In this document: positions 1 to 64,000 of the stretch, piece after piece | Layout of the letters: every line of letters begins with the position of its first letter | Numbering within the stretch: the stretch's first letter is position 1 | NCBI GenBank assembly: GCA_020725425.1 | Contig: DYFA01000006.1 | Coordinates: 15,500 to 79,499 of the forward strand | Reading direction: 5' to 3' | Length of the DNA: 64,000 bases | Source of the DNA: Aneurinibacillus sp. | Lineage (GTDB): Bacteria; Bacillota; UBA5301; DYFA01 | The notes under the pieces: model-generated | What the model was told of the DNA's origin: nothing | The model's input: only the letters and a program-made list of their open reading frames with translations | The model's database searches: none | Made by a program: the position numbers and the translations under genes

Positions 1-75
1 GTCCAGGGCGTCGAAGATGTTGGTCTCTTCAGTCACAGTGATGGGGTCGGGGGTCATTCGGTCACGAACCAGCAT
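1..75 (-). CDS. CBS-domain protein (AcuB-like), 5' fragment running off the window edge
   Basis: Manual translation from ATG at 75: MLVRDRMTPDPITVTEETNIFDALD, a typical CBS/AcuB N-terminus; SD GGAGAGGTGGAG upstream; follows livF. Confidence 0.75.
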   Translation of the reverse strand, partial: MLVRDRMTPDPITVTEETNIFDALD

Positions 76-104
76 ACGCTCCACCTCTCCCTAGGTGTAT
101 TCGT

Positions 105-809
105 CTAGCCTCCGAGGTAGGCCTTCCTCACCTGCTCGTTGGCTGCAAGGTCCGCCGCGCCGCCGGACAGGGCGATGCTGCCCGTTTCCAGGACATAGCC
201 CTTGTGGGCGATGGAAAGCGCCATGTGGGCGTTCTGCTCCACCAACAGGATGGTCGTCCCCCGCTGGTTGATCTCCCGGATGACCGAGAAGATCTCCTTC
301 ACCAAAAGCGGTGCCAGCCCCATGGACGGCTCGTCGAGCATCATGAGGCGCGGGCGGGCCATGAGGCCCCGGCCCACGGCCAGCATCTGCTGCTCACCGC
401 CGGAGAGAGTGCCGGCCAGTTGCTTCTGCCGCTCCTCGAGGCGGGGGAAGAGCTCGAAAACCCACTTCATGCTCTCCCTGACTTCCCTGTCCGGCCGCTG
501 GAAAGCTCCCATCTCGAGGTTCTCCTTCACTGTGAGGCTGGCGAAGACCCGCCGCCCCTCCGGCACCTGCGTGATCCCGGCCGAAACGATGGCGGGCGGA
601 GTTGCCGCGCTCAGATCCCGCCCCTGGAACAGGATTTTCCCCTGGCGCGCCCGGAGGAGGCCCGAGATGGTCTTGAGGGTGGTGCTCTTCCCGGCGCCGT
701 TCGCCCCGATGAGGGTGACGATCTCCCCTTCCTCGACTTCCAGAGAGATACCCTTCAGGGCGTGGATGGCGCCGTAATAGACGTGCAGGTTCTCGATCTG
801 CAGGAGCAT
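105..809 (-). CDS. livF: Branched-chain amino acid ABC transporter ATP-binding subunit
   Basis: Walker A GANGAGKST, VPEGRRVF, LSGGEQQMLA, DEPSMGLAP, LLVEQN. Confidence 0.95.
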   Translation of the reverse strand: MLLQIENLHVYYGAIHALKGISLEVEEGEIVTLIGANGAGKSTTLKTISGLLRARQGKILFQGRDLSAATPPAIVSAGITQVPEGRRVFASLTVKENLEMGAFQRPDREVRESMKWVFELFPRLEERQKQLAGTLSGGEQQMLAVGRGLMARPRLMMLDEPSMGLAPLLVKEIFSVIREINQRGTTILLVEQNAHMALSIAHKGYVLETGSIALSGGAADLAANEQVRKAYLGG

Positions 810-1573
810 CAGACGGCCTCCTCCCCGAGATAGGCCTCGATCACCTTCGGGTTCCGCTTGATCTCCGCCGGCGGGCCCTCGGCGATCGTCACCCCGTAGT
901 CCAGCACGTAGATCCGTTCGCAGAGCTGCATCACCAGGCTCATGTCGTGCTCGATGAGGAGGATGGTCAGGCTGAACTGGTCCCGGACCCAGCGGATCAG
1001 GTTCAGCAGTTCCTGCGTCTCCTGGGGGTTCATCCCGGCCGCCGGCTCATCGAGGAGGAGCAGCTTGGGCCGGGCAGCCAGCGCCCGGGCGATCTCAAGC
1101 CGCCGCTGCTCGCCGTAGGGCAGGTTCTTGGCGAGCTCGTCGGCCCGGTAGTCCAGCTCGAAGATGGAGAGGAACTCCCGCGCCTTCTGCGTGATCTCCC
1201 GCTCCTCGCGCAGGATCGGGAAGCGGACCATTGAGGCCCAAAGCGAGCTCTTAGCGTTGAGGTGATAGCCGATCTTCACGTTCTCGATGACCGGTAGATT
1301 CTGGAAGAGCCGGATGTTCTGGAAGGTCCGGGCGATCCCGTGCTTGGTCACCTGGTAAGGCTTGAGTCCGTTCAGACGGCAGCCGTCGAAGGTGATCTCC
1401 CCGCGGGTCGGCTCGAAGACCCCGGTCACCAGGTTGAAGATGGTGGTCTTCCCCGCCCCGTTCGGGCCGATCAGGCCGACCAGTTCCCCCGTTTCGATCG
1501 CCATGTCCACATTGGAGACAGCCAACAGGCCTCCGAAAGCCTTGGTCAGGCCTTTGATCTCAAGCAATGCCAT
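809..1573 (-). CDS. livG: Branched-chain amino acid ABC transporter ATP-binding subunit
   Basis: GPNGAGKTT, IARTFQNIRLF, LPYGEQRRLEIARAL, DEPAAGMN, VIEAYLG. Confidence 0.95.
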   Translation of the reverse strand: MALLEIKGLTKAFGGLLAVSNVDMAIETGELVGLIGPNGAGKTTIFNLVTGVFEPTRGEITFDGCRLNGLKPYQVTKHGIARTFQNIRLFQNLPVIENVKIGYHLNAKSSLWASMVRFPILREEREITQKAREFLSIFELDYRADELAKNLPYGEQRRLEIARALAARPKLLLLDEPAAGMNPQETQELLNLIRWVRDQFSLTILLIEHDMSLVMQLCERIYVLDYGVTIAEGPPAEIKRNPKVIEAYLGEEAV

Positions 1574-2558
1574 GTACGTCCCTCCGTCCCGCCTCGCCCG
1601 TCTCCCGGCGCCGCCACAGATCCCGGAAGGCCTGGCTGACCTCCCAGGTGCCGAGGAGCCCCTGCGGCCTCACCAGCATCATCACGATCAGGAGCATCGA
1701 GTAGATCACCATGCGGAGCATGGCGAACTGCCTCAACATCTCCGGCAGGTAGGTCAGGACCGCGGCCGAGAGGATGGAACCAGTCACGCTGCCGAGCCCG
1801 CCCAGGACCACCATCACCAGGACCTCGACGGACTTGAAGAAGCTGAACGACTTGGGGTCGATGAACATCATGTAGTGGGCGTACAGCCCGCCGGCGAGAC
1901 CGGCAAAGGCCGCCCCCACCACGAACGCCGTCACCTTGTACCGGGTGGCGTTGACCCCCATCGTCTCGGCCGCCACCTCGTCCTCCCGGACCGCCAGCAT
2001 GGCCCGGCCGTGGGCGGAGTTGATGAGGTTCGAGATCACGAGGATGGTCAGCGCCGCCAGCGCCTCCGCCACGAAGAACCCCGTCTTGGGCGGGATGCCG
2101 GGCAGCCCGCGGGGGCCGCCGGTGATGTCCAGGTTGACGATGACCACCCGGATGATCTCGCCGAAGCCCAAGGTGGCGATAGCCAGGTAGTCGCCCTTCA
2201 GCCGGAGGGTGGGGATACCGACCACCACCCCCATCACGGCCGCCGCCGCCATCCCGGCGACCAGCACTGCAGCGAAGGGCCAGCGTAGGTGGATGGAGAG
2301 CAGGGCCGAAACGTAAGCCCCCACCGCCATGAACCCGGCGTGACCGATGGAGAACTGGCCGGTGATCCCGTTGATCAGGTTGAGGCTCACCGCCAGGATG
2401 ACGTTGACCATCACCAGGATCAGGATGCCGTTGTAATACCGGTCGATCAGCCCCAGGCCGGAAATCACGTTGATGTAGGCCAGGCCGAGGAGGAACAATG
2501 CGGTGACTATCAGGCTCAGGTAATCCCGGATCTTCTTCCAGCCGAACTGCGTCGCCAT
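1560..2558 (-). CDS. livM: Branched-chain amino acid ABC transporter permease
   Basis: SLNLINGITGQFSIGHAGF, LRLKGDYLAIATLGFGEII, MVVLGGLGS; start set at ATG 2558 after SD GGAGGG. Confidence 0.92.
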   Translation of the reverse strand: MATQFGWKKIRDYLSLIVTALFLLGLAYINVISGLGLIDRYYNGILILVMVNVILAVSLNLINGITGQFSIGHAGFMAVGAYVSALLSIHLRWPFAAVLVAGMAAAAVMGVVVGIPTLRLKGDYLAIATLGFGEIIRVVIVNLDITGGPRGLPGIPPKTGFFVAEALAALTILVISNLINSAHGRAMLAVREDEVAAETMGVNATRYKVTAFVVGAAFAGLAGGLYAHYMMFIDPKSFSFFKSVEVLVMVVLGGLGSVTGSILSAAVLTYLPEMLRQFAMLRMVIYSMLLIVMMLVRPQGLLGTWEVSQAFRDLWRRRETGEAGRRDVHGIA

Positions 2559-2574
2559 TGCCTTCCCTCCCCGG

Positions 2575-3471
2575 TTAGACCTTTTCGCCCACGTTCCGGC
2601 CGAGCAGGCCGACCGGGCGAACGAGCAGGATGATAATGAGGGCGACGAAGGCGGCGGCGTCCTTCCACCCGGAGGAGATGAAGGCCACCACCAGCACCTC
2701 GACGATTCCCATGACAAACCCACCGATCATGGCGCCGGGGATGATCCCGATGCCGCCCAGGACCGCGGCGACGAAGGCCTTGAGTCCGGGCATAATTCCC
2801 ATGAGCGGGTCGATCCGGTTATACACGATGCCGACCAGCACGCCGGCGGCGGCGGCCAGAGCCGAACCGAGGGCGAAGGTCACGGTGATGACCTGGTTGA
2901 CGTCGATCCCCATCAGGTGGGCGGCGTCCCGGTCGTTGGCCACGGCCCGCATCGCCTTGCCGATCTTGGTGTACCGGACGATCCACTGGAGCAGAAACAT
3001 GAGGCCGAAGGTCACGGCCAGAATGAGCACCTGGCGGTTGTTCACGATCAGCCCGCCCACGTTGTACACGGTCAACGGGATGACCTCGGGAAAGGCCCGG
3101 GGATCGGGTTTGAGGATCAACAGCCCCGCATTCTCCAGCAGGAACGAGACCCCGATGGCGGTGATCAGCGCTGATATCCGGCCGGCCTTGCGGATCGGGC
3201 GGTAGGCGAAGAACTCGATCGTCACGCCGGTGAGCGCCGCCACCACCATGGCCAGGACCAGCGCCGGGAAGAAGGAGAGCTTGTATACCGCAGTGGCGAA
3301 GTACCCGGCGAAGGCCCCGACCATGAAGATGTCACCGTGGGCGAAGTTGATCAGCCGAATGATCCCGTAGACCATGGTGTAACCCAAAGCGATGAGGGCG
3401 TAGATGCTCCCGAGCGACACCCCGTTGAACACCTGCTGGATCACCTGTAGGGTCAAGTCATGGGGGCTCAT
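2575..3471 (-). CDS. livH: Branched-chain amino acid ABC transporter permease
   Basis: GSIYALIALGYTMVYGIIRLINFAHG, KAFVAAVLGGIG, RPVGLLG. Confidence 0.95.
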   Translation of the reverse strand: MSPHDLTLQVIQQVFNGVSLGSIYALIALGYTMVYGIIRLINFAHGDIFMVGAFAGYFATAVYKLSFFPALVLAMVVAALTGVTIEFFAYRPIRKAGRISALITAIGVSFLLENAGLLILKPDPRAFPEVIPLTVYNVGGLIVNNRQVLILAVTFGLMFLLQWIVRYTKIGKAMRAVANDRDAAHLMGIDVNQVITVTFALGSALAAAAGVLVGIVYNRIDPLMGIMPGLKAFVAAVLGGIGIIPGAMIGGFVMGIVEVLVVAFISSGWKDAAAFVALIIILLVRPVGLLGRNVGEKV

Positions 3472-3506
3472 GCTTTCACCTCATTACGGACTCCAGTTGG
3501 GCAAAG

Positions 3507-3534
3507 CCCCGGGCCGGGTTGCCCCGGCCCGGGG
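3507..3534 (-). terminator. GC-rich stem-loop after the substrate-binding gene (partial terminator or mRNA stabiliser)
   Basis: Perfect 12-bp inverted repeat CCCCGGGCCGGG-TTGC-CCCGGCCCGGGG followed by CTTT on the minus strand. Confidence 0.55.
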
Positions 3535-3554
3535 ATGGTGGTTATGCGCTCAGC

Positions 3555-4688
3555 TTACGGCTGGACCTTCTTGACGAATTTCTGGGAACCATCCTTCTGG
3601 ACCTGGAGGATGACGGCGGCCTTGACCGGGTTGCGGTTCTCGTCAAAGGTGATCGAGCCGGACACGCCCTTGAAGCCCTTCGTTTTGGCGAGAGCGTCCC
3701 GGATGGCCTTCGGGTCGGCCTTGCCCGCCCGGCGGATAGCGTCGAAGAGCAGATTGGCCGCATCGTAACCCAGCGCCGCCAGGGCGTCGGGAGTCTGCCC
3801 GTACTTCGCCTTGTAGGCCTTCACGAACTTCTGGGTGACCGGGTCCTGGTCATCCGGCGAGTAGTGGTTGGTGAAGTAGTGGCCGACCACCGCCTCTTTC
3901 CCGATCTCGAACAGCTTCGGCGAGTCGAAGCCGTCGCCGCCGATGAGCGGGACGTTGATGCCGAGCTGGCGGGCCTGCCGGGAGATCAGAGCGACGTCGT
4001 TGTAGTAGGAGCCGACGTAGATGGCGTCGGGGTTAGTCGCCTTGATCTTGGTGAGCTGGGCGGAGAAGTCCTGGTCACCGGTGGAAAACTTCTCTTCCGC
4101 CACGACCTTCCCCCCGAGCTTCTCGAAGTTCTCCTTGAAGAACTGGCAGAGCCCCATGGCGTAGTCGGAGGTGACCTCCGGCATCACGGCGACCCTCTTG
4201 AACTTCAACTCCTTCGCCGCGAAGACCGCCATGACCCGCCCCTGGAAGGGGTCGATGAAGCAGGCCCGGAAGATGTAGTCCCCCACCTGGGTCACTCTCG
4301 GGTTGGTCGAGGTCGGCGTGATCACCGGGATTCCGGCCTGCTGGGCGATTGGCCCCGCCGCCAGGGTGTTGGTCGAGGTGACAGGGCCCAGGATGCCCAC
4401 GACCTTGTCCTTGAAGATGAGCTTGTTGTAAGCGTTGGCGGACTCGGCGGCGTCAGACTTGTTGTCCTCGATGACGAGCTCGATCCGGCCGACGCCCTTG
4501 ATCCCGCCCTTGGCATTGATCTCCTCCGCCGCCATCTTGGTGGCGTTCACCGCCGACTGGCCGAAGGTGGCGACGTTGCCGGTCTGCTCATACACCACGC
4601 CGACCTTAACTACCTTCTCGGCGGCGAGGGCGCTCAACCCTCCGAGCAGAAACAGGATCAGGAACAGTCCCACAGCCTTCTTCACCAT
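3555..4688 (-). CDS. Branched-chain amino acid ABC transporter substrate-binding protein (LivJ/LivK family)
   Basis: Signal peptide; EINAKGGI, FRACFIDPFQG, DQDFSAQLTKIK, ALGYDA, GVSGSITFDENRNP. Confidence 0.92.
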   Translation of the reverse strand: MVKKAVGLFLILFLLGGLSALAAEKVVKVGVVYEQTGNVATFGQSAVNATKMAAEEINAKGGIKGVGRIELVIEDNKSDAAESANAYNKLIFKDKVVGILGPVTSTNTLAAGPIAQQAGIPVITPTSTNPRVTQVGDYIFRACFIDPFQGRVMAVFAAKELKFKRVAVMPEVTSDYAMGLCQFFKENFEKLGGKVVAEEKFSTGDQDFSAQLTKIKATNPDAIYVGSYYNDVALISRQARQLGINVPLIGGDGFDSPKLFEIGKEAVVGHYFTNHYSPDDQDPVTQKFVKAYKAKYGQTPDALAALGYDAANLLFDAIRRAGKADPKAIRDALAKTKGFKGVSGSITFDENRNPVKAAVILQVQKDGSQKFVKKVQP

Positions 4689-4828
4689 GCTTCTGACTCC
4701 TTTCTTCTTCTCGTGTCTTCCTTCACCTTAACTCGTCCAAACGACAACTCCTGCAAAACCGACCGGTGCCGGCCTCGCGGGCCACTGCTTCCTCCTCACC
4801 TCCTCCCGCCGGGCAGGCCGTCGGGCCT

Positions 4829-4866
4829 GGAAAGGAACGACCCTGTTCCACGGGGGAACAGGGTCG
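4829..4866 (-). terminator. Intrinsic terminator (attenuator) in the liv operon leader
   Basis: Minus strand CGACCCTGTTCC-CCCGT-GGAACAGGGTCG (12-bp stem) followed by TTCCTTTCC. Confidence 0.7.
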
Positions 4867-4888
4867 CCAACCATGCTCTCGGTTGCCA

Positions 4889-4936
4889 CTACGCCCTACT
4901 CCCTACTCGCAGCGCCCGCAGCGCCAGAATCCACAT
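4889..4936 (-). CDS. Putative attenuator leader peptide MWILALRALRVGSRA (15 aa)
   Basis: ATG 4936 to TAG 4889, SD-like GGGGGTG upstream; 5 Ile/Leu/Val codons in positions 3-11; 3' end complementary to the terminator 5' arm. Confidence 0.6.
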   Translation of the reverse strand: MWILALRALRVGSRA

Positions 4937-5032
4937 CCGGGGGCACACCCCCGCTGGTTTAGGCTAAACTTCTTCCCACCATACGGAATTCCTTCTTAGG
5001 AAGGGAAACTTTTTGCTGGTCGGTGAGCTGCC

Positions 5033-5806
5033 CTAGGGCCCCCCGAGGGCCGCGGCGATCGTCGCGGCACCGAGGGCCCAGACATACCAGGAGAAGATGG
5101 TCAGATGACGCCGGCGCACCACCCCGAGCAGAAGCCAGATGGCGGCGAGGCCCGAGAGAAAGGCGGCGAGGAAGCCGACGACCAGGGGGGCGCTCTCCAG
5201 GAAGGAACCGGCAGGGAGGTGGCGCAGCTGCAGCACCGTCGCGCCCAGGATGACCGGTATGGAGAGCAGGAAGGAGAACCGGGCGGCGGTCTCGCGCTCC
5301 AGCCCTCTAGCCAAGCCGGTGGCGATCGTCGCTCCTGAGCGGGAGATTCCCGGGATGATGGCCACTGCCTGAGCGACCCCCACCCACCAGGCGTCCGCCA
5401 CCGTCATCTGCTCCGCGGCGCGCCGGTCACGGTACGAGGCCGCCAGCCGCTCGGCGCCCCACAGGATAAAGCCTGTGCCGATGAGCGCCACCCCCACCGC
5501 GAGCACGGAGGAGAAGAGTCGGGTGAAGAGGCCCTCCAGCGCCACCCCAGCCAGCCCGGCAGGCACGGAGCCGGCGAGGAGCAGGAGCAGCCGCCGCCGA
5601 TCCCGCAGGAGGGCCCGAAGGTCCGCGCGGAAGTATACAACCACCGCCAGCAGGGTGGCGAAGTGAAGGAAGACGTCGAAGGTCACGCCGGCCTCGGGCA
5701 CCTTGAGGTAGTGCTGAAGCACCACCAGGTGTCCCGAGCTCGATACCGGCAGAAACTCGGTCAAACCTTGTGTCAAGCCTAAGACCGCCGCGGTGAAGAT
5801 GTTCAC
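5033..5806 (-). CDS. uppP: Undecaprenyl-diphosphate phosphatase (BacA/UppP)
   Basis: QGLTEFLPVSSSGH, PGISRSGAT, AARFSFLLSIP; GTG start at 5806 with SD GAGGAGG. Confidence 0.95.
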   Translation of the reverse strand: MNIFTAAVLGLTQGLTEFLPVSSSGHLVVLQHYLKVPEAGVTFDVFLHFATLLAVVVYFRADLRALLRDRRRLLLLLAGSVPAGLAGVALEGLFTRLFSSVLAVGVALIGTGFILWGAERLAASYRDRRAAEQMTVADAWWVGVAQAVAIIPGISRSGATIATGLARGLERETAARFSFLLSIPVILGATVLQLRHLPAGSFLESAPLVVGFLAAFLSGLAAIWLLLGVVRRRHLTIFSWYVWALGAATIAAALGGP

Positions 5807-5810
5807 TGGC

Positions 5811-6806
5811 CTACCTCCTCCCCGCCGCTTCCCGGGTGGCCGCCCCGCCGGGGCCTCTCTTGCCGTTCGCCGCCTTTGCGGCAATTCCTTTCTCCAGCCA
5901 CCGCCCTACCGGCCACGCCAGCGGCAACGCCGCCGCGGCGGTCGCCAGGTTGAAGAGGGCGTGGGCGTTGGCCACCTGCCGGGCGAAGGAGGGCGAGGTC
6001 GCAGCCACCAGGTTCGCGAGCCCTGGAACGAAGGGCAACACCGCTGCCGCCCCGGCGACGTTGAAGACCAGGTTGACCAGGCCGGCCCACCGCCCGGCCC
6101 GGCCGGCCGCCACACCAGCCAAAAGTCCCGGGAGACAGCTGCCGATGTTCCCCCCCAGGACCAGGTGGATGGCGCCGGTCAAGGTGAGCAGCCCCTGGGC
6201 GGCCAGATTCATGACCAGGCCAATAAAGAGCGTGCTGGACTGGACCAGACCGGTGAAGACTGTCCCCGCGAGCACCCCCACCACCGGCCGGTCAGCCACC
6301 TGCGACAGCCAGCCGGGGAGCCAGGCCGGTATCCCGCTGCCGCACGCCCCGCCCAACGCCTCCAGGCCGAGAAAGACCAGGCCCACGCCGAGCAGCGCCT
6401 GTCCTGCGGCGCCGGCTTTCGGCACCCGGCGGAACAACGAGCGGTGCCCGGCGAGGAGCGCTCCCCCTGCCACTGCCGCCAGCCACCCGAGGGTGGTGGT
6501 GGAGAAGCTCATCAGTTGCGCCGTGGCCGTGGTCCCCACGTTGGCCCCCAGCACCGCGCCGATAGCCGCCGGGAACCCTACTGCTCCGGCTTCCACCAGG
6601 CTGACCACGGCGACCGTCACCACGCCGCTCGAGTGAAGCAGGGCTGCCGCGCCGGCGCCCAAAAGCCACGCCAGCGCTGGATCCTGACCGTACCGGCCGA
6701 GCGACCGGCGGACCGCCCGCCCCCCGAGACGTTCCAGGCCCGCGGTCAAGCTGCGGATACCGACAAGAAAGGCGCCTATCCCGACGACCAACCAAGCGGC
6801 CGCCAC
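5811..6806 (-). CDS. Na+/Pi cotransporter family protein (YqeW-like)
   Basis: Repeated motifs LHSSG...GANVGTT and VQSST...GGNIGSC; RQVANAHALFN. Confidence 0.85.
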   Translation of the reverse strand: MAAAWLVVGIGAFLVGIRSLTAGLERLGGRAVRRSLGRYGQDPALAWLLGAGAAALLHSSGVVTVAVVSLVEAGAVGFPAAIGAVLGANVGTTATAQLMSFSTTTLGWLAAVAGGALLAGHRSLFRRVPKAGAAGQALLGVGLVFLGLEALGGACGSGIPAWLPGWLSQVADRPVVGVLAGTVFTGLVQSSTLFIGLVMNLAAQGLLTLTGAIHLVLGGNIGSCLPGLLAGVAAGRAGRWAGLVNLVFNVAGAAAVLPFVPGLANLVAATSPSFARQVANAHALFNLATAAAALPLAWPVGRWLEKGIAAKAANGKRGPGGAATREAAGRR

Positions 6807-6840
6807 AGCCCCGCCTCCTTCACCGATGCCAGCTCAGTTA

Positions 6841-6867
6841 AGCATATGGCCCGGCGAGCGGCGTTAC
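6841..6867 (-). promoter_or_regulatory. Possible mother-cell (SigE/SigK-type) promoter for the Na/Pi transporter gene
   Basis: -10 CATATGCT matches CATAnnnT; -35 region weak (GTAAC). Confidence 0.3.
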
Positions 6868-7097
6868 TTCTCCGCAACCACTCCGGCGAGGAGGGTGCCG
6901 GGGCTCAATCCCGGCTCCAGGTAGGCGTTGGGATCCGTGGTGAGAAGGCGTTCGATCACCGCCCCGGACGGGGTGCGGCGCACCAGGAGCAAGATTCCCC
7001 GGTAGGTGACCTCCACCAGGGACGGCGGCGCTGCAGCTCCGGGGTGGTCATCGTCCCAGATCTCTTCCGGCGGGACCACCGTGTAAAGGAAGGTCAC
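6864..7097 (-). CDS. YlzJ-like protein
   Basis: [12 protein letters not shown]...[20 protein letters not shown], YlzJ-like motifs; directly downstream of tepA. Confidence 0.8.
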
Positions 7098-8035
7098 GGC
7101 CGGCCGGCCCTCCTCCCCGGCAGGCGGCGGGCAACCAGGCCGGCGACCACGCGGCGGCGGCGCGCCCTGCCTGCCAGCGGGTCACGCTCCACCACGCCTC
7201 TTCCCAGCGTCTCGTTCTTCCGTTGCCCGGCGTATTCCGCTTCGGTGCGAGGGAGCTCTCCGTCGGCCGCGGCGATCAACTCCAAGAGTTTCGCCACCGC
7301 GTCCTCCACCCCGCCCACGGCGTCCATCAGCCCCGTCTGGACGGTCTCGTTGCCGACCAGAACCGTCCCGACGTCCCGCATGAGCTCCCCCGTGCGGAAC
7401 ATGAGCTCCCGGAGCTTTTGCTCGCTGATCCGGGAGTGCTCCACGATGAAGCGGATAACCCGGTCCTGCATCTTGTCGAGGTACTCGTAGGTCTGGGGAA
7501 CGCCGATGACCAGGCCGGTCAGGCGGATGGGATGGATGGTCATGGTGGCCGTCTTGGCGATGAAGGAGTAGTCGGCCGCCACCGCCACGGGGATGCCGAT
7601 CGAGTGGCCCCCGCCGAGCACCAGCGAGACAGTCGGCTTGGACATGCTGGCCAGCATCTCGGCGATCGCCAGACCCGCCTCGATATCGCCGCCGACAGTG
7701 TTCAGAAGCACGAGCAGCCCGCGGATGCGTGGGTTCTGCTCCACTGCCACCAGTTGCGGCATGATGTGTTCGTACTTGGTGGTCTTGTTCTTCGGGGGCA
7801 AGAGGACGTGGCCTTCGATCTGGCCGACGATGCTGAGGCAGTGGATAATGGGCTCGCCCGGGCCCGCCACCGCTATCTGGCCGAACTGGCGCAGCGGGTC
7901 GGCGGGCGCCGCCCCCGCCGCCTCCCGGGAGGGCGCCCCGGCATCCCCGGGCTCTTCCTCCGGCGGCACTTCCGGCCCCCCCGGCTCAGCCTCCGCCCGC
8001 ACCTGCAGGCTCTCCTCCGGCCGTACCTCTGCCAC
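7094..8035 (-). CDS. tepA: ClpP-family protease TepA
   Basis: [49 protein letters not shown]; start moved to GTG 8035 (SD GGGGGT) because a SigG-like -10 lies inside the longer ORF. Confidence 0.88.
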
Positions 8036-8070
8036 CCGCGATACCCCCTGCACCGTTCCTGCCACCACCG

Positions 8071-8101
8071 TAGTATGGGGTATCTTCACCTGGGATAATG
8101 C
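8071..8101 (-). promoter_or_regulatory. SigG-like promoter for tepA-ylzJ
   Basis: GCATT(A)-N18/19-CATACTA; the -10 matches the forespore SigG consensus. Confidence 0.5.
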
Positions 8102-8108
8102 GACGCCA

Positions 8109-9776
8109 CTATACTTCCATGATGATCGGCAGGATCATCGGCCGCCGCTTGGTCCGCTCGTAGAGGAACTGGCTCAGCGCTTCCCGGACACTGGCCTTGA
8201 TGCCGGCCCACTCGTTGACTGCCCCGGTGCAGTTCCGGGAGAGGCTCTCCCGCACCCGCTCCTTGGCCTCTTCGAGCAGCTTCTCGGCCTCGCGCATATA
8301 CACGAAGCCCCGGGTGACGATGTCCGGTCCAGCCACGACCTCGCCGGTCTGGGAGTTGATCGTCACGACCACGATCAGGATGCCGTCCTGGGAAAGCAGA
8401 CGGCGGTCCCGCAGGACGATGTTCCCGACGTCGCCCACCCCCAAACCGTCGACCAGGACCTGGCCGGCGGTGACCTTTCCGGCCCGCCGCGCCTCGCCGT
8501 TGCGGAACTCCAGGACGTCGCCGTTCTCCAGGACGAAGGCGTTCCCTTCGGGCACCCCGACGAAGCGCGCCAGCTGGGCGTGTTTCACGAGGTGGCGGTA
8601 CTCCCCGTGAACCGGCAGGAAGTACTTCGGCCGAGTGAGGTTGATCATCAGCTTCAACTCTTCCTGGCTGGCGTGGCCGGAGACGTGGACCCCCGAGAAA
8701 GCCTCGTGGATCACCTGGGCCCCCTGCTTGAAGAGGTAGTTGATCGTCCGGGCGACCAGCTTCTCGTTGCCGGGGATGGGGTTGGCGGAGATGATGACTG
8801 TGTCGCCTGGCCGGATCTCGACCCTGGGGTGCTCCGCCATGGCCATGCGCGTGAGCGCCGACATCGGTTCGCCCTGGGACCCCGTGGTGACGATCACCAT
8901 CTTCTCCGGGGGGTGCTCGTCCAGTTCATCAAGATCGACCAGCACTCCCTCGGGCACGGTCAGGTACCCCAGCTCCAGGGCGATCTGGACCACGTTGACC
9001 ATCGACCGTCCGGCCACGCAGACCTTCCGGTCGTACCTGGCAGCCGAGTCGATGATCTGCTGGATCCGATGCACGTTGGAGGCGAAGGTGGCCACGATGA
9101 TGCGGCCGGGAGCTGCCCGGAAGGTTTCGTCGAACTTCTGGCCCACCACCCGCTCCGACATCGTGTACCCCGGCCGCTCGACGTTGGTCGAGTCCGAGAT
9201 GAGCAGCAATACCCCGCGGTCGCCGTAGTCGGCGAACCGGTGGAAATCGGTGACTGCCCCGTCGATCGGCGTCTGGTCGAACTTGAAGTCGGCCGTGTGG
9301 ACGAGCGTGCCCAGGGGCGTCTGGATGGCCAGGGCCAACACGTCCGGGATAGAGTGGCTGACCCGCAGGAATTCGATATCGAAGACACCCACTTGGATCC
9401 GGTCGCCGTTTTTGACCACCCGCAGATCCGGCTTGAGGTGAGGGGAGACCTCCTCGAAGCGGCCCCGGGCCAACCCGAGGGCCAGCTTGGGCCCGTAGAC
9501 AGGCACGTCCAGCTCCCGGAGGATGTACGCCAGAGCGCCGATGTGATCCTCGTGGCCGTGAGTGATCAGGATCGCCCTGACCCGCTCCCGGTTTTCGCTC
9601 AGGTAGGAAATGTCCGGGATCACGTAGTCGATCCCGAGCATCTCGTCGTCGGGAAAGGCGAGGCCGGCGTCAACGACAATGATATCCGGGCCATACTCGA
9701 TGGCCATCATGTTCTTCCCGATCTCGCCCACCCCGCCCAGGGGGATCACGCGCAAGACCGGTCGGTTCTTCTTCAT
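8109..9776 (-). CDS. rnj: Ribonuclease J
   Basis: [67 protein letters not shown]. Confidence 0.97.
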
Positions 9777-9803
9777 TAAGCTGTGGAACCTCCGTTCAAT
9801 CGT

Positions 9804-10691
9804 TCACCCGAGCAGTCCGAGCCTGGTCAGCTCGCCCCGGATGATTTCGGTTTCTTTCGGCCCGGCCTCGACCAGCGGCAGCCGCACGCCGCCCACCGGC
9901 CAGCCGACCGCCGCCAGCGCCGCCTTGAGCGGCACCGGGTTGGTGAGAATGAAGAGCGCCTTGAAGAGCGGGAGCAGCTTCAGGTGGAGAGTCGTCGCCT
10001 CCCGAACCCGGCCGGCCTGGAAGTGGTCGATCAGCTCGCCGATCTCCCGCCCGACCAGGTGCGAGGCGACGCTCACCACGCCGACCCCGCCCACCGAGAG
10101 AATCGGCAGAGTCAGGGCGTCGTCACCCGAATAGACGAGGAAGTCCGGCGGCACCCGGCGCCTCACCTCGGCGATCTGGGAGAGGTCGCCGCTGGCCTCC
10201 TTGACCGCCACGATGTTTTCGACTTCCGCCAGGCGGGCAATCGTCTCCGGCAGGCAGTTCACGGCGGTGCGACCGGGGATGTTGTAGATCATCACCGGCA
10301 GCTTGGTGCTCTTGGCGACCGTGGCGAAGTGCTGGTAGAGCCCCTCCTGCGAGGGCTTGTTGTAGTACGGATTGACCAGGAGGATTCCGTCCACCCCGGT
10401 CTTCTCCGCCTCCTGAGTGAAGGCGACGGACTCGGCGGTGTTGTAGGTTCCGGTGCCGGCGATCACCGCCGCCCGCCCCCCTACCCGCTCGACCACCGTC
10501 GAGAAGAGGCGGAGCTTCTCCTCCTTGGTCAAAGTCGGCGACTCCCCTGTGGTCCCGGCGACCACCAGCCCGTCGGAGCCGCTCTCGACCAGCTTCTCGG
10601 CGAGCCACCCCGCCCGGGCGAAGTCCACCTCGCCGCTCGGGGTGAAGGGCGTCACCATGGCGGTAATGACCCGTCCCCAGTTCAAATTCAT
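9804..10691 (-). CDS. dapA: 4-hydroxy-tetrahydrodipicolinate synthase
   Basis: [45 protein letters not shown]. Confidence 0.97.
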
Positions 10692-11926
10692 GCTTGAACA
10701 CCTCCTGGAAGTTCATCAAGGCGGAATTCCCGGTGCAGGGCGGCCACCGCCCGCGGCAAGTCGGCCTCCGGCACCAGGCAGGAAATGTTGGTGTGGGAGT
10801 CGGCGGTCTGGTAGATCGGGATCCCTGCTCCCTTGAGGGCGGCCACCACCCGGGCCATGACCCCTGGTACGCCCCGCATGCCGGCACCGACCGCCGAGAC
10901 CTTGGCGAGGTTCGGCCGGGTCTCGACCGCCAAGCCTTCCCTCTCGAGGAGCGCCCCGGCCCGCGCCAGCTCCTCACCGGCCACCGCAAAGGAAACCAGG
11001 TCGGGCGAGACGTTGATCAGGTCGACGCTGATCCCCGCCCGGGCCAGCACGGCGAAGAGCTCCACCTGGCGGTCGGCCAGGTCCTGCCCGCCGGCACCGC
11101 GCACCCGCAACTGCCCCAGCGCCGGGACGTGAGCGATCCCGGTCACCACCCGGTCGCCCCGGATCTCCACCCCGGTCGGCGGCGAATCGGCGATCAGCGT
11201 GCCGGGAGCGTCGGACAGGGTGCTCTTGATCCGCAGCGGAACCCGGCCCGCCGCCGCGATCTCCACCGCTCGCGGGTGGATGACCTTCGCTCCCAGGTGC
11301 GCCATCTCCGCCACCTCCGCGTACGTCACCCGCTCGAGGAGGCGGGCCTCCGGCACGAGGCGCGGATCGGCGGTCATAACCCCCTCCACGTCGGTGAAGA
11401 TCTCCACCAACTCCGCCTGGAGTGCCACCCCCAGCGCCGCCGCCGTGGTGTCGCTCCCTCCGCGGCCGAGCGTCGTGATCTCCCCTTCCCGGGTGACCCC
11501 CTGGAAACCGGCGACCACCGCCACCCCGCCCTCGTTCAGAATCTCCAGCACCCGCGCGGGAACCACTTCGAGAATGCGGGCGTCCCCGAAGGCGCCGTCG
11601 GTCACGATCCCGGCTTGCGCCCCCGTCAGGGCCGTGGCCTTCACCCCCCGGCGGGCCAGGTGCGTCGCCACCAGCACCGCCGAGATGATCTCCCCGCAGG
11701 AAAGGAGAAGATCCCGGTCGCGCATGGCGACCGGGGCTTCATCCCCGTTCAGGAGAGCGAGCAGAGTGTCGGTGGCGTAGGGGTCTCCCGCCCGGCCCAT
11801 CGCCGAAACCACCACGGCCACCTGGAAGCCTTCCCGCCGGGCGGCCAGAATCCGCTCGACGACTGCCGCCCGCCGCTCCGGCGTCGCGAGCGAGGTTCCT
11901 CCGTACTTATGCACCAGTCTGCGCAC
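10688..11926 (-). CDS. dapG: Aspartate kinase I
   Basis: [47 protein letters not shown]-terminal ACT domains. Confidence 0.93.
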
Positions 11927-11957
11927 ACCTGCCGCCTCTCTCCACCGGACGCCTTCT

Positions 11958-12980
11958 CTAAGCATCCAGCAACTCGGCGATCTGGATGGCGTTGAGGGCC
12001 GCCCCCTTCCGGATCTGGTCCCCGACCACCCACAGGTTCAAGCCGCAAGGAATGGTCGGATCCTCCCGCACCCGCCCCACGAAGACCTCGTCGCGCCCCG
12101 ACAGGTCGGCCGGCATCGGGTAGAGCATCTGCGCCGGGTCGTCCATCAGCGCCACCCCTGGCGCCTCGCTCAACAGCCGCTGTGCCTCCGCCACCGTCAG
12201 TTTCCGCTCGGTCTCGAGGTTGAGCGACTCCGAGTGGCAGCGGAAGACCGGCACCCGGACGGTGGTGGCGGTCACTCTGATCTCCGGGTCGTGCATGATT
12301 TTCTGCGTCTCGTGCACCATCTTCCACTCTTCCTTGGTATACCCCGCCTCGGCAAAGACGTCGATCTGCGGGATCAGGTTGAAGGCGATCTGGTAGTGGC
12401 GCGGCGCCTTGGCGTACGGCAGGACCTCCGGGGTGAACTCCCTCCCGTCCAGGATGGCCCGGCTCTGCGTCCGCAGGGCCTCGATCGCCCGGGCGCCGGC
12501 GCCCGAGACCGCCTGGTAGGTTGAGACCACGATCCGCCTCAGCCCCGCTGCACGGTGGAGCGGCCAGAGCGCCACACACATGATGATCGTGGAGCAGTTG
12601 GGGTTGGCGATAACCCCTTGGTGCCAGCGGAGGTCTTCCGGGTTGACCTCCGGCACGACCAGCGGAGTCTGGGGGTCCATCCGGAAGGCGCTCGTGTTGT
12701 CGATGCAGACGGCTCCCCTCTTGACGGCCTCCGGCACCAACTCCTGGCTGACGCTGCCGCCGGCCGAGAAAAAGGCGAGGTCGACCCCGCGGAAGCTCTC
12801 CGGCTGGGCCTCCTCCACCTTGACCCGCTCTCCCTGAAACTCCACTTCCTTCCCGGCCGACCGGCCTGAGGCCAGGACCTTCAATTCGGCGATCGGGAAC
12901 TTCCGTTCCTCCAGGATGCGAAGCAACTCCTGTCCTACTGCGCCGGTGGCGCCTACGACCGCTACTCGGTGTCCGCCCAA
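11958..12980 (-). CDS. asd: Aspartate-semialdehyde dehydrogenase
   Basis: VVGATGAVG, IANPNCSTI, STYQAVSGAG, RVPVFRCHSE, DQIRKGAALNAIQIAE. Confidence 0.97.
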   Translation of the reverse strand: MGGHRVAVVGATGAVGQELLRILEERKFPIAELKVLASGRSAGKEVEFQGERVKVEEAQPESFRGVDLAFFSAGGSVSQELVPEAVKRGAVCIDNTSAFRMDPQTPLVVPEVNPEDLRWHQGVIANPNCSTIIMCVALWPLHRAAGLRRIVVSTYQAVSGAGARAIEALRTQSRAILDGREFTPEVLPYAKAPRHYQIAFNLIPQIDVFAEAGYTKEEWKMVHETQKIMHDPEIRVTATTVRVPVFRCHSESLNLETERKLTVAEAQRLLSEAPGVALMDDPAQMLYPMPADLSGRDEVFVGRVREDPTIPCGLNLWVVGDQIRKGAALNAIQIAELLDA

Positions 12981-13011
12981 GCTGTCTCCCCCTTGCCGTC
13001 TCTTTCCGTGG

Positions 13012-13644
13012 TTATTTCCCTAGGTCGCGGGTCATTCCCTCTCGCTGTCCGCCGGCTGCCGGCGGGCCGAGCAGAACCGGCTGGAGTTGGCGGCCCTCCA
13101 GCGCCGCCTCAATCGTGTCCGGCAGCAGTTCATCCCGGGAGACCAGCGAGTTGCGCTTCTCGAACGGCGCGTCCTGGCCGAACGGGACGAAGTAGACGTT
13201 CTTGGCGTTCAAGAGCAGACCAAGATTCTTGGCGTTCAGGCCCAGCCCGTCGTTGGTCGACAGGGCGATCACCACCGGCCGCCCGTTGCGCAGGTGGGCT
13301 TTGGCGGCCATCAGCACCGGCCCGTCGGTGATCCCGTTGGCCAGCTTGGCCAGGGTGTTGCCGGTGCACGGCGCGATGACCAACACGTCCAGCAGGCGCC
13401 CCGGGCCGATCGGCTCAACCTCCGGGACCGTCTCCAGCGGGCGCTTGCCTGTGAGCTGAAAGAGCTTCTCCCGCCACTCGTCGGGGGTGCCGAAGCGGGT
13501 GGTCTCGCGGGCCACCGCGGGCGAGAGGATCGGGATCACATCCGCTCCAGCCTCCACCAGCCGGCCCACCTGCTTCAACACTCCTCCCAGCGTGCAGTGG
13601 GACCCGGTCAACGCCAAACCGATCCGCTTACCGGCCAGGCCCAT
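13012..13644 (-). CDS. dpaB: Dipicolinate synthase subunit B (SpoVFB)
   Basis: ALTGSHCT, TRFG, EPIGP, APCTGNTLAKLANGITD, AAKAHLRN, FVPFGQD. Confidence 0.95.
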   Translation of the reverse strand: MGLAGKRIGLALTGSHCTLGGVLKQVGRLVEAGADVIPILSPAVARETTRFGTPDEWREKLFQLTGKRPLETVPEVEPIGPGRLLDVLVIAPCTGNTLAKLANGITDGPVLMAAKAHLRNGRPVVIALSTNDGLGLNAKNLGLLLNAKNVYFVPFGQDAPFEKRNSLVSRDELLPDTIEAALEGRQLQPVLLGPPAAGGQREGMTRDLGK

Positions 13645-14554
13645 CGTCCTCACCGCCCCCTCTTTCGTCGCTCAAGAGCTGCGCGATGAGGCTGGGCACG
13701 GTGCGGGCCAGTATCTCCCCGGCCGTCTGCGGCGCCACCTTCCCCGGCAGACCGGGAGCCAGAATCGCCTTGATCCCCAGCTCGGCGGCGGCGGCGAAGT
13801 CGGTCCCCCCCGGCGGGGAAGCGAGGTCGATGATGAGGGAGCCGCGGGGCATCGCCGCCAGCACGGGCCGGGTCAGAACCAGGGCGGGAACGGTGTTGAA
13901 GACGCAATCGGCCTCAGCGATCCACTGCCCCAGCTCGGCAAAGGGCCGGGGGATGAGCCCCATCTCCTCCGCCCGGGCCAACTGGGCCGGATCGCGGGCG
14001 AAGACCACCGTGCGGGCGCCCAGCGCCCGGAGGTCCCGGCCGAGCGTCACCCCGCACCGTCCGAAGCCCAGGACGTAGCAGGTGCTGCCGTGGATGGTGA
14101 TGGGGAGCTCCTGGAAGGCCAGCAACAGGGCACCTTCCGCGGTGGGAATGGAGTTCAGAATGGCGATGTCATCCTGTTCTCCCAGTTCCACCACCCGCAA
14201 GCCCAGCTTCTGGGCCACCTCCCGCACGCAGGGCCGGGCGTAGCCGATCAAGAGCGGCGTCCCCGGGCGAACCCGGCTCAGGCCGGCCTCGTCCAGACGG
14301 AGTTCGAGTCCGGGCTGGAGCACCGACCGCAGGCGGCCCTCGTCGTCGGTGTTGGACATCGGCGCGATGACGACCTGCGCCGTCTCCACCGCCTGGGCGA
14401 CCGTCTCCACTCGGGTGACGCCCGCAAGCTCCGGCAGGTCAGGATAGCCGACTGCCGCGACGCGGGCCCCCTCCCGCACCAAGGCCGCGCACAGGACGGC
14501 CTCCCGCCGGTCACCGCCGACCACGCCGACCGCAACCCCTGCCAGCCTCGCCAC
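13628..14554 (-). CDS. dpaA: Dipicolinate synthase subunit A (SpoVFA)
   Basis: GGDRRE, IAILNSIPTAEGA, ITIHGS, IDLASPPGGTDF, PGLPGKVAPQTAG. Confidence 0.95.
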   Translation of the reverse strand: MARLAGVAVGVVGGDRREAVLCAALVREGARVAAVGYPDLPELAGVTRVETVAQAVETAQVVIAPMSNTDDEGRLRSVLQPGLELRLDEAGLSRVRPGTPLLIGYARPCVREVAQKLGLRVVELGEQDDIAILNSIPTAEGALLLAFQELPITIHGSTCYVLGFGRCGVTLGRDLRALGARTVVFARDPAQLARAEEMGLIPRPFAELGQWIAEADCVFNTVPALVLTRPVLAAMPRGSLIIDLASPPGGTDFAAAAELGIKAILAPGLPGKVAPQTAGEILARTVPSLIAQLLSDERGGGEDDGPGR

Positions 14555-14591
14555 CGTTCCTCACCCGCCGGTCCTACCTCAACGCTAAGGC

Positions 14592-14619
14592 ATGATATGT
14601 TCGGGCTGGGAGGAGGTGC
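14592..14619 (-). promoter_or_regulatory. SigK-type promoter for dpaAB
   Basis: GCACC...: AC-N16-CATATCAT, matching SigK consensus AC-N16/17-CATAnnnT; spoVF is SigK-dependent in Bacillus subtilis. Confidence 0.7.
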
Positions 14620-14653
14620 CTGTCCGCGGCGGCTCCGGGCCCGGAGCGACCGG

Positions 14654-15481
14654 CTAGGGTTCCTCGCCGAAGATGAGCTTGTCCAGGCCGTAGACCAGCC
14701 CCGAAAGGCCGGTCACCGCCCGGATCGCCAAGAGAACCCCAGGCATGAACGACTCCCGCGACAACGAATCGTGGCGCAAGGTGAAGACTTCCCCCGCATT
14801 GCCGAAGAGTACCTCCTGGTGGGCCACCAACCCCGGCAGACGGACGCTGTGCACCCTCACTCCGGCGCATTCGCCTCCCCGGACTCCCGCCACCCGCTCG
14901 CTCTCGGCGCCCGGCGTAGCCATTGGAGTCGCCGACGCCTTCCTCCGCGCCGCGGCGATGACGTCGGCCGTCTTGAGGGCGGTGCCCGACGGGGCGTCCA
15001 CCTTGCCGGCATGGTGCAGTTCGATGATCTCCGCCTGGGCGAAATAGCGGGCCGCCAGACCGGCGCAGCGCATCAAGACTAGAGCGCCGATGGCGAAGTT
15101 GGGGGCGATCAGACAACCCAGCCGCTTCTCGGCCGCCAGGGACGCCACCTGGTCGATCTCCGACTGGGAAAGCCCGGTGGTCCCGACCACAGGCCGGACG
15201 CCGTGCCGTAAGGCCGCCGCAATCCGGGCCAGCAGCCCCTCGGGCCGGGTGAAATCCACCATCACCTGCGGGCGGACCGCCGCCAGCGCCTCCTCGAGGT
15301 CGTCCCGGAGCGGAATCTCGATCTTCCCGAGGCCCGCCACCTCCCCGGCGTCCTCGCCGGTCCTCCCTTGATCCACCGCCGCCACCAGCTCCAGGTCAGG
15401 GGCCCCGGCGACCGCCTTGACCACCTCCCGGCCCATCTTGCCGGCCGCCCCGACCACCATCACTGTTATGGGTGCCGCCAC
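14654..15481 (-). CDS. dapB: 4-hydroxy-tetrahydrodipicolinate reductase
   Basis: VVGAAGKMG, VDFT, VGTTG, APNFAIG, EIIELHHAGKVDAPSGTA, HSVRLPG; GTG start at 15481. Confidence 0.96.
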   Translation of the reverse strand: MAAPITVMVVGAAGKMGREVVKAVAGAPDLELVAAVDQGRTGEDAGEVAGLGKIEIPLRDDLEEALAAVRPQVMVDFTRPEGLLARIAAALRHGVRPVVGTTGLSQSEIDQVASLAAEKRLGCLIAPNFAIGALVLMRCAGLAARYFAQAEIIELHHAGKVDAPSGTALKTADVIAAARRKASATPMATPGAESERVAGVRGGECAGVRVHSVRLPGLVAHQEVLFGNAGEVFTLRHDSLSRESFMPGVLLAIRAVTGLSGLVYGLDKLIFGEEP

Positions 15482-15535
15482 TCCTGCTCCCTCCTGGAAA
15501 GGCCCGGCGCCTTCCGCCGGCCCCTGGTTGCATCC

Positions 15536-15564
15536 ATTGTCGTACAGCAGGGAGGCCTTGTCAA
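15536..15564 (-). promoter_or_regulatory. SigA promoter for dapB
   Basis: TTGACA-N17-GACAAT. Confidence 0.55.
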
Positions 15565-15566
15565 GC

Positions 15567-15595
15567 GCAGCGACGCGAAATGCAGCGACGCGAAA
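15567..15595. repeat. 14-bp direct repeat, two copies (GCAGCGACGCGAAA)
   Basis: Exact copies at 15567-15580 and 15582-15595. Confidence 0.85.
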
Positions 15596-15624
15596 CGGGG
15601 AAGAGGCCTCCCTCTTCCCCGTTT
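15593..15624. terminator. Intrinsic terminator-like hairpin
   Basis: AAACGGGGAAGAGG-CCTC-CCTCTTCCCCGTTT, 14-bp stem directly after the 15639 stop. Confidence 0.7.
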
Positions 15625-15638
15625 TACGCTCCTCGCTC

Positions 15639-16118
15639 CTAATGAACCTCGACTTCCTGGGCTCCGTTCTGTCGCAGGAGCTCGGCCGCCCGGTCCACCT
15701 TGGCTGAACCCGTCTTGACCAGAGCAAGCACCTTGCCCCGCTTGACCTCGTCGGCGAAGTACCGCCCCCGGCTCTCCGGGATGCCCCAGTCCACGAGGCC
15801 TCCGGCCAGCCCGCCGGCTACCGCTCCCGACAGGCCGGCGGCGATCGGCCCGGCAGCCACGATCGGCCCCAGCCCGGGGATCGCCAGGGCGCCGACCCCC
15901 GCCAGCAGGCCGGCGATTCCCCCCAGGGTTCCTCCGGTGGCTGCGCCGGTTGTCAGGTCCTGCCCCATCGTGAGCCCGCCTTCTTGCTGTTCCTCCGCCC
16001 CCTCTTCGCCCCTCGCCACCACGCTGATCTCGTTGGTAGTGAAGCCGTTGTCCCGCAGAGTCCGGACCGCCTTCTCCGCCCGGCTCTCCTCCGAGAACAC
16101 CCCGATCACCGTAGCCAT
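15639..16118 (-). CDS. General stress protein 17M/YflT-like membrane protein with Gly-zipper
   Basis: VIGVFSEESRAEKAVRTL...ISVVAR; GGTLGGIAGLLAGVGALAIPGLGPIVAAGP; GLVDWGIPE. Confidence 0.75.
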   Translation of the reverse strand: MATVIGVFSEESRAEKAVRTLRDNGFTTNEISVVARGEEGAEEQQEGGLTMGQDLTTGAATGGTLGGIAGLLAGVGALAIPGLGPIVAAGPIAAGLSGAVAGGLAGGLVDWGIPESRGRYFADEVKRGKVLALVKTGSAKVDRAAELLRQNGAQEVEVH

Positions 16119-16150
16119 CGTCATCCTCCTAACCAGGTGAATTTCGACGC

Positions 16151-16179
16151 TAGCTTTTCCCGGTGAACAGAGGATATGC
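16151..16179 (-). promoter_or_regulatory. SigF/SigG-like promoter
   Basis: GCATA-N14-GGAAAAGCTA, near GYATA-N15-GGnnAnAnTA. Confidence 0.4.
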
Positions 16180-16189
16180 CCAGCCGACG

Positions 16190-16375
16190 TCAGCTGGCCG
16201 CCGTTTTCTCCTGCAACCGCAGGAACTCTGCGATCAGTTGGTCAAGCTTGTAGCTGACCTGAATGGCTTCGTCACCCCGGAGTCCCCCGTCGCCCTCCTC
16301 GGCCAGGTCGTTCAGCCGCTGGCGCAGGGTCTGTATCTCCACCATCAGGTTTTCCATCCGCGCTTCCAACCGCAC
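16190..16375 (-). CDS. Spo0E-like aspartyl-phosphate phosphatase
   Basis: 61 aa, EIQTLRQRLNDLA...AIQVSYKLDQLIAEF; SYKLD is a variant of the Spo0E SQELD signature; purine-rich SD upstream. Confidence 0.7.
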   Translation of the reverse strand: MRLEARMENLMVEIQTLRQRLNDLAEEGDGGLRGDEAIQVSYKLDQLIAEFLRLQEKTAAS

Positions 16376-16410
16376 GTTCTCCCTCTTCTCCGCCGCTCAG
16401 ACTTCCGCCG

Positions 16411-16857
16411 TCACTCGCCGGTGTGGCCGAAACCACCTTCCCCACGCGCGGTGGGGTCCAGCTCCCGCACCTCCTCCCACTCCGCTTGTTCCACCCGGAC
16501 CACGACCAGCTGGGCGATCCGCTCCCCCCGCTGTACGGTAAAGGGTTGGTCCCCCAGGTTGACCAGGATGACCGCCACCTCCCCGCGGTAATCCGCATCG
16601 ATCGTCCCGGGGCTGTTCAGGCAAGTCACTCCGTGGCGCAGGGCCAGCCCGGAACGAGGTCTCACCTGGCCCTCGTACCCCGGAGGAAGGGCCAGCCGCA
16701 ACCCCGTCGGAATCAGACACCGCTCCCCCGGGGCCAGGGTGACTGGCTTGCGGACCGCTGCCATGAGGTCCATCCCGCTCGCCCCGGGGCTCATGTACTG
16801 CGGTAACGGCAGCCCCTCAGCGTGAGGGAGCCGCTCCACCCGCAGGCGCACCTTCAC
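16411..16857 (-). CDS. dut: dUTP diphosphatase
   Basis: [41 protein letters not shown]. Confidence 0.97.
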
Positions 16858-18103
16858 TGCCCTCGGCTCCTTTCGCTCCCGGCCCCCAGGGGCCGATCGC
16901 CGCCAACGCCACCCTCGGTTCGGCCAGCAGTTCCGCCGCCAGTGCGTTGACGTCTGCCGCGGTCACTGCGTCCACCTTGGCCACCAGCTCGTCCGGGGTG
17001 TCGTACCGCTCATCGAAGAGCTCGGACTTGGCGATCCGGCTCATCCGGCTGGCGGTGGACTCCAACGACAACACCAGGCTCCCCTTGAGCTGCTCTTTGG
17101 CCCGGCGCAACTCCTCCGCCCCCACCCCTTCCGCCGCCAGACGGGCGAATTCCCTCTTCACCAGGTCCACCACCTCGTCGGCGTTGTGTGGGCTCATACC
17201 GGCGTAAATCGCAAAGAGTCCCGTCTCCCGATAACAGACGTGGTAGGAGTAAGTCGAGTAGACCAAGCCCCGCTCCTCCCGCAACTCCTGGAAGAGCCGG
17301 GAGCTCATCCCTCCGCCCAGGATCACATCCAGCGTGAACAAGGCGTACTTGCGGGGGTCGCCGCGCTTGAGGCCCTCCACCCCGAGACACAGGTGGACCT
17401 GTTCGGTCTCCTTGGCGCGGAGCACCGGTTTGGGGCTGGCCGCCGGCGCCGGCGCCTCCTCCGCAGTACGCCGTCCCCGGAAGTCCCGGAAGTGACACTC
17501 CACCTCCGCCACCACCGCCGCGTGCTCCGCGTGGCCGGCCGCCGCCACCACCAGGTTGTCCGGCGTGTAATGTCGCTCCAGGTGGGTCAGGAGATCCTCC
17601 CGGGTGAACCGGGAGACCGTCTCCGCCGTGCCGAGAATGGTCCGCCCCAGCGGGTGTCCGCCGAGGATGGCCTGGGTGAAGAGATCGTGGACCATCTCGT
17701 CCGGCGAATCCTCGTACATCTTAATTTCTTCCTGGACTACGCCCTTCTCCTTCTCCAGGTCTTCCGGGGCGAACCGGGAATGCAGCACCATGTCGGCGAG
17801 GACCTCGGTGGCCATCGGCAGGTGCCTGTCCAGCACGCGGGCGTAGTAACAGGTGTACTCCTTGCTGGTGTAGGCGTTGAGCTGGCCTCCGGTAGCGTCG
17901 AACTCTTCGGCGATCTGACGGGCGCTGCGCTTAGCCGTGCCCTTGAACATCAGGTGCTCGATCAGGTGAGACAGGCCGCTGGTCCCGGCGTCCTCGTGGC
18001 GGGCGCCGACCCCGAACCAAAATCCCAGGGCCACAGAGCGCACGTGGGGAAGGTGCTCCGTCACCACCCGGATGCCGTTATCCAGCGTAGTCTTCTGATA
18101 CAC
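16817..18103 (-). CDS. M16 family zinc peptidase (MlpA/YmxG-like)
   Basis: [11 protein letters not shown] (HxxEH), [32 protein letters not shown]; GTG start at 18103 with SD GAGGAG. Confidence 0.92.
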
Positions 18104-18242
18104 CAGCCGTCTCCTCACTTCCGCGGGAGGGGGCAAACACCCATAATTTCCCCGTCCCCGCCTCAACTCCTTTGGAAATTTGCACCCCGCTCGTCGCCTT
18201 TTCCCTAAAGGAGCGAACGGAGTTGCGCCGAACCAAGTGTGT

Positions 18243-18255
18243 TGACATAATGTCA
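18243..18255. promoter_or_regulatory. Palindrome TGACAT-A-ATGTCA in the divergent promoter region
   Basis: Perfect 6-bp inverted repeat overlapping TTGACA (18242-18247) and CATAATGT. Confidence 0.4.
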
Positions 18256-18316
18256 TTAGGGTTTACCTGACCCGTCCCTCTCGGTTCACCGGGCGCGACG
18301 AGAAAGGAGTTACACT

Positions 18317-19711
18317 GTGCCACAAGGCCTCATCGCCACCGCCCTGAGCCTAGCCCTTTACCTTTCCGGGGTGACCGGGCCGTCCGGGCCGACTTCCTCA
18401 GGCGGAGCGACCCCCCCCGTTCCCACCCTCTCCCAGCCTGCAGCACCGGCGGCACCCGCCACCCCCTCCGGCACCCAGGTGACCTCCTCGCTCGGCGCCA
18501 CCTTGACCATCGGGCAACGGGTAGGGGTCACCGGCACCCAGGTGAATCTGCGCGCCACACCGGACAATGGGGCGCCGATCGTCGCCCGCGCCGCTCGTGG
18601 CAGCGGGGCTACGCTGGAGAGCGCCGGCAACGGCTGGGCCAAGCTGCGGCTGGACAGCGGGGAAAGCGGTTGGGTGCCGGACTGGCTGCTCGACTCGCAC
18701 CCGCGCTTCGTCCCCTCACCCGGGAATCCCCCCTCTCCCGCCTCGCCCCAGCTTCCCGGGGAGAAGCTGGTCTACGGTTATTATACCGTCAATTTCCCCG
18801 GCGACATGGAATCGTATAACGCGATGGTGGCCAACGGCCACCGCCTCAGCGGGATCATCCCCTTCCTCTTCACCCTGGAGTCCAACGGCCGGGTGACTGG
18901 CCTGCACAACCAGGCGGCGATGGCCGCCGCCAAGGAGCGCGGCCTGACTACCCTGGCCCTGGTGCATAACCTCTCCGGGCCGTGGTTCTCCGGCTCGGTC
19001 GCCCACTCGGCCATCGGCAACTGGGCCAACCGCTCCCGGGCGGTCTCGTCCATCGTCAGCCTCGTGAAGACCTATGGTTACGACGGGGTCAACATCGACC
19101 TGGAGGCAGTGCCCTCCTACGACCGGAACGCCCTCACCGCCTTCATGCGGGACCTCTCCCAGGCGTTGAAACCCTTGGGGAAGCTCGTGACGATCTCCGT
19201 CCCGGCCAAGACGTACGACGACCCGCGCAACAGCTGGTCGGGAGCGTACGACTACGCCGCCCTCGGACAGTACGTGGACCTGATGATGTTGATGACTTAC
19301 GACGAGCACTTCGCCAACGGCCGGCCGGGAGCTATCGCCTCCGTGCGGTGGGTGGACGCGGTCGCCTCTTACGCCGCCTCACAGGTCTCTCCCTCCAAGC
19401 TCATCCTGGGCGTAGCCGGCTACGGCTACGACTGGCCGAGCGGAGGGAAGGCCAAGGCGGTCAGCTACAGCGACGCCGTGGCGCTCGCCCGGCGCTACGG
19501 GCGGACTATCCAGTGGAGCACCGCCGCCCAGTCGCCGTACTTCACCTACTACAAGAACGGGAGTATGCATACTGTCTGGTTCGAGTCGGCGGACAGCCTC
19601 GCCCACAAGCTCAAGATCGTCGAGCAGCGCGGCCTGCGGGGCGTCGCCCTCTGGCGGCTCGGGTTCGAGGATCCCCGCTTTTGGAGCCTTGTCGGCTCAC
19701 GGTGGGGCTGA
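18317..19711 (+). CDS. Secreted SH3b-domain GH18 glycoside hydrolase (YdhD/SleL-like)
   Basis: Signal peptide, P/S/T/A linker, SH3b (VNLRATP...GWAKL...SGWV), GH18 DGVNIDLE, LMTYDEH, LILGVAGYGYDW, GVALWRLG; SD AAAGGAG. Confidence 0.85.
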   Translation: MPQGLIATALSLALYLSGVTGPSGPTSSGGATPPVPTLSQPAAPAAPATPSGTQVTSSLGATLTIGQRVGVTGTQVNLRATPDNGAPIVARAARGSGATLESAGNGWAKLRLDSGESGWVPDWLLDSHPRFVPSPGNPPSPASPQLPGEKLVYGYYTVNFPGDMESYNAMVANGHRLSGIIPFLFTLESNGRVTGLHNQAAMAAAKERGLTTLALVHNLSGPWFSGSVAHSAIGNWANRSRAVSSIVSLVKTYGYDGVNIDLEAVPSYDRNALTAFMRDLSQALKPLGKLVTISVPAKTYDDPRNSWSGAYDYAALGQYVDLMMLMTYDEHFANGRPGAIASVRWVDAVASYAASQVSPSKLILGVAGYGYDWPSGGKAKAVSYSDAVALARRYGRTIQWSTAAQSPYFTYYKNGSMHTVWFESADSLAHKLKIVEQRGLRGVALWRLGFEDPRFWSLVGSRWG

Positions 19712-21394
19712 CGCGGGCAGGAGTTCCGCCACTGTGACCAAGGTATAGGCCTGCCGGCGGAGGTCCGCGATGAGGTCGGGCAGGGCCCGGACGGTCGAGA
19801 CCGTGGGATGGAGCAGAATCAGGCAGCCGGGGACGAGCTTGCGGCGGACCCGCTCCCGGATGACCCCTGGTGCCGGTTGCTGCCAGTCGATCGTGTCCGC
19901 CGTCCACATGATGGTCCAATAGCCCGCCTCGGCCGCTGTCCTGGCCATCGCCGGGTTCACTGCCCCGGCCGGCGGGGCGAACAGCGGGGCCAGGGTCCCC
20001 CCGGCTTCCCTGACCGCCTCTTCTGTGCGGCGCAGGGACTCCCGCAACTCAGCCGGGGGGCGCGTCCGGTAGTCCAGGTGCTGGTAGGCATGGCTTCCGA
20101 GGCAGTGCCCGGCGGCGGCGATTTCCCGCAGAAGCTCCGGATAGCGGTTGACCCACCGGCCCTCGACGAAAAAGGTGGCCTTCACCCCGGCCTTCGCCAG
20201 TTCCGCCAGAAGCTGCGGCAAGACCTCGTTCCCCCAGGCGACGTTGAACATCAGCGCTGCCCGGCGACCCTCCGACCGGCCCCGGTAGACCGGACTGAAC
20301 ATGCGGCTCACGACCCGGGGCGCCACCGTGCGGACGACCGGCTGGACAGATGCTCCAGCCGGAGCGGCCAGGACCGCCTGGAGGGTCGCCTCCACGTCCA
20401 CCCGCCGCCCGTGGACCTCCGGCTGCACCACCCCTTTTGCCTCGTCCCAGCGCGCCTCCTGCGGTGGCCGGTCGAGGCGGCGGGCCAGTTCCTCGACCCG
20501 TTCCCGGATCTCCTCCGGAAGAAGCCCTCCCACCGGCTGTCCGGCGAAAGTGACCCCTTTCTTCGCCCCCCTCCGCCACCGTTCCCACCACTCCGCCAGG
20601 ACCGGCCGCTCCTCGGCCCGGCTCCCCGGCAGCGGGCGCTGTTCGCCGGTTTCCCGGTCGACGTAGTAGTTTCCGGCCAGCAGCAGCTCGGACAGGGTTA
20701 CGGCGCGGTAACCCCGTCGGGCGAGGAGGCGGCTCACCAGGGGTATCGCCTTGGCCGTCGTGCGCCCGGCGGTGGTCAGGCGGATGATGGCGCCGGGCGC
20801 CAGGTTCCGCTCGACCACCGCGGCGATGAGCTCCGGCGGCGGGTTCCGCCCGTCCAGAGCGTCCACCGACCAGAGGACAGTGCGGTAACCCAGCTCTCTG
20901 GCGACCAACTCGGCGGTCGGGGTCGTTTCCCCATAAGGCGGCCGGAACAGGGTGACCTTCTTGCCGGTGAGCCGAGTGAGCCGGGCGTCCGCCCGGCGGA
21001 TCTCGTCGGCCTGGGCCTCGGGCGGGAGCGCATCGAGGTGAGGATAGGACTCGGTGGCATTGCCGAACTCGAACCCCTGCTCCACCATCCGCTGGGCCAG
21101 CCCGCCTTGCTGCACGAGCCAGGCGCCGGAAGGGAAGAACGTGGCCGGGAGGCGGCTTCGAACTAGCGCCGTGACGATGGCCTCCGCCTCCTCGACTCCC
21201 CACGCCGCGTCGAAGGTCAGGGCCACCACCCGCTCTGTCCGGGCCACCCGCCGGATAGAGACCGGTCCCGGGGAGACCACCGCCGCGACCTCCCCGGCCA
21301 CCTGGCCGGCTCCCCGGACGGCCAGAGCCAGGCCGGCCAACAAGAAGAGGCCGGCGGCCGCCCGACGACCCCGACCTCGCAAGTCGATAACCAT
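19697..21394 (-). CDS. Membrane-anchored protein with two polysaccharide deacetylase (NodB) domains (PdaB-like plus YlxY-like)
   Basis: N-terminal TM; domain 1 VALTFDAAWG...LFRPPYG...WSVDALD; linker PQEARWD...VQPEVHGRRVD; domain 2 ALMFNVAWG...GSHAYQH...FAPPAG...WTADTIDW...LLHPT. Confidence 0.8.
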   Translation of the reverse strand: MVIDLRGRGRRAAAGLFLLAGLALAVRGAGQVAGEVAAVVSPGPVSIRRVARTERVVALTFDAAWGVEEAEAIVTALVRSRLPATFFPSGAWLVQQGGLAQRMVEQGFEFGNATESYPHLDALPPEAQADEIRRADARLTRLTGKKVTLFRPPYGETTPTAELVARELGYRTVLWSVDALDGRNPPPELIAAVVERNLAPGAIIRLTTAGRTTAKAIPLVSRLLARRGYRAVTLSELLLAGNYYVDRETGEQRPLPGSRAEERPVLAEWWERWRRGAKKGVTFAGQPVGGLLPEEIRERVEELARRLDRPPQEARWDEAKGVVQPEVHGRRVDVEATLQAVLAAPAGASVQPVVRTVAPRVVSRMFSPVYRGRSEGRRAALMFNVAWGNEVLPQLLAELAKAGVKATFFVEGRWVNRYPELLREIAAAGHCLGSHAYQHLDYRTRPPAELRESLRRTEEAVREAGGTLAPLFAPPAGAVNPAMARTAAEAGYWTIMWTADTIDWQQPAPGVIRERVRRKLVPGCLILLHPTVSTVRALPDLIADLRRQAYTLVTVAELLPASAPP

Positions 21395-21457
21395 GCGGCT
21401 CCCCCCTGCCTGATGTTTATGCAGCAAGAGGAAGCAGCTTGAACGGGAAGAAATCCG

Positions 21458-22462
21458 CTAGCGGGCGAAGTTGTGGGCGCCGATGACCGCCGTCACCGGG
21501 CGGGTCCGCCAGAAATCCATCGCCACGGACTTGCGGGGGTTGTAGAAGAAGAGCGCCCCGTTGGTGGGATCCTCTCCGCTGAGCGCCCGGTCCACCGCCG
21601 CCAGGGCAGTCGGCCCCGGGACCACGGATTGCAGGCGCCCCAGCTCCACCGCCTTGAACTGACCCGGCTCCCGGATGACGGCGGTGATGGTCTTGGGGAA
21701 GCCTGGGTGGCGGATCCGGTTCACCACCACCGCCGCTACGCCGACCTGGCCCTCGAGCGGCTCATTCCCCGCTTCGGCCGTCACGAGGCGCGCCAGAAGC
21801 AACCGTTCCTCCTCCGTGCACGGGATGACGGCCCCCGCTGCGACCGCTGTCCCCTCCGGCCCGGCTGGCCGTTCCACGTCCGGCTCCCTGGAATCAGGCG
21901 TCTCCGGCTCGGGCCCGGGCGGGACCGGCGCAGGAGACGCCGGCTGGATCTCGGCCGGCGGAGTCGGTCCGGGCTGAGGCTCAGCGTTCGTCGCCCCCGG
22001 CTTGGGCGGACGCCCCACCAGCGCTCCGCGGTCGGCCAGCCACTCCGGCGGCCGCTGAGCTTCGGAGGCCGGGCGCACTGTCGCGTAGGCTTTCCCGCTC
22101 GCGGAACCCTGCCCGCCGGACGGCCGCTCGCCACCCGCTGGAACCACTTGTCCCGCCGGGTTTGGCGCCGGCGTCAGCGGTGGGGCGGCCGGTGTCACCG
22201 GTAATACCAGGCGTTGGCCAACGCGGATGAGACAGTCGGGCCCGATGCCGTTCAGCTCCCGTAGCGCCTCGACGGTCGTCCCAACCCGCCTGGCCAGGGA
22301 ATAGAGGGTGTCGCCGGCTTGCACCACGTAGAAGGCCGCCGGCTCAGCGCCTCGGGCGAGCCCTCCACCCACGCCCAGAACCAACAGGGTTGCCGCCAGG
22401 GCCGCACACCCCCACTGCCGCCTCGCAGCTCCCCGGTCTGCTCTTCCAGGGTCAATGCGCAC
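21458..22462 (-). CDS. LysM-domain cell wall hydrolase (Hydrolase_2, SleB/CwlJ family)
   Basis: LysM YVVQAGDTLYSLA...LRELNGI...IRVGQRL; LLARLVTAEAGNEPLEGQVGVAAVVVNR; DPTNGALFFYNP; GTG start at 22462. Confidence 0.85.
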   Translation of the reverse strand: MRIDPGRADRGAARRQWGCAALAATLLVLGVGGGLARGAEPAAFYVVQAGDTLYSLARRVGTTVEALRELNGIGPDCLIRVGQRLVLPVTPAAPPLTPAPNPAGQVVPAGGERPSGGQGSASGKAYATVRPASEAQRPPEWLADRGALVGRPPKPGATNAEPQPGPTPPAEIQPASPAPVPPGPEPETPDSREPDVERPAGPEGTAVAAGAVIPCTEEERLLLARLVTAEAGNEPLEGQVGVAAVVVNRIRHPGFPKTITAVIREPGQFKAVELGRLQSVVPGPTALAAVDRALSGEDPTNGALFFYNPRKSVAMDFWRTRPVTAVIGAHNFAR

Positions 22463-22556
22463 GCTGCTCGCCTCCCCGCGAGAGCAAAGAAATGGCAGAA
22501 GATCGTACTTCTGCCACAAGATTCGACGAGATGTAACGAATTTCCTTCTCGAACCG

Positions 22557-23417
22557 CTAGGAGGTGACTTCTTGCCATAGACGGCGCAAGGTTTTCAGGT
22601 TGCGCACGTCGTGCCCGGGGTCGTCCTGGGGCGTCTCCAGGAGGACAGGCAGCCCCCGCAGGGCCGGCTGGACCATCATCGCCCGGAACCCCTCTTCGCC
22701 GATGGCTCCTTGTCCGAGGTGGGTGTGGCGGTCCCGGTGCGAGCCCAACCCCCCCACCGAGTCGTTGGCGTGGATGACCTTGACCGCCCCCGGCCACCAG
22801 GCCTGCTCCACCTCGGCCAGCAGCCTCTCCCATCCGGTGGTGCGGCGGACGTCGTACCCGGCGGCAAAGGCGTGGCAGCTGTCGAGGCACACCCCCAGGC
22901 GCGGCCCGAGCTCCCCGGCCGCCTCCCGGATCGCCGCAAGCTCGCCGGGCGTGCCTCCGACCAGCATCCCCCCACCGGCCACGTTCTCCAGGAGGATGGT
23001 GGGACGACCGGGTTTCCCCGCTCTGGACCAGGCTTCGGCCAGCGCTTCCCCGGCCCGCCGGGCTCCGGCCGCGACTCCGTCGCCGCCGTGGCTCCCGGGG
23101 TGGAGAACCAGGTATGCCGCGTCCAGGGCCACGCACCGCCCGAGCAGTTCGGCCAGGGCCGCCACCGACTTCTCCCGGATGTCATCCTTAGACGAGGCCG
23201 GGTTGATGAGGTAGATCGCGTGGACCACCAGCGGAGCGATACCCTCGCGGGCCAGCGCCGCCCGGAACTGATCCCCGGCCGGCTGCGGAACGGGCCCACT
23301 CCGCCAGCCCCGGGGGTTGCCGCTGAAAATCTGGATCGTCTCGCACCCGAGCTCGACCGCCCGGGCCACCGCCCGGGCCAACCCGCCCCCTACCGGCACG
23401 TGCACTCCGAATCTCAC
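22557..23417 (-). CDS. nfo: Endonuclease IV
   Basis: GVHV, QIFSGNPRGW, VHAIYLINPAS, VLHPGSH, LLENVAG, CLDSCHAFAAGY, HANDS, DRH, LETP. Confidence 0.93.
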   Translation of the reverse strand: MRFGVHVPVGGGLARAVARAVELGCETIQIFSGNPRGWRSGPVPQPAGDQFRAALAREGIAPLVVHAIYLINPASSKDDIREKSVAALAELLGRCVALDAAYLVLHPGSHGGDGVAAGARRAGEALAEAWSRAGKPGRPTILLENVAGGGMLVGGTPGELAAIREAAGELGPRLGVCLDSCHAFAAGYDVRRTTGWERLLAEVEQAWWPGAVKVIHANDSVGGLGSHRDRHTHLGQGAIGEEGFRAMMVQPALRGLPVLLETPQDDPGHDVRNLKTLRRLWQEVTS

Positions 23418-24316
23418 GCCGACCCGTCCTTTCCCTCCGCCGGCCGCCCCAACCGGTCCAGCCAGCGCAACACCGCCACCCGCTCGATCAGGGCCGAGAG
23501 CGAGGCCCGTTCCGTGTACAGGTGGAACAGCAAGAGCCCGGCAAGCCAGCCGAGCTTGCCTGAGATCGTCCAGCTCCAGGCCACCCCCACGCCGATCAAT
23601 GCTCCCAGGACATTGCTTCCCGTGTCACCCATCATGACTTCGCTGCGCAGGTCGTGGAGGGCGAAGACCGTCGCCGCGCCGGCGAGCGGCGAAACCCACA
23701 CCCAGACCAGGTGGCCAGGCTGGCTGAAGACCAGCGCCAGGACCCAGAGCAAGAGAAACCCTTTGAACGCCCGTCCCGGCCGCAGGTCGAGCAAGTTGAC
23801 CGCATTGGCGGTCAAGGCGATGAGCAAGAGGTTGATCGCGGCGGTGCTCCAAACCAAGGCCGGAGGCTCGCCTGCCAGTTCTCCCCGGGCCAGAGCCGCC
23901 GTCAAGGCCGGCCAAGCCGCCACCACCGCCCCGCCCAGCGCCTTCAGGGCGCCCGAGGTCAGCCGCCCCTCTGTGAGCAGCAGGCGGAAGTGTCCGCCGA
24001 AGCCGCCCGCCTCGCGCGAGCCCAACAGGTCGTCGATCAGCCCCAGCGCGGCGAAGCCCAGCAGGGCAAAGGCGCCGGTCAGCAGGGACTGGACGGGGTA
24101 GCCGCACCAGGGTGACAAGCCCAAAAGGATCCACTGCACCGTCTGAGCCAGGAGGGTCGCCAGGACGAAGACCAAACCGCCGGCCACCGGGACCAGCCGG
24201 CCCGCGTAGTTGGGCCGGACTGCCCCGGCCGCCCGCAACAGCTGGACCACCGGATCATACACCGCCCAGGCCAGAACCACGCCCAGCGCCCAGGCCGCAG
24301 TGGCGAGCAGCATCAT
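23414..24316 (-). CDS. MraY/WecA-like (glycosyltransferase family 4) polyprenyl-phosphate sugar-phosphate transferase
   Basis: NYAGRLVPVAGG, LGLIDDLLG, ANAVNLLDLRPGRAFK, MMGDTGSNVLG; multiple TM helices; ATGA overlap with upstream GT2. Confidence 0.75.
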   Translation of the reverse strand: MMLLATAAWALGVVLAWAVYDPVVQLLRAAGAVRPNYAGRLVPVAGGLVFVLATLLAQTVQWILLGLSPWCGYPVQSLLTGAFALLGFAALGLIDDLLGSREAGGFGGHFRLLLTEGRLTSGALKALGGAVVAAWPALTAALARGELAGEPPALVWSTAAINLLLIALTANAVNLLDLRPGRAFKGFLLLWVLALVFSQPGHLVWVWVSPLAGAATVFALHDLRSEVMMGDTGSNVLGALIGVGVAWSWTISGKLGWLAGLLLFHLYTERASLSALIERVAVLRWLDRLGRPAEGKDGSA

Positions 24317-25026
24317 TCCGCCGCCCCACCTCCCATCCGCCGGAGCAGCTCCCGGACCACGTGGAGGAACTGCCTCCCCCGGTGGAGGAAGCCGGCCAGG
24401 TCGCGGCCGGTCTCGCGGTGGCTCATCCGGACCGGCACCTCCCGGACCCGGAATCCCCGCCGGGCGGCGTCGATAGTCATTCCCACCTCGACCCCGAACC
24501 CCGAGGCGAAGCCCCCCAGGTCCTCGATGACCGCCCGGCGCATCGCCCGCTGCCCCGAGAGGGGGCTCTCCATCTCGAGCCCTGTCAGGCGGCGGATGCC
24601 CCACCGCGCCAACCCTTTGACCAGACCGAACCCGCCCTTGCGCCGGGCCCGGGGGAAGCGGGCGATGGTCAGGTCGGCCTGCCCGGCCAGCACTGGCGCG
24701 ATCAGGTGCCGCACCTCGCTGGCGCTCTCTCCGATGTCGGCGTCCAGCGCCACGATGACCTCGCCTCTGGCTTCTGCCAGACCGGCGTTGAGCGCCCCGC
24801 CCTTGCCGCCGCGGGCCGCCCGACGGAGCACCCGGGCCCCCGCTTCCTCGGCGAGCCGGCCGGTGCCGTCCTCTGAGGCGTCATCGATCACGATCACCTC
24901 GTCGACCAGCCCCGTCGCCTTCACTGCCCGGACGGTCGCGGCGATGGTCGCCGCCTCGTTCAGAGCGGGGATGAGGACCGTCACCCGGGGCTTCCCCTCC
25001 GCCCCGCGGGTCCCCCCGATGCTCAC
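24313..25026 (-). CDS. Glycosyltransferase family 2
   Basis: VLIPALNE, IDDASED, GKGGAL, LDAD, LSGQRA, FGVEVGMTID. Confidence 0.88.
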   Translation of the reverse strand: MSIGGTRGAEGKPRVTVLIPALNEAATIAATVRAVKATGLVDEVIVIDDASEDGTGRLAEEAGARVLRRAARGGKGGALNAGLAEARGEVIVALDADIGESASEVRHLIAPVLAGQADLTIARFPRARRKGGFGLVKGLARWGIRRLTGLEMESPLSGQRAMRRAVIEDLGGFASGFGVEVGMTIDAARRGFRVREVPVRMSHRETGRDLAGFLHRGRQFLHVVRELLRRMGGGAAE

Positions 25027-25931
25027 GGCAAGCTGGCCTCTCCAGTCACTGGCAGAAGCTGCCGGGCCGTCTCCTTGACCCCGTAATTCCCGGTCTTACC
25101 CATCGCCAACCCCATGACTAAGGCCACCTGCCCCGCCGGCGTGTCGATGTTGTCCACGGTCAGCACGCCCTTCGTCCGGTAGTGTTTGATCAGCGAGACG
25201 GCGACGTCGGTCGTCTCCACCACCGCCACCGTCAAGCCCGCCCCGCGCAGGGCGTCGATCAACGGCAGATCCAGGGTGCGGACGGATTCCGCCCGCGCCT
25301 CGTTCGCCGCCCCGCCGACGATTACCGCAACCTGGGCCGGAGCTTTCGTGCCGCCGGTGACTGCCACCATCTCGGCGTCCACCAGGTAGGAGGTGAGCAG
25401 AGTCGGGGCGCCGCGGGCCAGTTCCCGGGCGATCCCCCGCAGGGTCTCGACCGGCAGTCCCTCGGCCGCCGGGTCGGCAACTCCCAGGATCCTCGCTACC
25501 CCCGCCCGGTGGGAGGCGTCCATCTGTACCGGGTCCTCCAGGAAGGCGAGCGACGTCGTCACTTCGGCCCCGGCCCGGCGCAGCACGGCCTGCAGCTCGT
25601 CGACGCCCGGCCGGCTCTCCGGCGCTGGACTCAGGCGGATCACCGCCACCTGCTTCCCGTACAGCCGGTCAGCCACGAGATAGGGCAGCACCTCCCGCCC
25701 GAAGCGGTCGGCCTGGCGCAGCGCCGCCCGCTCCTGGGACAGTTCCCGCTGCAGGTCGCGCCGTTCGTTGGTCAGCCGGGTCACGTCGCTCTCCAACCGC
25801 TCGATCAGCCGGTTCTGCTCTTGAACCAGGACCCGCTCCCCCAGGGCCGCGGTGCCGATGAGAATTCCCAGTCCCAGCGCCAGGAAAACGGCGACGAGCG
25901 AGACGATGTGGTAACGGATGTCGATGATCAC
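25023..25931 (-). CDS. SteB/MctB-family membrane-anchored protein
   Basis: IDIRYHIVSLVAVFLALGLGILIG, coiled coil, VLTVDNIDTPAGQVAL, GNYGVKETA; directly downstream of steA-like gene. Confidence 0.8.
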   Translation of the reverse strand: MIIDIRYHIVSLVAVFLALGLGILIGTAALGERVLVQEQNRLIERLESDVTRLTNERRDLQRELSQERAALRQADRFGREVLPYLVADRLYGKQVAVIRLSPAPESRPGVDELQAVLRRAGAEVTTSLAFLEDPVQMDASHRAGVARILGVADPAAEGLPVETLRGIARELARGAPTLLTSYLVDAEMVAVTGGTKAPAQVAVIVGGAANEARAESVRTLDLPLIDALRGAGLTVAVVETTDVAVSLIKHYRTKGVLTVDNIDTPAGQVALVMGLAMGKTGNYGVKETARQLLPVTGEASLP

Positions 25932-25950
25932 TGGAATCCCTGCCTAACGT

Positions 25951-27090
25951 CTAAAGCCTGAGCAACGAGCGGAGATGCACCAGGGTTCCCCGCCCGATCC
26001 GCTGGATCGGTTCGGACAACCCGATCACCACGAGGACGGGGATGAGCGCCGCCAGGCCGATCTGCACGAGGTAGCGCAGGCGCAGCCGCCCCCGATAGAG
26101 CTTGTTGACCCCTTTGGCGTCGACCAGGATCGACCCGACCTTGAGGCGGACGAGAAACGTGCTGGCCATGCCGGAGCGCCCTTTCTCGAGGAAGTCGATC
26201 ATGTTGGAGTGGGTCCCCACCGCCACGATCAGCGCCGCGCCCTTCCCGTGCGCCAGAAGGAGCGCCGCGTCCTCGCTCGTCCCGGGTACGGGGAACGTCT
26301 TGGCGGCCACCTTCAGCCGTTCGATCCGGTCAAGGCCTGGCGCCCGGCCGTCGGGGTAGGCGTGGACCACGATCTCCGCCCCCGAGAGCAGCGCCTTGTC
26401 GGAGACTGAGTCCATGTCGCCGACGATCAGGTCCGGCCGGTAACCCTCTTCGAGCAGCGCGTCCGCTCCGCCGTCCACGCCGATGAGGACAGGCCGCATT
26501 TCTTCAATATACCCCCGGATCGCGGCCAAGTCCTCCCGGTAGTCGGAGCCCCGGACGACCACCAGGGCGTGCCGGCCCTTCAGCGGGGCGGCCACTTCCG
26601 GTAGCGGGATGTCCCCGAGGATGAGCCCCTTCTCCCGCTTGGCGTATTCCAGGGTGTTCTCGACGAACCGGTCCAGCTCCTCGCTGAGGTGAGCCCTGGC
26701 GACCGCCATCCGTTCCTTGATCCGAGGCGGGGAGAGACGTTCCAACTGGGCCACCGCCTCTCCCCGGCGGTAGAGCGTGGTGCCGAGGATCTCGATCTCG
26801 TCCCCTTCCCCCACCAGGTCCATCACCCCGGGCGTGAGGGCGTCGAACAGCAGAACCCCGCCCTCGGCGAGGACCGCCGGGCCGAGGTTGGGGTAGCGCC
26901 CGCTGATAGAAGGGCTGGCGTTGACGACCGCCCTGACCCGGGCGGAGACCAGGGACTCGGCCGACACCTCGTCCAGGTCCACGTGGTCGATGATCGCCAC
27001 TTCCCCCGGGCGGATCCGTTTGGCCAGGCGCTTCGTCCGGCGATCGACCCGGGCGACGCCGGCCACGCGTTCTGGAGAACCCACCGTCAA
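25951..27090 (-). CDS. SteA-family protein (thiamine-pyrophosphokinase-like domain, C-terminal TM)
   Basis: DRRTKRLAKR, HVDLDEVSAE, ISGRYPNLGP, VVVRGSDYREDL, IGVDGGADAL, IVGDMDSVS, VHAYPDGRAPG, GTSEDAA, STFLVRLKVG, LVDAKGV. Confidence 0.85.
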   Translation of the reverse strand: MTVGSPERVAGVARVDRRTKRLAKRIRPGEVAIIDHVDLDEVSAESLVSARVRAVVNASPSISGRYPNLGPAVLAEGGVLLFDALTPGVMDLVGEGDEIEILGTTLYRRGEAVAQLERLSPPRIKERMAVARAHLSEELDRFVENTLEYAKREKGLILGDIPLPEVAAPLKGRHALVVVRGSDYREDLAAIRGYIEEMRPVLIGVDGGADALLEEGYRPDLIVGDMDSVSDKALLSGAEIVVHAYPDGRAPGLDRIERLKVAAKTFPVPGTSEDAALLLAHGKGAALIVAVGTHSNMIDFLEKGRSGMASTFLVRLKVGSILVDAKGVNKLYRGRLRLRYLVQIGLAALIPVLVVIGLSEPIQRIGRGTLVHLRSLLRL

Positions 27091-27101
27091 TCCTCCCGGT
27101 T

Positions 27102-27857
27102 CTAGCTTGAGAGTCGCACGAGGTCGGCGATGCGGGCGATAAACGACGAGTTGGTCGGTTTCCCCGAATTCGCCCGGATGGTGGCCCCGAACACGTCGTA
27201 GAGGGCCTCGATATTCCCGAAGGTCCAGGTGTGCTCGATCACGTGGCGCAGGTTCCGCTCCACCAGGGCCGGTGAAACACCGAAGCGCCGGCCGATCTCC
27301 GGATAGAGCCTCTTGGTGACCTCGGACAGGTTCCGCTCGTCTTCCAAGACCAAAAGGACCGCCTCGCGCAGGTAACTGGCCCCTTTGAACTCCGCCGGGA
27401 CGCCGAGCCGGTGCAGAATCCGGTTGACCGCGGCGACGAGGGGGATGGGGGGCGTGTGCTGCGGTTTCTTGCCCGGCTCGTGCACCACCTGCCAGATCCG
27501 GGTGCAGAGCATGTCCGGCTGGAAGGGCTTGATGATGTAGTAGTCGGCCCCGAGCGAGAGGACCTCGTTGGCCAGGCTCTCCGCCCCGACCGCCGAGAAG
27601 ACGATGACCTTCGGGCGCTTGACCGGCTTGAGCCGCCCGAGTTCCTCGAGCACGCCGATCCCGTCGAGTTGCGGCATGATCAGGTCAAGCAGGAGGACGT
27701 CGGGCTGGCGCTCGCTGAGCAGCGCCAGGGCCTGCCACCCGTCGTGGGCCACTCCGACCAACTCCATGTCGCGACGGCGTTTCACCGCCTGCGATACGAT
27801 GTGGCACAGGTCCCCGCTGTCATCGGCCATGAGAATCTTGATCGGCTCGGAAGTCAT
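27102..27857 (-). CDS. spo0A: Spo0A-family response regulator (divergent)
   Basis: Receiver MADD...LLLDLIMPQLDG...IKPF; Spo0A_C LGVPAEFKG..YLREA, TKRLYPEIG, VERNLRHVIE, KPTNSSFIA; canonical position after recN-spoIVB. Confidence 0.85.
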   Translation of the reverse strand: MTSEPIKILMADDSGDLCHIVSQAVKRRRDMELVGVAHDGWQALALLSERQPDVLLLDLIMPQLDGIGVLEELGRLKPVKRPKVIVFSAVGAESLANEVLSLGADYYIIKPFQPDMLCTRIWQVVHEPGKKPQHTPPIPLVAAVNRILHRLGVPAEFKGASYLREAVLLVLEDERNLSEVTKRLYPEIGRRFGVSPALVERNLRHVIEHTWTFGNIEALYDVFGATIRANSGKPTNSSFIARIADLVRLSS

Positions 27858-27888
27858 CCCTGCCACCCCTGTGCGGCGATGGCGTTAC

Positions 27889-27916
27889 ATTTCTACGAAG
27901 CGCGGGATTCTCCTTT
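27889..27916 (-). promoter_or_regulatory. SigH-like promoter for spo0A, embedded in the 3' end of spoIVB
   Basis: AAAGGAGAA-N11-GTAGAAAT versus SigH consensus RNAGGAWWW-N11/12-RNNGAAT. Confidence 0.5.
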
Positions 27917-29284
27917 TTTTACCTGGTCCGGGCCGGCGATCAAGCCGCCCTCCAGGGCCATCCACTCCGCCAGCACCCCGTACCCCCGGGCCGGATCGTT
28001 GACAAAAACGTGGGTCACCACCCCGGCCAGCCGTCCGTCTTGAATGATCGGGCTCCCGCTCATGCCCTGGATGATCCCGCCTGTGGAGGCCAGAAGGCGC
28101 GGATCGGTGACCCGGATGACCAGACTCTTGCCGGTTGGGCGGGCTGAACGTCTCACCCGGACGATCTCGATGCGGAAACTCTCCACCTGCTGCTGGCGGA
28201 CCACCGTCCGGATCTCCGCCGGCCCGGTGTGTACCTCCTCCCGGGTGGCCACCGGCACGAACCGCTGGTCCCCCGCGGGCGGCTGCACTATCCGGCCGAA
28301 AATCCCGCACGCCGTGTTGCGCTCGATCGTCCCCAGGACGCCATAACGGTGATGAAAGAGGCCGATCTTCTCCCCCGGGCGCCCCCGCCGCCCCGGCTGA
28401 ATTCCGGCGATGACCGCCGGGACGATCCGCCCCTGGTGGAGGGTCACCCGCTGGCGGGTGAACCCGTCCGTGATCATGTGGCCCAGGGCCCCGTAGATCC
28501 CCGTCCGGGGGTCCCAAAAGCTCAGCGTCCCCACGCCGGCCGTCGGATCCTCCACGTAGAGGCCGAGTCGCCACCGCCCCGGGCGCTCAGGCCGCCACCC
28601 CGACTGCCCGCCCGCCTCCGGCTCCTCCCCCGCGCAGGCTGGAGCTACCTTAACCTGCAGCTGCCGGCCGCCCCGCCAGATCTCCAGCACCACCGGCCGT
28701 CCCCGCCCCGCACCCACGAGCGCCCCCAGTTGGCTGGCGGTATACACCGGCCGCCCGTCCACCGCAGTCACCAGGTCGCCCACCCGCACCCCGGCCTTCC
28801 GGGCCGGCTCCTCTGTGCCCCCGTCCGCCAGAGTCACCGGCCTGAAGCCGGTCACGACCACCCCCCGGCTAGCCACCAGGACGCCGATGGACTGGCCGCC
28901 GGTAACCACCCGGACTTCCGGAAGCACCGTGACCTGGCGTTCCCGCAGAGGGATGAGCCCGAAGAGGCGCAGAGTAAGCCGGGTGCTGCCTTCCCGGACC
29001 GGGTACAGCACGAGGCGGCGCGGGCCGGTGCCAGCGAAGCCCAGGAGCAACGGCCGGCGGTCCGAGGTCTGGGCCAGGCGGAGGACCGGCTGCTCCCGGC
29101 CAGCCGCGGGCAGCGAGACGACGATGGGCCAGCGCATCTCGAACCCGCGGCCCCGGCCCAGCATGAGGTGGATCTCGTGCGGCAGCCCGGCCCCCCACTC
29201 GGCGGAGAGCCAGGCCCCTCCGAGCAGGGCCAAAAAAAAGAGGAGAACCCTCCCGAAAGACTGGAGACGCCGGGTCACCCTCAT
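27893..29284 (-). CDS. spoIVB: SpoIVB peptidase S55 with PDZ domain
   Basis: GGQSIGV, AGVGTLSFWD, YGALGHMITD, GEKIG, TGGIIQGMSGSPIIQDG, VTHVFVNDP. Confidence 0.95.
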   Translation of the reverse strand: MRVTRRLQSFGRVLLFFLALLGGAWLSAEWGAGLPHEIHLMLGRGRGFEMRWPIVVSLPAAGREQPVLRLAQTSDRRPLLLGFAGTGPRRLVLYPVREGSTRLTLRLFGLIPLRERQVTVLPEVRVVTGGQSIGVLVASRGVVVTGFRPVTLADGGTEEPARKAGVRVGDLVTAVDGRPVYTASQLGALVGAGRGRPVVLEIWRGGRQLQVKVAPACAGEEPEAGGQSGWRPERPGRWRLGLYVEDPTAGVGTLSFWDPRTGIYGALGHMITDGFTRQRVTLHQGRIVPAVIAGIQPGRRGRPGEKIGLFHHRYGVLGTIERNTACGIFGRIVQPPAGDQRFVPVATREEVHTGPAEIRTVVRQQQVESFRIEIVRVRRSARPTGKSLVIRVTDPRLLASTGGIIQGMSGSPIIQDGRLAGVVTHVFVNDPARGYGVLAEWMALEGGLIAGPDQVKKGESRAS

Positions 29285-29320
29285 CCCTCGCCCCGGCCAC
29301 TCTTGGCCTGATATCAGGCG

Positions 29321-29350
29321 TAGAGTGCCCGGCGCACGACAGGGCTATTC
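29321..29350 (-). promoter_or_regulatory. SigF/SigG promoter for spoIVB
   Basis: GAATA-N15-GGGCACTCTA; spoIVB is SigF/SigG-dependent in B. subtilis. Confidence 0.65.
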
Positions 29351-31060
29351 CCTCTTGAGCCGGCGCTCCTCGGCCATCCGCACCATCTCTTCCGCGTGGC
29401 GCAGAGTGGTTGGCGTGAGCTTCACGCCCCCCACCAGCCGGGCGATCTCCGCCACTCTGCCCTCCCGGTCCAGCAGGGTGGCCGACACCTGCACTCTCCC
29501 CTTCGCCCCCATCCCTTTGGCGATGAGGTAATGGTGCTCCGCCATGCTGGCAATCTGGGGAAGGTGCGTGACACAAACCACCTGGCGTTCGCGGCCCAGA
29601 CGGGCCAGGCACTCCCCCACCGTCTGCCCGGCCCGACCGCTGATCCCGGCGTCGATCTCGTCGAAGATCAGCGTCGGCGTGGCGTCGACGCGGGCCAGCA
29701 CCGTCTGGAGAGCCAGCATCAGCCGGGACAGCTCGCCCCCCGAGGCGATCCGGGCCAGGGGGCGGGCGGGTTCCCCGGGGTTGGCGGTGAAGAGAAACTC
29801 GATCCGGTCCCGGCCGGAAGGACCGACCTCTCCTTCGGACACTCCCACCGTCAGGCGTGCCCGGGCCAGCGCCAGCTGGGGCAGAAGCGCGGAGACCAGC
29901 TCGCCCAGCCGGGCGGCCGCCGCCCGCCGGGCCTCGCTCAGCCGGCTGGCCGCGCTCTCGAGCGCCTTCTCCGCCTCTATTCGGGCGGCTGCCAGCCCCT
30001 CCAGGCTCTCCTCCGTCTGTTCCAGGGCGGCGAGCTCCGCCGCGCACTGCTCGGCGTAGGCGAGGACGGCGGGTACGTCCGTCCCGTACTTCCGCTTCAG
30101 CCGGGCGATCCGGTCCAGCCGCTCCTCGATCCAGTCCAGCCGCCGGGGATCGAGGTCCACCCGGTCGCGATAGACGGAGAGTTCCCGGGAAGCCTCCCTT
30201 ACCTGCACCCCAGTGACCTTCACCACCTCGGCCAGGGCCTCCAGGGCCGGATCGATCCGGGCCAGTTCCTCCAGGGCAGCCAGCGCCTCCCCCAGGAGGT
30301 CGCCGGCGCCCACCCCGCCTTCACCCCCGTATAGGGCGGCATACGCCCGTTCCAACTGGAAGGTCAGCTTCTCCGCCTGGCGGAGGAGCTGCCGCTCCCG
30401 GAGCAGTTCCTCCTCTTCTCCGGGACTCAACTGGGCATCGCGGATTTCCTTGAGTTGAAAGCGGAGAAAGTCAATTCGCTGGGCCCGCCGGGCCTCGCCG
30501 GCAGTCGCTTCCTCCCACCGGCGCGTCAGTTCCCGCAGCTGTTCGTAGAGGCGGGCCACTTCTTCCCGCCGGGCGAGCGCTTCCTCTCCGGCGAAGGCGT
30601 CGAGCAGGCTCAACTGCCTGTGGGGGTGGAGGAGGGACTGGTGTTCGTGCTGGCCGTGGAGATTGACCAGGAGGCTGCCGGCCGCAAAGAGTTGGTCGCG
30701 GGTGACCGTCCGGCCGTTGATGCGGCAGCGGGTCCGCCCGCCCGAGGAGAACTCCCGGCTGAAGACGTACGTGGCCTTTCCCGGCTCGGCATCCGGATCG
30801 GCGGCAATCCCCGCCTCCGCCAGGAAGGCCGTGGCGGGCGCCCCCGGCTCCAGAGCGAAGACGCCCTCCACCACGCCCGTCTCAGCGCCTCGCCGGAGTG
30901 TCTCGGGGCCGGTCCGCCCGCCGAGCATCACCTCGACCGCGTCGATCAGGATGGACTTCCCCGCGCCGGTCTCCCCGGTCAGCACAGTGAACCCGGGACC
31001 AAACGAGAGATCCACCTGCTCGACGAGGGCGAAGTTCTCGATGTGCACCTCTTTCAGCAT
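29345..31060 (-). CDS. recN: DNA repair protein RecN
   Basis: LTGETGAGKSILIDA, HGQHEHQ, ASGGELSRLML, FDEIDAGISG, VTHLPQIA. Confidence 0.97.
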   Translation of the reverse strand: MLKEVHIENFALVEQVDLSFGPGFTVLTGETGAGKSILIDAVEVMLGGRTGPETLRRGAETGVVEGVFALEPGAPATAFLAEAGIAADPDAEPGKATYVFSREFSSGGRTRCRINGRTVTRDQLFAAGSLLVNLHGQHEHQSLLHPHRQLSLLDAFAGEEALARREEVARLYEQLRELTRRWEEATAGEARRAQRIDFLRFQLKEIRDAQLSPGEEEELLRERQLLRQAEKLTFQLERAYAALYGGEGGVGAGDLLGEALAALEELARIDPALEALAEVVKVTGVQVREASRELSVYRDRVDLDPRRLDWIEERLDRIARLKRKYGTDVPAVLAYAEQCAAELAALEQTEESLEGLAAARIEAEKALESAASRLSEARRAAAARLGELVSALLPQLALARARLTVGVSEGEVGPSGRDRIEFLFTANPGEPARPLARIASGGELSRLMLALQTVLARVDATPTLIFDEIDAGISGRAGQTVGECLARLGRERQVVCVTHLPQIASMAEHHYLIAKGMGAKGRVQVSATLLDREGRVAEIARLVGGVKLTPTTLRHAEEMVRMAEERRLKRE

Positions 31061-31063
31061 CTC

Positions 31064-31543
31064 TCAGCCTCGCAGTTCCAGGAGGCGTTCGATCACCCGG
31101 GCGGCTGCTTCCCGGGCGGGGCTGGGGGGCTCGTACGGCGCCGTCCGGACCACGACCAGGATGGAGTCGTCGCCGGCCACCGTCCCCAGGACGTCTGGCC
31201 ACTCCAGGGCGTCCAGGGCCGCCGCCACCGCCTGGGCTGAACCCGGGGGCGTCTTCAGCAGGATGAGGTTCTCGCTGGCGTCGACGGCCGTCATGAACTC
31301 CCTCAGCATCCGCTTGGCCCGCGCCAGCGCCTCTTCCGCGAGCCGGTCCGGCGGGACGGCGTACCGGTAGCCGCCGTCACCGGTCGCCACCTTGACCAGG
31401 CGCAGGTCCTTGATGTCCCGGGAGACGGTGGCCTGAGTCACCTCGATCCCGCGCTCCCGGAGGTATTCGGTCAGTTCTGCCTGAGTCCCGATGGGCCGCT
31501 GGTGGATCGCCTCAAGGATCATGGCGTGGCGGCGCCCTTTCAC
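31064..31543 (-). CDS. argR: Arginine repressor
   Basis: TQAEL, VTQATVSRDIKDL, KTPPGSA, GTVAGDD. Confidence 0.96.
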   Translation of the reverse strand: MKGRRHAMILEAIHQRPIGTQAELTEYLRERGIEVTQATVSRDIKDLRLVKVATGDGGYRYAVPPDRLAEEALARAKRMLREFMTAVDASENLILLKTPPGSAQAVAAALDALEWPDVLGTVAGDDSILVVVRTAPYEPPSPAREAAARVIERLLELRG

Positions 31544-31556
31544 AGTTTCACCCCTC

Positions 31557-32417
31557 TCAGAGCGATGCGAGATGGCTGAGGCGGGTGTGGACCACCCGGA
31601 AGAACCCCGGCGGCTTCAAACGCACCAGCTTGGTCACCAGGGGAGAGCGCTCGATGGTGAGCTCGTCACCGGTGGTCAAGGCCTGGCCGACCTGCCCGTC
31701 CACGGTCAGGGCCACCTCCTCGCTGGAGGCCAGGACCCGGATCTTAAGCCGGGCGTCCGGGCGCAGGACCAGCGAGCGGGCATAGAGGGTGTGCGGGCAG
31801 ATCGGGGTGAGTAGGATGGCCTCAAGCTGAGGCGCGAGAATCGGTCCCCCGGCGGCCAGCGAGTAGGCGGTGGAGCCGGTCGGGGTCGCCACGATCAAGC
31901 CGTCGCCGCGGAAGCGCTCGATCCGCTCGTCCCCCGCCACCGCCTCGAGGGTGATGATCCGGGCCACCGCTCCCCGGTTGACCACCACGTCATTCAAGGC
32001 GTGATGCTGCTCCACGGCACAGCCTCGGCGCATCACGGTCGCCACCAGCATCATGCGGCGCTCGATAGTGTAGTCGCCCCTCAGGAGCCGGTCCAGCGCC
32101 TCTTCGGCCTCCCCGATCTCGATCTCGCTCAGGAAGCCCAAGTGGCCCAAATTGATGCCGAGCAGCGGCTTCCCTTCCCGGGCCAGCGGCTTGGCGGCGC
32201 TGAGCAGGGTGCCGTCCCCGCCCAGGACCACCGCGGCCTCGACCTCTTCGGCCAGGACCGCCAGAGGGCGGGCCAACTCGGGCCGGCCGACAGCCTGCGC
32301 CTCCGTTTCGGGGACCACCACCGCCACGCCGTGCTCTGCCAGCCAGGCGAGGAGGTTGAGGGTCGCCTCATGCGCCCGTTCCTTGTTCAGGTTCGGAATG
32401 AGGCCAATACGCTTCAC
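31557..32417 (-). CDS. nadK: NAD kinase
   Basis: LGGDGTLL, GINLGHLGFL, LNDVV, DGLIVATPTGSTAYSLAAGGP, PICPH; GTG start at 32417. Confidence 0.96.
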   Translation of the reverse strand: MKRIGLIPNLNKERAHEATLNLLAWLAEHGVAVVVPETEAQAVGRPELARPLAVLAEEVEAAVVLGGDGTLLSAAKPLAREGKPLLGINLGHLGFLSEIEIGEAEEALDRLLRGDYTIERRMMLVATVMRRGCAVEQHHALNDVVVNRGAVARIITLEAVAGDERIERFRGDGLIVATPTGSTAYSLAAGGPILAPQLEAILLTPICPHTLYARSLVLRPDARLKIRVLASSEEVALTVDGQVGQALTTGDELTIERSPLVTKLVRLKPPGFFRVVHTRLSHLASL

Positions 32418-32436
32418 GGCTTGCCCTCCGTCCCCT

Positions 32437-32454
32437 TGTGCATAATTATTCGGT
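32437..32454. promoter_or_regulatory. ARG box (ArgR operator)
   Basis: TGTGCATAATTATTCGGT, close to WNTGNATWWWWATNCANW; AT-rich patch about 20 bp upstream of nadK-argR. Confidence 0.6.
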
Positions 32455-33312
32455 CCGGGGCGTTCCTTTCCCTTCCCCGGCCACCTGGGCATGGGCCGCC
32501 GCCACCACCCGCTCGGCCTCGACCGCCAGGTTCGCCGGAAGGGGCACCGCCACCGGGCTCGTCCAGTCTTCCCCGGTCTTGAGGTGCATCAGGAACTCCA
32601 GGTTGCCCTCCGGGCCGGCGACCGGGGAAAAGGTGAAGCCGGCCCAGGTGGCGCCGGCCCCGGCCGCTGACTCGGCCAGCCGGACCAGCACCTCCCGGTG
32701 AACCGCCGGATCCCGCACCACGCCCTTCTTGCCCACCTCGCCGCGGCCCGCTTCGAACTGCGGCTTGACGAGGATGACCAAGTCGGCGGGGTGGCGGAGG
32801 AGGGAGAGGAGATGAGGCAGGAAGAGGCGCACCGAGATGAAGGAGGTGTCGACGGTGGCCAGGTCCGGCGCCACCGGCAGGCGGGAGGGGTCCAGGTGGC
32901 GGATGTTGGTCCGCTCGAGGACCACCACTCGCCGGTCTTGGCGCAGCTTCCAGGCGAGCTGCCCGTAGCCTACGTCCACGGCGTAGACGAGCCGCGCCCC
33001 GTGGCGCAGGAGGACTTCGGTGAAGCCGCCGGTCGAGGCGCCCACGTCGATCGCCACCCGCCCTTCCACCGGGATCGAGAAGACCTCGAGCGCCCGGGCC
33101 AGCTTCAACCCGCCCCGGCTGACGTAGGGAACCGCCTCCCCCCGCACCTTGACGGGAACCTCCGGGTCCACCGGCGTTCCAGCCTTGTCCACCCGGCGCC
33201 CCGCCACCTCGACCAGGCCGGCCATGATCGCCGCCCGGGCCCGCTCCCGGCTGGCGAAGAGGCCCCGCTCGACGAGCAACTGGTCCAGCCGCTGCCGGCC
33301 GCCTCTCCTCAC
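32446..33312 (-). CDS. tlyA: TlyA-family rRNA 2'-O-methyltransferase
   Basis: S4 domain RLDQLLVERG, YVSRGGLKL, DVGASTGGFT, VDVGYGQL, LVKPQFEAG, GPEGNLEFL. Confidence 0.95.
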   Translation of the reverse strand: MRRGGRQRLDQLLVERGLFASRERARAAIMAGLVEVAGRRVDKAGTPVDPEVPVKVRGEAVPYVSRGGLKLARALEVFSIPVEGRVAIDVGASTGGFTEVLLRHGARLVYAVDVGYGQLAWKLRQDRRVVVLERTNIRHLDPSRLPVAPDLATVDTSFISVRLFLPHLLSLLRHPADLVILVKPQFEAGRGEVGKKGVVRDPAVHREVLVRLAESAAGAGATWAGFTFSPVAGPEGNLEFLMHLKTGEDWTSPVAVPLPANLAVEAERVVAAAHAQVAGEGKGTPRTE

Positions 33313-35225
33313 TCCGGCCCACCTGCAAGCCAGGCGCCGACTCGCCGGGCCACCGCCGCCGGGGTCAAACCCACGGCTTCCAAAAGCACTGACCGGCTGC
33401 CGTGGGTCACGAACTCGTCCGGCAGGCCCAGAAGCAGGGTGCGCATCCCCGACCGCCCGTGGCGGCTGAGCGCCTCGAGGACAACCGCGCCGAACCCGCC
33501 CCGCGCGGTGTTCTCCTCCAGCGTCACTACGGCTCCGGCAGCGTCCGCCACTCCCAGCAGCAGTTCCTCATCGAGCGGGCGGCAGAAGCGGGCATTGACC
33601 ACCGTGGCCGGGATCCCCTCGCCCGCCAGAAGATCAGCCGCCTTCTCGGCCACCACGACCATCGTTCCAAGCGCCACGAGCGCCACCCGAGCCCCTTCGG
33701 CGCGCCGCCGCACTTCACCCCGCCCCCACGGGACGGTCGGTATCCCCGCGCCCTCGGGCAGGAGGGGGATGTCCCGCCCGTAGAGCGGCAACCCCTCCCC
33801 GCTGGCCCGCGGGTAGCGAATGGCCGCCGGGCCCGGGGCGGTGAAGGCGGCAGCCAGCATCTGCTGCAACTCCCGCTCGTCCCGGGGCGCCATCACCGCC
33901 AGGTTGGGGATGTGGGACAGGTAGGACAGGTCGAAGCTGCCGTGGTGCGTCGGGCCGTCCTCCCCGACGAGCCCGCCTCGGTCCACCGCCAGGACCACCG
34001 GCAGGTTCTGCAGCGCTATGTCGTGGACGATCTGGTCGTAACCGCGCTGGAGGAAGGTGGAGTACACCGCGAAGACCGGGCGCAGGCCAGCGGCGGCGAG
34101 CCCGGCCGCCAGAGTGGCGCCGTGCTGCTCGGCGATCCCAACGTCGAAGAAGCGCTCTGGAAAGGCCTGGGCGAACTCGGTCAATCCCGTCCCCTCCGGC
34201 ATGGCCGCCGTGATGGCGACGATCCGCGGGTCCCGCCGGGCGAGCTGGACCATCGTCTCGCCGAAAACCTGGGTGTAGGAGGGCCTGGTCGGCTGGCGGA
34301 GCAGCTCGCCGGACTCGACCACAAAAGGGGCCGTCCCGTGGAAGCGGGCGGCGTCAGTCTCGGCCGGCTCGTACCCCTTCCCCTTCCGGGTCAGCACGTG
34401 GATCATCACCGGGTCGGCGTACTGGCTGGCCTCCCGGAAAGCCTCGACCAGCGCCTGGACGTCGTGGCCGTCGAAGGGGCCGAAGTAACTCCAGCCCAGT
34501 TCTTCGAAGAGCATGCCCGGCACGAGGAGGTACTTCAGGCTGTCCTTGAGCCTTTCCGCCAGACGGGCCATCCCGGGGCCGACGGCCGGGATCCGGTTCA
34601 GGAGATACTCGATGTCGTCCTTGGCCCGGGTGTAAGTGCGGTCCATGCGCAGGCGGGCCAGGTACCGCGACATCGCTCCGACGTTACGGGCGATGGACAT
34701 CTCGTTGTCGTTGAGCACGCAGATGATGTGTTTCTTCAGGTGGCCGATCTGATTGAGCGCCTCGAAGGCCATGCCGGCCGTCATCGCCCCGTCCCCCACC
34801 ACCGCCACGACCTGGTTGTTTCTGCCTGCCAGGTCCCGGGCGATGGCCAGGCCCAGGGCCGCCGAGAGGGCCGTCGACGAGTGCCCGGTCTCGAAGAGGT
34901 CGTGCTGGCTCTCGGCCCTCTTGGGGAAACCGGCGAGCCCCCCGTACTGCCGGAGCGAGGAGAAGGCGGCGCGCCGTCCCGTCAGGAGCTTGTGCACGTA
35001 GCTTTGGTGGCCGACGTCCCAGATGATTTGATCCCTCGGGCTGTCGAAGGCCAGGTGCAAGGCGATAGTCAGCTCCACCACGCCCAGGTTCGAGGCGAGG
35101 TGGCCGCCGGTCCGGGCGACCGTCTGCACCAGAATCTCCCGGATTTCGTCCGCCAGCCGGTTCAGCTCTTCGGCAGTCAGCCGGCGCAGGTCCGCCGGCT
35201 GGTCAATGCGCTCCAGGATCGACAT
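33309..35225 (-). CDS. dxs: 1-deoxy-D-xylulose-5-phosphate synthase
   Basis: GGHLASNLGVVELT, WDVGHQ, GHSST, GDGAMTAGMAFEALN, DVGIAEQH, YSTFLQR, DGPTHHG. Confidence 0.97.
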   Translation of the reverse strand: MSILERIDQPADLRRLTAEELNRLADEIREILVQTVARTGGHLASNLGVVELTIALHLAFDSPRDQIIWDVGHQSYVHKLLTGRRAAFSSLRQYGGLAGFPKRAESQHDLFETGHSSTALSAALGLAIARDLAGRNNQVVAVVGDGAMTAGMAFEALNQIGHLKKHIICVLNDNEMSIARNVGAMSRYLARLRMDRTYTRAKDDIEYLLNRIPAVGPGMARLAERLKDSLKYLLVPGMLFEELGWSYFGPFDGHDVQALVEAFREASQYADPVMIHVLTRKGKGYEPAETDAARFHGTAPFVVESGELLRQPTRPSYTQVFGETMVQLARRDPRIVAITAAMPEGTGLTEFAQAFPERFFDVGIAEQHGATLAAGLAAAGLRPVFAVYSTFLQRGYDQIVHDIALQNLPVVLAVDRGGLVGEDGPTHHGSFDLSYLSHIPNLAVMAPRDERELQQMLAAAFTAPGPAAIRYPRASGEGLPLYGRDIPLLPEGAGIPTVPWGRGEVRRRAEGARVALVALGTMVVVAEKAADLLAGEGIPATVVNARFCRPLDEELLLGVADAAGAVVTLEENTARGGFGAVVLEALSRHGRSGMRTLLLGLPDEFVTHGSRSVLLEAVGLTPAAVARRVGAWLAGGPE

Positions 35226-35240
35226 GCCCCAACCCCATTT

Positions 35241-35828
35241 CTAGCGGCGCCGCGCCCGCCTTCGGGCCGTCCGCCGGCTGCCGTCGGCGGCCGGAAGACG
35301 CAGCCCGGTGAGGTGACCGAAGCGGTGAAAGAACCGCCCCAGGAGAAAGATGACTTCGTTGGCCCGGCGGATGGCCATGGTCTTGGCCGCTGCCTTCCCG
35401 CCCACCGTGACCGCGGCGATCAGCGCCAGGAGGAAGGCGCTGACCAGGGTCTCCGGCGCCTCCCAGGCCGCGACCAGCCGCACCACGATGGCCGCTCCCA
35501 CCGCCCCGCTGATGGTGCCGAAAACATCGCCGAGCAGGTCGTTGGCCACGTTGGCTACCCGGTCGGCATGACGCACCAGGTAGATAGCCTCTCGCGCTCC
35601 GGGGACCCTGTTGGCCGCCATGGCGTGAAAGGGCGGCTCCCCGGCCGCCGTCGCCGCCGTCCCGATTATGTCTGCCCCGACGTTGAAGAGAATGATCGCC
35701 ACCAAAAGAGAAAAAGCCGGCAGCAGCCCGACTTTGGTGATGACCGCATGGGAGACGAACGCCACGCCGAGCGCGATGAGGAGGGTCCAGAACCCCATCC
35801 CGAGCAACTTGCGCAGCGAATCCGGCAA
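35241..35828 (-). CDS. oapA: OLE-associated protein A (membrane protein)
   Basis: DIIGTAATAAGEPPFHAMAA, GAREAIYLVRHADR, NDLLGDVFGTISG (DxxxD), TVGGKA; TTG start at 35828 with SD GGAGG; immediately downstream of the OLE RNA. Confidence 0.82.
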   Translation of the reverse strand: MPDSLRKLLGMGFWTLLIALGVAFVSHAVITKVGLLPAFSLLVAIILFNVGADIIGTAATAAGEPPFHAMAANRVPGAREAIYLVRHADRVANVANDLLGDVFGTISGAVGAAIVVRLVAAWEAPETLVSAFLLALIAAVTVGGKAAAKTMAIRRANEVIFLLGRFFHRFGHLTGLRLPAADGSRRTARRRARRR

Positions 35829-35876
35829 TGGTGTCCCTCCAGAAACAGCCTGACGCTGGGAACGGACAATATGAAG

Positions 35877-36497
35877 TGACGGGTGGCAGCCCAGCGAGTA
35901 AACATTGCGGCTTGAGGTCCAGCTGGTTTTCCCATAAGGCGCACCGGTCGTTGCCGCACCGGCGGTTTCCCTTTGAGCGCCCCTCGGCGGCGTCGCCGCG
36001 CGCCGGGCTGGATTACCACTTAGTCCACACTCTAATCCCCGCAGGGCTTCCTTGATGGAACAGCCTAGGAGATTTCCTCGACGGCGCCGGCCATGCCCTA
36101 TCCTCTGTTGCAGCCCAACTTTCCCGCCGCACCGGCGGACGGCCTTACGCGTCGGCCGGCCGCCTGAACCCGGCGATCCCGACTGGGCCACTTCAAGGCA
36201 GGCTACGCTGCACCCAGCACAGAGCTTAAGTACGACAAGCGCCTGTTACTATGTACCGAAGTGCAGGTTCACGCCCAAGCCGTAGGTTTTCTGGTCACCC
36301 CACGCACTTGGGTCTCCGCGGGAGGGGGTCAACGCCCGCATGCCATTGCGGATCGCCCCGCACCCTTAACCCCCAGCACCAACCACCGACTGGGCGTCGG
36401 CAGCCAGCACCAGGGACTTCATCGATGTGCCCTTGACGGATCTTTAGGCCCGTCTTCGGACACGGCGGCACCGACTAGAATACTGCGCCACCCATCA
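35877..36497 (-). ncRNA. ole: OLE (ornate large extremophilic) RNA
   Basis: ~620 nt closed by TGATGGGTGGC/GCCACCCGTCA pairing; hallmark segments GCAGTATTCTAGTC, GGGCACATCGATGAAGTCCCTGGTGCTGGC, GCAGCGTAGCCTGCCTTGA, GATTAGAGTGTGGACTAAGTGGTAATCCAGCC, AAAGGGAAACCGCC, TGGGAAAACC; ispA...ole-oapA-dxs synteny. Confidence 0.9.
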
Positions 36498-36507
36498 AGT
36501 GGTTAGT

Positions 36508-36536
36508 ATTATACCATGGTCCGGTCCGCTCTTCAA
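36508..36536 (-). promoter_or_regulatory. SigA promoter for ole-oapA-dxs
   Basis: TTGAAG-N17-TATAAT with extended -10 (TGgTATAAT), about 10 bp upstream of the OLE 5' stem. Confidence 0.75.
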
Positions 36537-36576
36537 GGCAGGCGAGCAGGACGGAGGGCCGGATCGGCCACCAAGG

Positions 36577-37029
36577 CTAGCGCGGTGTGAACAGCGCGGC
36601 GATGACGACCCCCAGCGCCGCTCCGGCCAGGACTTCCACCGGGCTGTGTCCGAGGAGCTCCTTCAGCCGGTCCTCTCGGACGCGCCCGCCGTGGTAGAGG
36701 TCGTCTACGATCTGGTTGAGAATCTCCGCCTGCTTTCCGGCGGCCTGGCGGACACCGGCGGCGTCGTACATGACGATCATGGCGAAAACCCAAGCCAGGG
36801 CGGTCACCGGGCTGGCCCAGCCGGTCCGCTGGCCGATGGCCGTGGCCAGGGAGGTGACGAAGGCCGAGTGGGAGCTGGGCATGCCGCCCGCCCCTACGAA
36901 ACGCCGGAAGTTGAGGCGCTTCTCCTTGACCAGGGTATGGACCACCTTCAGCGACTGGGCAATGAACCAGGCCAGGAAGGAGACTTCCAGGACCGGATTG
37001 CTCAACAGTTGCGCCAACGCTCCGCCCAA
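36577..37029 (-). CDS. Divergent PAP2 family protein (DUF212/YuiD-like)
   Basis: AQSLK, GGMPSSHSA, VMYDAAGVRQAAGKQA, LKELLGHSPVEV. Confidence 0.9.
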   Translation of the reverse strand: MGGALAQLLSNPVLEVSFLAWFIAQSLKVVHTLVKEKRLNFRRFVGAGGMPSSHSAFVTSLATAIGQRTGWASPVTALAWVFAMIVMYDAAGVRQAAGKQAEILNQIVDDLYHGGRVREDRLKELLGHSPVEVLAGAALGVVIAALFTPR

Positions 37030-37043
37030 GTCGCTCGCCCTTC

Positions 37044-37934
37044 CTATCGGTCCCGCTGCAGGATGAAGTCGGCCAGCGCGGCCAGCACTTCCCCGCGCTC
37101 CCCGAAGCCCGCCACGGCCTGCTTGGCCTCCTCGGCGGCCTCCCGAGCCCGCCGGCGGGCCTCCTCGATCCCCAAGAGCCCCGGGTAGGTGGCCTTCGCC
37201 CGGGCGGCGTCCTTCCTCACCGTCTTTCCGGTCTTTTCGGCCTCGCCTTCGACGTCCAGCAGATCGTCGGTGATTTGGAAGGCCAGCCCCACCGCCTCGC
37301 CGTAGCGGGTCAGGGCGGCGAGCTCCCTGGGCGTCGCCCCGCCCAGGAGGGCTCCGATCCGGACCGAGGCGCGGATGAGGGCGCCGGTCTTCCGCCGGTG
37401 AATGGATTCGAGCTCGGGAACGGCCAACTGTCGCCCTTCTCCCAGGAGATCGTCGGCCTGGCCGCCCGCCATGCCCCGCGATCCCGAGGCCACGGCCAGC
37501 TCGACAGTGGCCGCCAGCGCCTGCTCCGCTGACGCGCCCGCCGCCCGCGCCCCGTTCGCCATCACCTCAAAGGCCAGGGTGAGGAGGGCGTCCCCGGCGA
37601 GCAGGGCGATCGCCTCCCCATACACCCGGTGAGCGGAGGGGCGGCCGCGCCGCCAGTCGTCATCGTCCATGCAGGGCAGGTCGTCGTGGATGAGGGAGTA
37701 GGCGTGGACCAGTTCGACTGCGCAGGCTGCCGGCAGGACCGGCTCGGCTGGCGCGCCGACCGCCTCGGCCGCCGCCACCACGAGATACCCGCGCAGCCGC
37801 TTGCCACCGCCGAGGGTTGAATAGCGCATCGCCTCGTGCAGGAGGGACGGAGGAGCCTCGGCTGGCGGCAGAACCGCCGCCAACTCTGTCTCGACCCGCC
37901 GGGCGCAGTCCGCCCACCGTTCGGCAAGAATCAT
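37044..37934 (-). CDS. ispA: Farnesyl/geranyl diphosphate synthase
   Basis: GGKRLR, ELVHAYSLIHDDLPCMDDDDWRRGRP, LAGDALL, KTGALI, FQITDDLLD. Confidence 0.95.
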   Translation of the reverse strand: MILAERWADCARRVETELAAVLPPAEAPPSLLHEAMRYSTLGGGKRLRGYLVVAAAEAVGAPAEPVLPAACAVELVHAYSLIHDDLPCMDDDDWRRGRPSAHRVYGEAIALLAGDALLTLAFEVMANGARAAGASAEQALAATVELAVASGSRGMAGGQADDLLGEGRQLAVPELESIHRRKTGALIRASVRIGALLGGATPRELAALTRYGEAVGLAFQITDDLLDVEGEAEKTGKTVRKDAARAKATYPGLLGIEEARRRAREAAEEAKQAVAGFGERGEVLAALADFILQRDR

Positions 37935-38191
37935 GGCTGCTGCTCGCCGCGGGCAGTGAAGGGCGCCTCGACCACGCGGCCGTCCGCTTCCCGCAGGAGC
38001 TGCTGCACCCGCCCTTCTGCCTCGTCCAGGCGGGCCTTGCATACCCGGGACAAGCCGATGCCCTCTTCGAACAGCGCCAGTGCCCGGTCGAGGGGTAGGT
38101 CAGCCTGTTCCAGTTCCGCCACCACGTCCTTCAGCCGGTTGAAGGCCTGCTCAAAACTGAGCGCCGGCTCTCCGCTCTTCTTCTCCCCCAT
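37931..38191 (-). CDS. xseB: Exodeoxyribonuclease VII small subunit
   Basis: SFEQAFNRLKDVVAELE...LPLDRALALFEEG...LDEAE. Confidence 0.92.
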   Translation of the reverse strand: MGEKKSGEPALSFEQAFNRLKDVVAELEQADLPLDRALALFEEGIGLSRVCKARLDEAEGRVQQLLREADGRVVEAPFTARGEQQP

Positions 38192-39587
38192 CTTTCTGTT
38201 CCTCCTTCGCCGCAAACGGCAACCGACCGGTTCCTCCGTCGGGAAAGACCCCGGTCACCGCACAGCCGAGCTGACCCCGGGCCAACACCACTTCGACTTC
38301 CTCGCCCACCGCCACCGTCCCGGCCTCCCGCAGGACCTGCCCGCCAGGCCTCCGGCAGACGGCGTAGCCCCGCCCCAGAGTCTTGAGGGGGCTGAGGGCG
38401 TCCAAGGCCGCGACGAGCGGCGCCCACTCTCCCCGCCGGCGCTCCACCAGCCCATGACCGCGGGCCTTCAATTCCGCCTCCCACCGGGCTACCTCGGTCG
38501 CTGAGCGGCGGGTCAGGTTGAGACCGGCCTGGACCAGCCGCGGCCACAGGTCGCTGTTCAGAGCTCGCTGGGCGAGCTGGGATCGGCGTACCAACCTTTC
38601 GCCCAGCAGGGCGTTGAGCTCGTCCAAGCCCTGGGCCAGTTCGCCCAGCCGGCGCTCCAGGTCAAAAGCCCGGCTCCCGGTGAGCCGCTCGACCAGCATC
38701 CGGCGCCCCTCGACTGCCGAGCGCAGCTGGTAGCCAAGGGTGGCCGCTAGCCGCTCCACCTCGTTCCGGAGCCGGAGAGCGTCCGGCGCCACGAGTTCCG
38801 CCCCGGCCGAGGGCGTGGCTGCCCGGCAGTCGGCCACGAAGTCGGCGATGGTGAAGTCGGTCTCGTGCCCCACCGCCGAGACGACCGGCACGGGGCAGGC
38901 GGCGATCGCCCGGGCCACCCGCTCGTCGTTGAAGGCGGAGAGCTCCTCGAGCGACCCTCCGCCGCGCCCGACGATGATGACCTCGACCCGGGGGTGCTGC
39001 CCGAGAACCTTCAGGGCCGCCACCAGCGACTCGGGGGCTTCCTCCCCCTGGACCACCGCGGGGGCCAGGAGAATGTCGATGCCTGGAGCCCGCCGCCGGA
39101 TGACGTGGATGATATCCCGGATCGCCGCTCCCACCGGCGAGGTCACCACCCCGACGCAGCGGGGGAACAGCGGTAGGGGCCGCTTGCGCTCGGGAGCGAA
39201 GAGCCCCTCGGCCTCAAGCCTGGCCTTGAGTTCGGTGAAGGCCAGGAAGAGCTCCCCTTCGCCGTCGGGCCACAACTCCTCCACTTGGAGCTGATATTCC
39301 CCCCGCGCCTCGTAGACCCGGATGGAGCCGAACGCCACGAGCTTCTGGCCGTCCCGCGGCATGAACCGCAAATTCTGGGCCCGGCTTCGCCACATCACGC
39401 ACCGCAGTTGCGCCTGGTCGTCCTTGAGGGTAAAGTACAGATGGCCTGACGGATGCTGCTGCCGGAAGTTGGAGAGCTCGCCCCGGACCAGGATGGCGGT
39501 GAGTCCGGGCGCGTCCTCAAGGAGCTCCCGGATTCGCTGGGTGAGCTGCTGCACCGAGTACACGACTGGCGTCACGGTCCGAGCCAC
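38151..39587 (-). CDS. xseA: Exodeoxyribonuclease VII large subunit
   Basis: GELSNF, SGHLYFTLKD, VVTSPVGAAIRD, RGGGSLEEL, SAVGHETDFTIADFVAD, LSPLKTLGRGY. Confidence 0.95.
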   Translation of the reverse strand: MARTVTPVVYSVQQLTQRIRELLEDAPGLTAILVRGELSNFRQQHPSGHLYFTLKDDQAQLRCVMWRSRAQNLRFMPRDGQKLVAFGSIRVYEARGEYQLQVEELWPDGEGELFLAFTELKARLEAEGLFAPERKRPLPLFPRCVGVVTSPVGAAIRDIIHVIRRRAPGIDILLAPAVVQGEEAPESLVAALKVLGQHPRVEVIIVGRGGGSLEELSAFNDERVARAIAACPVPVVSAVGHETDFTIADFVADCRAATPSAGAELVAPDALRLRNEVERLAATLGYQLRSAVEGRRMLVERLTGSRAFDLERRLGELAQGLDELNALLGERLVRRSQLAQRALNSDLWPRLVQAGLNLTRRSATEVARWEAELKARGHGLVERRRGEWAPLVAALDALSPLKTLGRGYAVCRRPGGQVLREAGTVAVGEEVEVVLARGQLGCAVTGVFPDGGTGRLPFAAKEEQKDGGEEERRAGAQF

Positions 39588-39630
39588 CTGAATGCCTCCG
39601 CTTCTCCTCGCCTTTCTGCCGGGCATAACG

Positions 39631-39654
39631 AAAAAGAGGCAGCTCCTGGCTGCC
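39631..39654 (-). terminator. Intrinsic terminator after nusB
   Basis: GGCAGC-CAGGA-GCTGCC followed by TCTTTTT. Confidence 0.5.
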
Positions 39655-39669
39655 CGCCGGTGCGCCGCC

Positions 39670-40143
39670 TTAGGTCGCCGGCTCTTCGCTCTTGCCCGGC
39701 GGCCTTCCAGCCAGTGCCGGCTGGCCCTGACCCGCCCGTGGGGTCGAAAGATGCCGCACCAGATTCCCCAGAATGCCGTTGACGAACTTCGCCGAATTGG
39801 CGTCGCCGTACCGCTTGGCCAGCTCGACCGCCTCGTTCACCGTGACGCTGGCCGGCACGTCGGGGACCAGCAGCAACTCGTAGACCGCTAGGCGCAGGAT
39901 GTTGCGGTCTATGTTGGCCATGCGCTCCACGGGCCAGTCCACCGCGAAGACGCCGAGCAGCCGGTCGATCTCCGCCAGCCGCTCGGCCGTCCCCCGGGCC
40001 AGCTGAATCGCAAACTCCGGGACTTCCGTCTCCCCGCCCACGCTGGTCAGCGTGTTGGCGACGGCCTCCTCGACCGGAACGCGCCCCACGTCCACTTGGA
40101 AAAGAATCTTCAAGGCCGTCTCCCGGGCCAGGCGCCGGCTCAT
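39670..40143 (-). CDS. nusB: Transcription antitermination factor NusB
   Basis: MSRRLARE, WPVERMANIDRNILRLAVYE, NEAVELAKRYG, FVNGILG. Confidence 0.95.
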   Translation of the reverse strand: MSRRLARETALKILFQVDVGRVPVEEAVANTLTSVGGETEVPEFAIQLARGTAERLAEIDRLLGVFAVDWPVERMANIDRNILRLAVYELLLVPDVPASVTVNEAVELAKRYGDANSAKFVNGILGNLVRHLSTPRAGQGQPALAGRPPGKSEEPAT

Positions 40144-40146
40144 GGA

Positions 40147-40374
40147 CTACTCCCCCGGCGGCAGGAGCCGGTTGATCAGATCGGTCAAGCTCTCGTGGGC
40201 GTCAACCCGGGACCCGAGCATCCACCCCGCCCATACGCAGGCCGCCAGGAAGAGACCACGCCAGAAACCCAGAAGGATCACCAGCAACCCGATGGCGAAG
40301 CCCAGTGCGGCACCGATGGCGCGTCCCCGGTTCTTGCTCAGCCAGGTCAGAAAGGGCTCCCAGTTCGGTTGCAC
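40147..40374 (-). CDS. DUF2273 small membrane protein
   Basis: NRGRAIGAALGFAIGLLVILLGFWR; typical asp23-amaP-DUF2273-nusB order. Confidence 0.8.
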   Translation of the reverse strand: MQPNWEPFLTWLSKNRGRAIGAALGFAIGLLVILLGFWRGLFLAACVWAGWMLGSRVDAHESLTDLINRLLPPGE

Positions 40375-40387
40375 GGTCTCGTCCCCC

Positions 40388-40930
40388 CTACTCGACCCGG
40401 GCCTTGCCCACTTCGGCTACGGCGCGGAACGTCACTGCCACCCGGCTCACGGTCACGCCCACCGTCTCCGCAATGTACCGCTCCACCCGGTGCTGGAGTT
40501 CGTCCGAGATGGCGGGGATGGCCGAGTCGGGCAGCACAGTCACTGCGAGGTGGATGGAGACCCCCTGCTTGTCCGCCCGCAGGTCGACCTTGACGTCGCG
40601 TACCCCCTGTACCTGCCGGGCGGCCCGCTGCACCAGGTTCTCCACCGCCTTCAGCGAGATGCGGATGGTGCCCAGTTCCGTTTCCCGGATAAGGGCCCGG
40701 CTCATATGGCGCCGGCGGGCGGACCAGGCCAGAACGTACCACGCGATCGCGAGCTCGGCCAAGCCGATCACCGCCGTCTCGGCGCGATAGGGGCCGAGCA
40801 TGGCTTGTCCCGCGTCAGCCAGCCAGGGACGGGGGTCCCACCCGACAAGCCCCACCGCCAGCATCAGCACGCCCTTGACGAAGAGCGCGAGAAAGATCAG
40901 GACCAGCAAGACCCGGTCAAGCACGGTCAT
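40388..40930 (-). CDS. amaP: Alkaline shock response membrane anchor protein AmaP
   Basis: Two N-terminal TM helices, ELGTIRISLKAVENLV, Asp23-like C-terminus ending ARVE. Confidence 0.8.
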   Translation of the reverse strand: MTVLDRVLLVLIFLALFVKGVLMLAVGLVGWDPRPWLADAGQAMLGPYRAETAVIGLAELAIAWYVLAWSARRRHMSRALIRETELGTIRISLKAVENLVQRAARQVQGVRDVKVDLRADKQGVSIHLAVTVLPDSAIPAISDELQHRVERYIAETVGVTVSRVAVTFRAVAEVGKARVE

Positions 40931-40986
40931 ATGGCCTTCCCCTTTCCCTTGCCGGACTCCCACCCGGCGTTGCGGCAACTATTGGC

Positions 40987-41370
40987 TCAACGGACCCGGA
41001 TTTCCTCCTGCTTCTCTTCCTGCGGGAAGTGGACCCCCTGGACGTGAACGTTCACTTCCACCACGCTCAGGCCGGTCATCGACTCGATCGCCCGCTTCAC
41101 GTTCTCCTGGACCTTGGTGGCTACCTCCGGGATCTGCACCCCGTACTCGGTAATGATGAAGAGGTCGGCTGCCGCCTCTTTCTCCCCGACCTCGACCTTG
41201 ACCCCCTTGGACAGGTTCTTTCGCCCGAGGAGCTCGGCGATCCCGCCGGCCAGTCCGCCGCTCATGCCGGCCACGCCCTCGACCTCCGTGGCCGCCAGGC
41301 CGGCGATGATTCCCACGACTTCGTTGGCGATCCGAATCGTGCCCATGTCGCTCCGGCTTTCCCGTTCCAT
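40987..41370 (-). CDS. Asp23/Gls24 family protein (YqhY-like)
   Basis: GTIRIANEVVGIIAGLAATEVEGV, KNLSKGVKVEVG, VQENVKRAIESMTGL, EVNVHV. Confidence 0.92.
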   Translation of the reverse strand: MERESRSDMGTIRIANEVVGIIAGLAATEVEGVAGMSGGLAGGIAELLGRKNLSKGVKVEVGEKEAAADLFIITEYGVQIPEVATKVQENVKRAIESMTGLSVVEVNVHVQGVHFPQEEKQEEIRVR

Positions 41371-41445
41371 GGGAGTTCCCCCCTCACCGTAGACTCGCTC
41401 GTTTGCCCGCACTGCAATCCTATCCAGTATCCCCCTCGCGAATGA

Positions 41446-42795
41446 CTAGTCCTCGGCGAGCACCCGGCGCTGAATGAAGTTCGTGTACACCTCACCCCGC
41501 CGGAAGAAGGCGTTGTCGAGCACTTTCTTGTGGAAGGGGATCGTCGTCGGGATGCCCTCCACCACAAACTCGTCCAGGGCCCGCCGCATCCGCATGATCG
41601 CCTCGTCCCGGGTGTTCCCCCAGGCGATCAGCTTGGCGATCAGGGAGTCGTAGTGCGGCGGGATGGTGTATCCCGGGTAGATCGCGGTGTCCACCCGGAT
41701 ACCCGGCCCGCCCGGGAGCACCAGCCGGCCGATCCGGCCGGGGGCGGGGCGGAAGTCGAACTCCGGGTCCTCGGCGTTGATCCGGCACTCGATGGCGTGG
41801 CCCTCGAGGGCGATGTCGACCTGGCCGTAGCCGAGGGGTTCGCCGGCGGCGATGCGGATCTGCTCCTTCACCAGGTCGATTCCGGTGACCAACTCGGTGA
41901 CCGGGTGTTCCACCTGGATGCGGGTGTTCATTTCGATGAAGTAGAAGTTTCCGTGTTTGTCGACCAGGAATTCGACGGTCCCGGCGTTGCTGTAGCCGAC
42001 CCGCTTCACGCCGGCCACCGCTACCTCCCCCATCTCCCGTCGCTTCTCGGGGGTGAGGACGGTGGAGGGAGACTCTTCGAGCACCTTCTGGTGGCGCCGC
42101 TGGAGGGAGCAGTCGCGCTCACCCAAGTGCACCGCGTTGCCGTGCTCGTCGGCCAGAATCTGGATTTCGATGTGCCGCGGCTCTTCGACGAACTTCTCTA
42201 TGTAGACCGCCGGGTTCCCGAAGGCCGCCTCCGCCTCGGCCCGGGCAGCCCGGATCGCACTCAGGAGGTCCTTCCGGTTATGGGCAATCCGCATCCCCTT
42301 GCCCCCACCCCCGGCTGAGGCTTTGACGAGCACCGGGTACCCGATCGCCGCGGCGACCTCGACTGCCTCCTTCTCCTCGGTGACCGCCCCCTCACTGCCC
42401 GGGACCACCGGCACACCGGCTGCCGCCATTCTCTTTTTCGCTGCGGCCTTATCGCCCATCTGCTCGATGGCCGAGGCCGAAGGGCCGATGAACTTCAGCT
42501 CGTGAGTCTCGCAGATCTCGGCAAAGTAGCTGTTCTCGGCGAGAAACCCATACCCCGGGTGGATGGCGTCCACCCCGGCGATCACCGCGGCCGAGATGAT
42601 GTTCGGGATGTTCAAGTAGCTCTTGGCGGTAGGAGCGGGACCGACGCAGTACGCCTCGTCGGCGTACTTGACGTGGAGCGAGTGGCGGTCTGCCTCGGAA
42701 TAGATGGCCACCGTTCCGATGCCGAGTTCCCGGCAGGCCCGCATCACCCGGACGGCAATCTCCCCGCGGTTGGCCACCAGCACCTTATTGAACAA
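41446..42795 (-). CDS. accC: Biotin carboxylase
   Basis: [63 protein letters not shown]. Confidence 0.97.
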
Positions 42796-42813
42796 CGGAC
42801 GTCCTCCTTGAGC

Positions 42814-43284
42814 CTAAGGAAGCTTCTCAATGATGAAGAGGGGCTGGCCGTACTCGACTGGCTGGGCGTTCTCCACCAGGACGCGCTCGATGCGCCCCCG
42901 GACCTCCGCCTCGATTTCGTTCATCAGTTTCATCGCCTCGATGATGCAGAGCGGCTGCCCCACTTCGACGATGTCCCCCTCCTTGACGAAGGGGTCGGCG
43001 TCGGGCGCCGGGGCCCGGTAGAAGGTGCCGACCATGGGGGCGGTGACGGCGTATTGGTTCTCCCGCAAGACGAGCTCTGTCGCCTCGGGCTCCTCGGCCG
43101 GGAGCTCCTCTGTCCGGGCCGCGGGCCGCACGGGGGCGGCGGACGACGCCGGAGCCGCCACCGTCAGTCCGGCGGCCACGGCCTTCTTGATGCTGACGCG
43201 GACTCCTTCGCTTTCGACGTTCAACTCGGAGATATCGGTCTCGTTGAGCAGCTTGATAAGCTCTTTGATCTCTTTGATGTTCAA
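42814..43284 (-). CDS. accB: Nested in-frame AccB (biotin carboxyl carrier protein), 156 aa, from an internal start
   Basis: SD AAGGAGGT (43299-43292), 7-nt spacer, TTG at 43284; begins (M)[20 protein letters not shown], a typical AccB N-terminus. Confidence 0.55.
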
Positions 43285-44703
43285 TGCGCCGACCTCCTTG
43301 GTGGTGCCCGGCGCCGGGCCGGAAGCGGCCACTTGCGCCGCGGCTGGCGCTAGTCCCGCCCCTCCGTGGCCCGCCTTCCCTTCAAGGAACTTGCGGGCAG
43401 TTTGGGGGAAGAGGGCGTAGGAGATTACGTCTTCTTCACAACGCGCCAAGCTGCCGATCTCCTGGCGCGCCTTCTCCATGCCGGGAGGGAGAAGGTCGGC
43501 GGGACGGCAGGTTATTACTTCGGCATCCCCGATGAGTATCCTCCTCACCTCCGGCGAGAGGGGGGCCGGCGGCTGGCCGTAAAGGCCCTTGGCGTACGCC
43601 TTGACCTCGTCGGGAACCACTTTGTAGCGTGCCCCCATGAGGATGTTCAATACCGCCTGGGTGCCGACGATCTGGCTGGTCGGGGTGACCAGCGGGGGGA
43701 AGCCGAGATCCTCCCGGACCTTCGGGATCTCTGCCAGGACATCGTGGAGCTTATCCAGGGCCTTCTGCTGTTCGAGCTGCGTGACCAGGTTGGAGATCAT
43801 GCCGCCGGGGACCTGATGGGAGAAGACCCGCATGTCGGAGATGCGGGTGACGCCCCGCTCGAAACCGCGCCGGCGCCGTAGGTCGTCGAAGTACCGCGCC
43901 ACTTCGAAGAGGAGGTCCAGGTCCAGGCCGGAGTCCCGCTCGGTGCCGCGCAGGGCGTTGACGATCGTCTCGACGGGGGGCTGCGAGGCGCCGAAGGCCA
44001 TCGGCGCCGAGGCAGTGTCGATTACGTCCACCCCGGCCTCGGCCGCCTTGAGATAAGTCATGGGGGCAAGGCCGCCGATGTAGTGCGAGTGGAGCTGGAC
44101 GGGGAGGCCGATCTCCTCCTTGAAGCGCCGGACGAGCTCATAGGCCCGGTATGGCGTGAGGAGTCCCGCCATGTCCTTGAGGCACAAGGAGTCAGCCCCT
44201 CGCTCGGCGAGCTGCCGGGCGGTCGCCACGTAGTGCTCGGTGGTGTGGATGGGGCTGATGGTGTAGACGACCGTCGCCTGGACGTGAGCCCCCGCTTCCT
44301 TGGCCACCGCCATGGGGTGTTCGAGGTTGCGGATGTCGTTCAGGGCGTCGAAGATGCGGATGATGGAGATGCCGTTCGCCACCGCCCGCCGGATGAAGGC
44401 GTCGACCACGTCGTCGGGGTAGTGCTTGTACCCGACCAGGCTCTGCCCGCGCAGGAGCATCTGGAGCGGAGTGTTCCGGATCGCCTTCCGCAGGGCGACG
44501 AGCCGCTCCCAGGGGTCTTCTTCCAGGAAACGGAGGCAGACGTCGAAGGTGGCCCCGCCCCACACCTCCAGGGAATGGTAGCCCACCCGGTCGAGTTGCT
44601 CCGCCACCGGCAGCATGTCCTCGGTGCGCATCCGGGTGGCCCACAGCGACTGATGGGCGTCGCGCAGGGTGGTATCCGTCAACCTGAGTCGAGAGAGCGC
44701 CAT
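42814..44703 (-). CDS. Pyruvate carboxylase subunit B / oxaloacetate decarboxylase alpha-type carboxyltransferase fused to an AccB-type biotin carrier
   Basis: [50 protein letters not shown]; C-terminal APMVGTFY...[11 protein letters not shown]. Confidence 0.9.
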
Positions 44704-44742
44704 CCTTCCAACCTCCACTCCCACTCGCCCGTTCTCCTGGGC

Positions 44743-44825
44743 AGAAAGAACTCAGGGCAAGACCCTGAGTTCCTGCGGCAAACCCACTTCTAGCTTTGGC
44801 TCAAATTATAGAGGCCGGTCAAGCC
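44743..44825 (-). promoter_or_regulatory. Structured 5' leader with terminator (candidate Na+-I/DUF1646-like riboswitch or other attenuator)
   Basis: GGCTTGA..TTGAGCC stem, AAAGCTAGAAGTGGGTTTGCCGCAGGAA core, then GAACTCAGGG-TCTTG-CCCTGAGTTC-TTTCT terminator. Confidence 0.45.
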
Positions 44826-44834
44826 CTGTGTCAA
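44805..44834 (-). promoter_or_regulatory. SigA promoter for the pycB/accB-accC operon
   Basis: TTGACA-N18-TATAAT, consensus hexamers. Confidence 0.7.
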
Positions 44835-44872
44835 TCGGCTTCCCGCCTTGTATACACCATTCTTGGACGCCT

Positions 44873-45424
44873 CTACCGCCCGTCCATGATGACGATCCGC
44901 TCCGGTGGGAGCCCGGTCATGCGCGAGGCGAGCTCACCCAGGCGAGCCGCCACGGCCACATCGGCCAGACGGCCGCGAAGGCTGAGGGTAAGCCCGCGGT
45001 CGTTCAACACCACGAGCGAGTCTTTGAACCCCTCGGCCTCCAGGAGGCGGGTCAGTTCCTGCTCCTTCTCCGCCCGGTCAAGCTCCTGCAGCAGGCGCCG
45101 CTGGGCGTCGTCCCGGGTCACGCTGCTGGTGGCCGGGTCAGAGGAGATCGCCTGGAGCCACTCCAGCCGCTCCGACCTGGCCCGTTCCCGTTCCATGGCC
45201 GTCTCCACCGCAAAGCCCCGGGCATCCCCAGAGGTCTCGTCGGGAACCGGCGCCGGCGTTCCCGACTGGTGAGGTCTCGCCGGCGGGAGTTGGTCCTGGA
45301 CCGCAACCCCGGTGGTGACAGCCGGCGGGCGGGAGAAAGCGTACCAGAGCAGGGCCCCACAGCAGAGAACCAGCGCCAGCCAGGCCAAGAACCGGCGCGG
45401 CAGGAGAATCACCCGCATCGTCAC
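44873..45424 (-). CDS. spoIIIAH: Stage III sporulation protein AH
   Basis: N-terminal TM, MERERARSERLEWL, LEAEGFKDSLVVL; last gene of the spoIIIA operon. Confidence 0.8.
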   Translation of the reverse strand: MTMRVILLPRRFLAWLALVLCCGALLWYAFSRPPAVTTGVAVQDQLPPARPHQSGTPAPVPDETSGDARGFAVETAMERERARSERLEWLQAISSDPATSSVTRDDAQRRLLQELDRAEKEQELTRLLEAEGFKDSLVVLNDRGLTLSLRGRLADVAVAARLGELASRMTGLPPERIVIMDGR

Positions 45425-46041
45425 TCGCCCTCCTTCGCTAAGACTCTCACCCGGTGCGGCGGCAGGTTCAGCGCCGTCTCGACCGCTTTGGCCAACTCGG
45501 CGCGGACCACGGGGTCGACCGCTCCGCTGGCCGCGACCAACACCCCCTGGATCTCCGGCAGACGGGTGACGACCACCACCGGCACGTCCTTGCCGCCGGG
45601 TTCGCCGCGGATCACCGTAACCTCCCCTTCTTCATGCTGCTCCGAGGTCACCCGGGAGGTCCCGTCCCGGTCCGATTCCTGGGTGGTTCGGGTCTCGCCC
45701 GTCGTCTTGCGGGCGTACTCGTACCGGGGCCCGCTCGCCAGGAACACCCGGACCGACACCCGACCGGCCCCCGCCACCTGAGACAACGTTCCAGCCAACG
45801 CCTCCTCCAGCCGGGCAGTGTACTCGTCGCTTGCCGCCGCCTGGGCAGGTGGGACGACCGGCGCCGCCCCGCCAGCCGCGGTTTGAGGAGAGGCCGGGGC
45901 GCTGGCCGGGGTCGATGGGAAGTTCCCGAGGGCTAACAGGAGCACTCCCAAGAGCCCCAGAAGCAACAGCCACGCGCTCTTCCCCACCTGGCGCACCTTC
46001 GCCCGCCAGTCTTCGAGCCCCGGAGTTGTCGTGCCGCTCAC
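45421..46041 (-). CDS. spoIIIAG: Stage III sporulation protein AG
   Basis: LSQVAGAGRVSV, ESDRDGTSR, PEIQGVLVAASGA, KAVETALNLPPHRVRV. Confidence 0.9.
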   Translation of the reverse strand: MSGTTTPGLEDWRAKVRQVGKSAWLLLLGLLGVLLLALGNFPSTPASAPASPQTAAGGAAPVVPPAQAAASDEYTARLEEALAGTLSQVAGAGRVSVRVFLASGPRYEYARKTTGETRTTQESDRDGTSRVTSEQHEEGEVTVIRGEPGGKDVPVVVVTRLPEIQGVLVAASGAVDPVVRAELAKAVETALNLPPHRVRVLAKEGE

Positions 46042-46535
46042 GGTATCGCCTCCTCCACCACCAGAATCTTGCCGGCTTCCAGCCCGGTCAGGGCGGCGGC
46101 CCGCGCCCGGACTCGAGCCCCCCTCCCCGGAGGAGTGGCCAGCATGACCCCCTCAAGCGCTCCGCGGCCGTCCACCCGGACCGCGACCCCCACCCTGCCT
46201 CCGGCTGTTTCGGCCAGCTCCTGTTCGAGGTAGGTGGTGAGCTGACGGGAGAAAAGGGCGTTCTGGAGCTGGCGGTCCGTCTCCGCCAGCCCGGAGGCCG
46301 GCCGGGAGTCGTTCCCGGTTGGGAGCCGGAGTTCCACCGCCTCGGCGATCCGCCCCAGCACGTCGCCCCCGCGCACCAGAGCGACCAGCGGTGCCAGGAC
46401 GGCGGTGAGCACCAGGAACCCGGTGACGAGCCGGACGTACCTCCTCAGATTGTTGGGCGGGGCTAGAAGCTCCAGGAAGCTGACGACGATCACCAACAGC
46501 ACGAGGCGGCGAACCCACTCCACTAACAAGTTCAA
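46038..46535 (-). CDS. spoIIIAF: Stage III sporulation protein AF
   Basis: EWVRRLV, LELLAPPNNLRRYVRLVTGFLVL. Confidence 0.85.
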   Translation of the reverse strand: MNLLVEWVRRLVLLVIVVSFLELLAPPNNLRRYVRLVTGFLVLTAVLAPLVALVRGGDVLGRIAEAVELRLPTGNDSRPASGLAETDRQLQNALFSRQLTTYLEQELAETAGGRVGVAVRVDGRGALEGVMLATPPGRGARVRARAAALTGLEAGKILVVEEAIP

Positions 46536-46563
46536 GGTATCCCCTCCTCGTCAGGACCCCCGC

Positions 46564-47781
46564 CTACCTGAGGGCCGCGCCGAACGTTCCCGCCTGGACC
46601 AGGATCGTAAGACCCGTGAAGAACATCACCCCGGCCGCCCCCACCACCACCGCCAGCACCGTCAGACTCCCCTCCAGGTGGCCCAGGGCTCTGGGCAGAC
46701 GCCGGTCGGCCACCGGCTCGACCAGCGCTCCCGCCACCTTGTAGACCGCCACCACCGCGGCGATCTTCAGGACCGGGAAGAAGGCGAACCCGGCCAGGAG
46801 AAGGATACCCAACAGGCCGACCGCGCTCTTGACCAGCAGTGCCCCTCCAGCCACGACCTCCACTGCGTCGGAGAACATCTTGCCGATAACCGGGACGAAG
46901 TTCCCCGCCAGAAACTTGCCGGTCCGCAGCGCCACCCCGTCCGCCACCGGGGCCGCCACGCCCTGAACGGCCATCACCCCGAGAAAGGCGGCGAAGGCGA
47001 TCCCGAGGACTCCGACCGCCGCCTGCCGGGCCAGGCCGCTCAGCCGGTCCAGCGGGAACTTCTCCGAGAGTTGCGCGGCCAACCCCAGCACCACCGAGAG
47101 GAACAGGAACGGCAGCACCACCCGGTCCAGGAGGGCCGACAGCCCGGTGACCGAGGCGTAGACCGCCGGCGAAAGGAGCGCGGCCGAGGCCGGGGTCCCG
47201 CTCGAGACCAACAGGGTCGACAGGAGCGGCAGCACCGCCTCCATCAGCGAGACCATGTCCTCCACCGCCCGGCGCCCGATCCCGGCGGCGTGCCGGAAGC
47301 TCTGGACCCCCAGGAGGAGCAGGAGGAGATAGCAGGCGGCAAAGGCGACGCTTTCCCCTTCCTCGCCGAACGCCCCCTGCAGCGACTGGAGAACGGCCAG
47401 CAAAACCGCCAGGACCACAACCTGCGCCAGCAGCCGGGCGTTGGCGAGAAGCTCCCGGAAGAAGTATCGCATCACCCCCTGGAACAGCGCTCCCCCGTCA
47501 AGCCGCAGCCCCTGCCGGGGATGCCGGACCAGGTCGCGGAGCCTGACCTCCGGCACCACTTCCCGGACCTCCGGCGCCAGCCGGCGGTAGAGGTCCTCCA
47601 GCCGCTCGGCTCCAGAAGCCCGGAGTTGTTCGTCCACAACCTCCGCCAGGGCCGGATCCCGCCGGGGAGCCGCCGCCCCGTCGGCGGCGACGGCCGTCGC
47701 CGGCATCCCCAGGACAGCCAGCCACATAGCCAACGCCAGGGACGCGACCCGCCGCGACCCTGGGCCCCGGCCGGCGCTCAC
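46564..47781 (-). CDS. spoIIIAE: Stage III sporulation protein AE
   Basis: VADGVALRTGKFLAGNFVPVIGKMFSDA, LLVKSAVG, YKVAGALVEP. Confidence 0.92.
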   Translation of the reverse strand: MSAGRGPGSRRVASLALAMWLAVLGMPATAVAADGAAAPRRDPALAEVVDEQLRASGAERLEDLYRRLAPEVREVVPEVRLRDLVRHPRQGLRLDGGALFQGVMRYFFRELLANARLLAQVVVLAVLLAVLQSLQGAFGEEGESVAFAACYLLLLLLGVQSFRHAAGIGRRAVEDMVSLMEAVLPLLSTLLVSSGTPASAALLSPAVYASVTGLSALLDRVVLPFLFLSVVLGLAAQLSEKFPLDRLSGLARQAAVGVLGIAFAAFLGVMAVQGVAAPVADGVALRTGKFLAGNFVPVIGKMFSDAVEVVAGGALLVKSAVGLLGILLLAGFAFFPVLKIAAVVAVYKVAGALVEPVADRRLPRALGHLEGSLTVLAVVVGAAGVMFFTGLTILVQAGTFGAALR

Positions 47782-48182
47782 GGCAGCATCCCGGCCACGG
47801 TGTCCACCACCGCCACCATGATGGGCAGAGCCATCGCCAGAATGAGAATGCGCCCCGCCAGCTCCATCTTGTCGGCCAGCGCCCGCTCACCGGCGTCCCG
47901 GCAGATCTGCGCCCCCAGACCGACCAGATAGGAGACAGCGATGACCTTCAGGATGATTCCGAGGTACGGAGCAGACAGGTGCGCCTGGTTCGCCAGGCCG
48001 GTCAGCACCCCGACAACCCCGGCCAGTCGCTGGACGACCAGCAGAAGCAGAACCACCCCTCCGGCCAGGCTGAGCGGCAGGGCCAGTTCCGGACGGGTCG
48101 TCCGCACCGTCACCGCCATCACCGCCACCACGAGGCCGAGGCCGACCAGCCGCAGCGCCTCCCGGGCGACCCCTTGGCTCAC
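47778..48182 (-). CDS. spoIIIAD: Stage III sporulation protein AD
   Basis: YLGIILKVIAVSYL, QICRDAGE, KMELAGRILIL. Confidence 0.92.
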   Translation of the reverse strand: MSQGVAREALRLVGLGLVVAVMAVTVRTTRPELALPLSLAGGVVLLLLVVQRLAGVVGVLTGLANQAHLSAPYLGIILKVIAVSYLVGLGAQICRDAGERALADKMELAGRILILAMALPIMVAVVDTVAGMLP

Positions 48183-48373
48183 AGCCCGAAGACCGCCCGG
48201 ACAGAGTCGAAGAGCTGGCTGATCAAGCGGATCACCAGCATGAACACGACCACCACCCCGGCCCAGGTCAGCAAGACCGCCTGGTCTTCCTTGCCATATT
48301 GCTTCAGAACCATGCTGAAGACCGAGATGAGCAGGCCGATCCCGGCGATCCGGTAGATGTCGGTCATGTTCAT
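48179..48373 (-). CDS. spoIIIAC: Stage III sporulation protein AC
   Basis: IYRIAGIGLLI, VLKQYGKEDQA, LFDSVRAVF. Confidence 0.9.
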   Translation of the reverse strand: MNMTDIYRIAGIGLLISVFSMVLKQYGKEDQAVLLTWAGVVVVFMLVIRLISQLFDSVRAVFGL

Positions 48374-48393
48374 GCCTCTTCTCCCCCTTCCGG

Positions 48394-48951
48394 TCAGACG
48401 AGGAGCAACGCCAAAAGGAGGCCGGAAGCCAGCCCGGCGTACCGGTAGAGCGGCACGAGCCTCGCCGCCTCCGCCGCCGCCTCCCGCTCCCGGTTCGCCA
48501 GCCGTTCCCGGGCCAGCGCCAAGTGCTTCAGTTGGTCGTCCAAACCGGTCGTCCCGATGACCCCGCCGAGGAGGGCGAAGGGCTCCAGGTCAGCCGCTTC
48601 TTCCCGGTGAAGACGCGGGGCCAGAAGGAGGATCACCCGATCGCTTTCTCCCGCCAGCGTCCCGGCCGCCCGGCGCCAAGCCGCCGCGGCTGGCGCCCCG
48701 GCCTTCAGGTCGGCCGCCAGCCGGTGGAAGAAGCCCGCCGCCTCCGTCCCGGGAGCCAACGCGGCGACGCGCGCCGCCGCCTCAGGCAGCGGTGTCCGGC
48801 CGACGGCCATCTCGGACTCCAGGAGGGCCAGGGCCGACCGCAGTTCCCCCACCCGCCGGGGGCGTCTCGCCCAGCGCGCCGCCACCTCCAGGCCGAGGAG
48901 CGTGCCGGCTCCCACCGTGAGCAGCGCCCCCGTCGCCTTAATCCACCACAT
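48394..48951 (-). CDS. spoIIIAB: Stage III sporulation protein AB
   Basis: WIKATGALL, RPRRVGELRSALALLESE, TPLPEA, DQLKHLAL, LYRYAGL. Confidence 0.85.
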   Translation of the reverse strand: MWWIKATGALLTVGAGTLLGLEVAARWARRPRRVGELRSALALLESEMAVGRTPLPEAAARVAALAPGTEAAGFFHRLAADLKAGAPAAAAWRRAAGTLAGESDRVILLLAPRLHREEAADLEPFALLGGVIGTTGLDDQLKHLALARERLANREREAAAEAARLVPLYRYAGLASGLLLALLLV

Positions 48952-49948
48952 GCCGACCAACCCCGCCTTGCCGTCCCACTGCCCAACAGACCGGCGACTG
49001 CCCGCCGTCGAGCGGAACGACCCTTTCCACTGTCCCCGGCCCCCGGCGCCGGGAGAGAACAACCGTCCGGGCAAAGCACCCCTCGGTCAGCAGGGGGGCG
49101 AGCGCCGGGCGCCGCTCCGCCTCCGCCAGGTCCCCGGCATGGGCCGAGGCCAGGACCGCCACCCCGCAGCGGACGGCCTCCCGGACCGCCGCCACGTCCT
49201 CCGGCCGCCCCAGCTCGTCCGTGACGATCACCTCGGGCGACATGGCCCGCAGGACGAGGGCAACCCCCTCCGCCTTGGGGCAGCCGTCCAGGACGTCGGT
49301 GCGCGGCCCGACCTCGCACTGGGGCACTCCCTCATAACACCCGGCGATTTCCGACCGCTCGTCGACCACGACTACCTTGCGCCCCGGCATGGCCAGGTCG
49401 GGCCGCCCTTCGCTCACCTGGCGGCACAGGTCCCGCAGCAGCGTCGTCTTGCCGGCTTGCGGCGGAGAGAGCACCAGGGTCGAGAGAATCTCGCCCCGGC
49501 GGTTCACCAAATGCGGCAGCACTTGGTCGGCGGCACCCCGCACTTCCCGGGTAAGTCGGAGGTTGAGACCGTTGATGTCGCGCAGGGTTCTCACCCGCCC
49601 GCCGTCGAGCACCGCGTGCCCCACCAGACCCACCCGGTGTCCCCCCGGCAGGGTCAGGTACCCGTGGCGGATCTCCTCCTCCAAGGCGTACAACGAGGAG
49701 CAGGTGAGGCGCTGCAGGGCGGTCCGGCAGTCCTCCGGCGTGACCAGGCAGGCCTCCTCCGGGTGGTGGCACAACCCCCCCCTCCGGGCGACCATCCCCT
49801 CCTGCCCCCCGAAATGCACGATGAGCGGGCGGTTGGCCCGCAGCCGCACTTCCTCCAGGGCATCCAGACAGGGTCCCGGCAGGGTGGCCACCAGCCCCCC
49901 GACCCGGTCGCCCAGAAGAGAGAGTACCCTCAGCGCCTGGTGAGCCAC
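48938..49948 (-). CDS. spoIIIAA: Stage III sporulation protein AA (ATPase)
   Basis: EEVRLRANRP, SLYALEEEIRHGYLTLPGGHRVG, SPPQAGKTTLLRD, DERSEIAG, RAMSPEVIVTDELG. Confidence 0.95.
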   Translation of the reverse strand: MAHQALRVLSLLGDRVGGLVATLPGPCLDALEEVRLRANRPLIVHFGGQEGMVARRGGLCHHPEEACLVTPEDCRTALQRLTCSSLYALEEEIRHGYLTLPGGHRVGLVGHAVLDGGRVRTLRDINGLNLRLTREVRGAADQVLPHLVNRRGEILSTLVLSPPQAGKTTLLRDLCRQVSEGRPDLAMPGRKVVVVDERSEIAGCYEGVPQCEVGPRTDVLDGCPKAEGVALVLRAMSPEVIVTDELGRPEDVAAVREAVRCGVAVLASAHAGDLAEAERRPALAPLLTEGCFARTVVLSRRRGPGTVERVVPLDGGQSPVCWAVGRQGGVGRHVVD

Positions 49949-49979
49949 GCCGCACCTCCGGCCCGTCCGTGGTCGGTAA

Positions 49980-50009
49980 ATGCTATGAAAAGGGGGACCG
50001 GCTTTATGC
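49980..50009 (-). promoter_or_regulatory. SigE promoter for the spoIIIA operon
   Basis: GCATA-N17-CATAGCAT, matches SigE consensus; spoIIIA is SigE-dependent. Confidence 0.75.
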
Positions 50010-50120
50010 CAGTCCCCTTGTCCAGTAGCGGCCTACCTCCCCGTAAGAAGCAGTACGTCTTTCCCGTTGCCCCTTGGGAGGAGGAAGAATAGCCTGCCAG
50101 GAGGGAAGGAGGTTGAACCA

Positions 50121-50294
50121 ATGGGCCACCATCATCACCATAAGAGGCATGACTGCTATGAGAAGTGCGCATATGTGCTGCCCTGCCCCGTCTTCGGACC
50201 GGGCGGCGTGGGGTTCTGGGTTTTCCTGCTGATCCTGGCCCTGTTAGGGATCGCCTGGGCGCAAGGCACCGCGGGTCCGGCAGCGACCGTCTAA
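50121..50294 (+). CDS. Small His/Cys-rich single-TM protein (57 aa), function unknown
   Basis: Strong SD AAGGAGG before ATG 50121; MGHHHHHKRHDCYEKCAYVLPCP then hydrophobic GFWVFLLILALLGIAWA; followed by a terminator. Confidence 0.7.
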   Translation: MGHHHHHKRHDCYEKCAYVLPCPVFGPGGVGFWVFLLILALLGIAWAQGTAGPAATV

Positions 50295-50335
50295 GCAGCC
50301 ATCATCGCTTCCTCCGACAGGACTGGCGGCGAGAC

Positions 50336-50365
50336 AAAGGGGGCCGGCAAGGGCCAGCCCCCTTT
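50336..50365. terminator. Bidirectional terminator between convergent genes
   Basis: AAAGGGGGC-CGGCAAGGGCCA-GCCCCCTTT. Confidence 0.6.
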
Positions 50366-50397
50366 CATCCCGTTTTTAGAGTCGACCCGAAGAGGCT

Positions 50398-50814
50398 TTA
50401 CTTCGTCTCGTCGGGATGTGCCTCGTCTTCCCCGTCTCCGCCGGGCTCGCTGGCGTACACCACCTCGCCGCAGTTCGGGCAGGTCACCTCGACATCGTCC
50501 TCATAGAGCAGGTCCTCGGCGAAGCGCACCGCCTCCTTGCAGTGGGGGCACTCCATCTCCACGAACTCGTCTTCACCGGCCTCCTCCTCGCCGTACAGCT
50601 CCTCCTCGATCTCCGCCAGGTCGTCGTCGAGGGCTTCGGCGTACTCCTCCAGTTCCTTCTGGCCGGCCTTCAACTCCTCCAACCCCTCGGCGACGGCGGA
50701 GAACAGCTCGAGCATCCGCTCCCAGACCGCGCGCTCCTTTCCTTCCTTGGCCAGGAAGTCGGACCCGTCGATTAATCCCTTGAGGTAGGCCACCTGTTCC
50801 TTGACGTCTTTCAC
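50398..50814 (-). CDS. CD1247-like acidic zinc-ribbon protein
   Basis: KEQVAYLKGL, acidic coiled coil, CPHC...CPNC; located after efp as in many clostridial genomes. Confidence 0.8.
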   Translation of the reverse strand: MKDVKEQVAYLKGLIDGSDFLAKEGKERAVWERMLELFSAVAEGLEELKAGQKELEEYAEALDDDLAEIEEELYGEEEAGEDEFVEMECPHCKEAVRFAEDLLYEDDVEVTCPNCGEVVYASEPGGDGEDEAHPDETK

Positions 50815-50848
50815 CCCTGGCTCTCCTTTCCTCCGCTCCCGCCCGGCG

Positions 50849-51406
50849 CTAGGCCCGGGAGAGGTACAGACCGGTCCGGGTGTCGACCCGGATCTTGTCG
50901 CCGACGTCGACGAAGAACGGCACCTGCACCACGGCCCCCGTCTCAAGGGTGGCGGGTTTCGACCCGCCCGTCGCCGTGTCGCCCTTGAAGCCCGGCGCCG
51001 TCTCAGTGACCGTGAGCTCAACGAAGTTGGGCAGCTCGACGCCGATCACCTGGCCCTGGTAGTACTGGAGCCCCACCAGGTCCTGCTCCTTGAGCCACTT
51101 GACGGCGTCCCCAAGGATGTCCCGGGAGAGCGTCACCTGCTCGTAAGTGTTGGCGTCCATGAAAACGTACTCGTCGCCCGAGTTGTAGAGATATTGCATC
51201 TCCTTGTACTCGACATGCGCGCGGGGCAGCTTCTCGCCGGCCCGGAAGGTGCGCTCCAGCACCGCCCCGGTCTTGACGTTCTTCAGCTTCGTCCGGACGA
51301 AGGCGGAACCCTTGCCCGGCTTGACGTGCAGGAACTCCACCACCGTGAAGACCTCCCCGTCCACCTCCACGGTCACTCCGGTGCGCAGGTCGTTGGTCGA
51401 GATCAC
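50849..51406 (-). CDS. efp: Elongation factor P
   Basis: [45 protein letters not shown]. Confidence 0.97.
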
Positions 51407-51461
51407 GCGCGGTCCTCCCTCCGTGTGACGGCCCCTCTGGCCCTCAAAGCCAGATACAACA

Positions 51462-51488
51462 ATTCTCGCCGTGTTATCTTTTCCCTGC
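51462..51488 (-). promoter_or_regulatory. Possible SigH-like promoter upstream of efp
   Basis: GCAGGGAAA...GCGAGAAT, resembling RNAGGAWWW...RNNGAAT. Confidence 0.3.
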
Positions 51489-51505
51489 CCATTGCTTCCC
51501 TAAAC

Positions 51506-52579
51506 TCAAAGGATTACCAGGTCCCGCCGGGCCGAGGTCAGCCGCTCGCCGCCGTCCTCGGTGACCAGGACCATGTCCTCGATGCGCACCCCGCCCTCCC
51601 GCGGGAGGTAGATGCCGGGCTCCACGGTGACCACCATCCCGGGGCGGAGCACGGTCGTCGCCGTCTCCCGCAGGCGCGGCTCCTCGTGAACCTCCCGCCC
51701 GACGCCGTGGCCCAGGCCGTGGCCGAACGCTTCCCCGAACCCGGCCTGGGCGATAACCGCCCGCGCCTCACTGTCAACCTCCGCCCCCGTCCGGCCGGGC
51801 CGCACCGCCGCCACACCGACCTCCTGAGCCCGCCGGACCACCTCGTAGATCTCCCGCCATCGCTCGGGCGGCTCTCCCACCGCCACCGTGCGGGTGATAT
51901 CCGAGGTGTAACCGCCCACAAAGCAGCCCCAGTCGACCGTGACCAGCTCGCCACGGTTGATCGTCCGCCCGGAGGCCACCCCGTGGGGCAGAGCGCCCCG
52001 AGGACCCGAGGCGACGATGAAATCGAAACCGGCTCCGTCCGCCCCCTGCCGGCGCAGGAAGAATTCGAGCTCCAAGCTGACCTCGCGCTCCGTCCGGCCC
52101 GGCCGCAGGAAGTCCAGCAGGAATTCGAAGCCGGCGTCGGCGAGGCGGGCAGCCTGCCGGAGGAGGGCGACCTCCTCCTCGTCCTTCACCAGACGCAACT
52201 CTTCCAAGAGCCCCTCGGTGGGAACGAGGGTGGTCCTCTCGCCGAACCGCTCCTCCCACTGCCGGAGGATGGACACACTCACCGAGCGGCTCTCGAACCC
52301 CGTCCGCTCCGGCGCAAGTCGCGCCACTGTCTCGGCCAGCGCGGCCATGGAGTCGTGGCCGACCTGAACCACCGTGAACAGGGGGGCCTGCGCCTTCGCC
52401 TGTTCGAGGTAGCGGAAGTCCGTCAGGAGGAGGCTCTCCGTGGCAGTGAGCACGAGCACGCCGGAGGTTCCCGTGAAGCCGGAGAGATAGGCCCGGTTCG
52501 GTGAAGAGGCCACGAGGAAGGCGTCCAGCTTCTCTTCGGCGAGGCGCCGGCGCAGCGCACGAAGCCTTTTTTCGCTCAT
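51506..52579 (-). CDS. Xaa-Pro aminopeptidase (M24, YqhT/PapA-like)
   Basis: TDFRYLEQA, ALPHG, YTSDITRT, HGLGHGVGREVHE, TVEPGIY, GVRIED. Confidence 0.93.
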   Translation of the reverse strand: MSEKRLRALRRRLAEEKLDAFLVASSPNRAYLSGFTGTSGVLVLTATESLLLTDFRYLEQAKAQAPLFTVVQVGHDSMAALAETVARLAPERTGFESRSVSVSILRQWEERFGERTTLVPTEGLLEELRLVKDEEEVALLRQAARLADAGFEFLLDFLRPGRTEREVSLELEFFLRRQGADGAGFDFIVASGPRGALPHGVASGRTINRGELVTVDWGCFVGGYTSDITRTVAVGEPPERWREIYEVVRRAQEVGVAAVRPGRTGAEVDSEARAVIAQAGFGEAFGHGLGHGVGREVHEEPRLRETATTVLRPGMVVTVEPGIYLPREGGVRIEDMVLVTEDGGERLTSARRDLVIL

Positions 52580-53139
52580 GCGCCATCCTTCCCTTCCCGG
52601 GCGGCCCGCCGTTCCTGAACCAGCCGAACGGCCGCCTCCAGCCCCAGCCGGTAGCTGAGCGCCCCAAAGCCGGCCACCTTGCCCACGCATGCCGGCGCCA
52701 CCACCGAGACCCGGCGGTACTCCTCGCGGGCCTCGGGGTTGGAGAGGTGGACCTCGATGGCCGGCAGCCCCACGGCCCGCAGGGCATCCGCGACGGCGAG
52801 GCTGTAGTGAGTGTAGGCGGCCGGGTTGATCACGATGGCCTCGGCCCAGTCGCCGAAGGTGTGGATCGCCTCGACCAGCTCTCCCTCGCCGTTGGCCTGG
52901 ACGATGCGCAGGGTACAGCCGAGGTTCTCTGCCGCCTGCGACAGCAGGGCATCGATCTCCGCCAGCGACTGCCGGCCATAGATTTCCGGTTCCCGGCGGC
53001 CCAGGAGGTTCAGGTTGGGACCGTGCAACACCCCGACCCGCACCGGGCCGGCTGCCGTCTCCCGCGGCCGGGCGGCCGTTTTCCCAGTCGCCGCTCGCCT
53101 CGGCCGCCGCGTTCCTGCTCTGCTATCAGCCATCCTCAT
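52576..53139 (-). CDS. aroQ: Type II 3-dehydroquinate dehydratase
   Basis: HGPNLNLLGRREPEIYG, INPAAYTHYS, EVHLSN; start uncertain (possible N-terminal extension). Confidence 0.93.
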   Translation of the reverse strand: MRMADSRAGTRRPRRAATGKTAARPRETAAGPVRVGVLHGPNLNLLGRREPEIYGRQSLAEIDALLSQAAENLGCTLRIVQANGEGELVEAIHTFGDWAEAIVINPAAYTHYSLAVADALRAVGLPAIEVHLSNPEAREEYRRVSVVAPACVGKVAGFGALSYRLGLEAAVRLVQERRAAREGKDGA

Positions 53140-53149
53140 CCCCCCACTC

Positions 53150-54757
53150 TCAGAGGCACTCCTGTACCAGCGGTTCAGGCACCTCGTCCGTCACCGTCAC
53201 CTCACCGATCCCTCGCGGCAGGACCCAGCGCACCCGGCTCCGCCGCACCTTCTTGTCGCGGGAGAGCGCCCGGAGAATGTCCTCGACCCCGGCGGGCGCC
53301 GCCAGTTCCTCCCGCCGGGTCGGCAGTCCGAACCGGGCCAGAAGCGACACGATCCGCCCCGCCTCCTTTTCCGGGCAGAGCCCCAGCCGCTGGGCGAGGC
53401 GAGCCGCCACCGCCATCCCGTAGGCCACCGCCTCGCCGTGGCGGACCGGACCGAAGCCGGTGACGGCCTCCACGGCGTGCCCGGCGGTATGTCCCAGATT
53501 CAACGTCATCCGCGGGCCGGCTTCCCGCTCGTCGACCGCCACCACCGCCGCCTTGACCGCCACCGCCGCCCTGACCGCCTCTGCCAGCTCGTCGTCGGAG
53601 GGCCAGGCGCTTGCTTGCGCCTCGAGGGGAGGCCACTGCTCGAGCCGGGCGAACAGCTCCGGGTCAGCGAGGACGCCGTGCTTGATGACTTCGGCCAGAC
53701 CCGAGCGGAACTCTCTGAGCGACAGAGTTCGAAGGACGGACGGATCAGCGATCACCGCCCGGGGTTGGTGGAAGGCGCCGACCAGGTTCTTCCCGAGGGG
53801 AAGGTTGACCCCCACCTTTCCCCCGACGCTCGAGTCTATCTGGGCCAGCAGGGTCGTCGGAACCTGCAGGAAAGCAAGGCCCCGCAGGTAGGTGGCAGCG
53901 AAGAACCCCGCGGCGTCCCCCACGGCTCCGCCGCCCAGGGCGACCACCAGGTCGTCCCGTTCGAGCCCGGCCGCCAGCGCCCGATGGTACAGCTCCTCGA
54001 CCACCCCTAGCTGCTTGGCCGCCTCACCCTCTGGCACCACCAGGGTCACCACCTGGCGCCGGGCGGCCCGCAAGGCCTGGCGTACCGTTTCGCCGTACAG
54101 GCCGTCCACCACCGGGTCCGTCACCAGCGCCACCCGGTCTCCGCCGGCGGCCATCTGCGCCGCCGCCCCGACGGACTCGAGCAGTCCTGCGCCTACATAC
54201 ACCACGTACCCGCGCTCATCCAGTCGCACCTCGACCCGGCCGGCCGCCGTCGCGAGCCGCCAGTGGCCCGTCACGGTCGCCGCCACCTCCCGGGGGTCGA
54301 GGTCAGTCGTGTCCACCACCACGTCAGCCCTGGCGTAAAGGGGGGCCCGCAAGCGCAACAACTCCTCGAACCGCTGAAGAGGCTGGTCCACCGCCAGGAG
54401 AGGACGGTCAGAGGCGCCCACCCGCTCCCACAGGGCATCCGTCCGCGCCGTCAAGGCCACCACCAAGCCGGTTCGGCGCAGGGCTTCGAGGTTCCCCTCC
54501 CGCAGGACCACCCCACCCCCGGTGGCGATCACCTGGCCGCGCCGGGCCGCCGCTTCGGCCACCACCTCCGCCTCGACCCGGCGGAACTCCTCCTCCCCCT
54601 GGTCGGCGAAGATGGCCCGCACCGGCCGGCCCGTCCGCCGCTCGATCTCTTCGTCGGTATCAAGAAAGGCAAGGCCCGCGGCTTCGGCGACCAGCCTCCC
54701 CACGGTGCTCTTCCCGCTGCCCATGAAGCCGATCAGCACGAGGTTGGCGTCGCCCAC
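53150..54757 (-). CDS. Bifunctional shikimate kinase / 3-dehydroquinate synthase (AroK-AroB fusion)
   Basis: [26 protein letters not shown]; then [46 protein letters not shown]. Confidence 0.93.
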
Positions 54758-55905
54758 TGGCGGATTTCCTCCTGGTAGGCATGGTGGGCTCGGCGGGTCT
54801 CCGCCAGGGAGTCGCCGCCGAACTTGGCAGCGAAAGCCGCGGCCAAGACCAGCAGGACCTGGGCCTCAGCGACCACCGCCGCCGCCGGCACCGCGCACAC
54901 GTCCGAGCGGTGGACGTCCGCCACCGCCGCCTCGCCCGTATCCAGGTCGACCGTCGGCAGCGGCCGGCGCAGAGTGGCAATAGGCTTCATCGCCGCCCGG
55001 AGGAGGAGAGGCTCCCCGTTGGTCATCCCGCCCTCCAGTCCTCCGGCGCGGTTCGTAGCCCGCCGCAGTCCCGGCAGGATGGGATCGTGAGCCTGACTGC
55101 CCGGCACCGCCGCCAGGGCGAAACCGTCCCCGACCTCGACCCCCTTGACCGCCGGGATAGCCATCACCGCCGCCGCCAGACGCCCGTCCAGCCGTCCCTC
55201 CATCGTCACGTACGTCCCCAGGCCGGGAGGCAAGCCGAAGACCACCACCTCGAAAACCCCGCCGAGAGTGTCGCCGCGCTCCGCCGCCTCGTCGATCGCT
55301 CGGCACATGGCCTCCTCCGCCTCCGGATCGAGACAGCGCAGGGGCGCCTCCTCCGCCGCCGCCAGAGTCTCAGGCGTCACGGGCCGGGCAGCAGCCCGGA
55401 TCCCTCCCACCGCCACCACGTGGCTACCGCAGGTTATGCCGAATTCGGCAAGGAAGCGCCGCGCCACTGCTCCGGCAGCCACCAGGGCCGCGGTGGCTCG
55501 AGCGCTGGACCGCTCCAGCACGTTGCGCAGGTCGGTGTGGCTGTACTTCAGGGCGCCGGCCAGGTCGGCATGGCCGGGGCGCGGCCGGCGGCAGGGGTGT
55601 CCCTCCCTGGCCGCTTCCGGTTCGGGCGGGGTGGGCGACATGACCTCCTCCCAGTTGGGCCAGTCCCGGTTCGGGACGAGCAGGGCGATCGGGCTGCCAA
55701 GAGTCCGCCCGTGGCGCACCCCGGACAGGATCTCGCACCGGTCGGCTTCGAGCGCCATCCGCGGGCCGCGCCCGTACCCCCGCTGGCGCCGGCGGAGGTC
55801 CCGGTCGATGTCCCCTGCTGAGAGAGATAAACCAGCCGGCGGCCCCTCCAGGACAGCCACCAGCGCCTTCCCGTGGGACTCACCGGCCGTGCTCAACCGC
55901 CACAC
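54733..55905 (-). CDS. aroC: Chorismate synthase
   Basis: [60 protein letters not shown]. Confidence 0.95.
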
Positions 55906-55907
55906 TG

Positions 55908-56198
55908 CTACCACTCTTCCTGCGCCGGTGGACTGGGGTGATGGGGATGGGCCTTGACCTTCTCCACCGCTGAGAGCAGCGCCAGCATCGCGTCGGCCTT
56001 CGCCTGCCGGTCCGCCGTGCTGACCGCAGCCCGGATCTCTCCTTCCGGGCTGCCGACGTACTTCCCCCGCAGTTGGTTCAAGGTCATGACGATCGTGTCC
56101 CGCCGGCACCGCTCGCACCGGCAGAAGCTCGGATCCCGCTGGAGGTATTCCTCGAAGACTTGCTTGACGACGTCTTCCATGTAGTTACGGAATTGCAT
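55908..56198 (-). CDS. ComFB-family protein
   Basis: [33 protein letters not shown]. Confidence 0.85.
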
Positions 56199-56227
56199 AG
56201 GAGCGCTCCTCTCTCCGGACTAGGTCG

Positions 56228-57100
56228 CTACTTCGACGGTCCGGAAAGCGATTCCTCCTCCCCCGCCTGGCGCAGCGCCGCCCGCATGGCGTCGAGCGAC
56301 GGCTTCTCTCCGGTCCAGCGCTCGAAGGCCAGGGCCCCCTGGTGGAGCAGCATCTCCTCTCCACCGAGCACCGACAGGCCCCGCTGCCGGGCCGCCTCGA
56401 GGACGGGCGCCACGGCAGGGCCATAGGCCAAGTCGCAGTAGACCCTGCCCGGGGGGAGCCACTCCAGCGGCACGGGCACCCCGGCTCCGGCCAGCGCGGT
56501 CGAGGTGGCGTTCACCACCAGATCGGCTCCGGCCAGCATTCTCCGCAAAGCGGCGCCTCCCAGGCCGCCCGCCGAGAGCGCAGTCGATCCCCAACGGCCC
56601 AGAGCCCCCGCCAGCCGGTGGGCCCGCCCTTCTGTCCGGTTGGCGAGGTGCAGCGACGCCGCTCCGCCGCGCACCAGGGCGTACCCGACCGCCCGGGCCG
56701 CCCCACCGGCTCCCAGGAGGACGGCCCGGCAGCCTGCCGGATCGACGCCGAAGGCCAGAAGGGAACGGAGGAAGCCCTCGGCGTCCGTGTTCTCCCCCCG
56801 CCACCCCCCGCCGCAGTCGACCACCGTGTTCACCGCACCGATCGCCGCCGCCTCCTCTCCCACCTCGTCCAGGAGGGGCAGGATGGCGACCTTGTGGGGC
56901 ACGGTCACGTTGAAGCCTCTCACTCCGAGGGCCCGGAGCCCCCTGACCGCCGCCGGGAGAGCCTCGGGCTCGACCCGCCAGGCCAGGTACACCCAGTCCA
57001 GGCCGGCGGCGGCGAAGGCCGCGTTGTGCATCGCCGGGGAACGCGAATGAGCCACTGGGTCGCCAATCACCCCGACGACCTGGGTGGCCCCCGTGATCAT
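56228..57100 (-). CDS. aroE: Shikimate dehydrogenase
   Basis: GDPVAHSRSPAMHN, NVTVPHK, GAVNT, NTDAEGF, GAGGAARA, MLLHQG. Confidence 0.95.
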   Translation of the reverse strand: MITGATQVVGVIGDPVAHSRSPAMHNAAFAAAGLDWVYLAWRVEPEALPAAVRGLRALGVRGFNVTVPHKVAILPLLDEVGEEAAAIGAVNTVVDCGGGWRGENTDAEGFLRSLLAFGVDPAGCRAVLLGAGGAARAVGYALVRGGAASLHLANRTEGRAHRLAGALGRWGSTALSAGGLGGAALRRMLAGADLVVNATSTALAGAGVPVPLEWLPPGRVYCDLAYGPAVAPVLEAARQRGLSVLGGEEMLLHQGALAFERWTGEKPSLDAMRAALRQAGEEESLSGPSK

Positions 57101-57159
57101 CCTCCCCCGTTGCATCTCCCCCGCCTCCACCGCTTTCGGCCCCGTCCCGGGGCCCCGTC

Positions 57160-58494
57160 TCATTCTCCGCTGACGGTCACCGGCGCGATCCGCAGGCTCG
57201 GCGATCCGGCCGAGCCGAGGAAGCGGAGATCATCACCGACCGCCTCGACTCCCGAGAGGAGGTCGAGCAGGTTGCCGGCGATGGCGACCCCCCGCACCGG
57301 TCGAGCCAAGCGGCCGTGCTCGATCCACAGGCCGGCCGCCCCCACGGAAAAATCGCCCGAGATGGGGTTGACGGTGTGCATCCCCATCACGGCCGTCACG
57401 TAAAACCCTTCGCTGACTTCGGCGATCAACTGCTCGCGGGGTGCCTTCCCGGCGGCCAGGTACAGGTTGCTCGGCCGCACCTCCGGGGTTCCCCGGAAGG
57501 ACGCCCGGATACCGTTGCCCGTCGAACTCGTCCCGCCCTTCGCCGCTGTGTAGGTGTTGTGGAGGAAGCCCTGCAGCACGCCGTCCCGGATCAGCACGGT
57601 CCGGCCGGTGGGGACCCCCTCGTCGTCGACCGGCGCCGCGCCCGCCCCCTCAACCAGCCGTCCGTCATCCACCACCTGTACCAGCGGGGAGGCGACCTTC
57701 TCCCCAACCTTGTCGGCGAAGAGCGACTTCCCCTTCTGGACGGCGTCCGCCGAGAGCGCCGGGCCGATCGTCTCCAGGAATTCCGCCGCCACCAGCGGGT
57801 CGAAGATCAAAGCCACCCGCTTGGTGCCGATGGTCCGCGCCCCCAGGAGCTGGACCGCCTTCTCCGCCGCCTCCCGGCCGATCGCCTCCGGGTCGACCCC
57901 CGCCCGCCGGTGGGAGAAGAGGTAGCTCCAGCCGGTCTCGGCGCTTCCGCCGGCCTCCGCCACCACCGTGATGCTCCCGGAGACGCTGGTCCCGGAGTAC
58001 CCCGCCCTCACCCCACGGGTGTTCAGGATCGCCACCGCATGATCGCCGTCCGTGTAGGTGGCCTTCTCGACCCGGGTCACCCGGCGGTCGAAGGCCCGGG
58101 CAGCCCGCTCAATGGCCATGGCCGTGTCTATCTTTGCTTCCGTCGACAGATCCCGGAGAACGGGATCGACCAGATCCAGCGGTTCGGCGGGAGTGAAGCC
58201 GGGCAGGCGGTTGAAGGGGTCGGAGGCGGTGGCGGCGGCGTTGGCCACCGCTGTCTCGGCCGCCGCCCGCAGCCCGCCGGGCGACAAATCGGTGGTGAAG
58301 GCGAATCCCAGGCAGCCCCGCCGGAACACCCGCAATCCAAGCCCGGTCTCAGTCGACTGGTGAAGCGTTTCGACCTTCCCGTCCGCTACCTCCACCACGA
58401 AGCTCCTGGACCGGGAGAGATAGGCCTCCGCCTCTTCCGCCCCGGCCGCCTGGGCCGCGGTGAGCGCCTGGGCTCCGTACTCTTCGAGGCTCAT
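57160..58494 (-). CDS. pmbA: PmbA/TldE family protein
   Basis: GLGLRV, KGKSLF, DDEGVP, STGNG, NPISGDFSVG, IAGNL; no HExxxH; paired with tldD. Confidence 0.88.
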   Translation of the reverse strand: MSLEEYGAQALTAAQAAGAEEAEAYLSRSRSFVVEVADGKVETLHQSTETGLGLRVFRRGCLGFAFTTDLSPGGLRAAAETAVANAAATASDPFNRLPGFTPAEPLDLVDPVLRDLSTEAKIDTAMAIERAARAFDRRVTRVEKATYTDGDHAVAILNTRGVRAGYSGTSVSGSITVVAEAGGSAETGWSYLFSHRRAGVDPEAIGREAAEKAVQLLGARTIGTKRVALIFDPLVAAEFLETIGPALSADAVQKGKSLFADKVGEKVASPLVQVVDDGRLVEGAGAAPVDDEGVPTGRTVLIRDGVLQGFLHNTYTAAKGGTSSTGNGIRASFRGTPEVRPSNLYLAAGKAPREQLIAEVSEGFYVTAVMGMHTVNPISGDFSVGAAGLWIEHGRLARPVRGVAIAGNLLDLLSGVEAVGDDLRFLGSAGSPSLRIAPVTVSGE

Positions 58495-59903
58495 AGGCTC
58501 TCCTCTCCTTCCGGGTCGTGCGCCGTCCCCCCGACAATCAGTTCGGGAATGCGCAGCGTCGGCTGGGCGTCGGTCACCGCCACCCCCTGCCCGTCCTTGC
58601 CGCAGGTGCCGATGGTAAACCCCAGGTCCGACCCGACCCGGTCCACGAGGCTCAGGGCGCGAGGCCCGTTGCCCGTGAGCGTCGCGCCCCTCACCGCCGG
58701 TCCGATCTCGCCCCGCTCAATGAGGAACCCTTCCGCCACCTCGAAGACGAAATCCCCGTTGGTGGTGTTCACCTGCCCGCCCCCCATGCGGGTGACGTAG
58801 AGGCCCCGCTCCGTATCGGCCACGATCCGCCCGGGGTCGTCCTTCCCCGGGGCGATGTAGGTGTTGCTCATGCGGGGGATGGGAACGTGACGGTAGGACT
58901 CCCGCCGCCCGCTCCCGTTCGGTTCCGCGCCCTGCCGCCGGGCGGTGATCAGGCTGTGGAGGTACTCCTTGAGCACCCCCCGCTCGATCAGCACCTTCCT
59001 CCGTGCCGGCACCCCCTCGTCGTCATAACGCGCCGAGCCGTACCGGCCGGGTAACGTGGCATCGTCGATCACCGTGACCAGTTCAGCCGCCACCTGCTCT
59101 CCCAGGCGGTCGGCGTAGACGGAGAGTCCCTTCTGCACCAGATCGGCTTCGAGCCCGTGGCCGCAGGCCTCGTGGACCATCGTGCCACCAGCCTCGGCGG
59201 CCATGACCACCGGCATCCGTCCGCTCGGCGCCGGGCGCGCCTCCAGCATGCGCACCGCCCGCCGGGCTGCCTTCTCCGCCAGCTTCTCCGGCACGTCCCC
59301 GTCGGCCAGCTCCGGGCCGGCGAACCCCCCTAGCGAGTCATAGCCCGTCTGGATGACCCCGCCCTGCGCCGCCACGGCGTTCACCGCCAGGACCGTGCGC
59401 ACCCGGCGGTCTTCGGCCAAAAAGCCCAGGGAATTGGCGATGGTCACCTCCTGGTCGAGTTCCCGGTAGTTCACTGTCACCTGGCGCACCCGCCCGTCCA
59501 CCGCCCGGGCCGCCCGGTTCACCCGCTCGACCACTGCCGCCTTGTCAGCGAGGGGGACTTCCTCCGGTAGCTGCCGGACCTCCGGGTTGAAGGCAGCCTC
59601 CCGGGATACAAGCGGCAGAGTCACCCGCCCGGCCTGCCCCGCCCGGGCGGCCGCCGCCACCACTTCCGCCGCCGCCGTCAGCCCCTCCGCCGAGAGATCG
59701 TTCGTGAAGGCGTAGGCGCTGGTATCGCCCTGCACCACCCGGATGCCCGCTCCCCCGTCGAGCCCGGTGGCCGCCCGTTCAATCCGGTCCGCCTCACAGA
59801 TCAGCGCCTGGGTCCGGCGCTGCTCCACGAAGACCTCGGCGAAGTCGCCGCCGCGGGCCAGCGCCCGCTCCAACACCGGCCCGAGCTCCCTGAATCTGGT
59901 CAA
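58491..59903 (-). CDS. tldD: TldD family metalloprotease
   Basis: GGDFAEVF, HEACGHGLEAD, DDEG, GRRESY, PRMSNT, GGQV, CGKDGQ. Confidence 0.92.
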   Translation of the reverse strand: MTRFRELGPVLERALARGGDFAEVFVEQRRTQALICEADRIERAATGLDGGAGIRVVQGDTSAYAFTNDLSAEGLTAAAEVVAAAARAGQAGRVTLPLVSREAAFNPEVRQLPEEVPLADKAAVVERVNRAARAVDGRVRQVTVNYRELDQEVTIANSLGFLAEDRRVRTVLAVNAVAAQGGVIQTGYDSLGGFAGPELADGDVPEKLAEKAARRAVRMLEARPAPSGRMPVVMAAEAGGTMVHEACGHGLEADLVQKGLSVYADRLGEQVAAELVTVIDDATLPGRYGSARYDDEGVPARRKVLIERGVLKEYLHSLITARRQGAEPNGSGRRESYRHVPIPRMSNTYIAPGKDDPGRIVADTERGLYVTRMGGGQVNTTNGDFVFEVAEGFLIERGEIGPAVRGATLTGNGPRALSLVDRVGSDLGFTIGTCGKDGQGVAVTDAQPTLRIPELIVGGTAHDPEGEESL

Positions 59904-60100
59904 ACCAAGCGCCCCCTCTGAGCACGCCGGCGCCCGCCACCAGCCGCCACCCCCGGCCGCGCCACGCGAAGTAGCGGTAGTGCAGGCGCCCGTCGCCGCC
60001 TTCGGCTACTAGTTTGCCGCGCATTGCCAATCTCCTGCCCGTGGCCCCGCGCCTCTCCGCCGGTCCCCGTTCCTGGCAGGTCCCCCCTCTCCCTGTCCCG

Positions 60101-60147
60101 AAAAAAGAAAGAGGCGAAGGGGGAAAGCCTTGTCCACCCTTCGCCTC
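60101..60147 (-). terminator. Intrinsic terminator after yqeG
   Basis: GAGGCGAAGGG...CCCTTCGCCTC followed by TTTCTTTTTT. Confidence 0.8.
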
Positions 60148-60162
60148 CAGTATATGACCGAC

Positions 60163-60678
60163 TCAAGTCGAATATACCCCGGGCAGGCCCAGCCGGTGGC
60201 GGATCACGCTCTCGATGAGCCGCGAGATCTTGGTGCCGGCGAACTCACGCGGCGAAATGGCCGAGACCAGGATGGAATACAGGCCCATCCGGTTGGCGCC
60301 CCACACGTCTGTCAGGAGCTGGTCGCCGACGGCGGCGGTGGCCCGGGGCTCCGTCCCGAGCAACTCCAGGGCACGCCGAAATCCCCCGCGGAAGGGTTTC
60401 CGGGCCCGGGCGATGAACGGGAGGCCCAACACCTCCGCCACCCCCGCCACCCGGCCCGGACGACCGTTCGAGATGATGCAGAGCCGGAAACCCCTCTCCC
60501 TGGCTTGGGCAACCCAGGCCGCCACCGGCCCCGGCACCTCGGCGCGCCCCCACTGCCAGGCGCAGAGCGTGTTATCGACGTCCAACACGATTCCCCGGAT
60601 TCCCCGGGCCCACAACTCGTCGAGCTCGATCAGCGGCACCCCCGGCGCGAGCTGGGCAGGCCGGAATCTGGCGAACAT
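60163..60678 (-). CDS. yqeG: YqeG-family HAD IIIA phosphatase
   Basis: LDVDNTL, IISNG, ARKP, VGDQLLTDVWGANRMG. Confidence 0.9.
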   Translation of the reverse strand: MFARFRPAQLAPGVPLIELDELWARGIRGIVLDVDNTLCAWQWGRAEVPGPVAAWVAQARERGFRLCIISNGRPGRVAGVAEVLGLPFIARARKPFRGGFRRALELLGTEPRATAAVGDQLLTDVWGANRMGLYSILVSAISPREFAGTKISRLIESVIRHRLGLPGVYST

Positions 60679-60714
60679 GCGACACTCCTTCCCGGCCGGC
60701 GGACCGGGAGGGAC

Positions 60715-61425
60715 TCACCGGTAACCGTCGGCGCACATCTCCTTGAACAGCTTGGCGATCGCCCGCTTCTCGATGCGGCTCACGTAAGAGCGGGAAATCC
60801 CCAGCACCCGGGAGATCTCCCGCTGCGTGCGGCGGGCGCTGTTGCCCAACCCGTACCGCAGTTCGAGGACCTTCTTCTCCCGCCGGGAAAGGCCGGCGAG
60901 CTTCTCGTAGAGCTTCTTCTGCTCCGCCTCGCTCTCCACCTGCTCCGCCACGATGTCGTGGTTGGTGCCGAGAATGTCCATCAGAGTGATCTCGTTGCCT
61001 TCTTTGTCCGCCCCGAGCGGTTCGTAAAGCATCATCTCGCTCCGGGAGCGCTTCGTGGCCCGCAGGCACATCAGGATCTCGTTCTCGATGCAGCGGGCGG
61101 CGTACGTGGCCAGCCTCGTTTTCTTGCTCCGGTCGAAGGTGTTGATCGCCTTGATCAGACCGATCGTCCCGATGGAGATCAGATCGTCGGTGTCCTGGCC
61201 GGTGTTGTCGAACTTCTTCACGATATGGGCGACCAGGCGGAGATTCCGCTCGATCAGCACGTTCCGCGCCTCCTGGTCGCCCTGCTCCATCCGGGCCAGG
61301 TACTCGGCTTCCTCCTCCTCGGACAGCGGCTGGGGAAAGGCACTGCCGTTTGAGACATAGGAGGCCAGAAGCGAGAGGCCCTGGAGCAGGAAGACCAGGG
61401 CCGCCGATAACCACGCCGGGATCAA
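60715..61425 (-). CDS. sigK: Pro-sigma-K (uninterrupted)
   Basis: Hydrophobic pro-sequence then SYVSNGSAFPQPLS, LIERNLRLVAHIVKKF, LATYAARCIENEILM, DKEGNEITL, GISRSYVSRIEKRA. Confidence 0.95.
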   Translation of the reverse strand: MIPAWLSAALVFLLQGLSLLASYVSNGSAFPQPLSEEEEAEYLARMEQGDQEARNVLIERNLRLVAHIVKKFDNTGQDTDDLISIGTIGLIKAINTFDRSKKTRLATYAARCIENEILMCLRATKRSRSEMMLYEPLGADKEGNEITLMDILGTNHDIVAEQVESEAEQKKLYEKLAGLSRREKKVLELRYGLGNSARRTQREISRVLGISRSYVSRIEKRAIAKLFKEMCADGYR

Positions 61426-61458
61426 TCCGGCTCACCCCCCGAGCGAAGAGTCCTTATT

Positions 61459-61487
61459 AGCGTATGCCTCCGGGGGGTTAATCGTGC
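61459..61487 (-). promoter_or_regulatory. SigE/SigK-type promoter for sigK
   Basis: GCAC...: AC-N17-CATACGCT. Confidence 0.6.
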
Positions 61488-61492
61488 GCGTC

Positions 61493-62596
61493 CTACCTGC
61501 TAGGTGAGGCCATCCGACGCAATCCCGCTTCGTACCGGCGCTGGGCGAGGAGGTGCTCGCCGTAAGAACAGGAGAAGCGGTGGGTCCCATCCCCCTTCGC
61601 CACGAAGTACAGGTACGGGGTCGACTCCGGCTGGGCCACCGCGGCCAGGCTGGACCGCCCCGGATTGCCGATGGGTCCGGGGGGAAGCCCTGGATGGAGA
61701 TACGTGTTGTAGGGGGAATCGACCTGGAGGTCGTCCAGGCTCAGGCGGCTTTTGTGCCTCCCCAGGGCGTACTCCACCGTAGCGCAGGACTGCAGCGGCA
61801 TCCCCCGCGACAGGCGGTTGTAGAAGACGCCGGCGATCGTCCGCCGCTCCTCCTCGACCTGGGCTTCCGCTTCAACCAGTGAGGCCAGGACGACCATCTG
61901 GTAGAAGGTCACCTGCTGACGCAGCGGGCTCTGCTCGTACAGCGGGCGCGCTTCAGCCAGGAAACGCTCGACCATCCGGCGGAGGAGGCGCTCCGGGGGC
62001 TCTCCCCGGCTGAGCTCGTAGGTGTCCGGGAAGAGGAACCCCTCCAGGCTGGCCGCGCCGGCGAGTTCGGTAGGCAGACGGTCGCCGAACACCTTCTCCG
62101 GCGAGGAGACCAGCTCCCAGAGCTCCTCCTCCGTGCCCGCCCCGGCGCGCGCCAACCGGTACACCACTTCCCGGGCCTGCAGTCCCTCTGGTAACGTGAC
62201 CCGGCGGGTCACGGTCCGCCCCTCCGCCAGAGCCGCCAGAACGGTCCACGAGGGCATCCCGGCGTTGAGGCGGTACTCGCCTGCCCGGAGCGACCGGTCC
62301 AGGCCGCGTACCCGCGCCAGCAGGCGAAAGAGCGCCGGATGCCGGAGAAGCCCCTCCCGGGCCAGCACCATGGTGGCCTCCCGGGTGGTCGAGCCCGGAG
62401 GGAGGTAAACGAGGCGGTCCGGTTGCGGAGGGGGAGACGCCGGGCCCAGGGCGACCAGGACCAGCGCCGCCAGGCCGAGCAGGGCCGCCAGACCCCGCGC
62501 CAGGAGGTACAGGGCGGCAGGATGGCGCCGCAGAAAGAGCAGCGCCTCCCGTTCCTTCTGCCCGAGCCCTGCCAGTGCTTGGCGCGCCGGGTCCAT
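61493..62596 (-). CDS. mltG: Endolytic transglycosylase MltG
   Basis: LRAGEY, VTLPEG, LEGFLFPDTY, LASLVEAEA, IAGVFYNRL, SPYNTY..PGLPPGPIGNPG, YLYFVA. Confidence 0.93.
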   Translation of the reverse strand: MDPARQALAGLGQKEREALLFLRRHPAALYLLARGLAALLGLAALVLVALGPASPPPQPDRLVYLPPGSTTREATMVLAREGLLRHPALFRLLARVRGLDRSLRAGEYRLNAGMPSWTVLAALAEGRTVTRRVTLPEGLQAREVVYRLARAGAGTEEELWELVSSPEKVFGDRLPTELAGAASLEGFLFPDTYELSRGEPPERLLRRMVERFLAEARPLYEQSPLRQQVTFYQMVVLASLVEAEAQVEEERRTIAGVFYNRLSRGMPLQSCATVEYALGRHKSRLSLDDLQVDSPYNTYLHPGLPPGPIGNPGRSSLAAVAQPESTPYLYFVAKGDGTHRFSCSYGEHLLAQRRYEAGLRRMASPSR

Positions 62597-62616
62597 CCAA
62601 TCACCTCACGCCCACC

Positions 62617-62645
62617 ATTATAGTCCATCATCCACCAGGGAGCAA
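62617..62645 (-). promoter_or_regulatory. SigA promoter for mltG
   Basis: TTGCTC-N17-TATAAT. Confidence 0.55.
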
Positions 62646-62731
62646 ACCGGCCAAAGCGAAGGCCGCCCGCTGCCAGTGCAGGCGGCCCGTGGCGCGACCC
62701 GAAGCGCCCCATCGTCGGGAGCCCCTCCCGC

Positions 62732-63049
62732 CTACTCCTCTTCGTCCTCTTCGCAGAGCTCGTAGTAGCGCTGCTCCGCTGCGGCGAACTCGGCGTCGTC
62801 CTCGATGTCGACCAGCACGTCCTCGCCCTTCTCGTCCTGTTCGACCCGGAAGATGACCGCCGACTCCTCGACCTCCTCGTGCTCCTCCTCCTCGGCCTCC
62901 TCCGCCTCCTCTTCCTCCTCGCCATCGAGGTCTTCCAACGGGATGAGCACGGCGTAACGCTTGCCTTTCAACTCGAAGAGCCGGTCCACGGCGAACTCGA
63001 ACTCTTCCCCTTCATCGTTTACGATCGTGATCTCCTCGAATTCTTCCAT
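62732..63049 (-). CDS. DUF1292 (YrzB-like) acidic protein
   Basis: ITIVNDEGEEFEF, GKRYAVLIP, VIFRV, LVDIEDDAEF; sits between ruvX and mltG. Confidence 0.85.
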   Translation of the reverse strand: MEEFEEITIVNDEGEEFEFAVDRLFELKGKRYAVLIPLEDLDGEEEEEAEEAEEEEHEEVEESAVIFRVEQDEKGEDVLVDIEDDAEFAAAEQRYYELCEEDEEE

Positions 63050-63053
63050 GCAC

Positions 63054-63515
63054 TCACGTCCTCTCTGTCTCGTGCCCCGGACCCGGAAGCCGAGGCTTAG
63101 TCTTCCCGCCACTCCGGCGCAAATACCCGTCGAGGATCAGCGCCGCCGCCACCTTGTCGATGACCTGGCGGCGCCGGCGGCGGGACAGGTCCCCGGCGAG
63201 CAGGACCCCCTCCGCCTCCGCGGTGGTCAGTCGCTCGTCGAACAGCTCGACCGGTATCGGGACTGCTTTGGCCAGCTCGCCGGCGAACTCCTTTACCCGT
63301 GCTGCGGCCGGACCCTCCGAGCCGTCGAGGCGCAGGGGCAGGCCGACCACCACCTTTTCCGCCTCGACTTCTTCCACAAGGGCGGCTACCGCCGCCACGT
63401 CCGTCTCCGGGCGGCGCCGGGCCACCACTGAGTGGGCCTGGGCTGTCAACCCCAGCGGATCGCTCACCGCCACCCCGATCCGCCGCTCCCCCACGTCCAA
63501 CGCCAGGATACGCAT
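63054..63515 (-). CDS. ruvX: YqgF/RuvX family RNase H-fold nuclease
   Basis: MRILALDVGERRIGVAVSDPLG, VVGLP, DERLTT, IDKVAAALIL. Confidence 0.93.
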   Translation of the reverse strand: MRILALDVGERRIGVAVSDPLGLTAQAHSVVARRRPETDVAAVAALVEEVEAEKVVVGLPLRLDGSEGPAAARVKEFAGELAKAVPIPVELFDERLTTAEAEGVLLAGDLSRRRRRQVIDKVAAALILDGYLRRSGGKTKPRLPGPGHETERT

Positions 63516-63523
63516 GCCGCACC

Positions 63524-64000
63524 TCACACGATCTTGATCGCCATCTCGGGGCAGGCTGCCCCGCAGTAGCCGCAGAGCAGGCAGCGTTCCCGGTCCACCA
63601 CCGCCCGGTCTTCCACCACCGTCAGCGCTCCGGACGGGCACGCCGCCGCACAGGCGCCACACCCGGCGCACCACGCCTCTATATGGAGCCACCGTCCGGT
63701 AGCCGCCACCGCCTGCGCCAGCCGCTCAAGCTCCGGCTCATCAGGGGCGTCCGGCTCCCCGGCCAGCCGGGCGACGAGGCCGGCGTTGAAACGGACCTCA
63801 GCCTCGCTGCGCATCCCCACCGCCACCGCCGCCACCCCGGGGAGGTCCAGCGCCCAGGCGAGGCTGTCGCGGGCCGATCCCCGCAGGTGGCCGCCGGCCA
63901 ACGGCTTCATGACATAGAGACCTTTTCCCATCGCCGCCGCCAGGTCGAGCGCCTCCCGCATCGCCGGGAGACCTCCCTTGACTCCCAGCCCCGCCCGGTT
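63524..64000 (-). CDS. Aldo/keto reductase with C-terminal 2x[4Fe-4S] ferredoxin domain, 3' part (5' end outside window)
   Basis: YVMKPLAGGHL, AVAVGMRSEAE; CAGCGACAAACP and CLLCGYCGAACP. Confidence 0.8.
   Translation of the reverse strand, partial: NRAGLGVKGGLPAMREALDLAAAMGKGLYVMKPLAGGHLRGSARDSLAWALDLPGVAAVAVGMRSEAEVRFNAGLVARLAGEPDAPDEPELERLAQAVAATGRWLHIEAWCAGCGACAAACPSGALTVVEDRAVVDRERCLLCGYCGAACPEMAIKIV

Follow-up and report, generated by a model that had tools for sequence, protein, structure and literature searches.

The window, a 64,000-nucleotide stretch of an Aneurinibacillus sp. contig (DYFA01000006.1; assembly GCA_020725425.1), comes from a genome of 2.38 Mb that is 67% G+C and 96.85% complete. 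On its minus strand, positions 105 to 4688 hold an operon of the livJHMGF type that, judging by the encoded proteins, probably serves ABC-type amino-acid uptake. LivJ scores 194 bits against the NCBIfam subfamily of branched-chain-amino-acid-binding proteins and does not reach the cut-off of 477. Ahead of livJ lies a leader whose parts, with the neighboring genes, are given here in the direction of transcription.

5033-5884, minus: uppP/bacA (undecaprenyl-diphosphatase family), upstream gene in the leader's orientation (open reading frame; Pfam BacA, 250 bits)
4969-5017, minus: 5' block, 34 of 49 columns invariant in three genomes
4959-4982, minus: putative mini-ORF, ATG GTG GGA AGA AGT TTA GCC TAA (MVGRSLA*), from the sequence
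4939-4952, minus: hairpin P1, GGGGG-UGUG-CCCCC, immediately 5' of the uORF ATG
4889-4936, minus: small upstream reading frame (uORF), ATG at 4936 to TAG, translation MWILALRALRVGSRA*
4889-4908, minus: NAG-triplet block GAGUAGGGAGUAGGGCGUAG, UAG-N4-UAG-N4-UAG, 16 of 20 columns invariant; proposed protein-binding site A
4868-4885, minus: hairpin P2, CAACC-loop-GGUUG, inside the antiterminator
4838-4866, minus: putative intrinsic terminator hairpin, 12 bp and a 5-nt loop
4829-4837, minus: U-rich tail UUCCUUUCC (DNA TTCCTTTCC), weak and interrupted
4689-4709, minus: second NAG-N4 series of three, AAG-AAGA-AAG-GAGU-CAG-AAGC; proposed site B
3555-4688, minus: livJ (Pfam Peripla_BP_6)
2575-3471, minus: livH (Pfam BPD_transp_2)
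1560-2723, minus: livM (Pfam BPD_transp_2)
809-1573 and 105-809, minus: livG and livF (Pfam ABC_tran and BCA_ABC_TP_C)

The terminator hairpin is a perfect 12-bp stem, with 5' arm CGACCCTGTTCC at 4866-4855, loop at 4854-4850, and 3' arm at 4849-4838; alone it folds at -22.3 kcal/mol. The U-rich tail assigned to it by a sequence-only reading of this DNA is present. It is, however, interrupted, and because of that interruption a consensus terminator scan left the hairpin unflagged. Upstream, GGGAGUAGGG (4903-4894) can form 10 contiguous pairs with CCCUGUUCCC (4863-4854), a better competing helix than the one that reading had drawn. Residues 4863-4854 belong to the 5' arm of the terminator and are also the 3' strand of the antiterminator, so the two folds are mutually exclusive. 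The architecture proposed earlier, a terminator at 4866-4838 facing a mutually exclusive pairing that encloses a CAACC/GGTTG hairpin (4885-4868), all ahead of a livJHMGF-type operon, is supported. In the nascent RNA, the minimum-energy fold is the antiterminator (-47.1 kcal/mol). In the full leader, the terminator state reaches -61.3 kcal/mol versus -53.2 kcal/mol for an enforced antiterminator. The 161-nt fold has no added stability over shuffled sequences (z -1.41; 22 of 200 shuffles equal or better).

Related leaders fall into families: family 1 comprises this genome (G000), G001, and G002; family 2, the sister genomes G007 and G003; and family 4, four genomes. Across the three family-1 genomes, 12/12, 11/12, and 10/12 terminator pairs and 10/10, 9/10, and 9/10 antiterminator pairs are kept. 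The terminator has two double compensatory changes. The U-tails of G002 and G001 are better than that of G000, and in both genomes the antiterminator is the minimum-energy fold even with the full leader. Hairpin P1 is retained in G002 through a G-C to A-U exchange, and P2 keeps its stem sequence while its loop varies. In these alignments, the terminator and its competing helix are conserved in the three genomes more than chance would predict.

The 5' block can be read either as a promoter with a palindrome or as an AAGGA ribosome site with a mini-ORF. For the promoter reading, there is a -10-like TATGGT at 4983-4978 (TACAAT in G001, CATGGT in G002) and a CCTTC-N4-GAAGG palindrome at 5004-4991. 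A promoter consensus scan passed no candidate on either side of the terminator.

Small reading frames in the leader

The sequence-only reading placed the sensor in the ribosome. In this model, a ribosome translating MWILALRALRVGSRA would sense charged Leu-, Ile-, and Val-tRNA: stalling would free the antiterminator strand, and full translation to the UAG at 4891-4889 would cover it and allow termination. The frame does exist at 4936-4889 on the minus strand and ends within the antiterminator strand, and only 3.4% of chance ATG frames of 13-18 codons in this genome reach its Leu/Ile/Val fraction. Such control of branched-chain genes is also less foreign to Bacillota than that reading had held. 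For the Staphylococcus aureus ilvD attenuator, a Leu/Ile-rich peptide that has a ribosome-binding site and conserved codons is described (PMC5794164). That system and the classical ilv/leu leaders share with the present one a terminator and an alternative fold ahead of an operon related to branched-chain amino acids, but the ribosome-binding site and the conserved Leu/Ile-rich codons described for ilvD have no counterpart in this uORF.

Several observations argue against translation of the uORF as the sensor. The 16 nt before its ATG (GCCTAAACCAGCGGGG/GGGGTGTGCCCCCGG) contain no Shine-Dalgarno sequence, with no GGAG or AGGA 4-12 nt upstream, and they belong to a conserved hairpin that the ATG abuts. 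Leu, Ile, and Val make up 5 of 14 non-initiator residues, which is the proteome expectation (frequency 0.229, P=0.20), and there is no run of regulatory codons, the longest adjacent run being I-L. In orthologous liv leaders, start and frame are kept in none of four. In G002 the sole frame spans 31 codons and starts at another ATG (4/30 Leu/Ile/Val), though it does end at the same UAG; G001 has no frame through the region; and the 27-codon frame of G007 is unrelated, its ATG being replaced by ACG in the sister genome G003. Few segments are as poorly conserved as the 5' part of the uORF, which is 38% invariant and has a gap that breaks the frame; the 20 nt that form its last codons are 80% invariant, and it is the nucleotides that are conserved there. 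With a ribosome footprint masked over codon 4 or over the stop codon, the minimum-energy fold is still the terminator, and a ribosome stalled at codons 9-11 would itself sit on the block. We consider this leader-peptide mechanism scarcely credible. The negative result is of value in itself: in a genome of 67% G+C, the presence of Leu, Ile, and Val in a short frame does not by itself point to a leader peptide.

A second ribosome-mediated route could run through the better placed mini-ORF at 4982-4959, whose translation would remodel the 5' hairpin and its long-range pairing with the block. An ATG with AAGGA is present in all three family-1 leaders. The G001 counterpart, MGRTLA*, differs from the G000 frame by a Ser/Thr exchange and a synonymous UUA/CUA change, and a CCUUCCU just upstream is able to pair with the block. 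The same letters serve equally as a -10 box, however, since TATGGT, TACAAT, and CATGGT all keep A2 and T6. Moreover, the AAGGA-to-ATG spacing is 11 nt in G001, the G002 frame lacks the stop and runs 31 codons to the third UAG of the NAG block, and the only regulatory codon is a single rare Leu codon (UUA; CUA in G001). The mini-ORF is also absent from families 2 and 4. We regard this route as very unlikely.

The absence of a T-box, also asserted in the sequence-only reading, holds. No T-box passes the Rfam gathering threshold, and a search of 4600-5100 to E=10 returned only three chance-level matches (E 5-7.3); over this interval, on both strands, no Rfam family covers the region. When RNA controls amino-acid genes in Bacillota, it is usually through T-box leaders (RF00230), and this genome has 10 matches elsewhere; the liv locus (C40:19-21 kb) has no match even at E<=10.

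The NAG-triplet block and its distribution

The most conserved segment of the leader is the NAG-triplet block, 80% invariant, which supplies the 5' strand of the antiterminator (4903-4894) and pairs with the terminator 5' arm in all three family-1 leaders. It reads UAG-GGAG-UAG-GGCG-UAG at 4905-4889, identically in G002, and UAG-GGAG-AAG-GGUG-GAG in G001. UAG-N4-UAG-N4-UAG occurs only twice in the 2.38-Mb genome, once here and once within a coding region. A class-wide pattern scan found the block in 5 of 11 genomes, always at the liv leader. Family 2 retains it, with spacers of 4 and 5 nt, despite an unrelated terminator sequence, and the four family-4 genomes carry a variant, NAGUAG-N-NAGNAG, in a hairpin loop before livJ. 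Judged on these comparisons, pairing is not the only role of the block, which resembles a site where an RNA-binding protein would dock. In family 1, the 7-nt periodicity may arise in part because the block is complementary to the terminator arm CCCUGUUCCC. A-R-N repeats are another possible reading of NAGNAG runs.

Site B ends at the livJ AUG and overlaps the livJ Shine-Dalgarno sequence, AAAGGAG (4703-4697). Triples of NAG with a 7-nt period number three in the liv leader versus 0.040 per 320 nt genome-wide, and among 1,434 crude gene calls only two upstream regions reach three such triples, liv being one. At ilvC, a chain of four period-7 NAG triplets lies over the ribosome site. Taken over all upstream regions of G000, period-7 triples are not enriched relative to period 8 or 5.

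G007 and G003 each carry the block in a second leader, as GCGAGUAGCGGAGUAG(G/A)GUCGGAGUAUAG with 5-nt spacers, before a gene of the isopropylmalate/citramalate/homocitrate-synthase family. The promoter of this leader reads TTGACA-N17-TATAAT, its terminator has 14-15 bp and a U-run, and in its nascent fold the block is again paired with the terminator 5' arm. No Rfam family matches the G007 copy.

LivJ-based scans of public genome and metagenome contigs gave no new relative with the block among the 80 loci listed from each. The pattern occurred only in L044 and L045 among loci L044-L123 and in none of L124-L203, and the best LivJ loci beyond two known relatives were 55% and 54% identical among the matches listed. 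A phylum-wide pattern scan matched 70 of 401 genomes, and a reversed control pattern matched at a similar rate. Thirty loci from the phylum scan comprised coding sequence, simple 7-mer tandem repeats (G032, G280), ordinary ribosome sites, and leaders that we take to be lysine-riboswitch-like, one of which is followed by lysA. One intergenic match lies 167 nt before leuA in G192. Pairs of GAGUAG within 30 nt number 9 in G000 versus about 1.4 expected by an arithmetic estimate; the leaders that stand out are those of liv, an acyl-CoA synthetase, and a PaaK-like ligase. Because two of these three are ribosome sites, a GAGUAG-pair regulon remains only a lead.

A candidate RNA-binding protein

The genome encodes one HutP-family match (Pfam PF09021, 97.7-99.3 bits versus a cut-off of 25), in a 257-residue protein that joins an N-terminal CBS pair to a HutP domain. 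Searched by sequence against the PDB, neither this HutP-like domain nor that of a canonical relative returned a HutP match, so a fold search was needed. For the C-domain model (pLDDT 92.4), the 10 best PDB fold matches are all HutP structures (TM 0.62-0.80), including the HutP-RNA complex 1WMQ; the whole-protein fold search was dominated by CBS/AcuB matches. One source mislabels such fusions as "AcuB." Among 21 orthologues, conservation is far stronger in the HutP-like domain than in the CBS pair. The fused domain shares only 22-30% identity with 12 canonical HutP-family proteins from relatives and differs from them at most of their nearly invariant columns, four His columns included. Searches of the genome, 96.85% complete, recovered no urocanase, no histidine ammonia-lyase, and no hut genes. 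In a literature search confined to main texts in journals open without subscription, we found no paper linking HutP with a CBS domain, and a 2025 review of RNA-binding antiterminators mentions neither "CBS" nor "branched-chain."

A sample of 401 Bacillota genomes yielded the fusion in 35. In fusion-bearing genomes, 21 of 36 LivJ-homologue leaders have at least one period-7 NAG triple, compared with 5/19 in other relatives and 8/144 in diverse public contigs, an association that is confounded by relatedness. Outside the class in which the idea arose, 14 of 25 loci in fusion genomes are positive, many of these positives sitting over purine-rich ribosome sites. Periods 5, 6, 8, and 9 are not enriched in LivJ-homologue leaders. 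At ilvC ribosome sites, period-7 NAG is found in 6/13 fusion-bearing cases versus 0/10. Counted by family in a hand tally, 6/10 fusion-bearing versus 5/19 other families are positive, a difference that is not significant. The link between the CBS-HutP protein and the NAG site is suggestive only. The fusion, the only HutP-fold protein predicted in this genome, is the best candidate factor. Hfq and CsrA are likewise encoded.

TRAP was considered as the liv factor and set aside as unlikely. Its own site lies elsewhere, as a classic GAG-N2 series in the aroF/trpE leader of this genome (C11:57.46-57.56 kb), and the liv leaders have no period-5/6 chain beyond chance; in the G000 liv leader the longest such chain is 2-3, no better than in shuffles.

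Models of liv attenuation and their meaning

We propose, at a probability of roughly 0.4, that a conserved transcription attenuator before the livJHMGF-type operon has its core in segment 4829-4960 and depends on a protein, with TRAP-like logic and HutP-like spacing (UAG-N4-UAG-N4-UAG). During transcription, the purine-rich block (4908-4889) would pair with pyrimidine-rich 4863-4854 around P2. Once the 3' arm is transcribed, the same stretch could switch to the more stable 12-bp terminator. The decision would fall not to a ribosome but to an oligomeric RNA-binding protein, acting in trans, that recognizes NAG triplets 7 nt apart. Loaded with its signal, possibly an amino acid or an adenine nucleotide, the protein would keep the block single-stranded; the antiterminator would not form, the terminator would, and the operon would be off. 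Translation would be repressed as well, through the second NAG series, which covers the livJ Shine-Dalgarno sequence. Protein binding, the identity of the protein, its ligand, the direction of control, the transcription start, and the substrate of the transporter are all what we infer.

This model borrows from two known systems. For HutP, the published rule (PMC2425495, PMC12591593) is that each face takes three NAG, of which the protein reads A and G, spaced as UAG-N4-UAG-N4-UAG. The hut terminator of Bacillus subtilis resembles the liv leader in its three NAG about 7 nt apart, a spacing matched exactly at 4905-4889, and the candidate protein has the HutP fold. The two differ in arrangement: at hut, two sites 12-20 nt apart flank the terminator stem, whereas at liv one site adjoins the terminator. 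No second site of three NAG lies 12-20 nt downstream, within 4888-4838; the next, at 4709-4689, is about 180 nt away. They differ also in outcome, since HutP opens its terminator in response to L-histidine and Mg2+, and here the opposite effect is predicted: because the site is in the antiterminator strand, binding should cause termination. Finally, the candidate has an N-terminal CBS pair and is without residues nearly invariant in canonical HutP relatives, and this genome has no hut genes that we could find. The proposed logic is that of the TRAP (mtrB) trp leader of B. subtilis, where the antiterminator's 5' strand carries (G/U)AG-type triplets that are held single-stranded by the protein so that the terminator forms. 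TRAP sites also exist at trpG and trpP, and the second series over the Shine-Dalgarno sequence parallels them. TRAP differs in using 9-11 triplets with 2-3-nt spacers, versus 5 triplets with spacers of 0, 1, and 4 nt in the liv block, and in the operon controlled.

Two further explanations dispense with a dedicated protein. In one, the block and its flanks are themselves the sensor, a small-molecule aptamer (riboswitch) or a pairing site for an sRNA or tRNA, and binding sets the choice between antiterminator and terminator. Because no Rfam family matches, such a sensor would be a new class. The conserved expression platform would suit it, as would a long-range helix that RNAalifold predicts between CCUUCCU of the 5' block and AGUAGGG of the NAG block, with one double change in three sequences and a possible anti-antiterminator role. 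Yet the covariation is based on just 3, 2, and 4 sequences, the stretch from P1 to the block is poorly conserved and varies in length, the contexts of the block differ among families 1, 2, and 4, and the two leaders of G007 have in common a short linear block, not a fold. We regard an RNA-only sensor as unlikely. In the other explanation, there is no regulator: the hairpin terminates the upstream gene, the liv promoter lies downstream of 4829, and the block is conserved for another reason. The upstream gene (uppP here, a Na/Pi-cotransporter-like gene in G002) is indeed co-directional with the leader in all five genomes, no terminator of its own was found ahead of the leader, and no promoter was recognized 5' of the hairpin. 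But the 140 nt from the terminator to livJ are GC-rich, unconserved across G000, G001, and G002, and without a promoter-like site; the features that are conserved (block, competing helix, and -10-like element) sit 5' of the terminator; and the same design of block and terminator follows a canonical promoter in the synthase leader of G007 and G003. We judge this explanation rather improbable.

Extending the protein-dependent model, and with more doubt than conviction, we speculate that CBS-HutP proteins are attenuation proteins of a new class, binding RNA in response to a signal. Their targets would be 7-nt-spaced NAG in the leaders and ribosome sites of liv, ilvC, and isopropylmalate-synthase-family genes. 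In contrast to HutP, they would switch these genes off, both by blocking the antiterminator, as in TRAP control, and by masking the Shine-Dalgarno sequence.

In Bacillota, T-boxes, CodY, and a handful of leader peptides are otherwise held responsible for controlling the branched-chain pathways. Even if no protein takes part, the block and terminator constitute an undescribed cis-regulatory RNA that matches no Rfam family. If the protein-dependent reading is true, this would be a third natural triplet-repeat RNA-binding system, beside the textbook pair TRAP and HutP, and a conserved HutP-fold family would gain a function in organisms where no hut genes were found. Site geometry of the HutP type would then be combined with logic of the TRAP type to govern the transport and synthesis of branched-chain amino acids.

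The terminator and its competing pairing

The spacer between uppP/bacA and livJ, 344 nt on the minus strand, contains an RNA switch that is real and conserved. We put the probability that it is a regulatory terminator/antiterminator at about 0.75. Every feature named by a sequence-only reading of this locus was found in its place, on the minus strand (window coordinates):

5884-5033, minus strand: uppP/bacA, the upstream neighbor
4936-4889, minus strand: uORF MWILALRALRVGSRA*, 15 codons, the proposed leader peptide
4903-4894 with 4863-4854, minus strand: competing pairing of GGGAGUAGGG with CCCUGUUCCC, 10 contiguous bp
4885-4868, minus strand: small hairpin CAACC/GGUUG
4866-4855 with 4849-4838, minus strand: terminator hairpin, 12 bp, loop CCCGU
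3' of the 12-bp hairpin, minus strand: tail UUCCUUUCC
4688-3555, minus strand: livJ, then livH, livM, livG, and livF in order

The competing pairing had been described as 9 bp plus 2 bp beyond a bulge; it is present, and that extent is superseded by the 10 contiguous pairs. The proposed terminator with a mutually exclusive upstream pairing before liv is borne out by folds and conservation. Specifically, when the nascent transcript is cut before the terminator 3' arm, its minimum-energy fold is the antiterminator (-47.1 kcal/mol). With the 3' arm included, the terminator state (-61.3 kcal/mol) beats the enforced antiterminator (-53.2 kcal/mol). The full leaders of two same-family relatives, G002 and G001, each have the antiterminator as minimum-energy fold. 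Across the three genomes, the terminator retains 12/12, 11/12, and 10/12 pairs, G002 showing two double compensatory changes there, and the antiterminator retains 10/10, 9/10, and 9/10. A consensus terminator scan did not list the 12-bp hairpin, the U-tail in the window's genome is interrupted, and the overall fold energy of its leader is not exceptional. The hairpin may also double as the uppP terminator.

The absence of a T-box, likewise proposed, holds: an Rfam search returned no family covering the spacer, and the genome's 10 T-box matches all lie away from the liv locus. The liv transporter scores below the cut-off of the NCBIfam branched-chain amino acid-binding-protein subfamily, and its substrate assignment is thus putative. 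The genome is of Bacillota type, carrying T-boxes, TRAP, CodY, and OLE (ornate large extremophilic) RNA, the last at full length in the window (35867-36507, minus strand; RF01071, 463 bits, model positions 1-616 of 616). The record titles of the two closest relatives (L044, L045) read Chitinophagales and Betaproteobacteria, versus a placement in this genome's own family and genus, and look mislabeled.

The uORF as a proposed leader peptide

The notion that a ribosome stalled on Leu, Ile, and Val codons of the uORF frees the antiterminator is not supported. The 16 nt 5' of the uORF ATG lack a Shine-Dalgarno sequence and fold into a conserved GC hairpin; livJ, by contrast, has AAAGGAG. Ile, Leu, and Val make up 5 of 14 residues, about what the proteome predicts (frequency 0.229; P=0.20), and there is no run of regulatory codons. 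The fraction is unusual only against chance ORFs in this Arg/Ala/Gly-rich genome, 3.4% of which reach it. The predicted fold is still the terminator when a ribosome footprint is masked, whether over codon 4 or over the stop codon.

Orthologous leaders were taken from the genomes with the closest LivJ (G002, 82%; G001, 67%; G007 and G003, sister genomes of a second family, 55-56%). The start codon and frame are retained in none of them. The frame in the G007 leader is unrelated, and G003 has ACG in place of its ATG. In the three-genome alignment, the 5' part of the uORF is 38% invariant with a frame-breaking gap, whereas the 20 nt giving its last codons are 80% invariant; constraint therefore acts on nucleotides. 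The Staphylococcus aureus ilvD attenuator (PMC5794164) has a ribosome-binding site, codons for three Ile then two Leu plus three further Leu, and genus-wide conservation, all of which are missing in the uORF.

Upstream lies another conserved block (5017-4969), which can be read as a promoter plus operator-like palindrome or as a ribosome site with a mini-ORF. The minus strand of 4959-5017 holds the palindrome CCTTC-N4-GAAGG plus a -10 box or AAGGA with an ATG mini-ORF (MVGRSLA*). RNAalifold pairs CCUUCCU of this block with the NAG block.

The NAG-triplet block and its candidate readers

In the three-genome alignment, no leader segment is better conserved than the NAG-triplet block GAGUAGGGAGUAGGGCGUAG (4908-4889), which spells exactly UAG-N4-UAG-N4-UAG; its three UAGs occupy all three reading frames. 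A pattern derived from it matches in 5 of the 11 class genomes, always at the liv leader; one additional match in the window's genome lies within a coding region. G007 and G003 keep the block as GAGUAGUAGGGAGCAGGGUG before a terminator wholly different in sequence, and it is therefore conserved not merely as the complement of a terminator arm. In four genomes of another family (family 4), a CGGGG/CCCCG hairpin 5' of livJ has NAGUAG-N-NAGNAG as part of its loop. GGGGAGUAGAGGAGUAGGGAGUUAC, resembling the family-4 block variant, is intergenic, 167 nt 5' of leuA (L217, G192:C8:643647), in a 5.6-Mb genome of another family.

G007 and G003 have a second block-bearing leader:

L248/L253 (G007:C19) and L254 (G003:C212), about 270 nt: block GCGAGUAGCGGAGUAG(G/A)GUCGGAGUAUAG

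Its promoter is canonical (TTGACA-N17-TATAAT), its terminator has a 14-15-bp stem and a U-run, and the gene downstream belongs to the isopropylmalate/citramalate/homocitrate-synthase family; in its nascent fold the block again pairs with the terminator 5' arm. It begins with tandem UACUUUAG UACUUUAG UAG and is UAG-rich (11 and 9 UAG versus about 5 expected); an Rfam search of it found no family. Synthase-family orthologues in other families have short plain leaders. That leaders which otherwise differ carry the same short linear motif within a single genome suggests a reader acting in trans, not an aptamer fold.

The UAG-N4 string is itself unremarkable, since the 2.38-Mb genome holds 2 versus about 3.7 expected by arithmetic estimate; its position and conservation are remarkable. 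Period-7 NAG triples occur at 0.040 per 320 nt genome-wide; the liv leader has 3, of which two overlie the Shine-Dalgarno sequence of livJ and the third belongs to the block. Only two upstream regions among 1,434 crude gene calls reach three.

That a NAG-reading protein is the sensor is, in our estimate, somewhat short of an even bet. The block spells out the published recognition rule of HutP, three NAG per hexamer face with A and G contacted (PMC2425495, PMC12591593); the two-site geometry of hut, in contrast, is absent from the liv leader. A single HutP-family protein is encoded in the genome; it is 257 aa long and fuses a CBS pair to a HutP domain:

G000:C38:23444-24214 (L036 1477-2250), minus strand: CBS-HutP fusion gene, between ispDF and gltX, outside the window

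Its modeled C-domain (pLDDT 92.4) has HutP structures as all ten best PDB matches (TM 0.62-0.80), and among orthologues conservation is much stronger in the HutP-like half than in the CBS half. Most residues that hardly vary in canonical HutP relatives are missing from the domain. A search of the genome for urocanase and histidine ammonia-lyase found neither, leaving the fusion without a hut operon to act on. In one source, close members go by the name "acetoin utilization protein AcuB." We regard the fusion as the best candidate sensor, though less likely than not. Hfq and CsrA are also encoded in the genome. TRAP, encoded here and in 10 of the 11 class genomes, was rejected: it has its own site, a classic GAG-N2 series, and liv leaders lack such a chain.

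G000:C11:57455-57575, outside the window: TRAP-type leader before an aroF/trpE-like gene
C18:94827-95018, in G000, outside the window: mtrB

In the aroF/trpE leader, a TTGACA-N17-TAGAAT promoter is followed by about eight GAG triplets, most of them separated by 2 nt, and these by a hairpin plus U-run.

Site-protein association and the proposed mechanism

Of 401 sampled phylum genomes, 35 carry the fusion: all 11 class genomes and 24 more. LivJ homologues were scored for at least one period-7 NAG triple between positions -300 and +20. Fusion-bearing genomes are positive at 21 of 36 loci, and at 14 of 25 outside the class, which had no part in shaping the hypothesis; the counts are 5/19 for other relatives and 8/144 for diverse public contigs. 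No comparable excess appears at periods 5, 6, 8, or 9, and ilvC gives 6/13 versus 0/10. Collapsed to families by hand, the LivJ comparison becomes 6/10 versus 5/19, and many positive loci have their triples on purine-rich ribosome sites. This association is suggestive only, the residues missing from the fused domain, the absent two-site geometry, and the encoded Hfq and CsrA counting against it as well.

Six LivJ homologues from fusion-bearing genomes outside the class (L279, L285, L286, L289, L281, L284) share the start region GAGGAGGUAGUGAGCAGUGAGAAG, a tandem NAGUGAG 7-mer over the Shine-Dalgarno sequence and GUG start, in which four NAG recur every 7 nt. The window's genome has a four-member 7-nt NAG chain over the ilvC ribosome site (C27), and 7-nt NAG series or GAGUAG pairs directly over ribosome sites at C25:42900, C33:70273, and C15:19050-19095 (glutamate-synthase-like, PaaK-like CoA ligase, and acyl-CoA synthetase genes, tentatively named, as is ilvC, from their N-termini). 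These further series may be a small regulon or chance.

Beyond the folds and their conservation, we infer the following mechanism. By default, the emerging block would pair with 4863-4854, so polymerase would read through into liv. A signal-activated NAG-reading protein would hold the block, the terminator would form, and transcription would stop at 4837-4829. The same protein would mask the livJ ribosome site via the series at 4709-4689. The proposed logic is that of TRAP, while the spacing is that of HutP. In our reading, the attenuator at this locus is conserved and undescribed, and a protein is its most likely sensor.
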